A DNA stretch of 64,000 nt from Pontiella sp. (GCA_050290185.1 JBNKHE010000005.1:1-64000), one strand, 5' to 3'. Positions 1-64,000 are shown, counted from the first letter of the stretch. Made by a program: numbers and translations. The notes: generated from the letters alone by a model not told the origin.

Positions 1-153
1 TATATCCTTAAAGGTTTTTCTTTCATCATCCGTTGCGTTGAATTCACGATATGTGCCGTATACGACATGATGACAAGCGCAGAATATTCCTACGGGCTTC
101 CCGGTTTGGCCGTTGTATCGGGCTTGAATGCGTACGTATTTCTTTGCTTCCAT
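1..153 (-). CDS. Gene cassette 6, hypothetical protein (5' part only, truncated by window edge)
   Basis: ATG at 153 shortly after the attC R' box; hand-translated open frame MEAKKYVRIQARYNGQTGKPVGIFCACHH... to position 1. Confidence 0.8.
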   Translation of the reverse strand, partial: MEAKKYVRIQARYNGQTGKPVGIFCACHHVVYGTYREFNATDDERKTFKDI

Positions 154-171
154 AATATCTTATTTTTCTAC

Positions 172-262
172 AGATAACGTTTGGTGTGACCCGCCCGGCA
201 CAGAACCGAATGGAACGAAGAAAAACGCGCTTTACCGGGTAGGGTCCATGCCCTGGTTCGCT
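172..262 (-). repeat. attC site (cassette 5)
   Basis: Minus strand AGCGAAC-CAGGGCATGGACCCTACCCGG...CCGGGCGGGTCACACCAAAC-GTTATCT. Confidence 0.95.
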
Positions 263-264
263 TT

Positions 265-543
265 TTATTTATTAGGGTTTCTTTTTTTGATTTCACTCAG
301 AGAAAGCTGAGGAGAGAGGGACTCTTTTGAATATTGATACCAATGATATTCCCTGATCTCAAATAATCCATCGTAATCATTATCGAGGAATCCATAATCT
401 GCATCTTCGGTTAGTTCATATTCGTAAAAAATGTAATCAATTTTTCCATCACCATTCCGATCTTTCTCGGTAGTGATTACGGAAGTACAACCTGCCAGAC
501 AAAAGGCTGAGATGATGACCAATGATATTGATAGGTTTTTCAT
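265..543 (-). CDS. Gene cassette 5, small acidic lipoprotein with DxxxDG-type Ca-binding-like loops
   Basis: MKNLSISLVIISAFCLAGC lipobox; DRNGDGKID and DNDYDGLFE motifs; ATG at 543 preferred to TTG at 549. Confidence 0.8.
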   Translation of the reverse strand: MKNLSISLVIISAFCLAGCTSVITTEKDRNGDGKIDYIFYEYELTEDADYGFLDNDYDGLFEIREYHWYQYSKESLSPQLSLSEIKKRNPNK

Positions 544-551
544 ATTCAATT

Positions 552-638
552 AGCGAACGTTACTCATGACCCGCTTGGGAATCAGATGTTGCCTTCAAAA
601 CGGGCGTTGTCCAAGTAGGGTCAATGAGCTGGTTAAGC
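552..638 (-). repeat. attC site (cassette 4, divergent variant)
   Basis: Minus strand GCTTAAC-CAGCTCATTGACCCTACTTGG...CCAAGCGGGTCATGAGTAAC-GTTCGCT; the TAA stop of the upstream gene lies inside R''. Confidence 0.95.
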
Positions 639-1613
639 ATCCTTTGCTCTTTCTTCTTGGTCTTCTATTACAGATTCTAAAATCTTCCGATAAGCTGCTT
701 CTGTGATGTTGGGTAGATGCGGAACCGCAACTCGGTTTAAAAAATCGGAAATGTCATCATCCAGCCAAATCTGTCGAACTTGACTATTTTCACTGCCGGC
801 AGAGAAAATTCGTTCAACTTCTTTGAGTGAGAAGTAGGAATACTCATCCAGTTTTCCAATAATATTGTGCGTGGTGGCAAATGAACCTGAAGATGCTAGA
901 TCATCAATTAGTGCATCCTTATTCTTGTCAAAGGAAAATGCTACTCCATCAAAATGTTCGGCCATGAACTCGGACAGGGTGCGATAAACAAATAGCTTAG
1001 ATGACTTTTTGTCGTGCCATTCTTCTGAAAGAAATGGATGGACAGAATGTTCATTTAGTACGGAATAAAAATCTCCATCTGCACTAATTACATGAAGGTC
1101 TTCTTCATTTGGAACGGATTCTAAAAGTTGAATCCAGTTGATTGCGTCTCCGATTGAATCATTTTTCCCTGGAGGATTCCCGATAGCCATTCTAATGGTT
1201 GATTTTTGATAAATATCCTCTGTCGTAGAGATCGTTTCGTATTTCGCGAAAATATCTCCAATCAAACGATCTGCCATCAAGTTTTTTTCTGCAATGTCTC
1301 CATTGACTACTTTTAGAATTGCTTTGTGTTTGGATTGTAGCTCAGAGCAAAGGCGACGTAGTTCAGCTGATTCACCATACTCCTTCATGAAAGAAGGAAT
1401 CTGAGCGTTAAATTTTACATCCGTAAATCGTTTAAGGGCATCTTTGATTTTCGACTCACGGTTGCGCTTAAACTCATCGCAAACTTGCTCTGTAAGGTAC
1501 ACTGTTGCGGAACCATGCTCATGCGATGCAAACACATTGTTTAGTGCATCAAGCTCATCCTTTGAAAAGTGGTAGAAACTAAGAAGGATATTTGTGTCTA
1601 TAAATACATGCAT
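633..1613 (-). CDS. Gene cassette 4, PIN-like domain protein (DUF4935/PIN-like family), 326 aa
   Basis: N-terminal MHVFIDTNILL PIN motif, V..EF acidic residue, GDAINW and ISADGDF motifs; start set to 1613 because the ORF-track extension crosses the attC. Confidence 0.85.
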   Translation of the reverse strand: MHVFIDTNILLSFYHFSKDELDALNNVFASHEHGSATVYLTEQVCDEFKRNRESKIKDALKRFTDVKFNAQIPSFMKEYGESAELRRLCSELQSKHKAILKVVNGDIAEKNLMADRLIGDIFAKYETISTTEDIYQKSTIRMAIGNPPGKNDSIGDAINWIQLLESVPNEEDLHVISADGDFYSVLNEHSVHPFLSEEWHDKKSSKLFVYRTLSEFMAEHFDGVAFSFDKNKDALIDDLASSGSFATTHNIIGKLDEYSYFSLKEVERIFSAGSENSQVRQIWLDDDISDFLNRVAVPHLPNITEAAYRKILESVIEDQEERAKDA

Positions 1614-1624
1614 AATATTTTTTT

Positions 1625-1714
1625 GCTTAACGTTTGGTGTGACCCGCCCGGGAATAAACCGTCCGGCATGAAAATTGTGCGTTTTACCGGGTAGGGTCCA
1701 TGCCCTGGTTCGCA
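1625..1714 (-). repeat. attC site (cassette 3)
   Basis: Minus strand TGCGAAC-CAGGGCATGGACCCTACCCGG...CCGGGCGGGTCACACCAAAC-GTTAAGC; arms identical to attC at 172-262. Confidence 0.95.
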
Positions 1715-1719
1715 ATGTT

Positions 1720-2034
1720 TTATGATGATTCTCCAATGGCCTGACTGATCCCGTACAGACCTAACGAAATTCCCCCAATAAAGAGAATGGCGAAATCGAG
1801 TTTCAATATCGCTTTGAGCTTTCGGGATTGAGTATTCCCAATTTCATCACAGGTATCAAAGACTCGCTTAACAACTGTTCGATCACCCAAACGGAAAATC
1901 GTGCCTGCCGAAAATACCTCCCGATATTCATCGGAGAGTGTTGCCAGTTTCTTAAACAAAGCGAATACATTTGCCATTATGATCATGTGGAAAATGATCA
2001 GGACTACAGCTCCAATTATGATTGGTATCGGCAT
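1720..2034 (-). CDS. Gene cassette 3, small protein with two predicted TM segments, 104 aa
   Basis: ATG 2034 preceded by AGGA; hydrophobic N- and C-terminal stretches. Confidence 0.8.
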   Translation of the reverse strand: MPIPIIIGAVVLIIFHMIIMANVFALFKKLATLSDEYREVFSAGTIFRLGDRTVVKRVFDTCDEIGNTQSRKLKAILKLDFAILFIGGISLGLYGISQAIGESS

Positions 2035-2047
2035 CTTATTTTTATCC

Positions 2048-2136
2048 TGCGAACGTTTGGTGTGACCCGCCTCGGGATTGACTATTGGCACGAAGATTGT
2101 GCGTTGGCCGAGGTAGGGTCCATACGCTGGTTGGAA
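2048..2136 (-). repeat. attC site (cassette 2)
   Basis: Minus strand TTCCAAC-CAGCGTATGGACCCTACCTCGG...CCGAGGCGGGTCACACCAAAC-GTTCGCA. Confidence 0.95.
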
Positions 2137-2585
2137 GTTTCTTTGTTGCTAAGCATGAACCCCCATTTACTGATATATTCATCAATAGCGTCGCAATAAT
2201 TAAAAGATATCAATGTCCATAGGTTGTTATATTTCTCAAATGTTAATGTAATGTATCTCGTGGGTTTGGTGTAAAAAGCGTACGAGGCAATGAATAGACG
2301 ATCGGTTAACTGAAAAGTGCTTATTAATTCCCATCCTTCTGGTTCTGATATTCCCTGAATGTTAGTGCGCATTTTTGTCCAAAATGGATTCTCTTCCTCA
2401 CTGTTGCTTTTAATTATGAGGCCAGCTTGTTCTGCAGTCATTTTAAAGGCATCAAAATCTTGGTTCTGCATTGCCGAAAAAATTCGCTCAGCTACAACGG
2501 TGTAATCGTTTGTTGCGCAGTGTTGTGCATGTGCAAGATTTACAACTAAGATTAAAATAATCGTTATAATGCTCAGATTCTTCAT
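2082..2585 (-). CDS. Gene cassette 2, secreted hypothetical protein, 167 aa
   Basis: Signal peptide ending AHA-Q; AAGGA upstream; reading frame continues into its attC. Confidence 0.8.
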   Translation of the reverse strand: MKNLSIITIILILVVNLAHAQHCATNDYTVVAERIFSAMQNQDFDAFKMTAEQAGLIIKSNSEEENPFWTKMRTNIQGISEPEGWELISTFQLTDRLFIASYAFYTKPTRYITLTFEKYNNLWTLISFNYCDAIDEYISKWGFMLSNKETSNQRMDPTSANAQSSCQ

Positions 2586-2595
2586 TTATTCATCC

Positions 2596-2687
2596 TTCCA
2601 ACGAAATGGTGTGAGCTGCGCGGGACATAAACGTCTGGCACGATAGAAATTGCGATTTACCGCGTAAGCTCCATGCCCTGGTTGGAG
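2596..2687 (-). repeat. attC site (cassette 1)
   Basis: Minus strand CTCCAAC-CAGGGCATGGAGCTTACGCGG...CCGCGCAGCTCACACCATTTC-GTTGGAA; compensatory stem changes relative to the other attCs. Confidence 0.93.
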
Positions 2688-3070
2688 TTATTTAATTGTT
2701 TATTGGGGGATATATTCATAGTTCCTGAGAGACTGTCAGATGGTGAATTACATTTGAATGTATATGCGACGAATAGAGTTCCGTCATCCTGTTCATGAAA
2801 CTCAAGTTTCTCATACTTTTCGGGGTCAAATATGTTGCCAGCTTCTTCAGGAATAAAGGAATACAGAGTGTTTGCATCAGATGGCCAATGACCCTTAATG
2901 GATTGATAGCCCCAAAGAGCAACAGTGAGGTTCCAAAGTTGGCTTCCTGAATTGGTTATCTTTGTTGTAGCTTGCTGTAAATCATTTGGCTGATTTGTGG
3001 TCAGGTTGCTAGTGCCGCACCCGACTATGGTCAGCAAAAACAAACTCAGAATATAAATCATCCCATTCAT
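2657..3070 (-). CDS. Gene cassette 1, hypothetical lipoprotein, 137 aa
   Basis: Lipobox IVGC after hydrophobic leader; GGAG upstream; frame ends inside its attC. Confidence 0.8.
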   Translation of the reverse strand: MNGMIYILSLFLLTIVGCGTSNLTTNQPNDLQQATTKITNSGSQLWNLTVALWGYQSIKGHWPSDANTLYSFIPEEAGNIFDPEKYEKLEFHEQDDGTLFVAYTFKCNSPSDSLSGTMNISPNKQLNNSNQGMELTR

Positions 3071-3076
3071 TTACTA

Positions 3077-3113
3077 CTCCAACAGTTGATTAGGTAGAAA
3101 TGAATTCTGCCTA
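3077..3113 (-). promoter_or_regulatory. attI recombination site
   Basis: Minus strand ACCTAAT-CAACT-GTTGGAG = L box, 5-nt spacer, R box, the same geometry as attI1; GTTGGAG complements R'' CTCCAAC of the first cassette; no attC hairpin upstream. Confidence 0.88.
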
Positions 3114-3157
3114 GTTATTTCCTTAACACAATGTTTTTTCTGTGTTAGGTAGAATTT

Positions 3158-4540
3158 ATGAATAAAGAGTGTGATAAAAAATATAAAACAAAGAAAGAGT
3201 GTGAGTTTTGGACGGGATATGCTGAAAAGCTTAATGAAAAAGGGATTTTAGGGCATAATGCGGAGTGGCATGTCATCCGAGCTCAAGAGTTTGTATATGG
3301 TTTGGAAGGTCTTAAACTGTACGATGTCAATTCTGCCTATCTCGATTCCTATATCTCTGAATTAGGCAGAAAGCCTGAGTGGGTTAGTTGGCAGGTGCGG
3401 CAGGTGATTTCGGCTCTGCGGATTCTGTTTGTGGAAATGACACGGCTGGATTGGCCTAGGTCGTTTGACTGGAAAGGTCGAATGGCTGGCTGCCAGGATT
3501 TGGCGCCGACCCATGCAACTTTGGCGCGGGATATTCCGACAAGACCGTTGCAAGAGGCCAATATTAAGTTTGCGGAACCGACTGAGGAAGCTCTGCAGAA
3601 AGTGCAACGGTTGAGGGAGGTTATGCGGGTTCGCGGGATGTCGATCCGTACGGAGCAGACGTATGAGGAGTGGGTTCTTCGGTTTGTTTCTTTTTGTGGC
3701 GGCGGCTTTCCTGATGATCCGTTGAAGGTGCGTGATTTTCTGGAGTATCTGGCCCTTGTTCGTCTGGTTGCGCCGGCGACTCAGGCGCAGGCCTTGAATG
3801 CGTTGGTTTTCATGTATGGTCAGGTGTTGGAAGAGGACATGGGCGATTTGGGCTCGTATCGGCGTCCTGCGCGCAGGAAACGGTTGCCGGTGGTGTTGTC
3901 GAGGATGGAGGTCGATGCGTTGCTTAAGCAATTGAGCGGGAGGCAGGCTTTGATGGCTACGCTGTTGTACGGTGCAGGGTTGCGTTTGATGGAGTGCATC
4001 CGGTTGCGTGTACAGCATATCGATTTTGACAACCACTATATTACGGTGGTGGATGGCAAGGGAGGGAAGGATCGTCGTGTTCCGTTGCCGCAGCGTGTTG
4101 TTGAGCCTCTTCGGGCTCATCTTGTGGAAATGGAGCGGCAGCACGTGGAAGATTTGCGGGCAGGATTTGGGGCGGTGTATTTGCCGGAGTCGTTGAGGCG
4201 CAAGTCTCCGAATGCCTGCAGAGAATGGAAGTGGCAGTATGTGTTTGCCTCGTCGAGGATCAGTACGGATCCGCGAACAGATATGAAACGACGACATCAT
4301 ATTCATGAGAACAGTCTTCAGAAGGCGGTTAAGGCGGCTGCTGAAAAGGCCGGAATTGAGAAGCGGGTGACGTGCCATACGTTGCGGCATTCGTTTGCGA
4401 CCCATTTGCTGGAGGGCGGCGCGGATATCCGGACGGTGCAGGAGTTGCTGGGGCATTCGGATGTTTCGACGACGATGATTTATACGCATGTGATGAATCG
4501 GCCTGGGGTTTCGGTGCGGAGCCCTTTGGATTTGTTGTAG
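3158..4540 (+). CDS. intI: Integron integrase (long form with N-terminal extension)
   Basis: [39 protein letters not shown] catalytic motifs plus the IntI-specific insertion [25 protein letters not shown]. Confidence 0.97.
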
Positions 4541-4635
4541 CGACGGGGTTTGCGGATTGAGGTTTGCAGGGCTCGAGTGCCGTAACGAAACGATTGCTGT
4601 TGAGTGCGCTGAAGCCCTCTGTGGCTGGTTGCCGG

Positions 4636-6234
4636 TTACCTGAATTCGGGCAACGCCCATATTGACGGGCCAGCGTATGGGTAGTTCCTGCGCGTGGACT
4701 CTACAAGTAATTCCAGTTGTTTAGCACCTTGTGGTATTTCGATATGGATGGAAACCGTTTTGAAACCATATTCACGCAGAGGCTTGGAACAATAGACCTG
4801 CTTTCCATCAATATTGATCATATAGCGCCATCTGCCGCTAAAGTTGCCACTCGGAGCAACCCCCCAAGCGGAAAATGTTTCGGCCCACGAGGGAATTGCA
4901 TAGGCCACTTTGCTTGGAGCGGGCGCGTAAATGTAATCGGCCACTTCTTTTCCGTTCACTTTAACCTGCGAGCCTGGATTTCGGCATTTTCCGTAGAAGA
5001 CTCCTTCGCCAACGTATTTCGGGTTGCCCGCCGAATGCTCCAGCGCAGCATCCTGCCCAAAAACAGTTGGTCCGTATCCTAACCGTGTTTCATCGCCAGA
5101 TCCTAACCGAGTCTCTGATGAACCGTCCTGATCGCCGGAGTCCTGTTGTGCTGTTAATTTTGGCCGCGGAGCTTTATTTGTTCCTGAAAATTCAAACAAG
5201 GGCAAAAGCCACTGCGTTCCTCCCTTGGCATTTACTACAGGGGTTGTCCAATCGCGAATCAGTAGTCTCGAGTTGGATAGTTCCGGAGCCTCCCAACCAT
5301 GTGAACCAATGCGTTGCACAAGCAATTTTCTCTTCGATTTAGGTGATTTACGGATAAACAGATAATCGGTAACTCCCTCATTGTCCGTTTGCGGAATAAG
5401 AATTGCAGGCACACGTTCCATGGCAAGATCAATGAATATCCGGCTCTCACGCCTAGCGAGTCGCTCTGTTTTCTTGGCGTCATCCATGAGATCCATGCGG
5501 TTACATTCAGTCAACTCAAAGGCAATACTGGAGTTGTTCAGGGCTTCCTTTAATTCAATGACATTTTGCGCATTGCTTGGTAGTAGTTGCTGAAGCGTCT
5601 CAATCAGAGCGGTGCAATCGATGATTTTGTCCCCAAGAGGTTTGGGTGGAGTAAATGCGATAGCTGAACGCGTGTACTTTTCAACCTCTCTGTATGGAGC
5701 AGAATACTCAACTCCCCATGGGTTGTAAAAATACATTTCTTTACGCGTGTCGCTATAACCGATCACCACTAAAGCATGGCCGCCACCACTACCTCCAAAA
5801 TTATCCCCAGCCCATGTGATATACATCGGACCCTCATGCACCAGTGCTTCCTTAAACCGAGGCAATGTTTTCTTTATAAACTCATCTACATTTCCGGGAG
5901 TATGCTTGTTTTCAATTTGATGATACCGGAAACCAAAATTCTCCATAGCGCGCGCCATATCCATGGGATTTGTCCCATAATCATCCATAGAAGCTTGCGA
6001 TGAGAGTTCGGCCATTTGCTGCTGATCCGTCTTAATGCCATGATATTTTGCAATCCACGCCCCTGCAGCAGGTACACAATATCCTTTTCCCACCTGAACA
6101 ATCTCAGGCAGGTCGTGAAGCTTGAAGTTGAGCGGTAAATCATCCGGCTTCGCCGTTTTTTCCTCCTGTGCTAACGAACACAGGGTCAAACCGATAGTTG
6201 TGAGTATAATGAAAATTCCGGGGTGCTTTTTCAT
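4636..6234 (-). CDS. Secreted C39-like (papain-fold) peptidase with C-terminal NPCBM/NEW2-like domain
   Basis: Signal peptide; Q...YCVPAA, GHALVVIGY and FYNPWG motifs; C-terminal IYAPAPSKVAYAIP...IDGKQVY...LELLV...IWALP. Confidence 0.7.
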   Translation of the reverse strand: MKKHPGIFIILTTIGLTLCSLAQEEKTAKPDDLPLNFKLHDLPEIVQVGKGYCVPAAGAWIAKYHGIKTDQQQMAELSSQASMDDYGTNPMDMARAMENFGFRYHQIENKHTPGNVDEFIKKTLPRFKEALVHEGPMYITWAGDNFGGSGGGHALVVIGYSDTRKEMYFYNPWGVEYSAPYREVEKYTRSAIAFTPPKPLGDKIIDCTALIETLQQLLPSNAQNVIELKEALNNSSIAFELTECNRMDLMDDAKKTERLARRESRIFIDLAMERVPAILIPQTDNEGVTDYLFIRKSPKSKRKLLVQRIGSHGWEAPELSNSRLLIRDWTTPVVNAKGGTQWLLPLFEFSGTNKAPRPKLTAQQDSGDQDGSSETRLGSGDETRLGYGPTVFGQDAALEHSAGNPKYVGEGVFYGKCRNPGSQVKVNGKEVADYIYAPAPSKVAYAIPSWAETFSAWGVAPSGNFSGRWRYMINIDGKQVYCSKPLREYGFKTVSIHIEIPQGAKQLELLVESTRRNYPYAGPSIWALPEFR

Positions 6235-6296
6235 ATCTGTTTACTCTTTGCTTATACGTACGGGCTGCGCGGGGCTTATGCGTGGGGCATGAAATA

Positions 6297-6871
6297 TGAA
6301 ACGGGGCCGGCAGGATGCCGGCGGTACGAATACGGGCGGATTTTCGATGAACCCAAGACGGGCTCGGCCGCCCTTCGACTTGGCTCAGGGCAAGCTGCCG
6401 CCCTTGGTCTTGCTTCTACCTTCCTGGTGATACGTGCCGCGGCGCATAATCATTTGCTACATACTAATAATGATTCGATCCGATGTTCAAATTATAAACC
6501 CAACGATTCTTTGTGTTCATGAATGAAAAGTGAAAGGGGGATTTGTTGTTGGGTTGTTGAATGGAGGTTGTTTGGGGAGGGAGAGAAGACGGAGGGCAGA
6601 AGACGGAGGACGGAGGGGGGAATTGGACTGATCGGACATATTGGACGGATTGTTTGGGAGGAAGGTCGAAAACGACAGAGCGGACTGACCGGGGTTGGGG
6701 GGCCTTCGATGGGACTCAGGGTAGGCCCTTCGACTTTGCTCAGGGCAGGCGGGGGCATCCGCCTTCGCTAAAGCTATGGCGGACAAGGGGGGATTTGTTG
6801 TTGGGTTGTTGAATGAGGGTTGTTTGGGGGGATGACGCTTGAAACGGGGCCGGCGAGACGCCGGCGGTACG
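6297..6871. repeat. Cluster of REP-like palindromes, direct repeats and short tandem repeats
   Basis: 32-bp palindromic unit at 6297-6328 and 6840-6871; CCTTCGA..CTCAGGG units at 6371, 6703 and 6726; ~44-bp direct repeat at 6534-6577 and 6785-6829; hairpin 6759-6782. Confidence 0.85.
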
Positions 6872-6894
6872 GGCAAGGGGGGCAGAGGGGGGAT

Positions 6895-7272
6895 TTAAAT
6901 CGGGCTTTTTTTATCTGCCTTCTCTGCTGGTGCTTCAAACTGGGCGCAGGTGTCGGTGGCCTGGACTTCTTTTTTGTGCCGGGCGCAGAATTGGGTGAAG
7001 GGATTGACGATGTAGTTGGCGCAATAGCGGCATAGCCGGCGGTTTTCGTTGTCGTCGAATATTTCGATGGCGGCTGAGCGGTCGGCTTCGGTGAAAATGA
7101 CCGGGTCGGATTTTTTTTCTTTGAACGGCACATCGCTTTCGGAGGCATATTCAAAGCCGCAAGCGGTGCAGGTCAGTTTTTCGCCGACTTTTGAAAAGCC
7201 TTCGTAGATGGCCTCGCGTTTGATCAGGGTATCTGCTCCGCATTTTCTGCATATGATTTCCACAGCCTTCAT
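6895..7272 (-). CDS. Cys-rich hypothetical protein (probable Zn-binding)
   Basis: CRKC, CTAC, CRYC and further Cys/His residues in 125 aa. Confidence 0.75.
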   Translation of the reverse strand: MKAVEIICRKCGADTLIKREAIYEGFSKVGEKLTCTACGFEYASESDVPFKEKKSDPVIFTEADRSAAIEIFDDNENRRLCRYCANYIVNPFTQFCARHKKEVQATDTCAQFEAPAEKADKKSPI

Positions 7273-7535
7273 GATGTGTATTGCGTAATGTCTACCCGGT
7301 AAAGAATCAATCTGAATCGTTCGCGAGACTGTATTTTGTGCGCCGAGTGGATGTGGTGCATGTCTCCCGGCCGGGGCGTGCGTTCCGCATGTGGAGCAAC
7401 CCGCACTATAACTTTGAGGAAGAGCAGGAGATTATTCAGGAGACTTAAGACCCATGTGCCTTTCGGGTAGAAAATGGAGGTGGTTTCCTGTAGACCTAAC
7501 GAACAACTATAACAATCAACCTCGGAGAGGTTTTA

Positions 7536-8873
7536 ATGCGCAAGATTTCTGATTGGGGGAATTTCCCGGTTATCGAGGCCGAGGTAAACGGCTTTGATAC
7601 AACGGACCAGCTACGAAAACAGTTGGATACGCCGGGAGAAGTCATAGCGTTCGGCAACGGGCGCTCGTATGGCGATGCATCGCTGCAAAACCGGGTTCTG
7701 CTGACCCGCCGGTTCAGCAAGTTTCTATCTTTCGACGATACCTGTGGAGAGCTGAGCTGCCAGGCCGGTGTGCTGTTGTCGGAAATCCTGGATGTTTTCG
7801 TGCCACGCGGATGGTTTCTGCCGGTTACACCGGGAACGAAGCTGATTACGGTGGGCGGTGCGATTGCCGCCGATGTGCATGGGAAAAACCATCATGTGGA
7901 CGGCTCGTTTGGCCAGCATATCATTTCGATGGATGTGATGCGTAATGACGGTACTGTGATCACTTGCTCGCCAACGGAGAATGCCGAGTTCTTCAAGGTT
8001 ACGGTGGGGGGCATGGGGCTCAGCGGGATTATACTGAATGCCACCTTCCGCCTGCGGAAGATAGAAACCGCCTTTATCAAGGAGGAAACGGTACGGGCTG
8101 AGAATCTCGGGGAGATCATGGATTGCTTCGAGGCATCAAGTGATTGGACCTATTCCGTGGCGTGGATCGACTGTCTGGCCAAAGGGGATTCCCTGGGGCG
8201 CAGCATTATGATGCGCGGCGAGCATGCCCGTCCGGAAGAGCTGCTCAATGCGACGCATAAGCATGCTCCGCTGGTTCCGAAAAGGGGATTGAAACTGGAT
8301 ATTCCATTCCAGTTTCCCAACTTTGCCCTTAACCATTGGACGATGCAGGCATTCAATTTTGCGTATTATAACAAGTGCAGGCCCGGAACCCATAAAGGCG
8401 TGGTCGACTATAACAGCTTTTTCTATCCTCTCGATGCGATTGACAACTGGAACCGGATCTACGGGAAGCGGGGGTTTACGCAATACCAGTTTGTCATTCC
8501 CAAGGAAGCGGGGCGCGAAGGCATGACGAAGATTCTAACGCGGATCACAGCAAGCGGGCTGGGGTCGTTCCTGGCCGTACTCAAACTGTTCGGCAGGCAG
8601 GAGAGTTTCATGTCATTTCCGATGGAGGGCTATACGCTGGCTCTTGATTTTCCGATTTCCCATAAGGCGATGGATTTGTTCAAGGAGCTGGATGCGATGG
8701 TGGCAGATTATGGTGGTCGGCTTTATCTGGCGAAGGATTCCCGTATGGATGCGGCCTTGTTTGAGAAAACCTATCCGCATGCGGATGAGTTCCGGCAGGC
8801 TATTTCCATGCTCAATGAGGGAACCACCAAGTTTGCTTCGTTGCAGTCCAAGCGCATTGGGATCACGAATTAG
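7536..8873 (+). CDS. FAD-binding oxidoreductase, DprE1-like (polyprenylphosphoryl-ribose 2-oxidase family)
   Basis: GNGRSYGDAS, PVTPGT, TVGGAIAADVHGKNHH, GGRLYLAKD motifs. Confidence 0.88.
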   Translation: MRKISDWGNFPVIEAEVNGFDTTDQLRKQLDTPGEVIAFGNGRSYGDASLQNRVLLTRRFSKFLSFDDTCGELSCQAGVLLSEILDVFVPRGWFLPVTPGTKLITVGGAIAADVHGKNHHVDGSFGQHIISMDVMRNDGTVITCSPTENAEFFKVTVGGMGLSGIILNATFRLRKIETAFIKEETVRAENLGEIMDCFEASSDWTYSVAWIDCLAKGDSLGRSIMMRGEHARPEELLNATHKHAPLVPKRGLKLDIPFQFPNFALNHWTMQAFNFAYYNKCRPGTHKGVVDYNSFFYPLDAIDNWNRIYGKRGFTQYQFVIPKEAGREGMTKILTRITASGLGSFLAVLKLFGRQESFMSFPMEGYTLALDFPISHKAMDLFKELDAMVADYGGRLYLAKDSRMDAALFEKTYPHADEFRQAISMLNEGTTKFASLQSKRIGITN

Positions 8874-8913
8874 GGAATCACGGAATACACCGAATACACG
8901 GAAAAGGCGATAA

Positions 8914-9645
8914 ATGAAGAATGTATTGATATTAGGGGCAACGTCGGACATGGCGCAGGCGATCGCAAAGAAATATGCCGCGGAGGGATGGAGCCTGACG
9001 CTTGCCGCGCTGGAGCCGGAGCTACTCGAACCGATTGCGGGTGATCTGCGGGTGCGAACCAAGACGCCGGTTGAAACCGTGGAATTCGATGCGACGGATT
9101 TTGAATTGCACCGTGCATTCTACGATGGTTTGGAAACCAAGCCGGATGCCGTGATTTGCGTGTTCGGCTATATGGGCGATCAGATGGCGGCACGAATCGA
9201 TTTTGAGGAAGTGCGGCGTACCATCGACATCAATTTTACCGGGGCGGTATCGATCCTCAATATCGTGGCGGATGATTTTGAGAAACGGGGTCATGGGGCC
9301 ATTGCCGGAATCAGTTCCGTGGCAGGAGACCGCGGCCGCCAGAGCAACTATATCTACGGGTGCGCCAAGGCCGGTTTTTCGGCCTATCTGTCGGGGCTTC
9401 GCAACCGTCTGGCCAAGGCTGACGTACATGTTATGACGGTGAAACCGGGTTTTTGCCGCACCAAGATGACGGAGCATTTGGAGCTGCCTGCTGCGCTTAC
9501 GGCCGAGCCGGAACAGATTGCAAATGCTGTTTTCGTCGGCCTGGAAAAGAAGCGCAACGTGGTCTATACGCTCTGGATGTGGCGCTGGATCATGCTTGTC
9601 ATTTGCCATATTCCTGAATTTATCTTCAAGAAGATGGGGATGTGA
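8914..9645 (+). CDS. Short-chain dehydrogenase, DprE2-like
   Basis: ILGATSDMA, SSVAGDRGRQSNYIYGCAK (YxxxK); follows the DprE1-like gene. Confidence 0.88.
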   Translation: MKNVLILGATSDMAQAIAKKYAAEGWSLTLAALEPELLEPIAGDLRVRTKTPVETVEFDATDFELHRAFYDGLETKPDAVICVFGYMGDQMAARIDFEEVRRTIDINFTGAVSILNIVADDFEKRGHGAIAGISSVAGDRGRQSNYIYGCAKAGFSAYLSGLRNRLAKADVHVMTVKPGFCRTKMTEHLELPAALTAEPEQIANAVFVGLEKKRNVVYTLWMWRWIMLVICHIPEFIFKKMGM

Positions 9646-9650
9646 TGGGT

Positions 9651-9738
9651 GTGATGAGTGAGGCGTGATGAGTGAGACGTGATGGGTGAGACGTGATGGG
9701 TGAGGCGTGATGGGTGAGGCGTGATGAGTGAGGCGTGA
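9651..9738 (+). repeat. Tandem repeat, six copies of 14-mer GTGATGRGTGAGRC
   Basis: Units read directly at 9651, 9665, 9679, 9693, 9707 and 9721. Confidence 0.95.
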
Positions 9739-9826
9739 CTGATCTGCCACACTCGTTACGAGTTAAACATCACTCCCCGTGTCTGGATGAAAAGCGGCAC
9801 AGAAGTGCCGCACTTTCAGGATGACC

Positions 9827-10783
9827 CTACGCTTCCTTAAGCAGTCCGTCGAAGTACTCGATGGTTTTTGCCAAGCCTTCGCGCAGGGGCACTTTGGGTT
9901 CCCACCCGAGCTTTTCTCTGGCCAAGGTAATATCGGGCTTGCGCTGTTTGGGATCGTCGGCGGGAAGCGGCTCAAATACGAGTTTGGAGCTGGAGCCTGT
10001 GAGATCGATCACGTTCTCGGCCAGTTCCAACATGGTGAATTCGCCGGGGTTGCCGATGTTAATCGGGCCGGTGACATCATCGGATGTCGCCATGAGGCGG
10101 ATCCAGCCTTCAATCAGGTCGGAGACGTAGCAGAACGAACGCGTTTGTTGTCCGTCGCCGTAGATGGTGATGTCCTCGCCCTTGAGCGCCTGCATGATGA
10201 AATTGGAAACGACGCGGCCATCGTGCGGATGCATCCGCGGCCCGTAGGTGTTGAAGATACGGACCACCTTGATGCGCAGGTTGTTCTGGCGCCAGTAATC
10301 GAAGAAGAGGGTTTCGGCGCAACGTTTGCCTTCGTCGTAGCATGAACGAATGCCGATGGGGTTGACGTTACCCCAGTAGGATTCCGGCTGCGGATGAATC
10401 GAGGGGTCGCCGTACACTTCCGAGGTGGAAGCCTGGAATACCTTGGCTTTTACCCGTTTGGCCAGACCAAGCACGTTGATGGCGCCGTGGACACTGGTTT
10501 TCGTGGTTTGCACGGGGTCGAACTGGTAGTGAACGGGAGAGGCCGGGCAGGCCAGGTTATAGATTTCATCAACCTCGACGTAGAATGGGAAGGTGACATC
10601 GTGGCGCATCAGCTCAAAGTAGGGATTGTCAATCAAATGGACTATGTTGGCTTTTCGTCCCGTAAAAAAATTGTCCATGCAGATGACGTCGCAACCTTCG
10701 GCCAGCAGGCGTTCGCATAAAAATGAGCCGAGAAATCCCGCACCACCGGTCACCAAAACACGTTTCTTGATCAAATCCTTCAT
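9827..10783 (-). CDS. UDP-glucuronate decarboxylase (UDP-xylose synthase) family
   Basis: [39 protein letters not shown] motifs. Confidence 0.93.
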
Positions 10784-10900
10784 GACAATATTCCCTTATG
10801 GGTTACGGATTAGCATAATATTCTCGTTTCGACTGCTGGAATTAATTCCATTAAAGAGGAAAATAAGCAATAGTCATCTGTTTAGAAAGCAAGGAGCGCG

Positions 10901-11875
10901 ATGTCAGTAGAAATTACAAAGAACGTGGTGGGGCGTGATGAATGGCTGGCCCGTTTGCCGAAAACGGACAAAAAACTTTTTGCGATGTATTCCTCGGTCA
11001 CGGATTGCATCGTAACCGATCAGTCCATCATGGCCGTACCGGTGGATGATCATATGGTGCACCGTGGCGATGGTGTGTTTGAGTCGTTCAAATGCATCGA
11101 TGGAAGCATCTACAATCTTGAAGACCATTTGGATCGTTTGGAGCGCTCGTGCACGGCGCTTGGCATAGAGCTTCTGCATTCCCACGCAGAATTGTCCAAT
11201 ATCATTGTGCAGACGGTGCGCGCAGGCGATCGGCGCGATGCGCTGGTCCGGTTGCTTGTTTCGCGCGGGCAGGGGACGATGGGCATTAATCCCTACGCAT
11301 GTTTCCATCCCGAGCTATATATCATCGTCTATGAGTTGCCGGACGCAAAATTCGATCGTCTGCCCGAAGGGGTAAGCATGGCCGTGAGCAAGATTCCAAT
11401 CAAGCCGGGTATGTTCGCCACGGTGAAAACCTGCAACTATCTGCCGAATGTGCTCATGAAGAAGGAGGCGGTCGATCTTGGTGTCGATTTCATGGTTTCT
11501 CTGGATGAACAGCGAAATCTCGGCGAAGGGGCGACGGAAAACATCGGGATTGTTACCCGCGGCAAGGAACTGTTCATGCCGCCGCCGGAACGGGTTTTGG
11601 CCGGAACGACCGCAAAGCGGGCGTTGGAGTTTGCCCAGCAGCTGAAAAAAGAACGCGTGCTTACCACGGCTGAGTTCCGGCCGATCAACCTGGGACTGGT
11701 ACGCTCAGCGGCGGAAGTACATGTCTATGGGACTACACCCAATATCACACCCGTCACTGTTTTTGACGGGAATCCGGTGGGTGATGGCAAGCCGGGCCCC
11801 ATTGCAAAGCTGCTGTTTGACATGCTCAAGCAGGAAATGATTCCAGACAGCTCGCGCCTCACCAACGTGTTTTGA
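10901..11875 (+). CDS. Class IV PLP-dependent aminotransferase/lyase family protein
   Basis: HRGDGVFE, HLDRL, KTCNYL, EGATEN, LAGTT motifs. Confidence 0.88.
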   Translation: MSVEITKNVVGRDEWLARLPKTDKKLFAMYSSVTDCIVTDQSIMAVPVDDHMVHRGDGVFESFKCIDGSIYNLEDHLDRLERSCTALGIELLHSHAELSNIIVQTVRAGDRRDALVRLLVSRGQGTMGINPYACFHPELYIIVYELPDAKFDRLPEGVSMAVSKIPIKPGMFATVKTCNYLPNVLMKKEAVDLGVDFMVSLDEQRNLGEGATENIGIVTRGKELFMPPPERVLAGTTAKRALEFAQQLKKERVLTTAEFRPINLGLVRSAAEVHVYGTTPNITPVTVFDGNPVGDGKPGPIAKLLFDMLKQEMIPDSSRLTNVF

Positions 11876-12006
11876 CACGGTTCTTCGGCTGATTTTTGAA
11901 TGATGAATCTGGATTTACGGTTTATAGGCCCGCGACCACCTTTCTTATGGAAAGGCCAGCGGCGCCTAGGTTCCAGCAATCGAAAATCAAACATCGAAAA
12001 TCGAAA

Positions 12007-14172
12007 ATGAACAGGGGAACTTCCATCCACATTAGCGGGGTTGTACAAGGGGTCGGCTTTCGCCCCTGGGTGTGGAGGACCGCCCTGCATCTTGGGCTCT
12101 CAGGATTTGTCCGCAATGACTTCGATGGCGTACGGATCGAGCTGTATGGCGATGCCGCCGAATTTCTCAGCGCGTTAGAATCCGATGCCCCTCCGCTTGC
12201 ACGGATTGACTCCATAACGGTGTCGGAGATTGAATACCGCCCCGTGGAGGGTTTTTCGATTCGGGAAAGCGAGGATTCCGGAGAGGCATTGCTTCGTATT
12301 TCTCCGGACATCTCCATCTGCGACGACTGCCGGCGGGAACTGTTTGATCCGAAAGATCGCCGCCATCGCTATCCGTTTATCAACTGTGTTAATTGCGGCC
12401 CCCGTTTTTCGATTATAGAAAGCCTTCCCTATGATCGGCCTCGAACGAGTATGCGAGCGTTTAACATGTGTGCGGCCTGTGCCTCCGAATATGCGGATCC
12501 CGCGTGTCGCCGCTATCATGCCCAGCCGATATCCTGCCCGGAGTGCGGTCCAAAAATGGAGCCCGAAAACTGGGAGTCGGTCTGGCAGGAGTCGATGGAG
12601 CAGGGCTGTATTGCCGCGGTGAAGGGCATCGGCGGCTTTCATCTGGCGTGCGACGCGCTGAATCCGCATGCCGTCGCAAAACTGAGGCGTCGAAAACGTC
12701 GTGAATCCAAGCCCTTTGCCTTGATGGTTCCAAATCTGGATTGGGTACGAACGGTGTGTGAAATTTCCCCGCATGAAGAAAAACTCCTCATGGCGGTAGA
12801 GCGGCCGATTGTCGTACTTAAGCTCAAGCAGGAATTTCCCACCTCCGGGCTGATCGCCCCCGGGCTCGATACCCTAGGCGTCATGCTGCCCTACAGCCCG
12901 ATGCATGAAGTCATGTTCAATCTGTTTCCGCATCCTGTGGTCATGACCAGTGCCAACTATTCTTCAGAGCCCATGATCCATACCAACGAGAACGCGCATG
13001 GAAAACTGAATGCCATTGCCGATGTTTTTCTGGTACACGATCGGGAAATCATTAACCGGTGCGATGATCCGGTTTGCGCAGTCTTCGACGAACAGACCAT
13101 CGTCCTACGCCCCGGACGGGGTGTTGCACCGGTTTCCATGCCCATTGAAGAATCACGGTGTCTGTTAGCCTGCGGCGCAGACATGAAAAACACCTTTGCG
13201 CTAGCGCATCATGGTCATATCACCTTGCATCCCTATATCGGGGATCTGGAGCATCCGGAAACGCAGGAGATTCTTGGAAAGGCCGTTCAGCGAGAGCTCT
13301 CCTGCTTTAAGCAGACCCCGGAATTGATTGTCCATGATTTGCACCCGGACTATTTTTCGACCCAGTTCGCCCGGAAAATGGCATCTCATTTCCATGTTCC
13401 AACCATAGCCGTGCAGCATCATCATGCCCATTTAGCAGGAGCGCATGCCGGCCGGGCGATCGGTTTTGCATTCGATGGAACCGGATACGGAACGGACGGG
13501 ACCATCTGGGGTGGAGAGGTGCTTGTTTATGATGCCTCCGGGTTTTCGCGCGCATTCAATCTGCGGCCTTTCGCGTTGCCGGGCGGCGATGCCGCGGTGA
13601 AGAATCCCCGTCGCGTGCTCGATGCTTTGCTCTTCCAGTGCCGCCCTGCGAAGCTGGAAGCCTCGTCTACGCTGGAGCAACTTGAATCAGGGATAAACTG
13701 TCCGATGACGTCGAGCATGGGAAGACTCTTTGATGCGGTTTCATGCCTGCTGGGCCTATGCGAAAAACCCCGCTACGACGGGGAAGCCGCGATGATGCTT
13801 GAGGCGGCGGCCGATCCGGACGACTGCGGCGATCTGGCGTTCCAAATCAACGGCGGGGAAATTGATTGGCGTCCATTGATTCTGGATTTGCTCGATGAGC
13901 TGGATCGTGGTGTGTCAGTCCCGGTATTGGCTGCCCGCTTCCATAATACGCTGGCGGAAATCGTCTATTGCTGCGGGAAAGAACTTGCGGAATCGCATGG
14001 GCCTTTACCGTGGGTTTTTGCCGGTGGTGTATTTCAAAACCGGTTGTTGGTGGAACGCATACGGAGCGTCGTCGGTGAAGAGTTTAAACTGCTGTTCTCT
14101 TCCTATCCCAACGATAGTGGAATAGCCATAGGGCAAGCTGTAATCGGAGCGAAGCAATGGGCATTGAAATAG
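12007..14172 (+). CDS. hypF: Carbamoyltransferase HypF
   Basis: GVVQGVGFRP acylphosphatase domain, CxxC zinc fingers, KGIGGFHL, HDLHPDY, QHHHAH, DGTGYGTDGTIWGGE; start set to ATG 12007. Confidence 0.93.
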   Translation: MNRGTSIHISGVVQGVGFRPWVWRTALHLGLSGFVRNDFDGVRIELYGDAAEFLSALESDAPPLARIDSITVSEIEYRPVEGFSIRESEDSGEALLRISPDISICDDCRRELFDPKDRRHRYPFINCVNCGPRFSIIESLPYDRPRTSMRAFNMCAACASEYADPACRRYHAQPISCPECGPKMEPENWESVWQESMEQGCIAAVKGIGGFHLACDALNPHAVAKLRRRKRRESKPFALMVPNLDWVRTVCEISPHEEKLLMAVERPIVVLKLKQEFPTSGLIAPGLDTLGVMLPYSPMHEVMFNLFPHPVVMTSANYSSEPMIHTNENAHGKLNAIADVFLVHDREIINRCDDPVCAVFDEQTIVLRPGRGVAPVSMPIEESRCLLACGADMKNTFALAHHGHITLHPYIGDLEHPETQEILGKAVQRELSCFKQTPELIVHDLHPDYFSTQFARKMASHFHVPTIAVQHHHAHLAGAHAGRAIGFAFDGTGYGTDGTIWGGEVLVYDASGFSRAFNLRPFALPGGDAAVKNPRRVLDALLFQCRPAKLEASSTLEQLESGINCPMTSSMGRLFDAVSCLLGLCEKPRYDGEAAMMLEAAADPDDCGDLAFQINGGEIDWRPLILDLLDELDRGVSVPVLAARFHNTLAEIVYCCGKELAESHGPLPWVFAGGVFQNRLLVERIRSVVGEEFKLLFSSYPNDSGIAIGQAVIGAKQWALK

Positions 14173-14621
14173 AACGTAAATTTTTGGTCACAGATGATTC
14201 GTGGAAGGCCACCGCCGGGGAGGGTTTGGTCTGCCGGCAGGGCTATCTTTGTTCCGGGGACGGAAAAACGGTTCGTGTGCGAGTCATCGGGGAAAAGGCG
14301 TTTCTGACGATCAAGGGGCCGACCAACGGGATTTCCCGCAGCGAGTTCGAATATGATATCCCTGCGGGCGACGCCGAAGCCCTGTTGGCCTTGTGCGGCG
14401 ATCCGGTTGAGAAGGTCCGCTATTTTATTCCATACGCGGGCATGGTCTGGGAGCTGGATGTGTTTTCCGGAGCAAACGAAGGTCTGGTCATGGCGGAGAT
14501 TGAACTGGAATCTGAAGGCCAGTCCTTCGCGTTACCCGCCTGGGCGGGCGAAGAGGTGTCGGGCGACTTCCGCTACTACAACGCCTATCTGGCGAAGCAT
14601 CCCTTTACCGGCTGGCCGTAA
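14157..14621 (+). CDS. CYTH domain protein
   Basis: EIERKFLV, RVRV, LTIKG, EFEY, WELDVF, AEIEL. Confidence 0.93.
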   Translation: MGIEIERKFLVTDDSWKATAGEGLVCRQGYLCSGDGKTVRVRVIGEKAFLTIKGPTNGISRSEFEYDIPAGDAEALLALCGDPVEKVRYFIPYAGMVWELDVFSGANEGLVMAEIELESEGQSFALPAWAGEEVSGDFRYYNAYLAKHPFTGWP

Positions 14622-15460
14622 GCCGGGCCAGAATTTCGCGGGCGGCGAGTTCCGCACCTCCGGTTGCCATTTGTTCCCTGGGAGCCGGCGCTGATTCGAT
14701 TTCCTCCAATGCGCGGGCAAGCTGGCCGGCGTAAAGCTCGGCGTTGGGAATGAAGGCCTGGCGGCAGTATTTCTCGATGCATTCAACCAGGACCCCATAT
14801 TCCCGAAAGTTGGACCGGTCGGAATAGATGATCGGTTTTTCGTTGGCGATGCATTCGGAAAGGATGCCGAAGCCGGGCTTGGTCACCACAACATCAACCG
14901 AGGCCATGATATCGGCAAAACAAGCGGTGGACCGGGCGATGCAGTGAATCGGGGAGTCCGGCCATTCCAGAGGTTCGACGGTGAAGAGTTCGCATCCGTC
15001 CAATTGCGATAAACGATCAATGGCGGGGTGCTTCAGGTTGAGCGAGGTGAAGGAGAGAAGCACCCAGCGTTTTCCGGGATCGGCCCCGGTGACCTCCGCG
15101 AGCCGCATCCAGCGGGATCGCCGGCACATCGGCCACGATGACGCCAATGTCTTCCTTTTGGATAAATTCCATCTCCTGCCGGATCAAATCCTCTTCATGT
15201 TCATAGAGCGCCTGAATTGTTTCCAGCGAGGCTTCGAGATCCACCTGAATGGAGTCTTTCTGAATGAGTCCGATGTCGAATGCTCCGGGGCGAATTCCGA
15301 TGGTTTCCGGAATGCGGTTCCGCATGAAATCGACGGGCAGGTCTGTTTTTACCATGATTGGAACGTCTGGGGCCGCGGAGCGCAATGCGTTTAGAATGTC
15401 GCAGGAGCGGGTGCCGTGTCCGTATCCATGGGCGGTAATGTAATATGCGATCTTTTTCAT
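14605..15460 (-). pseudogene. GT-B glycosyltransferase-like gene (arabinokinase N-terminal-like), split by frameshift/internal deletion near 15105
   Basis: N-half YYITAHGYGHGTR...VADVPAIPLDAA in one frame; C-half WVLLSF...DVVVTKPGFGILSEC...R.NFRE in another. Confidence 0.75.
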
Positions 15461-15990
15461 GTTACGGCGACGCCTATCGCCAGAATGAAGGCCATGGCGA
15501 GGGTTGCGCCAACCTTAAGAAAAATGACGGCCAAACGCGCCAGAACGGCCCCGGTTGCGACATGCGCCGCATGGGTCGCCTTCTTCATTTTTGCGTGTTC
15601 AACCAGAAAGGCACAGCCAAAGCTTCCTGCGATCATGCCGATCAAACTTCCGATGACTGGAACAGGAATAAAGCCGCCCAGCAGCATACCCAGAAACCCG
15701 CCGCCGAGCGCGGCCCAGCCGGTGGCCCTGGATCCACCGCGCCGTTGCACGCCCCAAGATGCGGCGAATGCTTCCGCGACTTCCACGGCAATACATAGAA
15801 CGAAGAAGATCGCGAGGGTGGGGATACCCGGGAAATCAGGCCAGCGTTTCCATGCCACGATTGCCGAAGCTACGAAAACGACCCATGTACCGGACAAGGA
15901 GAGGCAGGATAGAAAAAAACCGATGCAGCACAGCAGGGCGGCTAACGAATAGATGCCCAGCGAACCAAGGGCCTGCCAGTCGAATTCCAT
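15457..15990 (-). CDS. DUF456-family membrane protein
   Basis: Hydrophobic, Gly-rich; GGS..GWAALGGGFLG and GAVLAR..FLK pattern. Confidence 0.8.
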   Translation of the reverse strand: MEFDWQALGSLGIYSLAALLCCIGFFLSCLSLSGTWVVFVASAIVAWKRWPDFPGIPTLAIFFVLCIAVEVAEAFAASWGVQRRGGSRATGWAALGGGFLGMLLGGFIPVPVIGSLIGMIAGSFGCAFLVEHAKMKKATHAAHVATGAVLARLAVIFLKVGATLAMAFILAIGVAVT

Positions 15991-15993
15991 GGG

Positions 15994-17463
15994 TTATTTC
16001 TGGTCTGCAATCCACTGGGTCAGCAGACGTGCCCCAACGAGGGTGGCTCCCGGCGCCTGATAGGGTTTTGCGGATTCAACCCACGCCGTTCCTGCAATAT
16101 CGAGGTGCGCCCACGGAATATCCTCCGGAACAAATTCCTGAAGGAACGCTGCCGCGGTGGCGGTTCCGGCTCCGCCGGATTTTCCGAGGTTGGAGAGATC
16201 GGCAAAGTCGGATTGCATCTCGTCGGAATAGTCCTTGTAGAGCGGAAGCTGCCATAAGCGTTCGCCGGCCAGTTCGCCGGAATGAATGAGATCCTTGATC
16301 AATCCCACATCATTGCCCAATACCGCCGATGCGGCGGAACCGAGCGCGACAATAACCGCCCCGGTCAGGGTCGCCAGATCGACGATGGCTCGCGGCTTCA
16401 TGTCGGCAGCCAGGCCCAGTGCGTCTGCCAGAACGAGGCGGCCTTCGGCGTCGGTGTTCAGCACTTCGATGGTCTTGCCGTTATAGGCTTTGACGATGTC
16501 ACCGGGCCGGGTGGCTTTCGAGCCGGGCATGTTTTCGGCGGCACCGAGAATGCCGACGACCGGCACTTTGACATTCATGCGCGCGATCATCTGCATGGCG
16601 GTTAATACGGCCATGCCGCCGCATTTGTCGTAGCGCATCCATCCCATGCCTTTGCCCGGCTTGAGCGAAATGCCGCCGCTGTCGAACGTGACCGTTTTCC
16701 CCACGAGGACAATGGGCTTGGCCTTGGGGTCGCTTCCGGCGTGTTTGAGAATGATCATTTTTGCATCCTGAGCACTGCCCTGAGCCACGGAGAGGATTGC
16801 GCCGCATCCTTTTTTCTCCAGTTCGTTTTTGCCGAGCACCTGGCATGTCAGACCATTTTTGCCGGCCATGCTTTTGGCCCACGAGGCGATCTTTGCCGGG
16901 TGCGCTTCGTTGCCGGGCAGGTTGGCGAGGTCCGCAGTGTCGAGGAGGGCGATGCCCTGGGCTTCCGCCATTTTGATGGCGGAACGGTTCTTCACCTTAC
17001 CGGAAAAAACGACCGAAACGGATTTCTCCTTCTTGCTGCCGGACTTGAATTGGGAGAACGTATAGGTGCCCCATGCCGCTCCGCGACCTACGAGAAGCTG
17101 ATAGTCGGATTCGCTGACTCCGTCAAGCTGGATGCCGGCCGCCATGGCAAAGGATGCTGCGCCCGCGTCCTTGCCCGCCCGGACGGCTGCCGCAGCGGCC
17201 TGTTCCAGCAGTCCATTGTGGAAATGTTTTTCATCGCCGACCCCCGCCACAATGAGGCGTCCGGCAGCCATTTTACCCGAGGCGGGGAACACGGCAACCT
17301 GACCGGATTTTCCTTTGAACGATGAGGCTTTGATCAGTTGTCCGGCATGGGTCGCCAATGCCGAATCTTCCTTTTTCAGCAAGGGTGTTTCGCCCATAAA
17401 AAAAACAATGACGGCATCTTTTTTCTGATCCGTCAACGGCGTTGAGGTGGTGGTGAACTTCAT
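15994..17463 (-). CDS. pepA: Leucyl aminopeptidase (M17)
   Basis: GKTVTFDSGGISLK, NTDAEGRLVLAD, DLATLTGA, WAHLDIAG. Confidence 0.95.
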   Translation of the reverse strand: MKFTTTSTPLTDQKKDAVIVFFMGETPLLKKEDSALATHAGQLIKASSFKGKSGQVAVFPASGKMAAGRLIVAGVGDEKHFHNGLLEQAAAAAVRAGKDAGAASFAMAAGIQLDGVSESDYQLLVGRGAAWGTYTFSQFKSGSKKEKSVSVVFSGKVKNRSAIKMAEAQGIALLDTADLANLPGNEAHPAKIASWAKSMAGKNGLTCQVLGKNELEKKGCGAILSVAQGSAQDAKMIILKHAGSDPKAKPIVLVGKTVTFDSGGISLKPGKGMGWMRYDKCGGMAVLTAMQMIARMNVKVPVVGILGAAENMPGSKATRPGDIVKAYNGKTIEVLNTDAEGRLVLADALGLAADMKPRAIVDLATLTGAVIVALGSAASAVLGNDVGLIKDLIHSGELAGERLWQLPLYKDYSDEMQSDFADLSNLGKSGGAGTATAAAFLQEFVPEDIPWAHLDIAGTAWVESAKPYQAPGATLVGARLLTQWIADQK

Positions 17464-17832
17464 CTATTTTACTCCTTCCGGGATTTTGGCCCGGGGATTG
17501 GCGGGGCGGCCGTTCACGGAAAAACCGGAGAGCGCAATGGCTTCTTCGAAATTCATTTTTCGCGTCGTGCTGCTTTGGTAGCTGACCGTCAGGGTGTGGT
17601 TTTCCAGATCGCATCGGCTGCGCTCAAAGCCCGGAATTGTTTTCAGGCGGTTTTGCAGGTATGCCGCTTCGGCCGGGGTGGTCATATCGGGCACATGGAG
17701 ATCCGAGGATACCACTTCTTCCCGGAAGCACCAGAACATGAATGCGGGACTCTTGTTTTCAGCGGTCTGTTTGCTGCATCCCGTGACAGCCATCATTAAA
17801 CCAGCGATTGCGATTAGGAGTGTAGTCTTCAT
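17464..17832 (-). CDS. Lipoprotein with HMA-like fold lacking CxxC
   Basis: Lipobox VTGC; LHVPDM...L..IPG...DLE..TLTVSY...EEAI..SGF pattern. Confidence 0.6.
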   Translation of the reverse strand: MKTTLLIAIAGLMMAVTGCSKQTAENKSPAFMFWCFREEVVSSDLHVPDMTTPAEAAYLQNRLKTIPGFERSRCDLENHTLTVSYQSSTTRKMNFEEAIALSGFSVNGRPANPRAKIPEGVK

Positions 17833-17868
17833 GGTATTCCTTGCCTGGGTAGATTCAAAACGCGCGCA

Positions 17869-20028
17869 CTATAGTTCATGCATAAACTGATATCGATAAA
17901 TTTCCTGCCACTTTGGTGGTGTGCGAAATCCCTCCTGCATGAGGTAGCGGTATCCGTTCACTTCCTCGACGACCTCCGGGAAGATTTCGTCGAACAGATA
18001 ACAGAACTCATAGTAGTTTGTTTCCGCCTCCTTGAAGTGGCCGTCCAGCTGCTGGGATAGTCCCAGGGAAATCATAGCGCCCGGGCTGTCGGGATATTCC
18101 CTGCGGACCTGCTTATACAGTTCGGCAGCATCGCCGACCCCCCCATTCATCATGAACATATTGGCCGCAAGCAAGCGGGCACGCGCCGCTTCATCCGGGT
18201 AGTTTTCGATGATCTCAGTGCAGACGTGCAGGGTCTGGTTGGCATTGCGGTCTGCGTATGCCGTGTTCATTTGGGTTTCAAGTGCTTCAAGCGGAGGGGG
18301 AGCCGCTCGCATTTCATAATATGTATGCACACAAAAGAGGACCAGCAGAGTGGCTGCAATCACCATGAGATCGGTGCGGTCTGCGCGAGCTTTGCGCAGT
18401 ATCCTGAAGACGCGGCCGCTGACCGCGCCGTTGGCGTGGTAGCGATATTTATGCATGGTCTGCACGTTCATAATGAATGCGGCAATGGCCGGATTGATCT
18501 GCAGGGCATTGTGCGATTCCAGCGAAACGGTATGCCATTCCACGAAGCCCTGTATGGTCAGACGTGCAAAATCGTTCAGAACGGATCCATGAGGGTCGGC
18601 GGTCTTCAACGCCTGAAAGACCAGGAACTGCTGCAGCAGGGGGAAGGAATTGTCATCGAGAGATGATTGGCTCCAGCTTAGTACGCTGGTCTGTCCCGGG
18701 AGTGATTCCGCTTCCCTCATATGTTCAAGGATGGATGCTTTCCGGGTCTGCGGGAGATCTTTCCAGAGCAAAGGCATCAGTTCCGGCAAGCCGCGAAGCG
18801 TGGTCATGGTGTCGCGGTGAACCGCATTGCAGAAAGACGTAGCGCTTTCGTTCCAGAACTGGTCGGAAATGCTGAGCTTCAGGTTGGTTTTTTCGTCTTC
18901 GAAGTAGGGGGCGTGGGACGCATGCTGGGGGGATTGTTCCTTTAAGCGATTGAGAGCTTCAATTTCGGTTAGCAGCAATACCGCCAGATCAACGGTCACC
19001 AGGTCGCTTTTGTATAATCCGGGAGCGACCGGTTCACTTTGATTTTTCCAACTGTATGTTCCCCGGCGTTTGGGGTCAAAGTGATGCAACAACCATTGAA
19101 GGTGGCGGCGGAGCAGCGGTAATATCGCGCTCAGGAAGTCGGGATCCTGGCGAACGGCCCACACCTTTTCTGCGGTTTTTGCGATTAATGGTTTGGGGGC
19201 CTCCAGGACCGAGTAGGTGGTGTGAGGGGCGAAATGAACCGGTAATGCACCGGCGCTGGTCTGGATTTTAAGGGCGCAAAGAATCAGCTCTTCCGCGGTT
19301 TCGGGCTGGATCAGACTCCACGCCAAGGCCAGCGGGGAGAGCTCATTGATTTCAAAGCGGGGTTTGTCGGTGACCGAAGATTGGCTCCAGATGTGGGGGA
19401 TTCTTCCTTCGGCAGGCCGCAGGGCTTTCATCATGGATTCAACGCTGATCGCGGCCAGCGAGTCGTGGTGAGCCATGTCCTCAAACAGCGCAACCGCGCC
19501 GGAACGCCGGTCCAGTTCCCGGTTCAAGGCGTCTTCCAGATCCTCTTCAAGGTAGTTTTCCGCTATCTGTATGGCGTCGGCGTAGATCGGTGCTTTGGTT
19601 ACCAGACAGAACGTATTTCCCCGCGTATAGAGCAAGGCGTTTAAGGTGTCGCTTTCAATCCATTGGTTGCAGTCGTTTTTTTCGATGGGTTGTTCGGAGG
19701 CGAGTACCGGTGCCGGGATGTTTAAAAAACGACCCCAAAGCACCCCCGGCTCCGGCACGATAACTTCTGCGCCACAACGGGTTTTCCGTTGTTCGAAATA
19801 GGCACAAAACCCATTGGAAAGCAGGTTGATACGACTATTCTGGGGGACCGGAATCTGCAATGCCCATTGCGGTTGTTCAGCATTGGGGACTACCTGTCCC
19901 ACCGTATGCCGGGAGCGGAAAAAATGATCGCTGCAGTTTTCGCGGAAGGAGGTGTTGCATCCAGCGGGTTCGAAGGTCCAGTCCTGGATCCACGGATGGT
20001 TAGGGTACGGTCGAAAAACAAAATTCAT
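17869..20028 (-). CDS. Glycoside-hydrolase-like (alpha/alpha)6 domain + TM helix + TPR-like C-terminus
   Basis: WLLHHFDP..G, VDLAVLL, FWNE motifs resembling MGH1/GH63; TM LMVIAATLLVLFCV; IIENYPD and VRREYPDS TPR-like repeats. Confidence 0.55.
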   Translation of the reverse strand: MNFVFRPYPNHPWIQDWTFEPAGCNTSFRENCSDHFFRSRHTVGQVVPNAEQPQWALQIPVPQNSRINLLSNGFCAYFEQRKTRCGAEVIVPEPGVLWGRFLNIPAPVLASEQPIEKNDCNQWIESDTLNALLYTRGNTFCLVTKAPIYADAIQIAENYLEEDLEDALNRELDRRSGAVALFEDMAHHDSLAAISVESMMKALRPAEGRIPHIWSQSSVTDKPRFEINELSPLALAWSLIQPETAEELILCALKIQTSAGALPVHFAPHTTYSVLEAPKPLIAKTAEKVWAVRQDPDFLSAILPLLRRHLQWLLHHFDPKRRGTYSWKNQSEPVAPGLYKSDLVTVDLAVLLLTEIEALNRLKEQSPQHASHAPYFEDEKTNLKLSISDQFWNESATSFCNAVHRDTMTTLRGLPELMPLLWKDLPQTRKASILEHMREAESLPGQTSVLSWSQSSLDDNSFPLLQQFLVFQALKTADPHGSVLNDFARLTIQGFVEWHTVSLESHNALQINPAIAAFIMNVQTMHKYRYHANGAVSGRVFRILRKARADRTDLMVIAATLLVLFCVHTYYEMRAAPPPLEALETQMNTAYADRNANQTLHVCTEIIENYPDEAARARLLAANMFMMNGGVGDAAELYKQVRREYPDSPGAMISLGLSQQLDGHFKEAETNYYEFCYLFDEIFPEVVEEVNGYRYLMQEGFRTPPKWQEIYRYQFMHEL

Positions 20029-20197
20029 TTAAAAATAGTGTTTATTCACCGTTCGTACTGCAAGCGAAATCCCTTATGGAACGCCGATTTGATTTTTTCC
20101 CAAACAAGCGTTGACGTGGAGGACGAAGTTGATATTAATTCAACGTTTTCACCGCTATAATGGGTGAATTGTGCACTTTGACCACTTAAGGAATCTT

Positions 20198-22180
20198 ATG
20201 GCTGTTTCAAAAAAGAAGGCAACTGCGAAGAAAACAGTAGCCAAAAAAACCTCTAAAACCTCGAAAAAAAGCACAACAGCGCAAAAGGAAAGCAAGGCTT
20301 CTGCAAAGAACACAGCCACGAAAAAAGCCGCGGACCCCGGAAAAAAAGCAAGCCCTGCGAAAAAAGCCCCGGCCAAAAAAGCCGTTTCCAAGAAGGCTCC
20401 TGCCAAGAAAAAAGCTGCATCAAAAGCTCCTGTTAAGAATAAGGAAACAAAGGCGGCGGAGAAGGCCAGCAAGGAAGCTCCAGTTCGACTCAGCTCGAAA
20501 ACCACCGTGGCCGAAGCCGTTGCCGCAGTTGATCAGGCCACCGCCGGCGGGGTGTCGCTGATGGACCGCGAGGAGCGCAATGATCGCATCAAAGAGCTGA
20601 TGGCGCTCGCATCGGATCATGGATTTCTTACTTTTGAGGATATTAACGAAGCCTTTCCCGAAGATTTGGTTGTTGTCGAGGATATCGACAAGATCGTAGG
20701 TCTGCTGCAAAGCATGGAAATCGATATTATCCGTCAGGACGATGTCGAGGAGTACCAGGCCCGTCTGGAAAAGGAACAGGCCGACAAACAAAGTGCACGC
20801 AGTGACGTTCTCGACGATCCGGTTCGCATGTATCTGAAGCAGATGGGCCAGGTACCGCTCCTGACCCGCGAGCAGGAAGTGGAAATTTCCATGCGCATCG
20901 AAGAGGCTGAAATCGCCACGACCAAAATGTTCAATCGCCTGGGATGCGCTACGGATGCGTACCTCGGTGTGATCGAACGTCTGGAGCAGGGTAAGGAGCG
21001 CTTTGACCGCATCATCTCCGATAAACACGTCGAATGCCGCGAAGATTACTTTAACGATCTGCCCAAAGTATTGAAGGGAATTGAGCGCAATAGCGAGCTC
21101 AAGCTTAAATACTACCTGGAAGCCTCGAAGACCAAAAAGGGGAGTGCCGAGGAAAAGAAAGTTCTGAAGCTTTTCGACAAGGCGCAGGACCGGCTTTCCG
21201 AATATTTCAAGGAATTGCATTTCAAGCAGAAAGCCATCGAGGACATTGTTCCCGAGGTCGATAAGCACTATCACCGCATGGAGCACTTCCTGGAGGAGGT
21301 AGAACGCCTCAAGCGGAGCCGGGCAAAAAGTGCCAATTCGGATCTGCGCAATGTCCGCAAGGAGATCAAGGAGCTGGAATCCTATCTGCAGATGGACCAG
21401 AAAGAGTTCGTGGCGCACTTTGCCGACCTGCGCGTCTGGCTGCGCAAGGGCTTGAAGGCCAAAACCGAGATGATCGAGGCCAACCTACGCCTGGTGATCA
21501 GCATCGCCAAAAAATACACGAATCGCGGCCTTTCGTTCCTCGACCTGATTCAGGAAGGCAACATGGGGCTGATGAAAGCGGTCGAAAAATTTGAATACCG
21601 CCGCGGCTACAAATTCAGCACCTATGCAACATGGTGGATCCGCCAGGCGATTACCCGCTCCATTGCCGACCAGGCTCGTACCATCCGCATTCCGGTGCAC
21701 ATGATCGAAACGATCAACAAACTGATGCGCATCCAGAAGCAGCTGCTTCAGGAGTTTGGCCGCGAAGCCACGCCGGAAGAACTGGCCGACGAAATGGAGC
21801 TGCCGGTCGAACGTGTCCGCGCCATCCTTAAAATCGCCCAGCAACCGATTTCATTGCAGAGTCCGATTGGTGACAGCGATGACACGCATTTCGGAGATTT
21901 CATTGAAGACAAGTCGGCCGAAAAACCGGATGAAATGACTGCCTTCAGCCTGCTGAAGGAAAAGATCGGTGATGTGCTCCAGACCTTGACCGAACGCGAA
22001 CAGGAAGTGCTGACCCTTCGGTTCGGATTGACGGACGGCTACCCCCGCACTCTGGAGGAGGTCGGACGCAAGTTTAACGTGACCCGCGAGCGTATCCGTC
22101 AGATCGAGGCCAAGGCCCTGAGAAAAATGCGTCATCCGACCCGTATCCGCAAACTCGAGGGCTTCCTTGACGGCGAATAG
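20198..22180 (+). CDS. rpoD: Primary sigma factor with Lys/Ala-rich N-terminal extension
   Basis: [48 protein letters not shown]...TRERIRQIE. Confidence 0.97.
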
Positions 22181-22182
22181 CC

Positions 22183-23520
22183 ATGAGTAAGGGCATCAAG
22201 ACCATCATCAAGCGCGACGGCCAAATCGTACCTTACGACCGCAGCCGTATTACGAACGCCATCTTCAAAGCCGCCGCATCCACCGGCGGCTTTGGCTTTG
22301 AAGAAGCGGACCGCTTATCCAGATTGGTGGAACAGCGTACATCGGAAAGTTATGCTGAACAGATCCCGACGGTCGAAGATCTTCAGGATATCGTCGAAGC
22401 GGTTCTGATGCAGAACGGGCATTTGAAAACCGCCCGCGAATACATCATCTACCGCCAGAAGCGCACCGAGGTGCGCGAAGCCCGGCAAGGCGCCGTCGAG
22501 GCCACCGACAATATCCCCTACAAACTCATCTACGAAGTGCTCCGCTGGAACATGGAACACGGCTGTGAATCGATAGAGGGCATCAACCGGATCATCGAGT
22601 CCGGCGGCTACCCCGATCTGGTTGCGGCGTGCGAAGAACGTTATGCCAATGAATGCCGGGCCGCCGGGAAACGTATGCTCGATCAGGGTGACGATGTTCG
22701 GCTTGTTATTGTGGCCGGTCCTTCGTCTTCCGGAAAAACGACGACCACGATCAAGCTTGAGGAGCAATTGGGGGAACACGGTAAAAAACTCAAGGCCATC
22801 AATGTCGACAACTATTTCTTCGATCTCGAGATGCATCCCAAGGATGAGTTCGGTGACTACGACTATGAGACCCCGCAGGCGCTGGATATCGATCTGATCA
22901 ATGAGCATTTGGAACAGTTGCTGGCAGGAAGAGCGGTCAAGACCCCGCACTACGATTTCCATAGCGGGAAACGGACGCTGAATGTTCACGAGATGCATCT
23001 GGATGATGACGAAGTGCTGCTGATGGATTGCCTACACGGACTCTACTCGGATATGACCAAAAGTGTGCCCGACAATCACAAGTTCCGGTTATACATTGAA
23101 ACACTGGGGCAGTTGAGGAACGGGAATGACGAATTCATGCGCTGGGCCGATCACCGGATGATGCGTCGAATGATCCGCGATAGCTGGCACCGCAGCCACG
23201 ATCCCATGCTCACGATCACCCACTGGCATTATGTACGCAAGAGCGAGCTGCAATACATCATCCCTTTTATCGGCAACGTTGATTTCGTGGTCAACAGCGC
23301 CATGCCGTACGAATTTCCCGTCTTAAAGGATAAGCTCTTCCACTTTTTCCCCCATGCCATTGATATGTACCGCAATGACTTCAAACGTCAGGATGCGTAT
23401 TTGCGGGCTCAGCGGGTTATGCAGTTTCTGGAGCCGTTGTCTACGGATTTTGATGAATCGTGCATTCCCTCCAAATCCCTTTTCCGTGAATTCATTGGGG
23501 GCAGTGAATACGGATATTGA
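22183..23520 (+). CDS. ATP-cone + uridine-kinase-like protein
   Basis: IIKRDGQIVPYD..RI..AI ATP cone; GPSSSGKTT P-loop; VDNYF; RRMIRD. Confidence 0.85.
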   Translation: MSKGIKTIIKRDGQIVPYDRSRITNAIFKAAASTGGFGFEEADRLSRLVEQRTSESYAEQIPTVEDLQDIVEAVLMQNGHLKTAREYIIYRQKRTEVREARQGAVEATDNIPYKLIYEVLRWNMEHGCESIEGINRIIESGGYPDLVAACEERYANECRAAGKRMLDQGDDVRLVIVAGPSSSGKTTTTIKLEEQLGEHGKKLKAINVDNYFFDLEMHPKDEFGDYDYETPQALDIDLINEHLEQLLAGRAVKTPHYDFHSGKRTLNVHEMHLDDDEVLLMDCLHGLYSDMTKSVPDNHKFRLYIETLGQLRNGNDEFMRWADHRMMRRMIRDSWHRSHDPMLTITHWHYVRKSELQYIIPFIGNVDFVVNSAMPYEFPVLKDKLFHFFPHAIDMYRNDFKRQDAYLRAQRVMQFLEPLSTDFDESCIPSKSLFREFIGGSEYGY

Positions 23521-25244
23521 AAAAGTTAGAACAGCACAGTTTGTTGATCAGTCACATCCTAACCCTGATCGTGGTGTTGTTTACGGCATGGCCGATTCTG
23601 CAACGACCCCGGCTTGAAGACGACGACTACCGCTACCTCCACCTCATTCAGCAAGTGGAAGCGGGGAACGTGGGGGCGGTCAAGTCGATGACCATAGAAA
23701 ACCGCTGGGATCATCTATGGTTTCTGAACGAGGACGGCAAGATCCGCTTTTTCCGGCCGACGGTCGTCATGTCGTATGCGCTGGATCATAAAATCTGGAG
23801 CGATCAGATGGCCTTGGGTTTGACGATTTCCAATGTGTGCTTTCATTTGCTTTGCTGCTGGCTGGTCGGCTTCATCATTCACCGGTTGCTTGGTGCCGGG
23901 CTTCCGGCGATCGTCAGTTCACTGCTTTTTGCGGGACTGGCCACGCACGCGGAATGCATCTGGTATATTGCCGGCCGTACCGATACGCTGGCCGCGCTTG
24001 GTTTTCTGGGAGCGTTCGCCTTGCATGTCGCCAGCCGTCGCTGGAGGGCTCTGCCGCTATTTGTTTTCGGTTTTATGACGAAGGAGCTGGTACTTGTGGC
24101 GCCGGTTATTTTCCTGGCCTACGATGTTTGGATTGAAAAGCGCAGGATCAAAGGGAAACTTTTTGCGGCCTATGGCGGTGCGATTGTCTGCGTGCTTGTC
24201 CTAAAAGGGATCGCACTGGGCGGCGAAGGAAGCGATCTGGTCTATCCCTATCTGGTCAAACCGTTCAGCCATGAGTTTTTCGGTCACCTCTGGCTGGAGT
24301 TCCGAAGCTATACCGGAAACCTGCTTGCCGCAGAGCCGACGATGCCGTTTGCCGATGCCCGCATCGTATCGCTGGTTCATCGGCCGGTTTACCCGATCAT
24401 CGCTGTGCTGCTGTTTCTAGTGGCGGGCTGGTTCCTACGCAAAGACCGGCGTTTCTGGCTGTTTACACTGCTGGGCATACTGGCCTGGCTGCCGACGAGT
24501 TTCGTCTATCTGAGCGAACGCTATCTCTATCTACCGTCGGTGGCATATGCCGGCCTACTTGGCCTGATGATTACGGCATTTCCGAGGCGTTGGTATGTGC
24601 CGCTCAGTATGCTGTTGCTGGCTTACACCGCGTTCCATGCGTTTGAGTTGCGCAACCGGCACGAGGACGTGGCCCAAAAGCCCGGGTCGGTGCAGGAGAT
24701 GATGGAACAGCTGAAGCCGGTACGGGCGAAGATCGAAAATGCCAACCGGGTGATGCTGGTCAACTTTCCCGGGTATTTTGTGCGGGCGCAGTTTGCGCAG
24801 GATATTTTCCGGGTCGCTTTTGATCGCCCGGACCTGTCTGTGGATGTGCTGACCATGATGCCGGGGCAAAGCGGCACGATGTGGAAGCCGGGCGATGCCT
24901 GGCCCGTCATGGGCGCTGGAATCAGGGTGACTAGAACCGGGGAGCGGAAATTGCTGCTCACGGGTAGCGTGCTGGCCGAAGGTCAACCGCCGTTCACCAT
25001 TCAGGAACAGCCCGCTATAGCCTTTAACTGGGCTCCGTTAACAGCCGGAGAATGTTTTAAGACGCAGCGCCTTGAGGCGAGCATTGTCGGGAACGCACCG
25101 GCTGGAGCGACGGTAATATCGTTTCGATTTTCTCAAGCCCTGGAGGGTGGTGTTGTATTGGTTTGGTCTGCTGATTGCTCCGATTTGAACGGGCACCCGT
25201 GGATCCGGCGGCAGAAGGCAACCGTTTATGCGGAGCGTCTTTAA
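23517..25244 (+). CDS. Polytopic membrane protein, GT-C glycosyltransferase-like
   Basis: DDDY, FFRP, HAECIWYIAGRTD, TKE and SERYLYLPS motifs with multiple TM segments; TTG start overlaps upstream stop. Confidence 0.7.
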   Translation: MKKLEQHSLLISHILTLIVVLFTAWPILQRPRLEDDDYRYLHLIQQVEAGNVGAVKSMTIENRWDHLWFLNEDGKIRFFRPTVVMSYALDHKIWSDQMALGLTISNVCFHLLCCWLVGFIIHRLLGAGLPAIVSSLLFAGLATHAECIWYIAGRTDTLAALGFLGAFALHVASRRWRALPLFVFGFMTKELVLVAPVIFLAYDVWIEKRRIKGKLFAAYGGAIVCVLVLKGIALGGEGSDLVYPYLVKPFSHEFFGHLWLEFRSYTGNLLAAEPTMPFADARIVSLVHRPVYPIIAVLLFLVAGWFLRKDRRFWLFTLLGILAWLPTSFVYLSERYLYLPSVAYAGLLGLMITAFPRRWYVPLSMLLLAYTAFHAFELRNRHEDVAQKPGSVQEMMEQLKPVRAKIENANRVMLVNFPGYFVRAQFAQDIFRVAFDRPDLSVDVLTMMPGQSGTMWKPGDAWPVMGAGIRVTRTGERKLLLTGSVLAEGQPPFTIQEQPAIAFNWAPLTAGECFKTQRLEASIVGNAPAGATVISFRFSQALEGGVVLVWSADCSDLNGHPWIRRQKATVYAERL

Positions 25245-25645
25245 TCCAGGCTCAAGTCACCGTGAATGCGGAGGTGATTTCGTTCCCTCTCAACATGCAG
25301 ATCCTTTCCAGGAAAGGCTGATGGTAGTTTGTTGCTCAGCAATACCGCCACCTGATCCAGCAGCTTCTTTTTCAGGGTGCGCGGAACGCGGGCCAGGGTG
25401 GCCATGCGGATCTCGACGACGTAACCGGGCCCGAACCGGGATCCAAATCCTGCGGAATACGAAGCGCCGACATTAAACAACCCATCCGATTCAGGATTTG
25501 AGGTTTTCCCTTCCGCGGCACGGGACGGGTGCAGGGGAAACATATCGCCGTAATCGTGTTCCAACTCGGCGTCGATTTCATCAAAAACGGTTTTTAAGCG
25601 TTTTTCCCATTCGATGGCTTTTTGGTGACGCATGTTGCGACCCAA
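25241..25645 (-). CDS. Hypothetical protein
   Basis: 134-aa ORF with protein-like composition filling the gap between genes. Confidence 0.7.
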   Translation of the reverse strand: MGRNMRHQKAIEWEKRLKTVFDEIDAELEHDYGDMFPLHPSRAAEGKTSNPESDGLFNVGASYSAGFGSRFGPGYVVEIRMATLARVPRTLKKKLLDQVAVLLSNKLPSAFPGKDLHVERERNHLRIHGDLSLD

Positions 25646-25800
25646 GGAAGTATATCAGGCGGAGGAACTCAAGCAGGATGTTGCAGTTTATGAAAAAAGA
25701 CCGCTTCCATAGATTGAGCAATGGGTATAGGCAGATATTCCTGATCGGAAAATAAGTAATTTCCGTGCACGATTCTCACCTATTTTATGGGCGTCAATGT

Positions 25801-25828
25801 TTGACATGCGTCTGCATTTCCCTATCCT
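25801..25828 (+). promoter_or_regulatory. Candidate sigma70 promoter for pckG
   Basis: TTGACA-N16-TATCCT ending 55 bp upstream of the ATG. Confidence 0.5.
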
Positions 25829-25882
25829 TTCGCGAAATTTCGTAAGGATTGTGTCTAATAAACTAATGGAGGTTTAAGCATA

Positions 25883-27694
25883 ATGAGTGCTCCCACAAAC
25901 AACAAGAAGCTGCTGGATTGGGTAGCTGAAATCGAAACAATGTGCACTCCGGACCAGGTGGTTTGGTGTGACGGTTCTACCGAAGAATACGATCGTCTTA
26001 TGGCAGAAATGGTCGAAAGCGGAATGGCGATCAAGCTGAACGAAGAAAAACGTCCGAACAGCTATGCCTTTAACTCCGATCCGTCCGACGTGGCCCGTGT
26101 TGAAGCCCGCACCTACATTGCTTCCGTCAAGGAAGAGGATGCCGGCCCGACCAACAACTGGATCGATCCGGTCGAGCTGAAGAAGACCATGACCGGTCTG
26201 TTCACCGGCTGCATGAAGGGCCGTACAATGTACGTGATCCCGTTCTCCATGGGCCCGATCGGTTCCCCGATCGCCAAAATCGGCGTCGAAATCACCGACT
26301 CTCCTTACGTTGTAGTCAATATGCACATCATGGCCCGCGTATCCAACAAGGTACTCGAAGTACTCGGCGACGAAGGCGAATTCATTCCCTGCCTGCACTC
26401 CGTCGGAGCTCCGCTCGAAGAAGGTCAGGAAGACAGCCGCTGGCCCTGCGCTCCGATCGAAAAGAAATATATTGCCCACTTCCCGGAAGAAAACCTCATC
26501 TGGTCCTTCGGTTCCGGATACGGCGGCAACGCGTTGCTCGGCAAGAAGTGCCTGGCGCTGCGTATCGCTTCCAACATGGCTCGCCATGAAGGTTGGATGG
26601 CGGAACACATGCTCATCCTTCGCTTTACCAATCCGGAAGGCAAACAGTTCCACGTTGCTGCGGCATTCCCGTCCGCTTGCGGAAAAACCAACCTGGCCAT
26701 GCTGCAATCCACCGTTCCCGGCTGGAAGGTCGAAACCATCGGCGACGACATCGCCTGGATGAAGCCCGGTCCCGATGGTCGCCTGTATGCCATCAACCCG
26801 GAAGCCGGTTTCTTCGGTGTTGCCCCGGGCACAGCCGAATACTCCAACCCGATGGCTCTGGCCAGCTGCTCCAAGGATACCATCTTCACCAACGTGGTTG
26901 TCACCAACGACGGCGACGTCTGGTGGGAAGACATGGGTGTTGAGTGCGAAGGCGGAACCGACTGGAAGAACAACCCCTGGAAGCCGGGCATGGTTGATGC
27001 AGACGGTAACAAGATCAAGGGAGCACATCCGAACAGCCGCTTCACTGCACGTGCAGCCAACTGCCCGGTAATTTGTCCTGATTGGGAAAACCCCGCCGGT
27101 GTTCCGATCGATATCTTTGTATTCGGCGGACGTCGCGCAACCACCATGCCGCTCGTGCACGAAGCATTCGACTTCGAACAGGGTGTCTACATGGGTGCAA
27201 CCGCTTCCTCCGAGCCTACCGCTGCCGCGCTCGACGTTGCTGCAAAGCTTCGCTTCGACCCCTTCGCGATGACTCCGTTCATCGGCTACCATGCCGGCGA
27301 CTACATGCAGCATTGGTTCGACATGGGCGAAAAGCTCGGCGACAAGGCTCCCCGTTGCTTCTATGTCAACTGGTTCCGCAAGGACGACAACGGCAAGTGG
27401 CTCTGGCCCGGCTTTGGCGAAAACAGCCGCGTCCTCAAGTGGATGTGCGACCGTGTCGAAGGCAAGGTTGAAGCCCGCGAAACCCCGATTGGTCTTATGC
27501 CTATCGACGGCGACCTGACCCTCGACGGTCTGGATGTTCCGGCCGAAGATTGGGAAGAGCTGATGAAGGTTGATACCGACCTCTTCAAGGCGACCCTGGC
27601 TGATGCCAAGGAATATCTGGCCAAGCTCGGCGACAAGATGCCGGCCAAGATGACTGAACAGCTTGCCAAGCTCGAAGCTCGTCTGAATGCTTAG
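25883..27694 (+). CDS. pckG: Phosphoenolpyruvate carboxykinase (GTP)
   Basis: [55 protein letters not shown]. Confidence 0.97.
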
Positions 27695-27716
27695 TTCGAT
27701 TTAAGTATCGAATGAT

Positions 27717-27746
27717 AAAAGCGTCCCGTTCGCGGGGCGCTTTTTT
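27717..27746 (+). terminator. Intrinsic terminator after pckG
   Basis: AAAAGCGTCCCG-TTCG-CGGGGCGCTTTTTT. Confidence 0.85.
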
Positions 27747-27777
27747 GTATTCGAGAGTGGCTGTCCTCAGCGTCCGT

Positions 27778-27802
27778 GGACAACGAGGACGTTGTCCCTC
27801 CA
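27778..27802. repeat. REP-like palindrome
   Basis: GGACAACG-AGGA-CGTTGTCC-CTCCA between convergent genes. Confidence 0.6.
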
Positions 27803-27863
27803 TAATAATAAAAGGCGCCCTAAAACAGGACGCCCCTTTTAGTTGATAGCAAATACCAACAGC

Positions 27864-28898
27864 TTAGTTGATCAGGACCGACTTTCCGGAACCTGCCACG
27901 ACTTCGCCGACAATGATTGCGCGTTGCTTGCTGGCTTTAAGGATCTTCATCGTTTCCTCAACATCCTTTTTGGCGATCATCAGGACGTAGCCGATGCCCA
28001 TATTGAAGACCCGGTACATTTCCTCGTGGTCGACGTTGCCCTGCTCTTCGATAAATTCGTAGATAGCCGGTGTCTTCCAGGTTGAACGGTCGAACTGTGC
28101 ATCAACGTTGTCGGGCAGAACACGCGGTACATTGTCGTACAAACCACCCCCGGTAATATGAGCCATGCCATGGATATCGACCTTCTTCATTACCGCGCTA
28201 ACCGGATTCAGGTAGCTTTTGTGAATGGCCAACAGCGTCTTTTCAAAAGTCTGTTTGGTTCCGGGTACGAGATCGGAAAGTTTCTTTCCGGCCTTCTCGA
28301 AAATTACTTTGCGGGCGAGCGAATAGCCATTGGTCTGAAGACCGGTGGAAGGCAACCCGATCAGGACATCACCCTTCTTGATTTTCTTGCCGGTGATTAG
28401 CTTTTTGCGTTCCACGGTTCCAACTATGGTTCCCACGAGATCATATTCGCCGTTGGGGTAGAGACCCGGCATTTCGGCGGTTTCTCCGCCCAGTAGCGCG
28501 GCGCCGTTTTCCTTGCAGGCCTTGCAGAAGCCGGAGACGACCGCCTCGAACACCTTGGGGTCCAGCGCTGCTGCACCCAGGTAATCGAGGAAGAAGAGGG
28601 GGCGGGCTCCCTGCACCAGGATGTCGTTCACGCAATGGTTGACCAGATCCTGACCCACCGTGTTGTGCTTGTTGGCCATATTGGCGACCTTGAGCTTCGT
28701 GCCGACGCCGTCAACGCTGCTGACCAGCAGGCTTTCCTTGCCGGGCGACTTGAACAGGCCTCCGAACGAACCCAGTTCGCTCACGACGCCTGGGGTATTG
28801 GTCGCTTTGACCTTCTTGCCAATTCGCTTAAGCGAACCCATCATTACATCAATATCCACGCCGGCTTCGGCGTAGGCGGATTTTTTCTTCTTAGCCAT
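27864..28898 (-). CDS. purM: Phosphoribosylformylglycinamidine cyclo-ligase
   Basis: YAEAGVDID, DGVGTK, GGETAEMPG, AHITGGG, FNMGIG. Confidence 0.96.
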   Translation of the reverse strand: MAKKKKSAYAEAGVDIDVMMGSLKRIGKKVKATNTPGVVSELGSFGGLFKSPGKESLLVSSVDGVGTKLKVANMANKHNTVGQDLVNHCVNDILVQGARPLFFLDYLGAAALDPKVFEAVVSGFCKACKENGAALLGGETAEMPGLYPNGEYDLVGTIVGTVERKKLITGKKIKKGDVLIGLPSTGLQTNGYSLARKVIFEKAGKKLSDLVPGTKQTFEKTLLAIHKSYLNPVSAVMKKVDIHGMAHITGGGLYDNVPRVLPDNVDAQFDRSTWKTPAIYEFIEEQGNVDHEEMYRVFNMGIGYVLMIAKKDVEETMKILKASKQRAIIVGEVVAGSGKSVLIN

Positions 28899-29062
28899 AG
28901 GGTGCATCCTTTTTTTGAAATCAATGAGCGCGATTAAACTAGGGTCGACTGGTTGAAACAAGCCTGTTGCTGGAAATATTCCAGAATTTATCCTTCGCAG
29001 AGGCGCGGAGTCTCATCGTTTTTTCATTCCTTGCTCTGCTGTCTCTGCGAGGAAAAGAAACA

Positions 29063-29845
29063 TCAGTTGAATTGTATAGGATCGGAATCAACGGAAGAAA
29101 TGGCAATGTCCACTCCGTTACCCAACGCTTTACCAAGAATCTTGGCAAAAACGGACAGGTAGCCGCGCTCGGTGTTGGTGTGCTCGCAAAGAATCACATG
29201 GGAGCCGTTCAGGGTGGCTGCCAGGATGTTGTGATGGCTCATTTCTCCGGTAAGATAGCAGTCGGCCTGAACCCCCTCAAACGCACTGGTGCCGGCTCCG
29301 GCACAAAGGGCGACCGTGGTTACGGGTATATCTTCGGGGGCGAATGCCAGACGCACGGTTTTGAGGCCCAGGTGGGCTTTGATACGCTGGGTAAGCGTTC
29401 TCAGTTTTACCGGCCTGTTCAGCTGTACAAGCCGTCCTTGCCCGGCATCAGAGTTTTCGATGGGATGCAGCACGGAGACTTCACCGTCACCAACGCCATC
29501 GGCCAGCCAGTCGTTGACGCCTCCAATTACCGCATCCAGTGCGGTATGGGGCGAATAGACCGCGATGTTTTTCTGCACCAGCTTCATGACCGTCCGGTCA
29601 TAGGCATTGCCGGAGTCCAGTCGGTTTGCCGGACGGAAGAGAATAGGGTGGTAGGACATGATCAGATCCGCCTTGTGCTCGATTGCCTCATCGGCTACGG
29701 CTTCGGTCAGGTCGATGGTCAGCAGGATCTTTTTTGCGGTCCGGGGGCGAAGTGGATTGATCAGCAGCCCGACATTATCCCATTCCTCCGCCAGATCGAG
29801 CGGTGCGATTTCCTGCAGGGTTTGAATCACGTCTTGAAGTTTCAT
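29063..29845 (-). CDS. Nif3-like dinuclear metal centre protein
   Basis: AEEWDNVGLL, YHPILF, HTALD, GEMSHH, HTNTER. Confidence 0.93.
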   Translation of the reverse strand: MKLQDVIQTLQEIAPLDLAEEWDNVGLLINPLRPRTAKKILLTIDLTEAVADEAIEHKADLIMSYHPILFRPANRLDSGNAYDRTVMKLVQKNIAVYSPHTALDAVIGGVNDWLADGVGDGEVSVLHPIENSDAGQGRLVQLNRPVKLRTLTQRIKAHLGLKTVRLAFAPEDIPVTTVALCAGAGTSAFEGVQADCYLTGEMSHHNILAATLNGSHVILCEHTNTERGYLSVFAKILGKALGNGVDIAISSVDSDPIQFN

Positions 29846-29953
29846 GGTTGGCATTATGCATATCGGCACAAGGTCGGAAAGTGAAATATCCAGAGGGAAA
29901 CCTTGAATGCCGGCCGTTTACTTTTAAAATTCTTGAGTCAAACCAAGGAGGAC

Positions 29954-30292
29954 ATGATGAAGAAGTGGAAATGCGGAGTGTGCGGCTATATCCATGACGG
30001 AGATGAGGTTTGTGATTATTGTCCGAAGTGCGGCGCGGCGGCCGAAAAGTTTGAACAACTGGACCAGGCCAAAGCGGATTTGATCGAGCGTTCCCGGCAT
30101 ACCAATGCGCTGCATGCGCAGTTGATTGACCTGGCAAGGCAGATCGAGCGGGTATGCGAAGACGGTATTCGCGATGCGTTGGACCCGGCCTGCGTGACTG
30201 TATTCGAGAAGAGCCTGAAGGCCTCCTACATCCAGATGAAGCTTTCCATGACCGAGATGGAAGGCCACATGAACAAGGGAAAGTGGGGGTAA
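29954..30292 (+). CDS. Rubredoxin-like domain protein
   Basis: WKCGVCGYIH...CPKCGA; GGAGG RBS. Confidence 0.88.
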   Translation: MMKKWKCGVCGYIHDGDEVCDYCPKCGAAAEKFEQLDQAKADLIERSRHTNALHAQLIDLARQIERVCEDGIRDALDPACVTVFEKSLKASYIQMKLSMTEMEGHMNKGKWG

Positions 30293-30357
30293 AGAGCAAG
30301 TTAGCAGTTTCGCCTTCAGGTGGTATTTCGGACGAACCGCTTCAAACCGTGCAAAGC

Positions 30358-30392
30358 AAAAAGCCTCTCCGCAAAAGCGAAGAGGCTTTTTT
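30358..30392. terminator. Bidirectional intrinsic terminator
   Basis: AAAAAGCCTCT...AGAGGCTTTTTT between convergent genes. Confidence 0.8.
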
Positions 30393-30415
30393 CGTTCCCG
30401 TGATGGAGGCGAGAG

Positions 30416-30853
30416 CTACAGTGCCTTCTGGATGAAGATCATCACGAAGAGCGCTACAGTTTCCACGATACCGAGAACGGTTAGGTAGTTACCGAAACCT
30501 TGACCGGTTTCTGCCAGCGCGTCAGAACCTGCTGCACCCGCTTTGCCCTGATACCAGGCAGACATGCCCATGGCGATACCGCCGATGATGCCAGCGCCGA
30601 GTTGGGCAATGCTGGGATCCGCTTTTAAAATGAAGTTCATGAGCAGCATGCCGTAAATGGTTTGCGACAGCGGGGCACCGATGAACACGAGCAGGATGAA
30701 AGGAGCAGCCTTGCCCTGCAGGTAACATTTTTTCCATGCACCGATACCAGCCATGCCGGCAGTACCTGTTCCAAGTGCAGATCCGATTGCACCGAATCCC
30801 AATGCCATAGCGGCACCCATTTTTGCCAGAGCTTCTACTGTTGTTGCGTCCAT
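30416..30853 (-). CDS. ntpK: V/A-type ATPase subunit K (c ring)
   Basis: Four TM helices; PLSQTIYG, YQGKAG, VETVALF. Confidence 0.93.
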   Translation of the reverse strand: MDATTVEALAKMGAAMALGFGAIGSALGTGTAGMAGIGAWKKCYLQGKAAPFILLVFIGAPLSQTIYGMLLMNFILKADPSIAQLGAGIIGGIAMGMSAWYQGKAGAAGSDALAETGQGFGNYLTVLGIVETVALFVMIFIQKAL

Positions 30854-30880
30854 TTTTTTATCTCCTGTTGTCGATTCTAA

Positions 30881-32698
30881 TTAATTTAAAGTTTCGGTGT
30901 GTTTTTTGAATGGATTGAAGTGGCGCCCCCCCCATTCAACCCCTGCATGACCGGAAAATTCCAGTGTATTCAAGCGGATGCCGTGAACCAGAATTCCCAT
31001 CGCACAAAGTATGATGTTCAATCCATGACCCAGGAACAAGATCACCGCCGCGCCAAGCGAGGCAAGTCCCTTAAATCCTACACCCGTGGCCATTTCGTTG
31101 AAGGCTACCGCGATCGCCAATGATGCCGCACCTACTGCATAGAGGCGAACATAGGAAATGATATCAACGAAGTTATTGATCAGGTCGAGGGCCAGCGTAA
31201 CCACGCCGAAGTAATCCTTCTGAGTAAGAATGCTGATAAGAATCAAGCCGGCTCCGGTTCCCAGGACACCGTAAAGAATATTTGAAGGCATCATCGGAAT
31301 AACAATGTTATCTGCTCCAATAACCAGATCCAGTACCAGGAAGAACAAGGACCAGGTTGACATAATCCATCCTAAATCAGCGAGGCAGGCTGCACTGTTG
31401 ATCTTGCGGATGAAATTCCAGACATGCGCAATGGTAATGTGGACCGCACCGAGAACGAAGCAGATGAACATTACATTGTTTGCCGCTGTATTCGCATCCC
31501 GCAGACCTGATTCGGCAGATAATCCGGTCATGAAGTCGCTTGTTATGCTCTGTAGAGGCGCCGGGAGGCTTTCAATCGGAATTCCAAAGTAGTTGCCGGT
31601 CAGCGCCCCGAAAATCACACAACAGCCACTCATAATAAGCAACAGGTTCAATCCCGGCTGGGCGCCTGCATTTCCTTTGGTTTTTACTTTCCCGAACAGG
31701 GAGAGACCAATGAACAGAAGACCATAGCCTGCATCCCCGATCAGAAACGCAAAGAAGATACTCAGGAAAATCAGGAACAAGGCGCTCACGTCCAGCTCCT
31801 TGTATCCCGGTACAACGCCAATTATATCCAGGACCGCTTTGATGGGAGAAACCCACTTGGGATTGCGAAGCAGGGTGGGGGGCTCGTCGTCCGAGGAAAC
31901 CTCTTCGAGCTGGTAGCCCCATCCGTTTTCTTCGGCTGCGACGACAATATCGCTCTCTCTGTCGATGGGGTAGAATCCCTTCAGATAGACGATAGCATCA
32001 TCGGCCCCCATTCCAGCGCTTACTTCGAGGAAGGTGACCCCGTCTGCAGCATTGCCGGCGATTTTTTCGGCCATTTCCTTGTGACCCGCGTAGATCTGGA
32101 ATTCGGCTTCGGTTTCTTCCATCGCCTGCCGGGTCTTTTCGATGTGGTGTTCGATTTTGGAAAGCGAACGGTCGGGTAGTTTTACCTCATGGGCCGGGAT
32201 GGAAAAATCTTCGCGACCCACCGCCAACACATAGATGATATTCTTGTCGCGGCTGATTTCGCTGATGGCGACGCTTTCGGGCGCTGCAGGGGTATCCTTA
32301 ACGGGAAGCTCGTAAAGCTTTGCAAAAAGACCGCACTTGTTCAGCCGGGTGATTTCGCGCGGATCAAATTCTCCAAAGGGAGTTATACGGTTTTTTTCGT
32401 GTTCCAGCGCCTGCAGGGTTTCCTTCAGTTCCTTTTCCTTGTGGATGAGCTTCCACACCGTATCGACCAGATCGTGGGGATCTTTACCGGTGGCGGGGTC
32501 GGCATCGGGTCTGGATTGAAGCACTTCCTTGGCGCGTTGCACGTAAAGCAGATGGTTACGGGCCTGTTCCAGTTCGTGACCTTCAGGGGCTTGCACGTGT
32601 TCAACGTGAAGCACTTCAAGATCGCGCAGCTTCTTCAGCGTCTCCTCCTGTTGCGCAGGGGTACACAGGAGCGTCAGTTTTTTCATCTTAACGATCAT
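30881..32698 (-). CDS. ntpI: V/A-type ATPase subunit I
   Basis: PPTLLRNP, GDAGYG, DIISYVRLYAVG, HGIRLNTLEF. Confidence 0.94.
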   Translation of the reverse strand: MIVKMKKLTLLCTPAQQEETLKKLRDLEVLHVEHVQAPEGHELEQARNHLLYVQRAKEVLQSRPDADPATGKDPHDLVDTVWKLIHKEKELKETLQALEHEKNRITPFGEFDPREITRLNKCGLFAKLYELPVKDTPAAPESVAISEISRDKNIIYVLAVGREDFSIPAHEVKLPDRSLSKIEHHIEKTRQAMEETEAEFQIYAGHKEMAEKIAGNAADGVTFLEVSAGMGADDAIVYLKGFYPIDRESDIVVAAEENGWGYQLEEVSSDDEPPTLLRNPKWVSPIKAVLDIIGVVPGYKELDVSALFLIFLSIFFAFLIGDAGYGLLFIGLSLFGKVKTKGNAGAQPGLNLLLIMSGCCVIFGALTGNYFGIPIESLPAPLQSITSDFMTGLSAESGLRDANTAANNVMFICFVLGAVHITIAHVWNFIRKINSAACLADLGWIMSTWSLFFLVLDLVIGADNIVIPMMPSNILYGVLGTGAGLILISILTQKDYFGVVTLALDLINNFVDIISYVRLYAVGAASLAIAVAFNEMATGVGFKGLASLGAAVILFLGHGLNIILCAMGILVHGIRLNTLEFSGHAGVEWGGRHFNPFKKHTETLN

Positions 32699-33282
32699 GC
32701 GCTTTTTCCTTTGGCAATTTTGGAACGGGCCACGGCGGCGGTCTGCTGGTCGCCCATAAAGATACGGATGACGCGAATGTTTTCCTTGGCTTCCGGGATC
32801 TTAACTTTTTCAAAGAGGTTGACGCGCTGCGTAGTGGTGCGGAGCTCTTCCGCCAGCAGTCGATGCTGCTCTTCGAGGATTTGCCGCTCAACACGTAACC
32901 GGGTGAGCTGCTTGAGTACGCGGATACCCTCATCGATCCACGCCGGCGTTTCAAACAGGTCGGGAACGGATTCCTTGAAAACCAATGACTCCAGTACAGG
33001 AATGTTTACTCCGGCAATGTTTCCCGAGGAGGTGACCAACGATTCAAGCTCGGCATGCGGGGCCAGGTCAACCGGCTCGGAATATAGCTGGATCCATGAG
33101 CTGAGCGTTGCGCGTGCTTCCTGTTCCTCATCGCGTTTTTCCAGGATTTCCTGATCCAGCCGGCGCATCTCCATCTGCAACTGCTGTTTTTTAAGCTGCA
33201 GTGTCGGCAGATAGCGATTGAACCGCGCCAGCGAGTCGCGTTGGGTCTTTAGCTCATTTTTCGTTAACTTGATTTTTGCCAT
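32695..33282 (-). CDS. ntpD: V/A-type ATPase subunit D
   Basis: TKNELK, LPTLQLKK, TTQRVNLFEKVKIP. Confidence 0.94.
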   Translation of the reverse strand: MAKIKLTKNELKTQRDSLARFNRYLPTLQLKKQQLQMEMRRLDQEILEKRDEEQEARATLSSWIQLYSEPVDLAPHAELESLVTSSGNIAGVNIPVLESLVFKESVPDLFETPAWIDEGIRVLKQLTRLRVERQILEEQHRLLAEELRTTTQRVNLFEKVKIPEAKENIRVIRIFMGDQQTAAVARSKIAKGKSA

Positions 33283-33318
33283 TTCTTCGATCCGTACTAT
33301 CTAACTGATTCGACTGAT

Positions 33319-34623
33319 CTATGCGTTGCTTTTTGGCCAGAACTTGTCCGTCAACTTCGATGCAATACCGGTTTCGGCGGGTTCGAAACAATCGGCGAGC
33401 AATTTCCATCCGCTGTCCAGAGCTTCTTCGAGCGGGAGGTTGACGGTGATGTCCATCATTTCGGCTTCGAAGCGCTCTCCATACTTAAGCAGCTTGCTGT
33501 CCCAATCGCTCATGCGGAAGCCCATCGACTGCTTTTCCGTCGTTTCCTTGTAGGACGAATAAAGCTGAATCATGGTGTCCATGATCGCGCGATGGTCGTC
33601 GCGGGTTCGGTCGTTCACCTGCTGTTTCAAGCGACTGAGCGAGCCGAAAGGTTCAATACGCCCGTTTTTGAGGTAGAACTGACCTTCGGTGATGTAGCCG
33701 GTGTTGTCCGGAACCGGGTGCGTCACGTCGTCGCCCGGCATCGTGGTGACGGCCAGAATGGTGATCGAGCCACTCCCTTCGAAGTCGACGGCCTTTTCGT
33801 AGCGGGCGGCCAGCTGGGAATAGAGGTCGCCGGGATAACCGCGGTTCGACGGAATCTGCTCCATGGTAATGGCCACTTCTTTCATGGAGTCGGCAAAGTT
33901 GGTCATGTCCGTCAGCAGTACGAGCACGCGCTTGTCTTCCAAGGCATATTTTTCGGCGACCGCCAACGAAACGTCGGGAACGAGCAGGCACTCGACGGTC
34001 GGGTCGGAGGCGGTATGGACAAACATGACCGAGCGGGAAAGGGCGCCGCTCTGATCCAGCGTGTCGCGGAAGTAAAGATAGTCGTCGTGCTTCAGGCCCA
34101 TGCCGCCAAGAATGATGACATCGACTTCGGCCTGCAGGGCAATCTGCGCGAGCAGTTCGTTGTAGGGTTCGCCGGCTACGGAGAAGATCGGCAGCTTCTG
34201 CGATTCCACCAACGTGTTGAACACGTCGATCATCGGAATGCCGGTGCGCACCATGTTGCGTGGAATAATGCGCTTGGCTGGGTTGACGGAAGGACCACCG
34301 ATTTCAATCATGTTTTCGGTGATGGCCGGGCCTTTATCGCGTGGCTCGCCGGAGCCGGTGAATACGCGGCCCAGCAGGTTTTCCGAGAAAGGGATCTGCA
34401 TGGTGCGGCCGAGGAAGCGTACTTTGGCATCGGTGCTGATGCCGCGTCCGCCCGCAAAAACCTGCAGGAATACCGATTCGTTTTCCAGGCGGATCACCTG
34501 TGCCAGCGAGGTGCCATGCGCGGCGGCGACGTGTGCAAGTTCCCCAGCAATAATGCCATCGGCTTTCACGACGATGACGTTGCCGGTGATCTGTTCAATC
34601 CGGTGGTAGACTTTATTCTGCAT
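33319..34623 (-). CDS. ntpB: V/A-type ATPase subunit B
   Basis: [38 protein letters not shown]. Confidence 0.96.
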
Positions 34624-36355
34624 AATCAGAAACCTCCGTGAGCGATTTAGTCATGCGCTCTTCAATTTGTTTAAATTCATCCGATTGAAATTCGCTGTTG
34701 TTCCAGTCCCGGCAGGTCTGTGTGAGCTGCTGGAAGAAGCTGCGGGCCACGTTCTTGTCCGCAAACTTCATTTTGGTATCCATGATCTTGAGGAGCTTCG
34801 TGAATACATATTCCTGCCGTTCGACAGAGTTGGCGGAATCGGTTTCGCTGAATGCGTTCTGCTGGAGGTAGGTGGCGTCGATGTATTCCGACTTCAAATA
34901 GAGCACAAAGTCGTCGATCGAGGTGCCTTCTTCGCCGACCACCTTCATCATCTGTCCGACTTCGCTGCCGTTGCGCAGTACCCGGCGGGCCTTGGCGACT
35001 TTCTCTTCATCCACCACGCTCGGATACTTGCTCCAGCTGTCGAGCGGGTCGATGGCCGGATAGCGGCGGGCATCGGAGCGGGCGCGGGAAAGACCGTGGA
35101 ATGCGCCGACCACCTTCAAGGTAGCCTGCGTTACCGGTTCCTCGAAGTTTCCGCCGGCGGGGGAAACCGTACCGCCGATGGTGACCGTTCCCGTATCTCC
35201 GTTATTGAGGCGAACCGCTCCGCCGCGTTCGTAGAACGAGGCAATTACGGATTCGAGGTAGGCCGGGAAGGCTTCTTCGCCCGGGATTTCTTCCAGACGT
35301 CCCGACATTTCGCGCAACGCCTGCGCCCAGCGGGAGGTGGAGTCGGCCAGCAGCAGGACATCAAGTCCCATTTGGCGATAGTACTCAGCCAGCGTTACCC
35401 CCGTATAAACCGAGGCTTCACGGGCGGCTACCGGCATCGAACTGGTGTTGCAGATGATCAGGGTACGCTCCATCAGGCTCTTACCGGTGCGCGGGTCGGT
35501 CAGTTCCGGGAATTCGCGGAGGGTTTCCACCACTTCACCGGCACGTTCGCCGCAGGCTGCGATGATCACGATGTCCACTTCGGCGTTGCGCGACATAATC
35601 TGCTGCAGCACCGTTTTACCCGCTCCAAACGGACCTGGCACACAGAAGGTGCCGCCCTTGGCTACGGGGAAGAACGTATCAATCGTACGAAGCTTGGTCG
35701 CCATTGATTCGGTCGGACGCAGGCGCTCGGAGTAGCACTTGATCGGCATCTTGATCGGCCAGATCTGCATGATCTTGCATTCCTTGGTGTTGCCCTTGTC
35801 ATCCTTCAACACGGCGACCACTTCATCAACCGTGTATTCGCCGGCCGGAGTAACCTTATCAACGGTCCATTTTCCGTTCAGCCCGAAAGGAACCATTACA
35901 CGATGTTCGAACATGCCCTCGGGAATGGTGCCGATGGTGTCGCCGGCCACAACGGTGTCGCCAATGTTCAGCTTTGGCGTGTAGGCCCACTTCGTATCGC
36001 GGGGAAGGGATGGGAGATATTTACCGCGCTGCAGGAAGAATCCGCATTCTTCGGCCAGGGCGGGCAGAGGATTTTGCAGGCCGTCGAAAACCTGGGTGAG
36101 CAGTCCCGGTCCGAGTTCTACGGAAAGAAGGGAACCCGTGAATTCGACAGGGTCGCCTATTTTGAGTCCTACCGTATCTTCAAACACCTGCAGCTCGGCA
36201 TTGTTGTCGCGAACACGAATCACTTCCGCTTTCAGTTTAAGGTCGCCCGTACCAAGGCTGGCGTAGGCCACTTCGTTTTGGATCACGGGTTTCTCGAACT
36301 CAACCTTCAGCAGGTTGCCGTTGACCCCGACAATTTTTCCTATGTTTTTGCTCAT
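34613..36355 (-). CDS. ntpA: V/A-type ATPase subunit A
   Basis: [37 protein letters not shown]. Confidence 0.96.
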
Positions 36356-36396
36356 AATCTCAATCCTCTATCCCAATAAAAACATAGACTGCGGCA

Positions 36397-36945
36397 CTAC
36401 TCGGTTTCCGCGGTCTCTTCCTGTTCCGTATTCGCCGTAATAACAGCTTCGAGTTTTTCCTTGCCGGCATGTACATCCATGCGACTCCAGCGTTCGACAA
36501 TCTTCAGCTGGATGCCATATGCGAGTACCTTTTCAAAGCAGAAGGGATCCTGACCGATCAGTTGTTCGGCCAACTGCCAGCGCGCACGATCCAGTTCTTC
36601 TTCGATTTCCAGCGGATCCGTGCGCGTAAAGGCGTCGGTTACCAGTTGTTCGACTTCCCCGCTGAATCCATCATGGGGTTGAAGGTATTCCTTGAAATCG
36701 ATGCCTAGCTTCTGGCCGCGATGCCGGGCCACCGCGTTCCGCAACTGGGTTTCGATATCGAACCAGGTCTTGCAGATCGGGCAGGAGCCGCCATGGTCTT
36801 TTCCCTGAAGGATGTGTTTCAGGATCCGGGCTTCGTGCCCGGTAATCCATTGCGCACAGTTGTCGATATAGTCCTCCGTAGAGAACGGGGGCTCGTCCCC
36901 GATCTTGAGGTTCGACAGGCTGGCTACGAGTGAATAGTAGGCCAT
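36397..36945 (-). CDS. DUF2764-family V-ATPase-associated subunit (C-like)
   Basis: YYSLVASL start, LDRARW, VLAYGIQLKIVERW; position between subunits E and A. Confidence 0.8.
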   Translation of the reverse strand: MAYYSLVASLSNLKIGDEPPFSTEDYIDNCAQWITGHEARILKHILQGKDHGGSCPICKTWFDIETQLRNAVARHRGQKLGIDFKEYLQPHDGFSGEVEQLVTDAFTRTDPLEIEEELDRARWQLAEQLIGQDPFCFEKVLAYGIQLKIVERWSRMDVHAGKEKLEAVITANTEQEETAETE

Positions 36946-36957
36946 CGTATCTTCCGG

Positions 36958-37572
36958 TTAGGCGTTCGAGAGCTGATCTTGGGCGATGGCGCTGACAGTC
37001 TTGGCGAGCTCCGGGCGAAGGAAGGCGCTCAGCGCTTCCGCAATGGCCTCGCCGGTATAATCGAGGTAAACGTTCTCATCCTTGAAGCCAACTTTGAAAC
37101 CGCTGAGAATTTCGGCATCGGAAACCAGTTCGATTTCCCGACCTGATTTCTTGGCCTGTTCTGCGCAGAAGGAGGCGAGGGCAGCTTTGTCGGTGTCGTT
37201 GACATTCAGCACGATGTTGGAACCCTTGCTTAGTTCAATTACGCCTTTGATCATCTGTTGGAGAAAATCAGCGGATAGGGTGGTGTCCACCGCCTGTCCC
37301 AGCGTGCCGGAAATAACTTTTTCACAGCCCTGTCCTACGGTAATGAGCAAGTCACGTGCCGCCTGTTCAAGGGTCTTTACGGATCGTTCTGCGAAGGCTT
37401 CAGATTCGGTCTGGGCTTTCTTAAGCAGGGAGTGCGCCTTCTCTTCGGCTTCCGCGACAATCTTCGCGGCCTTTTCTTTTGCCTGGGAGATGATGGTGTC
37501 AGCCTGTTCGTTGGCTTTCTCAACTCCTTCTCTATGAATCTGTTCTATCAAATGCTTTAGTTCTTCAGCCAT
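36958..37572 (-). CDS. ntpE: V/A-type ATPase subunit E
   Basis: EELKHLIEQIHREGVEKA coiled coil, GFKVG, FLRPEL; first gene of the operon. Confidence 0.88.
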   Translation of the reverse strand: MAEELKHLIEQIHREGVEKANEQADTIISQAKEKAAKIVAEAEEKAHSLLKKAQTESEAFAERSVKTLEQAARDLLITVGQGCEKVISGTLGQAVDTTLSADFLQQMIKGVIELSKGSNIVLNVNDTDKAALASFCAEQAKKSGREIELVSDAEILSGFKVGFKDENVYLDYTGEAIAEALSAFLRPELAKTVSAIAQDQLSNA

Positions 37573-37671
37573 GATGGTCTCCGGTTTTTTTCACAAAAGA
37601 GGTATCGATATAAATGGAATGAACCGTTGAGGCAAGTCCCTTTGCGTATGAATCTATAAAATATAAGTGGA

Positions 37672-38595
37672 TTAGTCCTCATTCGGCTCAGCCACGAGGG
37701 TCTTCAACATCTCAAGAACCACCGATCCGGTAATCCCCAGACTTTCTGCGGAAATATGGTCCATATTGTCCAAATCGGTATGCCAATACTCATTTTTTCC
37801 CGGGCCGGAACCGTATTTAAAGTCAATGAGGTCAATGGCCGGAATGCCGACCCGCATGAAGGGAACGTGGTCATCCGTAATGACAGAGCTGCTTGAAATA
37901 GAAAAATAATCCCGAAGTCCCGTCGAGCGCGCCGCTTCGAAAAGGGCTTTGGTCAGCGATTGCGAGCTGTTGGTCGGCAGCACGAAATGCAGGTCTTTGT
38001 CGCCCACCATGTCGAGCAGGATCATGGCCGTTGTTTTTTTATGTTGTCCGCTTTGGGCCAGCTGGGCGGCCAGATGCCGGCTCCCGTGCAATCCATCGCC
38101 CGGAATATAGTGGGCAACACCTTCTTCGCCGTCGAAAAATGCAAAGATTATACCCGATTCGGGTTTGCATCCGGCAAGTACACGGGCCAGCTCCAGCAAA
38201 ACCCCGGTGCTCGATCCGCCATCATTGGCTCCCTGGAAGTTAGCAATGCCCGGCATGGTGTCGAAGTGCGACCCGACGATAATCCATCGGTCGCTCTTTC
38301 CGGGGATGCGCCCGATGACATTGTGCATGGTTTTTTTTCCCTCCGGCGTCTGATCGGTAAAGGTATCGATCTCGGCGTAAATACAGAAAGTCTTCAGTCG
38401 CTTTAGGATATGCCCGGCGGCCTTGAATCCGTTCGGTGTTCCTGCATCACGCGGGGTAAATTCAACCAATGCCTCAACTTCGGAATACGCCCGCTGCCCA
38501 TCGAACGCCTCCTGTGCAGGAGTATTGTCCCGGCAACCACAAAGTAGCAATACCGCAATCAACATGCACGGGTGTATGGCAAAAGATCGGCCCAT
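37672..38595 (-). CDS. M28-family peptidase / glutaminyl-cyclase-like lipoprotein
   Basis: LLLCGC lipobox; GSHFDT, GANDGGSS, FDGEE, LLDMVG, DDHVPF, WHT..D. Confidence 0.88.
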   Translation of the reverse strand: MGRSFAIHPCMLIAVLLLCGCRDNTPAQEAFDGQRAYSEVEALVEFTPRDAGTPNGFKAAGHILKRLKTFCIYAEIDTFTDQTPEGKKTMHNVIGRIPGKSDRWIIVGSHFDTMPGIANFQGANDGGSSTGVLLELARVLAGCKPESGIIFAFFDGEEGVAHYIPGDGLHGSRHLAAQLAQSGQHKKTTAMILLDMVGDKDLHFVLPTNSSQSLTKALFEAARSTGLRDYFSISSSSVITDDHVPFMRVGIPAIDLIDFKYGSGPGKNEYWHTDLDNMDHISAESLGITGSVVLEMLKTLVAEPNED

Positions 38596-38599
38596 TGGA

Positions 38600-39622
38600 T
38601 TACTTGTCGAGCGCTTCTTCACGGGCCTTATGGATGCGTGCGATGACCGAGTCGCACATTTCCTGATCTTCTTTGAGGGCGCGGACGGCGGCGTCGCGGC
38701 CCTGCCCAAGCTGGGTGCCGTCCATGGAGAGCCATGAGCCCTTTTTGTCGATGATGCCCGCGTCAATGGCCGCATCGATGACTGATCCGGTGTAGGAAAT
38801 GCCTTCAGCATAAAGAATATCGAATTCCGCCTGGGTAAAGGGCGCGGCGACCTTGTTTTTGACGACCTTGACGCGGGTGCGGTTGCCGTAGACGCCGCCG
38901 GCCGAATCCTTCAGCTGGCCGATTCGGCGGATGTCCAGACGGACGGAGGAATAGAACTTGAGTGCGCGCCCCCCCGGCGTGGTTTCCGGACTGCCGAACA
39001 TGACGCCCACTTTTTCTCGGATTTGGTTGGTGAAGATGCAGATGCAGCTTGAGTGGTTGATGGCGGAGACCAGCTTGCGCAACGCTTGCGACATCAGGCG
39101 CGCCTGCAGGCCGACGTGCGACTGACCCATTTCTCCATCGAGTTCGGCACGGGGGGCGAGAGCTGCAACGGAGTCGACCACAACGACGTCGAGCGAGTTG
39201 CTCTTGACCAAGGCTTCGCAGATATTGAGCGCTTCCTCGCCGGAGTCCGGCTGGGAGACCAGCAGATCATCGATGTTGACGCCGATTTTCTTGGCGTATC
39301 CCGGATCCAGGGCGTGTTCGGTATCAATGAAGGCCGCCGAGCCGCCTGCTTTTTGGGCATTGGCAATCACATGGGAGACGAGGGTGGTCTTGCCCGATGA
39401 TTCGGGGCCGTAGATTTCGACGATGCGTCCGCGGGGTAGGCCGCCAATTCCAAGCGCGAGGTCCAGGGTCAGGGCGCCGGTTGAAATGGATTCGACATGG
39501 CGGTTTGCACTGGCATCGCCCAGTTTGACAATTGCTCCTTCGCCATATTGTTTCTGGATCTGTGCGATTACCGCGCTGAGGGCAGCGGAGCTGTCGGTGG
39601 GAGTGTCTTTTTTAGCGGCCAT
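38600..39622 (-). CDS. recA: Recombinase A
   Basis: [40 protein letters not shown]. Confidence 0.98.
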
Positions 39623-39883
39623 TTCGTATTCTCCTTCGTCGAATGATATTGGTTGAAAAAAATAATAGCGCATTCTTATGAATCACCGTTCCGATGTCAA
39701 CGGCACCCGGTTTTAATGAGAGGGTTTTTTCGGACGCCCCTGTAGCGACCCTGTTATAACGCCAAAAAAACCTTAAAAAGGCTGGTATTGGCCCATGTGT
39801 CTGGGATAGTGCGCCGCGATTTACCCCGTTCTCCGCAAGGTTCGGACGGGGTTTTTTATTTTATCGGCAAGGAGATAGGACTG

Positions 39884-41491
39884 ATGGGCAAGACTAACCG
39901 ACTTTTTAAACTGAATATCGAGCGTCCCCGAAACGTGAAAAACGACATTCTCTCGGGGCTGACCGTGGCTTTGGCTCTGGTTCCCGAGGCAGTGGCTTTT
40001 TCGTTTGTGGCCAAGGTTGATCCCGTGATCGGGCTTTACGCCGCATTCATGATGGGCTTGATCACGGCCATTTTCGGCGGCCGGCCGGGCATGATTTCCG
40101 GCGCCACCGGTGCCGTGGCGGTTATTTTTGCGCCCCTGATGCTGGGGCTGTATGAACAAGGCATGGATACCGAAACCGCGACGGGATACCTCTTCGCTTC
40201 CGTAATTCTTATGGGGATCATCCAGATGCTGTTTGGTGCGCTTAAACTGGGTAAGTTTATCCGACTGGTCCCGCACCCGGTCATGCTCGGGTTTGTGAAT
40301 GGATTGGCGATTATCATCTTCAAGGCGCAGTTTGAAATGTTCTATGTCGGTCATGGCGAAGAATCCCATCTGCTGGAAACGGGGCCCTTGGCCATCATGT
40401 GCGGCATGGTTGCGTTGACCATGCTGATCAGTGCCTTGCTGCCTAAGCTGACCAAGGCCGTTCCGGCGACGCTGGTTGCGATTATTTCCGTCACGCTTCT
40501 TTCGGTTCTGCTGAAGAAGACCGGCCTGTATGAGGCACGGGACGTACTGGACTTTGTTCAGAGCATGGATCCAACCAAAGAAACCATTAAAGCCGGCCTC
40601 CCTCACTTCGCTATTCCGAAAGTGCCGTTCGTCTGGGCAAACATTAAAATGATTTTGCCCTATGCAACGCTCGCGGCGGCAGTCGGTTTGATTGAGTCAC
40701 TCATGACCCTTACGCTGGTGGATGAAATCACCGAAACCCGTGGCCGCGGAAATAAGGAATGCAGGGGACAGGGACTGGCCAATATCGTAAACGGCTTTTT
40801 TGGCGGCATGGGCGGTTGCGCCATGATCGGACAGAGCATGATCAATATTCGCGGCGGGGGGCGCGGTCGTCTGTCCGGTATTTCCGCCGCACTGTTTTTG
40901 CTGACGTTCCTCCTCTTTGCCGCGCCGCTGGTGGAGATCATTCCGTTGGCCGCACTGGTGGGTGTCATGTTCATGGTGGTGATCGGAACCTTCGAGTGGT
41001 CCAGCTTCCGCATCATTCCGAGCATTCCGAAAATGGATGCCTTCATCATTATTCTGGTTTCGGCCGTCACGGTCTTTCAAAACCTCGCCATCGCCGTGCT
41101 AGTCGGCATTATCGTTTCGGCGCTGGCCTTTGCCTGGGAACACGGGAAAAAGATACACGCCAATATCATGATCGATGAGCATGGCACGAAGGTTTATAAG
41201 CTTGAAAGCGCCTTGTTCTTTGGTTCTGCCCAGTCGTTCAAGGATCTGTTCGATCCGCTGAACGATCCTCAGGATGTCGTCATTGATTTCGCGAAGGCGC
41301 GCGTCTACGACCATTCGGGGATCGAGGCGATCAACAACATTACCCAGCGCTACGCCGACCAAGGGAAGTTCCTGCACCTACTCAATCTGAGCAAGGAATG
41401 CCAGGAGTTGATGGACAAGGCCGACAACATTGTCGAGGTCAGTTTGATCGAAGACCTGGATTGGCATATCGCCGACGACCGGCTGGATTAA
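39884..41491 (+). CDS. SulP/SLC26 anion transporter with STAS domain
   Basis: GLTVALALVPEAVAF, GGRPGMISGATGA, GGMGGCAMIGQS, LFFGS. Confidence 0.93.
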   Translation: MGKTNRLFKLNIERPRNVKNDILSGLTVALALVPEAVAFSFVAKVDPVIGLYAAFMMGLITAIFGGRPGMISGATGAVAVIFAPLMLGLYEQGMDTETATGYLFASVILMGIIQMLFGALKLGKFIRLVPHPVMLGFVNGLAIIIFKAQFEMFYVGHGEESHLLETGPLAIMCGMVALTMLISALLPKLTKAVPATLVAIISVTLLSVLLKKTGLYEARDVLDFVQSMDPTKETIKAGLPHFAIPKVPFVWANIKMILPYATLAAAVGLIESLMTLTLVDEITETRGRGNKECRGQGLANIVNGFFGGMGGCAMIGQSMINIRGGGRGRLSGISAALFLLTFLLFAAPLVEIIPLAALVGVMFMVVIGTFEWSSFRIIPSIPKMDAFIIILVSAVTVFQNLAIAVLVGIIVSALAFAWEHGKKIHANIMIDEHGTKVYKLESALFFGSAQSFKDLFDPLNDPQDVVIDFAKARVYDHSGIEAINNITQRYADQGKFLHLLNLSKECQELMDKADNIVEVSLIEDLDWHIADDRLD

Positions 41492-42080
41492 TAGATATTC
41501 GGCACGAAGTTTTGTTCGGCGCGGGGAGGGCGTTTGTCGCTGCTCTCATCCGGGCAGGTGGGCAACTCGATAGAGTCGGGTGTTAAATCCTTATAGGGGA
41601 TCCGGCTGAGCAGGTGCGAGGTGCAGTTCAGGCAGGCCTTCTTCTTGTTGTCGGCCTCGACCACCCACCAGGGGCTGTCCGGAAGATCGGTATGCTCGAG
41701 CATTTCGTCCTTGGCCTTTGAATACTCCGCCCACTTTTCGCGCGACTTCAGATCCGTGGGGCTGAGCTTCTAGCGTTTGGCGGGAGTCGATGTGCGCCTT
41801 GGAAACGCTTCTTCTGTTCGTCGTCGCTGACCGAAAACCAGTACTTGATCAAGATGATTCGCGCGCGGATAAGCATGCGCTCAAACTTGGGACAGGTAGT
41901 GAAAAACTCGCGCAGCTCCGCGTCGTTGCAGAAACCCATACCCGGTCGACACCGGCGCGGTTGTTCCACGATCGATCGAACAGCACCATTTCACCGGCGG
42001 CGGGGAGGGCGGGCACATAGCGCCGGAAGAACCACTGGGTTTCTTCGGATCGGTAGGCTTTTCCTGGGCGACCACGAGGG
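41488..42080 (-). pseudogene. ppk2: Polyphosphate kinase 2 remnant (5'-truncated, frameshifted, nonsense codon)
   Basis: Fragments LPAAGEMVLFDRSW.NRAGV, MGFC...FERMLI...LIKYWFSVSD, KR*KLSP (TAG at 41770-41772) and PWWVVEADNKK in different frames. Confidence 0.9.
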
Positions 42081-42082
42081 CG

Positions 42083-42105
42083 ATGCGGAGACGGCGTCTC
42101 CGCAT
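42083..42105. repeat. REP-like palindrome at the ppk2 truncation point
   Basis: ATGCGGAGAC-GGC-GTCTCCGCAT. Confidence 0.7.
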
Positions 42106-42131
42106 TCCAAGACTGACTTTGCCTGTAAACG

Positions 42132-42159
42132 AAAAAAGCCCGGCGGGTTGCCGGGCTTT
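42132..42159 (-). terminator. Intrinsic terminator of nqr operon
   Basis: Minus strand AAAGCCCGGCAACCCGCCGGGCTTTTTT. Confidence 0.88.
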
Positions 42160-42179
42160 GAACTTTGAGTCCGGATTAA

Positions 42180-43412
42180 TTAAATGCCGAAATCGTCGGC
42201 CATGATCATTTCGGGTTCGACCCCAAGATCGTCGGCCATGTCCTTCACGCACTTGAGCATGATCGGCGGTCCGCAGAGATAGAACTCGATTTCCGTCGGA
42301 TCGGGATGCTTATCGAGATATTCGTTGAGCACGACCTGGTGGATGAATCCGGTCGGTCCTTCCCAGTTGTCTTCCGGCAGCGGATCGCTGAGTGCGATGT
42401 GGAAGGTGAAGTTCGGGAAATCTTTTGCCAACTGTTCGAACTCCTCGACATAGAACAGTTCGCGAACGGAGCGGCCGCCGTACCAGAAGGTAATCTTGCG
42501 GTCGGTACCGATGCGCTTAAGCTGGTCGTAGATGTGCGAACGCATGGGCGCCATGCCGGCCCCCCCACCGATAAAGCACATTTCGCGCTTGGTGTCCTTT
42601 GCGAAAAATTCGCCGTATGGGCCGGAGATAGTGATCTTGTCGCCCGGCTTGAGATCGAATACATAGCTGGAGCAGACGCCCGGCGGGTAGGAGGTGCCCG
42701 GCGGGGGAGACGCAATACGGATATTGAGCATGATGATGTCATCTTCCAGCGGAAAGTTCGCCATGGAGTAGGCGCGGAAGCAGGGTTCGGGATTATTAGC
42801 CACAAGATCCCACTGATTGAACTTGTCCCAGTCGCCGCGGTATTCCTCTTCGACATCGAAGGACTTGTAGGACAGATCCTTGTAGGCCGGGACGTCGATC
42901 TGGATGTAGCCGCCGGCACGGAAGTCGAGCTTTTCGCCCTTGGGCAGCTCCACCACCAGTTCCTTGATGAAAGTGGCTACGTTGTGGTTGGAGCGGACGG
43001 TACATTCGTACTTCTTGATCTCGAGAATCTCTGGCTCGATATCGAGTTTCATGTCTTCCTTGACCTTCAGCTGGCAGGCGAGGCGGACGCCTTCCTTCGC
43101 TTCGGCTTTGGTGACCTGTCCGGCTTCGGTCGGAAGCAGTTCTCCACCGCCTTCAAGCACCTTGCACTTGCACATGGCACAGGTTCCGCCGCCGCCGCAG
43201 GCGGATGGCAAGAATATCTTCTGTCCCGCCAGGGCGGTCAGTAGCGAGCTGCCGGGTTTGACTTCCAATTCGCGGTTGCCATCGTTGATGTTCAGTTTGG
43301 CGAGGCCCTGGGGAACCAGCTTTTTCGAGGCGACCATCAGCAGAGTCACCAACAGCATGATGACGAACGTGAAGACGGCGACACTGGATACAATATAGGT
43401 TACATTTTCCAT
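42180..43412 (-). CDS. nqrF: Na+-NQR subunit F
   Basis: [38 protein letters not shown]. Confidence 0.96.
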
Positions 43413-43428
43413 AATGTTCGTTTCCTGG

Positions 43429-44043
43429 TTACAGGTTGATGCCCGCGAAGCACATGAAGGCCATGGCCATCAGGCCGGTCATGATCATCGTTATGCCCAG
43501 GCCCTTGAGGCCGTTCGGCAGGTGCGAATAGCGCAGCTTCTTGCGGATGGCCGCCATGGATGCGATGGCCAGGAACCAGCCCAATCCAGAGCTGAACCCG
43601 AATACCGTCGACTCGGCGAGGCCATAGTTGCGTTCAACCATGAACAGTGACGCACCCAGAATCGCGCAGTTCACGGTGATCAACGGCAGGAAGATGCCGA
43701 GTGCGTGGTAGAGTTTAGGGAAAAATTTATCGAGGACCATTTCCACGAGCTGAACCATTGAAGCAATGGTTGCGATGAAGCAGATAAAGGTCAGGAAGCT
43801 TAGGTCTACGTCGCCCAGATTCAGACCCGGAACCCATGCCAGTGCACCCGGGCCCAGCAGGAAGTGGCGGATCAGCCAGTTCACGGGTACCGTGATGGTC
43901 AGAACGAATACCACTGCGAATCCGAGGCCAATGGCGGTGTCTACCTTCTTGGAACAGGCCAGGAAGGAGCACATGCCCAGGAAGTAGGCCAGCAGGATGT
44001 TTTCAACAAAAATGGCCTTAACGGCTATGCTTAAAAGTTCCAT
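43429..44043 (-). CDS. nqrE: Na+-NQR subunit E
   Basis: [25 protein letters not shown]. Confidence 0.95.
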
Positions 44044-44049
44044 GGTAGA

Positions 44050-44649
44050 TTAGTCCTCCACATACTTGTTGATGGTGCGCTGCAACCAGATGAGCAGCCC
44101 CAGAATGATGAATGCGCCCGGTGCCAGCAGGGCCAGACCGTTACCCATATAATGTTCCGGCAGAATCTTGAAACCAAGCCATGAGCCAAATCCAAGAAAT
44201 TCGCGGATGGAGGCCACGGCAATCAGGATGATGCCATAGCCCAATCCGTTGCCCAGTCCGTCGAGCAGCGATGCCCCCGGCGGATTCTGAAGCGCAAAGG
44301 CTTCGGCGCGGCCCATTACGATGCAGTTGGTGATAATCAGGCCAACGAACACGCTGAGCTGTTTGCTGATGTCGAACAGGTAGGCCTGCAGCAGCTGGTC
44401 GGCAATAATTACCAGCGTTGCGATGACCGCCATTTCAACAATCATGCGGATACCGCCCGGGATGACGTTGCGCAACAGCGAAATTACAAAGTTCGAAAGG
44501 GTGACCACCGATGTGAGCGCAAGCGTCATCACGATGGCCGTATCGACCTTCACGGTTACCGCAAGTGCAGAGCAGATGCCGAGCACCTGCACGGTAATCG
44601 GATTGTTGTCCGAAAATGGATCCATCAAGAGTTTTTTTGCAGAAGCCAT
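44050..44649 (-). CDS. nqrD: Na+-NQR subunit D
   Basis: [31 protein letters not shown]. Confidence 0.95.
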
Positions 44650-44651
44650 GA

Positions 44652-45290
44652 TTAGTTCCCCTTAATCTGGTTGAAATAGTCAGCGTAAGCCGCGGCATCC
44701 TTGCGGAGCAGGGCCTGTACACCTTTTCCGGTGAGGGTCGCGCCGGAGATCCCGTCAACAGCATGGTCTCCCTTGGCCGCACCGGGCTTGGCGATTTGGA
44801 ATTCGGTCGGTGTGCCGTCCGCATAGAGTTTCTTTCCGGCAAACTGCTTCTGGAACCAACTCTTTTCGATTTCGGCACCCAGTCCCGGGGTTTCTCCGTG
44901 CTTGTAGAACGTCAGGCCCGCGATGGTTTCGAGATCCGATTCCAGGGCGATGTAGCCATAGAGCGTGCTCCACAATCCTTTACCGGAAATCGGAAAGGCA
45001 TACTTGGATGGTTTGTCGGAGCCGGTTTCAGTCCATGTGTAAATGGGCAGACTATCCTCTCCGGAACCGGCGGAAACCGCATTGACATGGTCTTCGAATG
45101 ATTTCTCGATCTCCGGCCGCGATATCGTGGAGATATCAATGCCAAACGCCTTGACGATGTTCCGGTGCTGGTCAAATTCCTTGTTGGCTTCCTGTAGGCC
45201 CTTGAGGCCCGCCGCCGCACCGGACAGCAGGAGGCTGCAGGTCACGCAGACGATCGCTGCAAACACCAATGTTTTAGTATCTTCACGCAT
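44652..45290 (-). CDS. nqrC: Na+-NQR subunit C
   Basis: [24 protein letters not shown]-attachment motif. Confidence 0.95.
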
Positions 45291-46512
45291 TGTTTAAAGC
45301 CCTCGCATAAGCAGTTCTTTTCTTGATGTGAGCCTGTACGACAAAATGGTCGATCAGCGGTGCCATGACATTCATGAACAGGATCGCGAGCATGGCCCCT
45401 TCCGGATAGGCCGGATTGGCTACGCGGATCAGCACGGTCAGCGCACCAATAAGGAACCCGTAAATCCATTTTCCTGTGTTTGTGGCGGCGCAGGAAACCG
45501 GATCGGTGGCCATGAAAACAATCCCGAACAGGAATCCGCCCATGACCAGGTGGTACACAAACGGCAGCGCCGCGTATGAATTATCCAGCGGAAGGGAATT
45601 GAAAAGCAGCCCCATGGCCGCGCAACCGATAATACCACTGGCCATTACGCGCCATGAGGCGATTCCGGTCAGGATCAGGAAGCCCATTCCAAGCAGAATG
45701 GCGATAACGGAAGTCGAGCCGATACAGCCGGGAATCGTTCCCGCGGTCATCTGCCAGAGGCTGAAGCCCGCATGATTGAGCGCATCAACCGCGCTTGCAC
45801 CTTTCTCGGTTGCCGCAGCGATGGCCAAGGGGGTTGCCTGAGTTACCGCATCGACTTTATCGGAAACGGTACCGAGCAGCTTGTCAACCAACGGGGAAGC
45901 ATTAAGAGAACCGACCCAAACCGAGTCGCCGGAGATCTGCGCCGGATAGGCGAAGAAAAGGAACGCACGGGCGGTCAGTGCGGGGTTCAGAATATTGTAG
46001 CCGACGCCACCGAATATTTCCTTCCCGATCACAACGCCAAACGAGATGCCGACCGCGACCTGCCAGAGGGGAATGGTCGGGGGAAGTACCAGCGGAAACA
46101 GCATGCCGGTTACCAGGAACCCTTCGTTGATTTCGTGACGGCGGACAATCGCGAAGAGCACTTCCCAGAGGCCGCCGACCAGATACGAAACAAAGATGAT
46201 CGGAAGGACCATGGCTGCTCCGCGCAGTAGATCGGCCATCAGGGTTGGCTCAATGCCGTTGGCATTGTTGAACTGGTTTCCCGCATTCCATATACCAAAC
46301 AAGATGCAGGGAATGAGTGCGTAAATGACAAAGATCATCAACCGTTTCTGGTCGATCGAGTCGCGCACGTGCGGCGCACTCGGGGTTACATCGGCCGGGG
46401 TACGGTTAAATGTATCACCTGCTTCGAACAGCGGATAAAGCCGCTCGAATTTTCCGCCCTTTTCGAAGAGAGGGGCGATTTTTTTATCCATAAAGTCGAA
46501 CAGAAATTTCAT
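45283..46512 (-). CDS. nqrB: Na+-NQR subunit B
   Basis: HVRDSID.KR, NEGFLVT, FLFFAYPAQISGD, MATDPVS. Confidence 0.95.
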   Translation of the reverse strand: MKFLFDFMDKKIAPLFEKGGKFERLYPLFEAGDTFNRTPADVTPSAPHVRDSIDQKRLMIFVIYALIPCILFGIWNAGNQFNNANGIEPTLMADLLRGAAMVLPIIFVSYLVGGLWEVLFAIVRRHEINEGFLVTGMLFPLVLPPTIPLWQVAVGISFGVVIGKEIFGGVGYNILNPALTARAFLFFAYPAQISGDSVWVGSLNASPLVDKLLGTVSDKVDAVTQATPLAIAAATEKGASAVDALNHAGFSLWQMTAGTIPGCIGSTSVIAILLGMGFLILTGIASWRVMASGIIGCAAMGLLFNSLPLDNSYAALPFVYHLVMGGFLFGIVFMATDPVSCAATNTGKWIYGFLIGALTVLIRVANPAYPEGAMLAILFMNVMAPLIDHFVVQAHIKKRTAYARALNNA

Positions 46513-47867
46513 TAGATTCCTTCCTCCTCGATTTCTTCCAGACCTTGCTTGATGATGCCGCAGACGTCGGTCTTGTGCGGATCAACAAAGGAGGCCAGGG
46601 CGAAATCTTCCGGATCGGTTTCAAGGATGCCAAGCTGGACCATCTCTTCGGTGTCGTGGGCCAGTGCGGCGCGCACTAGATAATCGGTCATTATATTGAG
46701 TGGTTGATATTTGTCCATCCAGCCGGTAACTACCATGGCCCGATGGCTGCCATGCATGCTGGTTCCAAGCTTCCACTCGTGGCTTAAGTCCAGGAAGGAA
46801 GACAGATTGACCCGATGCGAGCTGTATTGGAACAGTCCGGGCATCGTCCAGCCAAGAAGATGGCGGGAGCGGTCTTCTTCGAGGACAAAGAATTCAGAAC
46901 CATAGTAGGGGACGCATGATTCCACCTTGATCGCGTTACCCCATAGGATATTACCCGAAACAATGCGTTTTTCACCGTCCTCCAGAGCTCCTTCGAAGAG
47001 CGGCTGCAGGTTTGCACCGATCTGTACGCGATAGTACTTGCGGGACTCCGGCTTGACGGCTGGCCCCGACAGAGCGACGACCTTGGTGCGCGGCAGCTCA
47101 CCCGTCTGGAGCAGCTTGCCAATCAGGATTACATCCTGCGCGGTAACGGTATAAACGGTATCATTGGGCAAAATCGGGTTGATGCGGTTGATGTGGACAC
47201 TGGTGTTGCCCGACGGATGTTTACCGCTGAAGGTGTGGCTTTCAGCGTTCTCAAAATCACCGACATCCGATCCGGCCGACTTGCAGAGATGTACTTTGCC
47301 TTCCGTTAGCCTGGACAGTGCATCAATACCCAGCTGAAATGCCGCTTCATCGCCTTTTAGCACCAGACCGAAGTCGGCTTGGAACGGAGCGGAATTTGCC
47401 GCATTGATGAATACGGCCTTGGGGACCGTGTCCGGGTCGGCAATCTTCGAAAACGGGCGCTGTTTGATCAAGGGCCACATTCCGCAGTCCAGCAAGTGGC
47501 CGGCCACTTGTTCGCGGGAAAGCGTCTTGATGGAATCCCTTGTAAAGGAGTCGAACGTAACGTTCTCTTCCTGAGCCGAGCGCTCGATCAGAATTTCGAC
47601 CGGGAAGCGTCGGGCTCCGAGATTGACCGCCTTGACCGTTCCGCCGCAAGGGGCGCGGAACTGCATGCGTTCATCCTTCTTGTTTTCAAACAGCACGTCG
47701 CCGCGTTTCACAGTGTCACCCGCCTGAACTTTAAGGCGAGGCTTTATTCCCTCGAATTCCGTGGGATAAACCGCGAAAAGCTGCTGATTCGCATACTCTT
47801 CAATATCAGCCTTAGGTTTCCCTAAAACCTTGATATCAAAGCCTTTTTTAATCTTGAAGTTAGCCAA
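46512..47867 (-). CDS. nqrA: Na+-NQR subunit A
   Basis: IKKGFDI, G.HPSGN, RIVSG, LGILE.DPEDFAL; TTG start with GGAG RBS. Confidence 0.93.
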   Translation of the reverse strand: MANFKIKKGFDIKVLGKPKADIEEYANQQLFAVYPTEFEGIKPRLKVQAGDTVKRGDVLFENKKDERMQFRAPCGGTVKAVNLGARRFPVEILIERSAQEENVTFDSFTRDSIKTLSREQVAGHLLDCGMWPLIKQRPFSKIADPDTVPKAVFINAANSAPFQADFGLVLKGDEAAFQLGIDALSRLTEGKVHLCKSAGSDVGDFENAESHTFSGKHPSGNTSVHINRINPILPNDTVYTVTAQDVILIGKLLQTGELPRTKVVALSGPAVKPESRKYYRVQIGANLQPLFEGALEDGEKRIVSGNILWGNAIKVESCVPYYGSEFFVLEEDRSRHLLGWTMPGLFQYSSHRVNLSSFLDLSHEWKLGTSMHGSHRAMVVTGWMDKYQPLNIMTDYLVRAALAHDTEEMVQLGILETDPEDFALASFVDPHKTDVCGIIKQGLEEIEEEGI

Positions 47868-47995
47868 GACGGGCTCCTCGTTAGGTTGTTGTTTGCATTA
47901 ATTGGGTATGTCTATACCGATTCATATGTATCGTTAAAAGCATAATTAATTATAAATTGAGTCATGTTTGTTTCCCCGGAGAGGGACTGGCGAAT

Positions 47996-48868
47996 CTATC
48001 CCGCAGAAAGATGTTTTTTCAATACCGGCTTCATGGTTTTGGTCAAAAAACGATCCCATGCCATTTGAAGATCCGGCCAGGATTTCAACTGGTCTGTAGA
48101 TTCATCAAGCAGCTTGTAGATCGCATCGGCGGGATTGGCCGGGGCCTTTTTTGTGGCCGTAATGGCCGTGGTTTTGCCTCTTTGATTGTCTGTGCCAAGG
48201 GTTTTTCCTGAAACGGCTTCGTTGCCTGATGCATCGAGTACGTCGTCAGTCAACTGGTAGGCCGTTCCCAAAATGAAGCCGGCTTCGCGCAGGGCATCGG
48301 CCTGTTCCGGTGATCCATCTCCGCCGGCGACGGCCGCAAAGGCGAACAGGGACCCGGTCTTGGCGCGGGCAATCTGTTCGCACTCTTTCCAGGTTCCCGG
48401 GGTTCCGCGAAGTACGAGTTCCTGCTCAACCTCGGAGCGGCAGACGTTGGACGACATATCGATCAACTCCTGCAGCAGATCCTGGCGGTCCACTGCAATC
48501 AGCAGGTCCAGCGCTTTGAATACCAGCAGGTCTCCAAACAGAATGGCACCGTTCACCCCGTACTTTTTCCAGAACGTCGGAGCACCCCGCCGCAGGATTC
48601 CGCCATCGATCACATCATCGTGAAGCAGGCTGGCTCCATGGATGATGTCAACGGCCGCGGCAGCATGGATCAAAACACGTTCATCGACTCCGTTGGCGGA
48701 GCCGACCGACAACGTCAGGCGCGACCGCAGCATTTTCCCGTTGCCGAGTAGATTCTTGTTGGCAGGAAGCAACTTCGTGAGGTTGGTGTTTCGCAGGCAG
48801 CCGACCATAGTTGACTGCACCTTTTTCAATTGCTTTTCAATGTGATTATGATCCGTAGACATCCGCAT
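47996..48868 (-). CDS. Trans-polyprenyl diphosphate synthase family protein
   Basis: GKMLR, HGASLLHDDVID..LRRG, KTGSLF, YQLTDDVLD; exact start uncertain. Confidence 0.9.
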   Translation of the reverse strand: MRMSTDHNHIEKQLKKVQSTMVGCLRNTNLTKLLPANKNLLGNGKMLRSRLTLSVGSANGVDERVLIHAAAAVDIIHGASLLHDDVIDGGILRRGAPTFWKKYGVNGAILFGDLLVFKALDLLIAVDRQDLLQELIDMSSNVCRSEVEQELVLRGTPGTWKECEQIARAKTGSLFAFAAVAGGDGSPEQADALREAGFILGTAYQLTDDVLDASGNEAVSGKTLGTDNQRGKTTAITATKKAPANPADAIYKLLDESTDQLKSWPDLQMAWDRFLTKTMKPVLKKHLSAG

Positions 48869-49057
48869 AATAAACCCGACCATTTTTATCATGTCAACTT
48901 TGCGCGTAAGCGGAGTTTGTATTTTAGCGGAAACCTATGGATCTCGGCCCCGGGGCGATTTGCGTCCGGCACACCGCGGCATGAATTACATAAAAATTTC
49001 TTATTTCTGGTGTCATCTCGCAGGCATCTTGGTAAAGCTGTCCGCCTTTCAAAAGCT

Positions 49058-50116
49058 ATGAACAATTCAGCGCCATCAAAAAACTGGAAATGGCAGATCG
49101 CCAACCGCATCAGTACGCTTGAGCAACTTGAGGAATACATCGAGTTGAGCGATGACGAGCGGGCCGCATTCGACACGGGCATTCCGCTCTCCTTTGCCGT
49201 AACCCCGCATTATGCAGGATTGCTGGGCAATGAAGCGCTTCGCCGAACCGTTATCCCCACCGGGCATGAGTCCCGCGTCAATACCGGGGAACTGGACGAC
49301 CCGCTGGGAGAGGAAACCCATCGTGCCACGCCGCACCTGATCCATACGTATCCCGACAAGGTACTTTTTCTGGCCACAACCTTTTGCTCGACCTATTGCC
49401 GTTATTGTACCCGGTCGCGCCTGGTCGGGAAGCAACCTGCCGATTTTCATTCGCTGGAAGAAAGCTTTGTTTATATTGAACAGCATCCGGAAATACGTGA
49501 TGTGCTTATTTCCGGTGGCGATCCATTGACCATGACGGATTCCGTGCTTGATGAACTGCTCTCCCGGATTCGGCAGATTCCACACGTACGCATGGTGCGC
49601 ATTGGCTCTAAAGTGCCTGTGGTCCTGCCCATGCGAGTCACCGATGAACTCTGCAGCATCCTGAGAAAGCATCGAGTCTGGCTCAGTCTTCATTTCATCC
49701 ATGCCGCCGAGCTGTCGGCTGAAACGGTACGTGCCTGCCGAACGCTTTCCGATTACGGAATCGGCATGGTCAGCCAAACCGTTCTCCTCAAGGGAATCAA
49801 CGACGACCGCCAGACCTTGATCGATTTGTTCTATGGTCTGCTGGAGATCAATGTGAAACCCTACTATCTTTTACAGTGCGATCCCGTCCGCGGCTCGGCT
49901 CATTTTCGTACGCCGGTGGAGAAGGGGATCGAGTTGATCCGATCCCTGCATGGCCATATTTCCGGCCTCGCCGTCCCGCAATATGTTATCGATGCTCCCG
50001 GTGGTGGGGGAAAGGTGCCGCTGCTTGGAAATGAACAAATCCGCCGCGAAGGGGGCGATGTCTTTTTCAAAAATTATGAGGGGAAAGAGTACAGTTACCC
50101 TGATTCAGCGGAGTAG
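49058..50116 (+). CDS. KamA-family radical SAM protein (lysine 2,3-aminomutase-like)
   Basis: CSTYCRYCTR, ISGGDPL, QTVLLKGIND, YVIDAPGGGGKVP. Confidence 0.92.
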   Translation: MNNSAPSKNWKWQIANRISTLEQLEEYIELSDDERAAFDTGIPLSFAVTPHYAGLLGNEALRRTVIPTGHESRVNTGELDDPLGEETHRATPHLIHTYPDKVLFLATTFCSTYCRYCTRSRLVGKQPADFHSLEESFVYIEQHPEIRDVLISGGDPLTMTDSVLDELLSRIRQIPHVRMVRIGSKVPVVLPMRVTDELCSILRKHRVWLSLHFIHAAELSAETVRACRTLSDYGIGMVSQTVLLKGINDDRQTLIDLFYGLLEINVKPYYLLQCDPVRGSAHFRTPVEKGIELIRSLHGHISGLAVPQYVIDAPGGGGKVPLLGNEQIRREGGDVFFKNYEGKEYSYPDSAE

Positions 50117-50234
50117 TTGACCGGGGAAATAGATGCGCGTCAAAAAGCCCCCTTTTTTTTTATTCAAGATTTACATAGATAAATCGTTCAAAACCCGTTA
50201 TACAGACAGCTCATTCAATTAAGGAAGTAAAGAT

Positions 50235-50438
50235 ATGGATACTGGTACAGTAAAATGGTTCAGCTCGGAAAAAGGTTTTGGCTTCATCACACCCGATGAC
50301 GGTGGAACCGATATGTTTGTTCATCACTCCGAAATTAAGATGGATGGCTATGCCTCTCTTAATGAAGGTCAGAAGGTCTCGTACACCGTTGGTCAGGGCC
50401 AGAAGGGCCCATGCGCAACGAATGTCATTCCGCTCTAA
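50235..50438 (+). CDS. csp: Cold-shock protein
   Basis: [25 protein letters not shown]. Confidence 0.96.
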
Positions 50439-50461
50439 TTTTTAGATTAAGCTGATAGATG

Positions 50462-50487
50462 AAAAGCGCTCTACGGGGCGCTTTTTT
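50462..50487 (+). terminator. Intrinsic terminator after csp
   Basis: AAAAGCGCTC-TACG-GGGCGCTTTTTT. Confidence 0.85.
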
Positions 50488-50647
50488 CGTGCCTGCATTT
50501 CGTGGCATCCCTCAAATAAACGGGATTGCGACTGGAATGAGCACTATCTCAGTACTATTAATGGCGGTGTGAAATTGACCGCCGCAGTTTTAATATCGCT
50601 TCTCGCTGGGATGCACGGATGCGGCTGAAATTGAAAAGGATCGGAAC

Positions 50648-52684
50648 ATGCATACTTTCACCAATCGCTTGTCGACGGAAAAGAGCCCCTATCTGCTGCA
50701 GCACGCGCATAATCCGGTGGATTGGTATCCGTGGGGCGAGGAGGCCTTTGAGAAGGCCAAGCGGGAAGACAAACCTATTTTCCTGTCGATTGGCTATGCC
50801 ACCTGCCACTGGTGCCACGTGATGGAGCGCGAATCGTTCGAGAACGTGGAAATTGCAAAGCTACTGAACGAGGCGTTTGTTTGCATCAAGGTCGATCGCG
50901 AGGAGCGGCCGGATATCGACAACATCTACATGACCGTATGCCAGATGATGACTGGTCAGGGGGGATGGCCGTTGACGATTATCATGACGCCCGACAAGAA
51001 GCCGTTCCACGCCGCCACCTATATCCCGCCGGATGCGCAGTTTGAGCGGATCGGCATGAAACAGTTGATCCCGCGAATTTCCGAGGCTTGGAAATCGAAG
51101 CGCGGCGAAGTAACGGCATCGGCCAATCAGATTACCGATGTGCTGGCCTCGCAAAACGCGCCATCAACCGGAGCCAAGTTCAATGCAAAGGTATTGGATG
51201 AAGGCTATCAAGCGTTGATGAAGCAATATGATCCCCGTAAGGGCGGCTTTGGTTCGCCGCCCAAGTTTCCGACTCCGCATCGGTTGTTTTTTCTGTTGCA
51301 ACATGGCGAGCCCGATGGAGTAAACGCCGTAGAGCATACGCTTGAGGAAATGCGAAAAGGAGGAATATTCGATCACATCGGGTTTGGCTTCCACCGATAC
51401 TCTACCGACAACGATTGGCTGGTTCCGCACTTTGAAAAGATGCTCTACGACCAGGCTTTGCTGGCGATCGCCTACACGGAAGCCTACGAGCTGACCCGCG
51501 ACCCTTTCCATCGGCAGGTGGCCGAAGAAATCCTGACCTATGTTCTGCGGTACATGACTTCGCCGGACGGTGGGTTCTATTCGGCCGAGGATGCCGATTC
51601 CGAGGGCAAGGAGGGGTTGTTCTACGTCTGGGATGCCAAAGAGATGGAGGCCATTCTGGGCGATGATTATGCATTTGCCGCGAAACTATGGAATATCGTT
51701 CCTGCGGGAAATTTCCGGGATGAGGCCAGCGGACGACTGACCGGGAAAAACATTCCGCACCTATCCTGTGTGCCGGATGAACAGGATTCGAAACGGTTGG
51801 AGCCGCTCCGCCGAAAACTGTTCGACGTGCGGGAAAAGCGCGTCCACCCGTTAAAGGATACGAAGATTCTGGCGGATTGGAATGGGTTGATGATTGCCGC
51901 TCTGGCGCAGGCAGGCCGGGCGTTCGAGGAGCAGAAATACACGGATGCGGCAAGCAAGGCCAATGCGTTTATTGCAGATCGGATGCAACGTAAAAACGGA
52001 GAGCTTTGGCATCGTTTCCGCGACGGGCACACTGCGGTTTCTGGCCAGCTGGAAGATTATGCCTTCATGATATTCGGACTGCTGGCGCTCTATGAGGCCA
52101 CCTGGGATGCCCAATATTTGGAAAGCGCTCTGAAGTACAATGAAATTCTGTCCGTATCGTTTACTGATGCGGATGGCGGCGGGTACTACATGACTTCCAG
52201 TGCTGCGGAGCAACTGATTGTTAGGCCGAAGAGTATTTACGACGGGGCCATTCCTTCGGGGAATTCAATCCAGATGTACAACCTGTTACGTTTGGCTCGC
52301 CTGACCGGTCGATTTGAACTGGAACAGGAAGCAGGAGATACGGGGCGGGCGTTTGGCGGTGCCATCCTGCGCTCGCCGTCGGCTTTTGCTCAGGCGCTGG
52401 TGGCCTTTCAGTTTGGTGCGGGCAAGACGATGGAGATCGTCGTGATAGGAGAGCGTGAAGCGCTGGAAACTCGTCAGATGTTTGACTATCTGAGCCATAT
52501 TTACAATCCGGGAAAAACAGTGCTTTTCAAGGATGTGTCTGATGGCGGCCGAATGGCGAACATCGCCCCCTTTACCCGGGATCAGGCGATGGTGGACGGG
52601 AAAACCACGGTATACATTTGCGAGAACTTTTCCTGCGATCAGCCGCTCGATTCATTGGAGGCGCTGAAAGAACGCCTGCAATAG
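50648..52684 (+). CDS. Thioredoxin-domain protein, YyaL/SPATA20 family
   Basis: [39 protein letters not shown]. Confidence 0.94.
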
Positions 52685-52703
52685 CATGGGACCATCCTGC
52701 GAT

Positions 52704-53156
52704 CTATCCCTCGTTGGTCATCAGGAAGTTGAAGGCCAGATCGTCCTCGGACAAGCCGTCGTACATGACGCTGACCACCTGGTCTTCCGCATTCATGAAC
52801 TGAGCATCGGTTACCATAAGCTCCATGCCGACCCGGTTCGCATTGTAATTACCCAGCACCAATCCCAAAAGAATTACGACCGAAGCCGCCATGGCCAGTG
52901 CCGGTTTCCATCCGAACACGGGCAGATGCTTCCGCTCTGGAGCGTTTGTGTGGGCTGCTCGCAATACATCCTGAACGACCTTGATGGACGGTTCATGCCC
53001 AGCTCCAAACGAGGTTTCCGTTGCCCGTAAAACCTGATTAAACTGCCGGCAGGACTCGCATCCGGCCAGATGCGCCTCCAGCTCGAGGGCTTTATTGGCT
53101 CCCAGTTCGCCGGAATCCTGCAAAAGGATGAATTTTTCAGCTATGATGCATTTCAT
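52704..53156 (-). CDS. Zinc-finger (HxxxCxxC) transmembrane anti-sigma factor
   Basis: HLAGCESC, one TM helix, overlaps ECF sigma stop. Confidence 0.85.
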   Translation of the reverse strand: MKCIIAEKFILLQDSGELGANKALELEAHLAGCESCRQFNQVLRATETSFGAGHEPSIKVVQDVLRAAHTNAPERKHLPVFGWKPALAMAASVVILLGLVLGNYNANRVGMELMVTDAQFMNAEDQVVSVMYDGLSEDDLAFNFLMTNEG

Positions 53157-53743
53157 GACAGCGCCTCCAGCAACTCGTCATATTCTTCTTTTAATATAGA
53201 ACGCAGTTTAGTCAATGCATATTGCATGCGGGCCAAACATGTATTGATCGAACATTTCTGGATTTTGGCAATTTCCTTGAACGAAACATTGCCGTACATC
53301 CTGAGCATGAAGACCTCTTTCTGTTCAGCGGAAAGCGTTTCAACCGCTTCCGAGATCTGTTTGCCCAATGAATTCCCGCCGGCTTCCTCTGCGGGTGTAA
53401 TGCCCGGAGCCGACAGATGGTCTTCCAGGGTGGAGTCGCCGTCTTCCCCTCCGAAGCTGCTTTGCATCGAGATATTCTTGCGGTTCCGTCGGGCGCGGTC
53501 GATCACGAGATTGTGGGCAATTCTGAACAGCCAGTTCAGAAAATTCTTATGCTTGAACTTGTGAATGTTCTTCAGCGCGCGGAACCACGTTTCCTGAAAA
53601 ATTTCCTCCGAATCTTCACGGCCTTCGGTCATTTTAAGGATAAACGAATAGAGGGGACGTTTGTATTTTTCCACCAGCGGCTCCAACGCGTTGGAATCGC
53701 CGCCGAGATACTTATTTATGCACTCAATATCCGTTTTATCCAT
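53153..53743 (-). CDS. ECF sigma factor
   Basis: EEIFQETW, WLFRIAHNLVID, region 4 SFKEIA. Confidence 0.92.
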   Translation of the reverse strand: MDKTDIECINKYLGGDSNALEPLVEKYKRPLYSFILKMTEGREDSEEIFQETWFRALKNIHKFKHKNFLNWLFRIAHNLVIDRARRNRKNISMQSSFGGEDGDSTLEDHLSAPGITPAEEAGGNSLGKQISEAVETLSAEQKEVFMLRMYGNVSFKEIAKIQKCSINTCLARMQYALTKLRSILKEEYDELLEALS

Positions 53744-53832
53744 GGAGGTAATTCGTAAAGCGCATGATGTAATGCGCCGTACAAACCTATCAAAAGTTCA
53801 TCTATCCGTTGAAAAACGGCCGCCATCCGAAT

Positions 53833-54468
53833 CTATTGCAGAAATTCAGACCAGACTTTCCCGGTAATGGGATCATTTTCAAGTTTTATACCGTGGCCAC
53901 GGTTATCTTCGAGTTCCATCTCGAACTGTTCGCAAAAGCCGTTGGGGAAGAAGCGGATCATGTATAGATCCTCATATTGGTCATCCTCTTCGGACCAATC
54001 CTTCTTGAAGTCGCGAACGACAAGATCATCAGATAAAAAACGGTGGATTTCCTTGTCGATCCCTCCATTTTCATCTCTGGCGTCATCGACGTATCCCAGC
54101 CGTTTCAGCACGTCCTGATCTAGCTCTCCGTCCGCCTGGTTGGTGGTCGTCTGAAATTCGGCACCCATGTACAGTTCCATGGTATCCGGATTCAGTACCA
54201 TAGTCAGCGTTTCCTCCCGCATTATCGCCATGCTATGGCCGTAGCGGGACATCCGCTCGATGGTGCGTGCCGCAGACTTGAGCTTGGTTCCCCGTAAGGT
54301 GCCGGCAAAGTAGGGAACCGAGATGCCGGAAATGATCAGCAGAAGGACCATTACCAGCACCACTTCAATTAGCGTAAAACCGCTGCGTTTGGAGCCGGGA
54401 GCACCGCGGAATACAGAACAAGGAGTTTTTAGTGCCGACGGCCTTTTCATGCATGGCTCTTGGTTCAC
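53833..54468 (-). CDS. Pseudopilin (GspH/FimT-like)
   Basis: RSG/FTLIEVVLV prepilin site, IRFFPNG; start may be 54450. Confidence 0.85.
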   Translation of the reverse strand: MNQEPCMKRPSALKTPCSVFRGAPGSKRSGFTLIEVVLVMVLLLIISGISVPYFAGTLRGTKLKSAARTIERMSRYGHSMAIMREETLTMVLNPDTMELYMGAEFQTTTNQADGELDQDVLKRLGYVDDARDENGGIDKEIHRFLSDDLVVRDFKKDWSEEDDQYEDLYMIRFFPNGFCEQFEMELEDNRGHGIKLENDPITGKVWSEFLQ

Positions 54469-54496
54469 AATTCATGGATACTGGCGAAGGGCCGCA

Positions 54497-54901
54497 CTAT
54501 TCCCAGTTGTTCACCACGGTTCCCTTGGCCGATGTGCAGGAGATGTCAAACGTGTGCGTGTTGTGGGAACCCGGAACCTGATACTGGTAGGGATTTCCCC
54601 ACGGATCGGTCGGGATCACTTTTTTCATTAGGAAGGGCCCGCCTTTGGACTCGTCCAGCAGACCGTCCAGCGAATCGGGGTAGGTTCCGTTGATGATTTC
54701 ATATTCCTGAATGGCGGCCGAGAGGGTGGCAATGGTCGCCTGGGCTTTGGTCGTATTTGCCTGCTCTGTTCGTCCGCCGATATTAAGACCGCCCAGGAAG
54801 ATGCCTGAAAGAATACCGATAATTACAACCACGAGAATGATTTCAATCAGGGTAAAGCCTGAGCGTTTGCTTAAATGTTTGTCCTTGTTTTTCTGTTCCA
54901 T
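54497..54901 (-). CDS. gspG: Major pseudopilin
   Basis: SG/FTLIEIILVVVIIGIL, DPWGNPYQY..PG. Confidence 0.88.
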   Translation of the reverse strand: MEQKNKDKHLSKRSGFTLIEIILVVVIIGILSGIFLGGLNIGGRTEQANTTKAQATIATLSAAIQEYEIINGTYPDSLDGLLDESKGGPFLMKKVIPTDPWGNPYQYQVPGSHNTHTFDISCTSAKGTVVNNWE

Positions 54902-54926
54902 GGATTTCACCTTCCGGGTTTCTGTT

Positions 54927-56171
54927 TTAAACATGCAAAGTATCAGTCAGTTTAAGAATGGGTAGTAGCAGGCAAACGGCAATGCCGCCGACGAATACAG
55001 CCACGAGCAAGATCAGTAAAGGTTCCAGCACCGTGGTGCAGGTTTTGACCAGACGGTCCAATTCGGAATCATACCGGCGTGTAATATGTTTCAGGGCGCT
55101 GGCCATGTCGCCGGTTTCTTCGCCCACCGCTATCATATCGATGAGCAGGCGCGGGAATATTTTCCCTTGAGCAAGCGGTTTCGAAATGCTCGCGCCATCG
55201 GTAACGCGGTCGCGCGCTTTTCCGACTTCATCGGAAATGACGACGTTTTGAATGGTTTTCTGAACAATGCCCATGGCCGGCAATACAGCAACACCATTCT
55301 GAAGCAACGTCCCAAAGGTTCTCGCAAAATGGGCGTAGGCGTTGGTCGAAATAATCGATCCCATGATCGGAATTTTTAGCTGAAACTTATGCCACATTAC
55401 CTTTCCGGGCCCCCCGCGGGTCCAGCGCTTTATGGCAATCGATCCGGCGATGATTAAGATGAGCACAATCAATCCATAGTGGATCAGGAAGTCGCTGCCG
55501 CTCATAAGCATCTGGGTGGGTCGGGGCAGGGTGGCCCCCATTTCCTCGAAGGTGGCGACGAATCGGGGAACGATGCCGATCATCAGGCCGATAACCGCCA
55601 AGCCACCGATGATTACCACGATTGCGGGATAGACCAGCGCACCGATCACCTTGCCGCGGGCTTCGTGGACGCGTTCATAATGGATGCAGACATTTTCCAG
55701 CGCATCGGGCAGGTGTCCGCTGGCCTCGCCGGCCCGCACGAGGTTTATGTAGAGCGACGAGAAGGTTTCCGGATAGAGTTCCAGCGCGTCGGACAGCGAG
55801 GTGCCTTGTACAATCTCATCGCGCAGGGTGGCGGTAATCTGTCCAACGGCGCTGGTGTCCTTGCGCGCCGAAAGGGTATGCAATGCGCGGCCGATGGTCA
55901 TCCCGGAGGCCACGAGGTCGGAAAGCTCGCGCGAAAACAACAACAGGTCCTGCAGTTTCATGCGCGGTTTACGATGGAAGCCCAGCTCGAATTTGAAGCG
56001 TTTTTTTTCGCCGGAATCCTGCGACACGGTCTTGGTGGTTTCAGTGATGGAGATGGGAATGTGTCCCATGGACTCGATATGCCGCGCCGCGGTGGCGCGG
56101 TCGCCCGCTTCAACGACCCCTTCGATCCGTTCGCCCTGTTTTGTCCGTCCTATGTATTTAAAATGAGCCAT
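54927..56171 (-). CDS. gspF: T2SS/T4P inner-membrane platform protein (GspF/PilC)
   Basis: GTSLSDAL, AGEASG, ALVYP, VGEETG, LEPLLI. Confidence 0.9.
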   Translation of the reverse strand: MAHFKYIGRTKQGERIEGVVEAGDRATAARHIESMGHIPISITETTKTVSQDSGEKKRFKFELGFHRKPRMKLQDLLLFSRELSDLVASGMTIGRALHTLSARKDTSAVGQITATLRDEIVQGTSLSDALELYPETFSSLYINLVRAGEASGHLPDALENVCIHYERVHEARGKVIGALVYPAIVVIIGGLAVIGLMIGIVPRFVATFEEMGATLPRPTQMLMSGSDFLIHYGLIVLILIIAGSIAIKRWTRGGPGKVMWHKFQLKIPIMGSIISTNAYAHFARTFGTLLQNGVAVLPAMGIVQKTIQNVVISDEVGKARDRVTDGASISKPLAQGKIFPRLLIDMIAVGEETGDMASALKHITRRYDSELDRLVKTCTTVLEPLLILLVAVFVGGIAVCLLLPILKLTDTLHV

Positions 56172-56271
56172 ACCAACCTGTGATAAACGTAACCAGTCCC
56201 TAAATATTTCCCATGTTCCGCAAGAATATATGGATTGTCCGAAGATTGGAAGAATGGATTAACGAATCTCA

Positions 56272-57159
56272 TCATCCCCTGGGATGGAACTGTTGATGAA
56301 CCGACTTAAGACGGTTGGGATCAACGTGGGTGTAGATCTGGGTGGTGGCGATGTCGGCGTGGCCGAGCATTTCCTGGATAACCCGCAGCGGGGCGCCGTT
56401 TTGCAACAGGTGGCTGGCGAAGGAGTGGCGCAGGGTGTGTGGCGTTACGTTTTTCATGATGCCCGCCTCCTTTGTGTATTTCTTGATGATCTGCCACAGG
56501 CGTTGGCGGCAGAGCGAGGTTTCGCGATTGGAGACGAATACATTCTGTAACTTGGGATTTTCGCACAGCATGGGACGAATCTCGTCGAGATAGCATTCCA
56601 GAATATTGGATGAATCCCGGGCAACCGGTATGACGCGCTCTTTCCGGCCTTTTCCGATCACCCGGATATAACCATCGTCGATATGCAGATCGGAGAGTTT
56701 CAGGTTGGCCAGTTCCGAAACCCGCAGCCCGGAGGCATAGAAGATTTCAAGGATGGCGCGGTCGCGCACTCCCAGCGGCTTGCGCATGTCGGGGGCCCGA
56801 AGCAGTCGTTCAACCTCACTTTCGGAGAGGGTGTCCGGCAGGATTTTCCACAGCTTCGGGGAATCCATCGTGTCGGTGACGTTCCGGTCGAGCAGTCCTT
56901 CCTGCTGAAGGAAGCGGAAGAATACCTTGATGGAAACCAAATGGCGCGAAATCGAGTTGGTCGACATTCCCCGGGCCTTCATAGCCATGAGGTGGTCCAG
57001 GATCTGTTTGCGACTGACCTGATTCAGCGAGGTTACACCCTTCTGGTCGAGCCAGCCGAGAAATTGCCCCAGATCATCCGCATACGCCTTGCGCGTGTTG
57101 ATGCTCAACCCGCGTTCCAGCGAAATATGATCCAGAAAGCTCTCTAAGAATGCATTCAT
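56272..57159 (-). CDS. xerD: Site-specific tyrosine recombinase XerD
   Basis: [52 protein letters not shown]...HPRG; no IntI insertion. Confidence 0.92.
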   Translation of the reverse strand: MNAFLESFLDHISLERGLSINTRKAYADDLGQFLGWLDQKGVTSLNQVSRKQILDHLMAMKARGMSTNSISRHLVSIKVFFRFLQQEGLLDRNVTDTMDSPKLWKILPDTLSESEVERLLRAPDMRKPLGVRDRAILEIFYASGLRVSELANLKLSDLHIDDGYIRVIGKGRKERVIPVARDSSNILECYLDEIRPMLCENPKLQNVFVSNRETSLCRQRLWQIIKKYTKEAGIMKNVTPHTLRHSFASHLLQNGAPLRVIQEMLGHADIATTQIYTHVDPNRLKSVHQQFHPRG

Positions 57160-57234
57160 AAGGTGGTTATCAGTTTACGGTTATTGGTCGTCAGGGAGAA
57201 GGCCTAACAACCAACAACTGACAACCTGGCTGCG

Positions 57235-58125
57235 CTAGCAGCTCAAATTCTCGCCGGTAAGCAGTCGATAGGCTTCGAGATATTTATCGCGGGTTTTCAT
57301 GACGATTTCCTCGGGCAGCTCGGGGGCGGGAGGGGTCTTGTCCCAATCGAGCGTTTCGAGGTAGTCACGGACATACTGCTTGTCGAACGAGAAGGGCGAG
57401 GAGCCCGGCTGGTAGGTATCGGCCGGCCAGAAGCGCGAGCTGTCGGGGGTCAACACTTCGTCGATCAGGATTAATTCGTCACCGACCATGCCGAATTCAA
57501 ATTTGGTGTCTGCCATAATAATGCCCTTGGTCAGCGCATAGTTGGCCGCGGTTTTGTAGAGATTCAGGCTGACATCAATCAGTTTCTGTCCCAGTTCCTC
57601 GCCAACGATTTCCTTCATCTGGTCGATGGAAATGTTTTCGTCGTGGCCCTCGTCGGCTTTGGTGGAGGGGGTGAAGATGGGCTCGTCAAGCTTGCCTGCC
57701 ATTTCGTAGCCCGCACGCAGGGGCATACCGCCGATGGTGCCGGACTTTTGGTATTCCTTCCATCCGGAGCCGATCAGATAGCCGCGCACGATGCATTCGA
57801 CCGGCAGTAGTTCCGCTTTTTTCACCAGCATGGAACGGCCTTTCAGCAGTTCGGCGTGTTCCTGAAGTTCCGCAGGAAAGTCGTTCACATCAGTGGAGAT
57901 CATATGGTTCTTTACGATGTCACCGGTGCGGTCGAACCAGAACTTCGAAATCATATTGAGCACCTGCCCCTTGTTGGGAATGCCGTTGGGCATGACACAG
58001 TCGAAGGCCGATATGCGGTCGGACGCAACAAAAAGGTATTGGTCGCCAAGGTCGTACACCTCGCGCACCTTGCCGGATTTAAACTTTTCAATGCCCGGAA
58101 GCTCGATTTTCGTGGCAGCGTTCAT
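57235..58125 (-). CDS. purC: SAICAR synthetase
   Basis: GKVREVY, SDRISAFD, ECIVRGY, ADTKFEFG, DEVLTPDSSRFW. Confidence 0.97.
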   Translation of the reverse strand: MNAATKIELPGIEKFKSGKVREVYDLGDQYLFVASDRISAFDCVMPNGIPNKGQVLNMISKFWFDRTGDIVKNHMISTDVNDFPAELQEHAELLKGRSMLVKKAELLPVECIVRGYLIGSGWKEYQKSGTIGGMPLRAGYEMAGKLDEPIFTPSTKADEGHDENISIDQMKEIVGEELGQKLIDVSLNLYKTAANYALTKGIIMADTKFEFGMVGDELILIDEVLTPDSSRFWPADTYQPGSSPFSFDKQYVRDYLETLDWDKTPPAPELPEEIVMKTRDKYLEAYRLLTGENLSC

Positions 58126-58161
58126 TTCATCTCCTGAGTGTTAAGTTCCTGAATGCGGCGG

Positions 58162-58190
58162 AGTGTACGAATCAGATGCGCCGTACGCAA
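58162..58190 (-). promoter_or_regulatory. Candidate sigma70 promoter for purC
   Basis: Minus strand TTGCGT-N17-TACACT. Confidence 0.55.
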
Positions 58191-58446
58191 CCCCAAACGA
58201 ATATACGCGGCCTTTTCACAGGAAAGAGCCGCATCCTGCAACGCACAACGCAGTTCAACGCGCAGAGTGAAATCGCGAACTTTGCAGGATTTGACTCTCC
58301 AGAGGGAGGGCGTGCAGGTGCAAAGTCTTACGGTTTTAGGACGCGGTTCCCGAAGGAACCGCGTGGTGCGGGACACGCGCCCTTCCGCCAGGAGGATACA
58401 TGAGTCTGAGTTCTCTGGAATTGCTCGGACTTCGCTGGGTTAGAAC

Positions 58447-58474
58447 AAAAAACGCCCCGGAATTTCCGGGGCGC
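58447..58474 (-). terminator. Intrinsic terminator after tkt
   Basis: Minus strand GCGCCCCGGAAATTCCGGGGCGTTTTTT. Confidence 0.85.
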
Positions 58475-58489
58475 ATCTCTTGCGGATCC

Positions 58490-58523
58490 ATCATCCAGCT
58501 TCACGGCCGTGAAGCTGGATGAT
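58490..58523. repeat. Perfect 34-bp palindrome
   Basis: ATCATCCAGCTTCACGG|CCGTGAAGCTGGATGAT. Confidence 0.95.
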
Positions 58524-58537
58524 AGATTTCGCGGGGG

Positions 58538-60520
58538 TTATCCAAGCAGTTCCTTGGCTTTCGCGTAGATGTTTTCGGAGGTGAAGCCGAATTTTTCCTG
58601 CAGAACCTTGAACGGTCCGGAGGCGCCGAAGTCGTCCTTGCTCACTTTTACGCCGCAGCGGCCGACGTAGCGATCCCAGCCGAAGCTGGTGCCGGCTTCC
58701 ACGGACATGCGTTTTTTGCAGGCATCGGGAATGACCGATTCCTGATAGGCTTCGTCCTGTTTTTCGAACAGTTCCCATGAGGGCATGCTAACGACACGGA
58801 CTTTCTTTCCTTCTTCGCCGAGCTTCTGGGCGGCGGCCAGCGTCATTTCGACTTCCGAACCGGTAGCGAGCATCAGCAGTTCCGGTTCGCCTTCGCCACT
58901 CTGCCAGAGGGTGTAGGCCCCCTTCTTGACGTTTTCGGCGGAAGGATAAACCGTGCGGTCGAGGGTCGACAGGTTCTGGCGGGTAAGGGCCAGAGCGGTC
59001 GGACCGGACTTGTTTTCCAGTGCGGCGACCCAAGCGGCGGCGACTTCCGTGGCGTCAGCCGGGCGGATCACCGTCATGTTGTGGATCATGCGCAGGCTGG
59101 CAATCGTTTCGATCGGCTGATGGGTCGGGCCGTCTTCGCCGACGCAGAAGCTGTCGTGCGTAAAGACATAAATGACCGGCACACCCATAATGGCTGCCAG
59201 ACGAGCGGCGGGGCGGACATAATCGGCGAAGACCAGGAAGGTTCCGCCAAAGATGCGGAATCCACCGTGCAGTTGAATGCCGTTCATGATGGCGGCCATG
59301 CCCAGTTCGCGCACGCCGAAATGGAAGTTACGTCCTTCAAAGGCATCCTTGCCGATGTCGCCGAGTCCGGCCATGTAGGTGTTGTTGGACGGGGCGAGGT
59401 CGGCAGAGCCGCCGACAAGGTAGGGGATTTCCTTGGCCAGCGCATTGATTACCTTGCCGGAGGAGGAACGGGTAGCCATCGAAGAGCCGGCTTCGAAGAG
59501 GTCCAGCTTCCCTTCGAGGTTCGGTAGATCACCATTGATCGAAGCGGTCCATTCCTTTGCCAGATCGGTGTTGGCGGCGCACCATGCATCGAATGTAGAG
59601 TTCCACCCGGCTTCAACCTGTTTCATTTCCTCAAGGCGAGTTGCGAAAACATCGCGTACTTCCTGCGGAACGAAGAACTTTTCTTCGGGCATGCCGAGAT
59701 TCTTCTTCGTCAGTGCGACTTCCTCTTCTCCCAGCGGAGCGCCGTGTACTTCGTGTCCGCCTTCCTTGTTCGGGGAGCCGAAGCCGATCTTGGTGTTGCA
59801 GATGATCACGGACGGCTTTTCGGTTTCTGCCTGGGCGGCTTCGATGGCGGCGCCGATTTCGGCATGGTTGTGACCGTCGACTTCCTGCACCTGCCAGCCG
59901 TAGGCTTCCATGCGCATGCGGACATCGTCGCTGTAGGTAATGTGGGTGTCGCCTTCGATGGAGATAAAGTTCTGGTCGTAGAACAGGATCAGTTTGCCGA
60001 GGCCGTGGTTGCCGGCCAGCGAGAAGACTTCGTGAGAGACGCCTTCTTCAAACTCGCCTTCGGAGGCGATTACGTAGGTGTAGTGGTCCACAATCTTCTG
60101 GGCTTCGGTGTTGAAGCGGGCGGACAGCATGCGCTCGGCGATGGTCATGCCGACGGCGTTGGAGCATCCCTGTCCCAGCGGTCCGGTGGTGGTTTCGACG
60201 CCATCGGTGTGACCGTATTCCGGATGGCCTGCGGTCTTGGAGCCCCATTGGCGGAATTGCTTAAGTTCGTCCAGCGGCAGGTCGTAGCCGGCGAGGTGCA
60301 ACAGGCTGTAGATGAGCATTGAGCCATGGCCGGCCGAAAGGACGAAGCGGTCGCGGTCGGGCCAATTTGGGTTTTCAGGGTTGTGCTTGAGGTATTTCGT
60401 CCACAGTACGGCAGCTACATCAGCCATGCCCATCGGCATGCCTGGATGACCTGAGTTTGCGGCCTGGACACCGTCCATGGCCAATCCACGAATCGTATTT
60501 GCAACGAGGTTAAGATCCAT
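58538..60520 (-). CDS. tkt: Transketolase
   Basis: [41 protein letters not shown]. Confidence 0.97.
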
Positions 60521-60692
60521 AATGATTTCTCCGTTTATTGACGTTGAGGTTCGTAAAATGAACGGCCTAAGATAGTTTGCATCTTTGGTATTACAAGCCA
60601 TTTTCGTTTTAGAATGGCTCAATTCCGGTAATCGGTGTTTGGCCAATGCAGATTCTTTCCCTATACTGTGTTAATTGTTTTTTGGAGTTCTT

Positions 60693-61535
60693 GTGATCGA
60701 TCTGCATACACATTCAGTATTTTCCGACGGCACCAATACCCCGGCCGAATTGATCGGCATGGCGACCGAGCGGGGGCTTTCGGCGATGGCCTTGACCGAC
60801 CACGACACCGTGGGGGGAATCGAGCCATTGTTCGAAGCTGCAAAGGAGTCATCGGTAGAGGCCGTACCCGGAATCGAGTTAAGCGCCGAATGCGCGCGCG
60901 GAACCATGCATATTTTAGGGTATTTCATCGATCATACCTGCGACGCGCTACTTGAAAAGATCTCGAAGGTCCGGGAGGGGCGCGAAGAGCGAAATCAGGA
61001 AATCCTCAAGAAGCTCAATAAGCTGGGCTACATCCTGATGTGGAGCGATGTCGAGAAACAGGCCGGATGCGATGTCGTTGGACGCCCGCATTTTGCAGAA
61101 GCCTTGCTGGAACGGGGCCATGTAAAATCGAAAAAGGCAGCCTTTGACCTGCTTCTGGGAAAGGGGCGCCCGGCCTACGTGGAGCGCTATCGTTATACGG
61201 CTGCGGAATGTATTGACCTGATTCATGCCGCCGGGGGCGTATCGGTGCTGGCGCATCCGGCGACGATCTATCTTCCCGACGATCAACTTCGAGGCTTGAT
61301 CAAGGGGCTAAAGGAACGCGGTCTTGGCGGTATTGAAGCCTACTATGCCGAACACAAACCAGAGAATATAGAGAAGTTCTGCCATTGGGCAGCGGAGTTT
61401 GGCCTGATCTGTACCGGCGGTACCGATTATCACGGAGCCAATACGCCGGATATCAGGTTGGGTACAGGATTTGGTCAGCTGAGGGTTCCTGACGAAGCTC
61501 TCGATCAACTCAAGGCGGCCAGTCCCCGTTGTTGA
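60693..61535 (+). CDS. PHP-domain phosphoesterase (TrpH/YciV-like)
   Basis: DLHTHS..SDG, LTDHDT, HILGY, GRPH, LAHP, GGTDYHG. Confidence 0.93.
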   Translation: MIDLHTHSVFSDGTNTPAELIGMATERGLSAMALTDHDTVGGIEPLFEAAKESSVEAVPGIELSAECARGTMHILGYFIDHTCDALLEKISKVREGREERNQEILKKLNKLGYILMWSDVEKQAGCDVVGRPHFAEALLERGHVKSKKAAFDLLLGKGRPAYVERYRYTAAECIDLIHAAGGVSVLAHPATIYLPDDQLRGLIKGLKERGLGGIEAYYAEHKPENIEKFCHWAAEFGLICTGGTDYHGANTPDIRLGTGFGQLRVPDEALDQLKAASPRC

Positions 61536-61549
61536 AAAGCGGGATGTTT

Positions 61550-62440
61550 CTATAGAAGTTTGGTGAGCTGATCCAGCGACGTGATCACAGCGTCCGGTTT
61601 AAGGTCGACACAGCGCTCATCATTTTGACGCAGGCGCAGGGAGCGTTGGTCGCCGGCAAAAAGCACGGTTTTGCAACCGGCCTGGCTAGCCGAATAAATA
61701 TCGTTGAGCATGTCGTTTCCGACGTAGACCGTTTCTTCCAGCCTGACCCCATGGTTTCTTTTCAGGTATTTCTCCGCCATAGGGAATAGCGCGGCCGACG
61801 GCTTGGCCTTGAGTTCCTTGTAAGACCAGATGCAGCAGGCCGGATCAAAACCGATTTCCTCAAGCGTCCGTTCAAAAAAGGCGGAAAACAGCAGGGGGGT
61901 GTAGAACTGGGCGTTGGAGACGATGCCTAAGGTAAGGCCCTTTTCCTTCAGGTCACGCAGTGTTTCCAAACAACCGGGCATAGGCCAGACCGGGTTAACG
62001 CGGCATTCGTATTCCAGCGCAAGCTGGCGGATCGGTTCCAGGTCGATCGATGCGGGTTCAAGAATGCTTTTCTTTCGTAGTTTGCCGATCACCTTTTTCC
62101 AGATCTTGGTAATAGCCACCTCCGGAAAATCGACCCCGGCGGCGCGGCTTGCGGCATGCCATTCCAGTATTTCGGTTTTCAGGATGTCCTTGCCGATCTC
62201 TCCTGCTTTTTTCAGGTTTCCTTTATAGTGCGCGGCCTCGAGCGCCTGGATCAGCGCTTCTGCTGTATCTGTTTCCGCAGCCGTTCCGACATCCCCGGAG
62301 CCGGAAACAAACAAGGTTCCATATACGTCGAACAGTACGGCTTTGACGTCGGAAAACTTTTCGAGCCGTTCTTTCGTTGCGGTAGGCAACGGCGCCAAAG
62401 GCGGACAGAGTTGGCGGACGATTTCTTCGAGTGGTTTCAT
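61550..62440 (-). CDS. HAD-superfamily hydrolase
   Basis: FDVYGTL, IVSNAQ, AKPS, VGNDMLND. Confidence 0.9.
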   Translation of the reverse strand: MKPLEEIVRQLCPPLAPLPTATKERLEKFSDVKAVLFDVYGTLFVSGSGDVGTAAETDTAEALIQALEAAHYKGNLKKAGEIGKDILKTEILEWHAASRAAGVDFPEVAITKIWKKVIGKLRKKSILEPASIDLEPIRQLALEYECRVNPVWPMPGCLETLRDLKEKGLTLGIVSNAQFYTPLLFSAFFERTLEEIGFDPACCIWSYKELKAKPSAALFPMAEKYLKRNHGVRLEETVYVGNDMLNDIYSASQAGCKTVLFAGDQRSLRLRQNDERCVDLKPDAVITSLDQLTKLL

Positions 62441-62496
62441 GAATGATATTCTTTGGGAGTCATGTATTGCTTCCGGGCCTGAATGAGACGTATCGC

Positions 62497-63792
62497 TTAA
62501 TGCGCCTTGCCGTTGGAGAAATAGGAATGGGTTCCCTTGGCTTCCATGGTTTCGCCGATGCGCTTGACGGCGTGGACATAGGCCGCGGTGCGCAGATCGG
62601 TTTCGATTTCACGGGCAAGCTCGTAAATGGTTTCAAACTCGCGTGCCATGATGGCTTGCAGTCTTTGGTGGACTTCCTGCAGTTCCCAATAGAGACCGGA
62701 ACGGTTTTGGAGCCATTCGAAATAGCTCACGGTTACGCCGCCGGCGTTGGCCAGAATGTCGGGCATCACTTCAATCCCCTTTTTAAAAAGGATCTCATCG
62801 GCATCCGAGGTGACGGGGCCGTTGGCGACTTCAACGATGCGGGGGGCTTTGATGCGTGGCGCATTCTCGGCGGTTATCTGGTTTTCAAGGGCGGCGGGAA
62901 TGAGAATGTCGACATCAAGTTCGAGCAGTTCGTCGTTGGTCAGGTTGGTGGCATCGATGTGGTGACAGAGCGCTCCGTCACAGTAGACCGCCTGTACATG
63001 GCGGGTTTCCTCCTTGATACGGATGAGGCTGGGGATATCGAATCCCTCCGGACGGTATATTGCGCCCTGCGAGTCGCTCACGGCAACAATTCGGTATCCG
63101 TCCTTATGGAGCAGGCGGGCGATGCTTTGTCCTGCATTGCCAAAGCCCTGGATGGCGACTCGGGTGTTCGCGGGGGCGAGACCCTGTTTTTTTGCCAGTT
63201 CGCGGATGCAGTAGAAAGCGCCGCGTCCGGTGGCATCGGCGCGACCTACGCTTCCACCCATGCTGACGGGTTTCCCGGTAATCACGGAGGGGCAGTGTAT
63301 GCGGCGGATCGTGGAAAATTCATCCATCATCCAACCCATGATGCGCTCATTGGTGTACATGTCGGGCGCGGGAATGTCGACATCGGGACCGATGAAGTCG
63401 GCGATGAGCCGGATAAAGCCCCGGCTGAGGCGTTCCAGTTCCATCGGGCTGAGCGACTTGGCATCAACCGATATACCACCTTTCGCTCCGCCAAACGGAA
63501 TGCCCACGACGGCGCATTTGAAGGTCATCCAGAAGGCCAGGGATTGAACTTCGTCTCGATTGACGGAGGGGTGGTAGCGCAGTCCTCCTTTTGTGGGTCC
63601 GCGGGTATCGTCGTGCCGGACTCGGTAGCCGGTGAAAAAATCGAGAGTGCCGTTGTCGCGCCGCACGGGTATGGAAACTTCGAGACAGGATTTCGGGGTG
63701 CCGATGCGCAGGGCGACTTCGTCGCTGAGGTCGGTGTGTTTCAATGCGCTTTCAAGGCGTCGCATCGCATCTTCGAACAGACTTGTTTTCAT
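62497..63792 (-). CDS. gdhA: Glutamate dehydrogenase (Glu/Leu/Phe/Val DH family)
   Basis: GPTKGGLRYHP, GGAKGG, DIPAPD, GFGNAG, NAGGVTVSYFEW. Confidence 0.95.
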   Translation of the reverse strand: MKTSLFEDAMRRLESALKHTDLSDEVALRIGTPKSCLEVSIPVRRDNGTLDFFTGYRVRHDDTRGPTKGGLRYHPSVNRDEVQSLAFWMTFKCAVVGIPFGGAKGGISVDAKSLSPMELERLSRGFIRLIADFIGPDVDIPAPDMYTNERIMGWMMDEFSTIRRIHCPSVITGKPVSMGGSVGRADATGRGAFYCIRELAKKQGLAPANTRVAIQGFGNAGQSIARLLHKDGYRIVAVSDSQGAIYRPEGFDIPSLIRIKEETRHVQAVYCDGALCHHIDATNLTNDELLELDVDILIPAALENQITAENAPRIKAPRIVEVANGPVTSDADEILFKKGIEVMPDILANAGGVTVSYFEWLQNRSGLYWELQEVHQRLQAIMAREFETIYELAREIETDLRTAAYVHAVKRIGETMEAKGTHSYFSNGKAH

Positions 63793-63920
63793 GGCATTCT
63801 CCTTATCGTAAGTAATTCTAGATCATGCAACTTGTTGCGTCAAATGGAATGGTTTTAGCATATGGCTTCATGTTTCGTTCAAACCCTTGTAAACTATGCG
63901 AGTTTGCGTAGAATGGAACT

Positions 63921-64000
63921 ATGTTGAAACAATATGGCGCGATTCCATTCGTGCACGAAGATGGCGAACTCAAGGTGGTGCTTGTTACGAGCGCCAGTGG
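63921..64000 (+). CDS. Probable NUDIX hydrolase, 5' fragment
   Basis: MLKQYGAIPFVHEDGELKVVLVTSAS.. resembles NUDIX N-termini; runs off the window. Confidence 0.55.
   Translation, partial: MLKQYGAIPFVHEDGELKVVLVTSAS

Follow-up and report, generated by a model that had tools for sequence, protein, structure and literature searches.

The integron at the start of the contig

The stretch of DNA analyzed here (the window; 64,000 nucleotides) starts at the first base of C5, a 287-kb chromosomal contig of the Kiritimatiellales genome G000. A gene for an integron integrase (intI) and the attachment site that belongs to it (attI) stand next to an array of gene cassettes that runs toward the contig end, with each cassette closed by an attC site:

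3158..4540, plus strand: intI, 460-aa integron integrase (TIGR02249, 405 bits, cut-off 265)
3331..3371, unstranded: distal box pair within intI, inverted attI-type 9-bp boxes at 3331-3339 and 3363-3371
3077..3155, minus strand: attI, crossover G|TT at 3083/3082, inverted repeat 3087-3117
attI boxes, sharing one 9-mer: L box 3091-3099, inverted box 3105-3113, upstream box 3146-3154
2602..3082, minus strand: cassette 1, ORF 2657-3070, 137 aa, running into its own attC; no family found
2596..2687, minus strand: attC of cassette 1, model score 81.4 bits (site in the training set)
2054..2601, minus strand: cassette 2, ORF 2082-2585, 167 aa; no family above cut-off
2048..2136, minus strand: attC of cassette 2, outer cores included
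1631..2053, minus strand: cassette 3, ORF 1720-2034, 104 aa; no family found
1625..1714, minus strand: attC of cassette 3, matched at 99% identity by another site of the genome
558..1630, minus strand: cassette 4, ORF 633-1613, 326 aa, PIN-domain protein (PF16289, 68.6 bits, cut-off 32)
552..638, minus strand: attC of cassette 4; the stop codon TAA overlaps R''
178..557, minus strand: cassette 5, ORF 265-543, 92 aa; no family found
172..262, minus strand: attC of cassette 5, outer cores included
1..177, minus strand: start of cassette 6, core GTTATCT, ORF from 153; contig end

An IntI-family recombinase, attC sites and an attI adjoining intI, the elements that define a complete integron, are thus all present. 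An initial annotation, made from the sequence of this DNA, had described an intact chromosomal integron with mostly uncharacterised cargo in a little-studied lineage; profile, family and fold searches support that description, including an intact integrase, except that the array itself is broken off by the contig end within the partial sixth cassette (1-177). Family searches identified no resistance family among the window cassettes, and no second copy of any of them was found in the assembly. The cassette 4 protein also displays a partial match to PADLOC PDC-S34 (residues 228-296, E 2e-13) and is a candidate anti-phage nuclease. With respect to the cassette promoter Pc and a regulated PintI, a scan of 3000-3700 detected no sigma-70-like site, though this lineage may use promoters of another type, and three LexA-box patterns gave zero matches near intI. 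No Rfam family matched window positions 1-8000 at E up to 1, so the hairpins belong to no curated RNA family, and a group II intron motif sought in G000 was not found.

attC sites and the core-site chain

Each of the compensatory stem changes initially reported for the five attC hairpins was found, while the claim of shared arms holds in part: the quoted left arm is exact in two of five sites, and the others carry 2, 2 and 3 mismatches. Covariation supports the bottom-strand fold expected of attC, in which bases 16 and 23 are extrahelical and a 6-bp stem lies between them. Specifically, among 37 attC sites, whose structure was drawn by hand from the same 37 sequences, 93.5% of cells are paired (31-46% in slid controls), and two-sided changes are observed at 12 of 19 stem pairs. 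The pair beside T23 is mismatched in 27 of the 37 sites; in the minimum-energy fold it is the adjacent base that bulges, and the two-bulge L stem appears in three of the five window sites. Folding energy, which is unexceptional (z = 0.0 to -3.0 for circle forms and +1.0 to -1.3 for array forms), was dropped as weak proof of hairpins, and the case is carried by covariation.

The attC family, initially regarded as the integron's own, is not private to this locus: it occurs at about five loci in the genome, and the search of relatives that had been proposed recovered it across the genus and the order. The genome contains 125 full attC sites, 113 of them distinct, with a mean column identity of 72-74% in a diverse subset, and a large chromosomal array with homogeneous attC sites is one of the marks of a sedentary chromosomal integron. 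In the part of Ghaly 2021 drawn on here (PMC8352920), Verrucomicrobiota is not among the taxa of the 11 taxon attC models; a cross-match to, for example, the Planctomycetes or Deltaproteobacteria model may occur.

IntI joins the folded bottom-strand attC of a circular cassette to a double-stranded attI at G|TT. As a result, each cassette carries its own R' at the 5' end and a complementary R'' at the 3' end, producing a chain of matching cores, and since only GTT is exchanged, the outer four bases are free provided that they pair within the cassette. As initially observed, the core of all five complete window cassettes is the complement of its own R'' (GTTGGAG/CTCCAAC, GTTGGAA/TTCCAAC, GTTCGCA/TGCGAAC, GTTAAGC/GCTTAAC, GTTCGCT/AGCGAAC), with a joint probability of about 3e-9 under the genome's own core frequencies, and four of the five depart from GTTRRRY. 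Genome-wide, an exact match is observed in 82 of 93 non-redundant cassettes (permutation mean 4.1, maximum 13 in 10,000). These 82 carry 33 different cores, and departure from GTTRRRY is the norm here (67 cores; only 15 fit). Pairing reaches in part to the eighth base (41 of 82, 20.7 expected). Universal conservation is described as limited to the AAC/GTT triplet in a passage of PMC5027507. The initial reading of the chain as a sign of activity does not stand, as the pattern arises in each cassette singly, at any order or age; the chain is ordinary integron bookkeeping, uninformative on order and activity.

The integrase and its attachment site

Catalytic residues R276, K301, H407, R410, H433 and Y442 are all present in the window IntI and invariant across 73 homologues, and the IntI-specific insertion is evident in alignment with two Xer proteins. 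In a fold search covering the protein beyond residue 140, the top match is 2a3v (Z 29.4, rmsd 2.2, 293 aligned, 46% identity). The approximately 140 extra residues at the N-terminus form, in the structural model, a second core-binding (SAM-like) four-helix domain. Residues 8-112 align to residues 140-232 of the same protein (79 columns, probability 71%, E 3.7e-5); together, the internal alignment and the model helices indicate a predicted duplication of the core-binding domain. Searched by sequence against the PDB, the extension returned only noise (E 1.6-1.7).

With regard to novelty, the initial annotation had asked whether the integrase matches a described class. No near identity to IntI1, IntI2 or IntI3 was detected, the closest being IntI3 (49% over residues 145-460), and the best 5000 plasmid records are all less than 60% identical. 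In the phylogeny that had been called for, the nearest IntIs form a Kiritimatiellales clade (support 0.97). A related-locus search of genome contigs returned mostly distant IntIs (42-60%), and the long IntI type is widespread, with Gamma-, Zeta- and Deltaproteobacteria among the matches. Within G000, tblastn at E<1e-3 found only the window intI, two Xer matches and a second IntI-like gene at C3:254447-255805, which is 44% identical to the window IntI and has no attC in its surroundings. This second gene could serve some sites.

Cassette DNA begins exactly at the GTT of attI, read contigs break at 3083, and an attI ending at GTT is kept at the intI loci of four genomes (the window, G007, G036 and G032). 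The 9-mer of the attI boxes recurs as the inverted pair within intI, 248-288 bp from the crossover. Such a pair, at 8/9 or better, is found at 13 of 27 long-IntI loci compared with 3 of 351 control windows, and it covaries with the attI boxes in four compensated variants, consistent with putative IntI binding at this position. The functional attI would then probably reach about 290 bp into intI by way of the distal pair, and the additional core-binding domain may be what contacts these boxes; this is the weakest step of the proposal. The right-hand distal box also codes for a conserved L-G-R, and protein constraint may contribute to its conservation.

A cassette library spread over several loci

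A total of 172 attC matches on 49 contigs, grouped in about five loci, correspond to no fewer than 134 distinct cassettes, as counted from the 5' starts and again from the 3' ends, with 134 different sequences each time. In the assembly, three heads (C5-left, C3 and C5-right) and three tails (C1, C7 and C14) are open. Array starts (heads) resembling attI lie at further loci in the genome. At C3:5889, 19 of the last 22 bases equal the window attI (E 5e-9); the attI boxes are retained there, no trace of intI is present, and the spacers have diverged. The sites C4:243291 and C10:17791, both at array starts, are among the next attI-profile matches (E 2.5 and 8.7, not significant alone). At C5:286443 (C5-right), a likeness judged by eye covers 11 of 17 bases beside the crossover, a head that the attI profile missed at E<20. 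The core of the first cassette matches at four of the five heads, with a mismatch at C4, where attC sites are decayed. Behind the C3 and C5-right heads, attC sites are mostly (11 of 12) 93-100% identical to sites elsewhere; four of the five window sites, with best identities elsewhere of 83-87%, are less fresh than those at C3. The C3, C4 and C5-right arrays each have two or more attC sites and no intI nearby, which is the definition of a CALIN, and C10 has a single attC. Taken together, these data indicate at least one, and probably three or four, integrase-less arrays headed by attI. Such satellite attI platforms, like the boxes within intI and the duplicated domain, lay beyond the reach of the initial annotation.

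Sequencing reads show that cassette 1 exists in a second arrangement. In run X4, its unique attC end is joined to a cassette assembled on C56 (26/26 letters), while an attC arm adjoins its 5' end, as expected from copy-and-paste shuffling; such shuffling is treated in a passage of PMC8024014. These junctions are single contigs with sides of less than 30 letters, from one study that is maybe the assembly's source, and a strain mixture could explain them; they are nonetheless better, if indirect, evidence of activity than the core chain. An unassignable joint of 258-3078 in run X2 was kept out of this evidence. Depth over cassette 1 is elevated 1.7-2-fold; since the depth of a contig does not measure copies, this hints at a collapsed copy at most.

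attI-motif sites in related genomes

The attI motif was detected in 23 of 66 genomes (41 matches, compared with 2 for a reversed control), at least twice in 11 of the 23. An ORF follows 26 of 28 matches and an exact core complement 13 of 28, compared with 129 and 1 of 500 control sites; among 21 further sites outside motif training, the figures are 15 and 7. Two further boxes outside the searched motif are present at 26 and 25 of 45 distinct sites (background 1.1% and 0.3%). Intact intI is missing at 39 of 49 sites: five have a full gene, 12 retain a 5' fragment that does not lie at a contig end, and 27 have none within 1-2.5 kb. These last 27, lacking an intI fragment, also lack the distal boxes, which are therefore not required at every platform. 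A retained fragment might preserve Pc. Of the 12 fragments, 11 extend at least to codon 72, with three stopping at 72-73; that truncations halt at the distal box pair is suggestive, as short fragments are harder to detect and the G007 copies are not independent.

G007 carries five attI copies, 98.9-100% identical over 300-413 bp, one of them with a full intI and each with a different first cassette; these cassettes could have differed before intI was lost. G032 contains a truncated attI-intI copy besides two full ones, which are 99.9% identical over 1467 bp. In G030 (95% complete), two attI sites have cassettes and no integrase exceeds the cut-off, and the sole integrase of G047 is of the short type, 0.9 Mb from attI. 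Both cases show that an attI platform can persist after its integrase is gone. A fixed ancestral location and vertical inheritance would also mark a sedentary chromosomal integron; the Kiritimatiellales clade of IntIs bears on this, but the downstream neighbours vary among G000, G007 and the pair of copies in G032, and only 14 of 23 good-quality relatives showed any match.

Origin and function of the integrase-less platforms

We consider it likely that the window contains the head, with the integrase gene, of a large chromosomal integron system in which other attI platforms are served in trans and attI extends into intI. The best overall explanation, to which we give fairly good odds from sequence comparisons, is that one integrase serves several docking platforms, some of which are relics. 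Platforms would have arisen when an attI-intI unit was duplicated and intI was then lost from its 3' side, a course of which relatives show stages, and the window IntI would load and shuffle the integrase-less platforms of this dispersed library. A more elaborate version, which we regard as possible but doubtful, combines a bipartite attI (whose distal pair in intI would serve a looped or self-regulating synapse), a two-domain IntI clade and a self-copying attI-intI network: the unit would copy to new chromosomal sites and shed its catalytic part, leaving one enzyme to run platforms for docking and expression.

The additional heads might alternatively belong to an ordinary sedentary integron with relics, that is, duplicates with decayed intI whose frozen CALINs may donate cassettes but no longer receive them. 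The graded truncations in relatives, the attI sites kept by G030 without an integrase, the decay of attC at C4 and the diverged heads of C4, C10 and C5-right all agree with this account, and intI loss is listed as an origin of CALINs (in a passage of PMC4889954). It is nevertheless unlikely as a whole: C3 retains its boxes though intI has left no trace there and the spacers have diverged, no attC sites of the genome are fresher than those it heads, and an intact, diffusible IntI is made in the same cell, while CALIN mobilisation in trans is stated in part of 10.1101/2025.06.18.660453. Convergence offers another source of heads, since IntI also inserts cassettes at GWT sites and genome hotspots (in a passage of 10.1101/2022.09.11.507474), and the loose likeness of the C5-right head would suit an attG-type hotspot; the C3:254447 gene, without attC nearby, might likewise own some of these sites. 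The two further boxes at the C3 head and at many relatives' sites, and the 5' part of the same intI type at 12 sites, which points to descent from an intI-linked attI, make this quite improbable, and convergence is unlikely already for the C3 head. That pooled strains or species inflated the count and created false heads would fit the small size of most attC contigs (42 of 49 below 10 kb), the four identical cassettes common to C15 and C20, and the alternative junctions in reads. Yet unique DNA surrounds each of the five heads, whose contigs measure 130-335 kb, contamination is 0.09%, and relatives assembled in a single contig or in 6 contigs show the same multiplicity of heads, so that an artefact is very improbable for the heads, although the cassette count may still be inflated.

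Relation to known integrons and significance

Taken by itself, the window integron is a further member of a well-known kind. Like the sedentary chromosomal integron of Vibrio cholerae (IntIA/VCR, PDB 2a3v), it displays the IntI fold, divergent intI and array, an attI near the intI start, attC sites with an R box, 5/6-base spacer, L box and the two extrahelical bases, and over 100 promoter-proximal ORF cassettes of low GC (40% vs 54%) and mostly unknown function. It differs in the second core-binding domain of its 460-aa IntI, in attC sites of about 82 nt between triplets whose first extrahelical base is C, A or T rather than the usual G, in cores that fit GTT-V-G-V-H better than GTTRRRY, and in a library divided among several attI-headed loci. 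The other four loci fall under the definition of CALINs or of their single-site form; that definition disregards attI, which is unknown for most integrons (Cury 2016, in a passage of PMC4889954), whereas clusters here start at recognisable attI copies. With class 1 and class 3 mobile integrons the system shares its chemistry and the likeness to IntI3, and it differs in its chromosomal location, its attI and attC sequences and the absence of resistance families from the window cassettes. Two accessory IntI boxes, DR1 and DR2, are described for attI1 in a passage of PMC8946536, whereas here an inverted pair within intI, at a distance of about 250-290 bp, is among the accessory boxes.

Lambda Int is a tyrosine recombinase with an extra N-terminal domain and arm-type boxes far from the crossover. 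Unlike that arrangement, the extra domain here appears to copy the core-binding domain, and core-box sequence is what the distal boxes carry. Integrons are recorded for Verrucomicrobiota (in a passage of PMC8618304), and the main text of a 2026 survey of 898 Kiritimatiellia genomes is without an integron passage (10.64898/2026.10.06.756941). No satellite attI, in-gene boxes or duplicated domain were found in the titles and abstract openings of the literature searched; supplementary IntegronFinder tables may include these genomes.

CALINs are usually taken as remnants or off-target insertions because attI could not be searched for; here it can, and most attI copies in the order lack an integrase. 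If the proposed explanation is true, many clusters without an integrase may serve as live first-position sites, so that a cell could express many more cassettes at once. The duplicated domain and covarying in-gene boxes would likewise provide a direct test of attI specificity and integrase control beyond Vibrio and class 1. Cassette creation is called unknown in part of PMC4889954; the 82 cassettes of this single genome, whose 33 different cores are each self-complementary, would constitute a natural data set on that process, and, should the bipartite and network reading hold, the near-perfect pairing of these cores would be a usable trace of how cassettes are made.

The Integron of the Window and Its Core Chain

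The element at the start of the window is an integron which, judged from its sequence, would work like the sedentary chromosomal type.

Features of the integron in the window
172-262, 552-638, 1625-1714, 2048-2136 and 2596-2687, minus strand: attC hairpins
3077-3155: attI, with three 9-bp boxes at 3091, 3105 and 3146
3158-4540, plus strand: intI, 460 aa (TIGR02249, 405 bits; cut-off 265)
3331-3339 and 3363-3371: inverted pair of attI boxes, within the coding sequence of the extra N-terminal domain of IntI

All five hairpins claimed in the initial annotation are present, and every complete window cassette (5/5) has a 5' core (GTT plus four outer bases) that is, as stated there, the reverse complement of its own R'', the 3' end of its attC, with four of the five cores lying outside GTTRRRY. 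The integron had been called intact; it is not, a sixth cassette being broken off at base 1, the start of contig C5, whose first 64 kb make up the window, and the array is incomplete. Likewise, the left arm quoted as common to all hairpins is exact in two of the five and inexact in the other three.

An iterated profile search of the Pontiella genome returned 172 attC matches on 49 contigs; distinct cassette starts number 134, as do distinct ends. Among 93 non-redundant cassettes (from 99 adjacent attC pairs, 97 without N), own R'' and core matched at all four outer bases in 82, against a permutation mean of 4.1 and maximum of 13. Four of the 11 non-matching cassettes differ at the last base only, and the other seven include several long enough to conceal a missed attC. 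Agreement between an R'' and the next core in the array stood only at chance level (21, 56, 26 and 21 of 80 by position). The chain is a property of the single cassette, valid for any order or age. The matching cassettes have 33 different cores; 15/82 satisfy GTTRRRY, and the eighth base also pairs in 41/82, where 20.7 are expected. The chain is thus both real and, as had been said, expected of circular cassettes integrated at G/TT: the feature initially stressed is ordinary, and its surroundings hold what is new. Near several array tails (C1:6502, C4:246808, C7:245252 and contig C150), one and the same sequence, starting GTTCTTGCGGAC, comes after an attC, and the core chain is interrupted at these places.

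A hand-drawn attC structure was applied to an alignment of 37 bottom strands, 33 of them from the Pontiella genome and four from three other loci; 93.5% of cells are paired, 12/19 pairs show two-sided changes, and this pairing level was matched by 0/500 shuffles, with slid controls at 31-46%. Folding energies are unexceptional compared with shuffles. Unpaired bases sit at positions 16 and 23, six pairs apart, the spacing described as canonical (PMC5027507, in excerpt); the bottom strands do carry the attC-type extrahelical bases whose lack the initial annotation had named as grounds for rejecting its reading. The first extrahelical base, usually G in attC sites, is C, A or T in this family. 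The pair adjoining T23 is mismatched in 27/37 sites, and the energy minimum bulges the neighbouring base instead. Older attC with a common 45-60-base terminal-loop insertion (128-141 nt in total) occur at C4:245365-257648 and C1:3862, mostly on C4. In the window, positions 6256-6300 (minus strand) resemble an attC right half, with 35/45 bases equal to a family member, directly upstream of a peptidase C39/NPCBM gene (4636-6234, 532 aa) convergent with intI; it may belong to an old cassette lying beyond the integrase.

The Integrase and the Boxes Within Its Gene

R276, K301, H407, R410, H433 and Y442 are all present in the window IntI and invariant across 73 aligned homologues, and the IntI-specific insertion is present, while absent from two Xer proteins of the same genome. 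The top match of the structure model is integron integrase 2a3v (Z 29.4, rmsd 2.2, residues 144-436). Nearest named homologues are from Kiritimatiellales, including Tichowtungia aerotolerans (64%); identity to IntI3 is 49%. In a FastTree phylogeny of 323 columns, with the two Xer proteins as root and the IntI3 row shortened, the protein clusters with homologue P0002 and those of relatives G007, G036 and G032 (support 0.97). A second IntI-like gene in the genome (C3:254447-255805, locus L105) encodes 452 aa, is 44% identical and shares the long N-terminus; it is an In0, with no attC found in 17 kb, and, judging from translations, we take its neighbours to be hisF and a his-like ORF. Candidatus Thiodictyon syntrophicum has the long type too, on a plasmid of 485 kb (H1; 48% over residues 18-458).

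Residues 12-110 are modelled as a confident four-helix domain, for which an alignment with the core-binding domain at 140-232 spans 79 columns, at E 3.7e-5 and a probability of 71% (0.3% for the control). At 27 long-IntI loci with upstream DNA, compared with 351 controls, the right box equals the upstream region of its own locus at 8 or 9 of 9 bases in 18/27 versus 16/351, and the inverted pair occurs in 13/27 versus 3/351, all 13 in Kiritimatiellales. In four box-pair variants both arms are altered together, following the attI boxes of their own locus. These results point to DNA-level selection for binding. The pair may serve synapsis or self-repression, a role that we infer, as we do its binding partner. 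Accessory boxes are likewise described for attI1 (PMC8946536, in excerpt), lying close to the core there, whereas here an extra inverted pair lies inside intI.

attI Copies and Array Heads

The 75 bases from cassette 1 to intI are kept upstream of intI in G007, G036 and G032, with the same terminal GTT. Arrays in the Pontiella genome border on unique DNA at ten points, five of them heads and five tails. At the C3 head (5889), where no intI fragment was found, a near-identical attI (E 5e-9) is preceded by an HU-like gene; weaker matches (E 2.5 and 8.7) lie exactly at the array starts C4:243291 and C10:17791, and at the C5-right head (C5:286443) the likeness is by eye only. The first-cassette core matches at 4/5 heads, the exception being C4. 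Behind the C3 and C5-right heads, 11/12 attC are 93-100% identical to sites elsewhere; 4/5 window attC reach only 83-87%, and those on C4 are mostly decayed or lengthened.

A 15-letter attI pattern, run with a control pattern, was found in 11/41 relatives' genomes (28 matches, control 1) and across the order in 23/66 (41 matches, control 2), counts in which kin are non-independent and the majority of genomes incomplete. An ORF lies at most 45 bases on at 26/28 of the first matches (129/500 control sites), with an exact core complement near its stop at 13/28 (1/500). The window's own attI failed this test because the cassette 1 ORF reads into attC. For 21 of 23 new matches, using a slightly wider window, the values were 15/21 and 7/21. 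The 49 attI sites divide into five with a complete intI, 13 with a 5' piece of it (one of these at a contig end), 27 where intI is absent within 1-2.5 kb, two with too little DNA and two with another pattern.

G007 has five attI copies that share 98.9-100% identity over 300-413 bp but no first cassette; intI is whole in one, and the four cut copies stop at or near a common repeat, next to transposase-like ORFs. An outward-facing repeat starting AAAAGGGTCA or AAAGGGGTCAG is seen at the intI cut point and the far end of arrays, with transposase-like ORFs alongside (L151, L152, L153, L154 and L101 in G007; L191 in G049; L167 in G021). G032 carries three attI-intI units: two are complete, share 99.9% identity over 1467 bp and run to shortly after the stop codon, and the third is truncated. 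In the single-contig genome G047, tandem attI copies 3 kb apart (C1:3193539 and 3196511, L172) each head cassettes. That one IntI serves several attI-headed arrays lacking their own intI is a reading against which two genomes count: G030, which has two attI sites, lacks an integrase above cut-off, and the sole IntI above cut-off in G047 is of the short type, 0.9 Mb from its attI sites. For attC clusters without an integrase (CALINs), the origins on record are off-target insertion, intI loss and rearrangement (PMC4889954, PMC8618304, in excerpt), and attI sites are described as inserting into genomes at rates too low to be of use (10.1101/2022.09.11.507474, in excerpt).

Group II introns lie antisense at attC positions in G032 (L103 16591-16660), G007 (L151 10599-10886) and G052 (L189 6505-6574), all Rfam matches, and, by motif only, in the G061 array (L183); none was found in the Pontiella genome.

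Cassette Order and Cargo

The DNA at the cassettes is covered by four DNA read runs of one study (X1-X4). X1 has the same junction as the window, and the read contigs of X2 and X3 end at 2600. One X4 contig runs through cassette 1 and its attC, the right end of which occurs nowhere else in the assembly, and on into a cassette assembled on C56 (26/26 letters); at another X4 joint an attC arm stands ahead of cassette 1. These junctions fit copy-and-paste shuffling, which is on record (PMC8024014, in excerpt), or a strain mixture; the assembled order beyond cassette 1 may therefore be one of several.

Cassette bodies have a mean GC of 40% (genome 54%) and a median length of 391 bases. The description of the cargo as uncharacterised largely stands: in the window only cassette 4 was assigned a family (PIN domain; partial PDC-S34 match). 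At 14 other array loci, 19 of 94 ORFs (98 less four duplicates) match Pfam at E up to 1e-4. PADLOC was matched by 2 of 99 ORFs. Cargo at the other loci includes an HSDR_N-like domain (L114:2815-3666), an IrrE/CapP-like peptidase (L115:5898-6635), a GTPase in a two-gene cassette (L117:6916-7767), a Clp protease-like protein (L115:1052-1759) and Hfx_Cass5 (L122:90-389). Intergenic window DNA also holds a 14-bp tandem repeat of about seven copies (9625-9752) and several REP- or MITE-like repeats of 26-56 bases in two or three copies (6284-6882).

In the literature outside subscription papers and supplements, nothing was found on integrons in Kiritimatiellales, on several attI copies under one integrase, or on a duplicated IntI domain or boxes inside intI. 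The features around the core chain merit a bench test.
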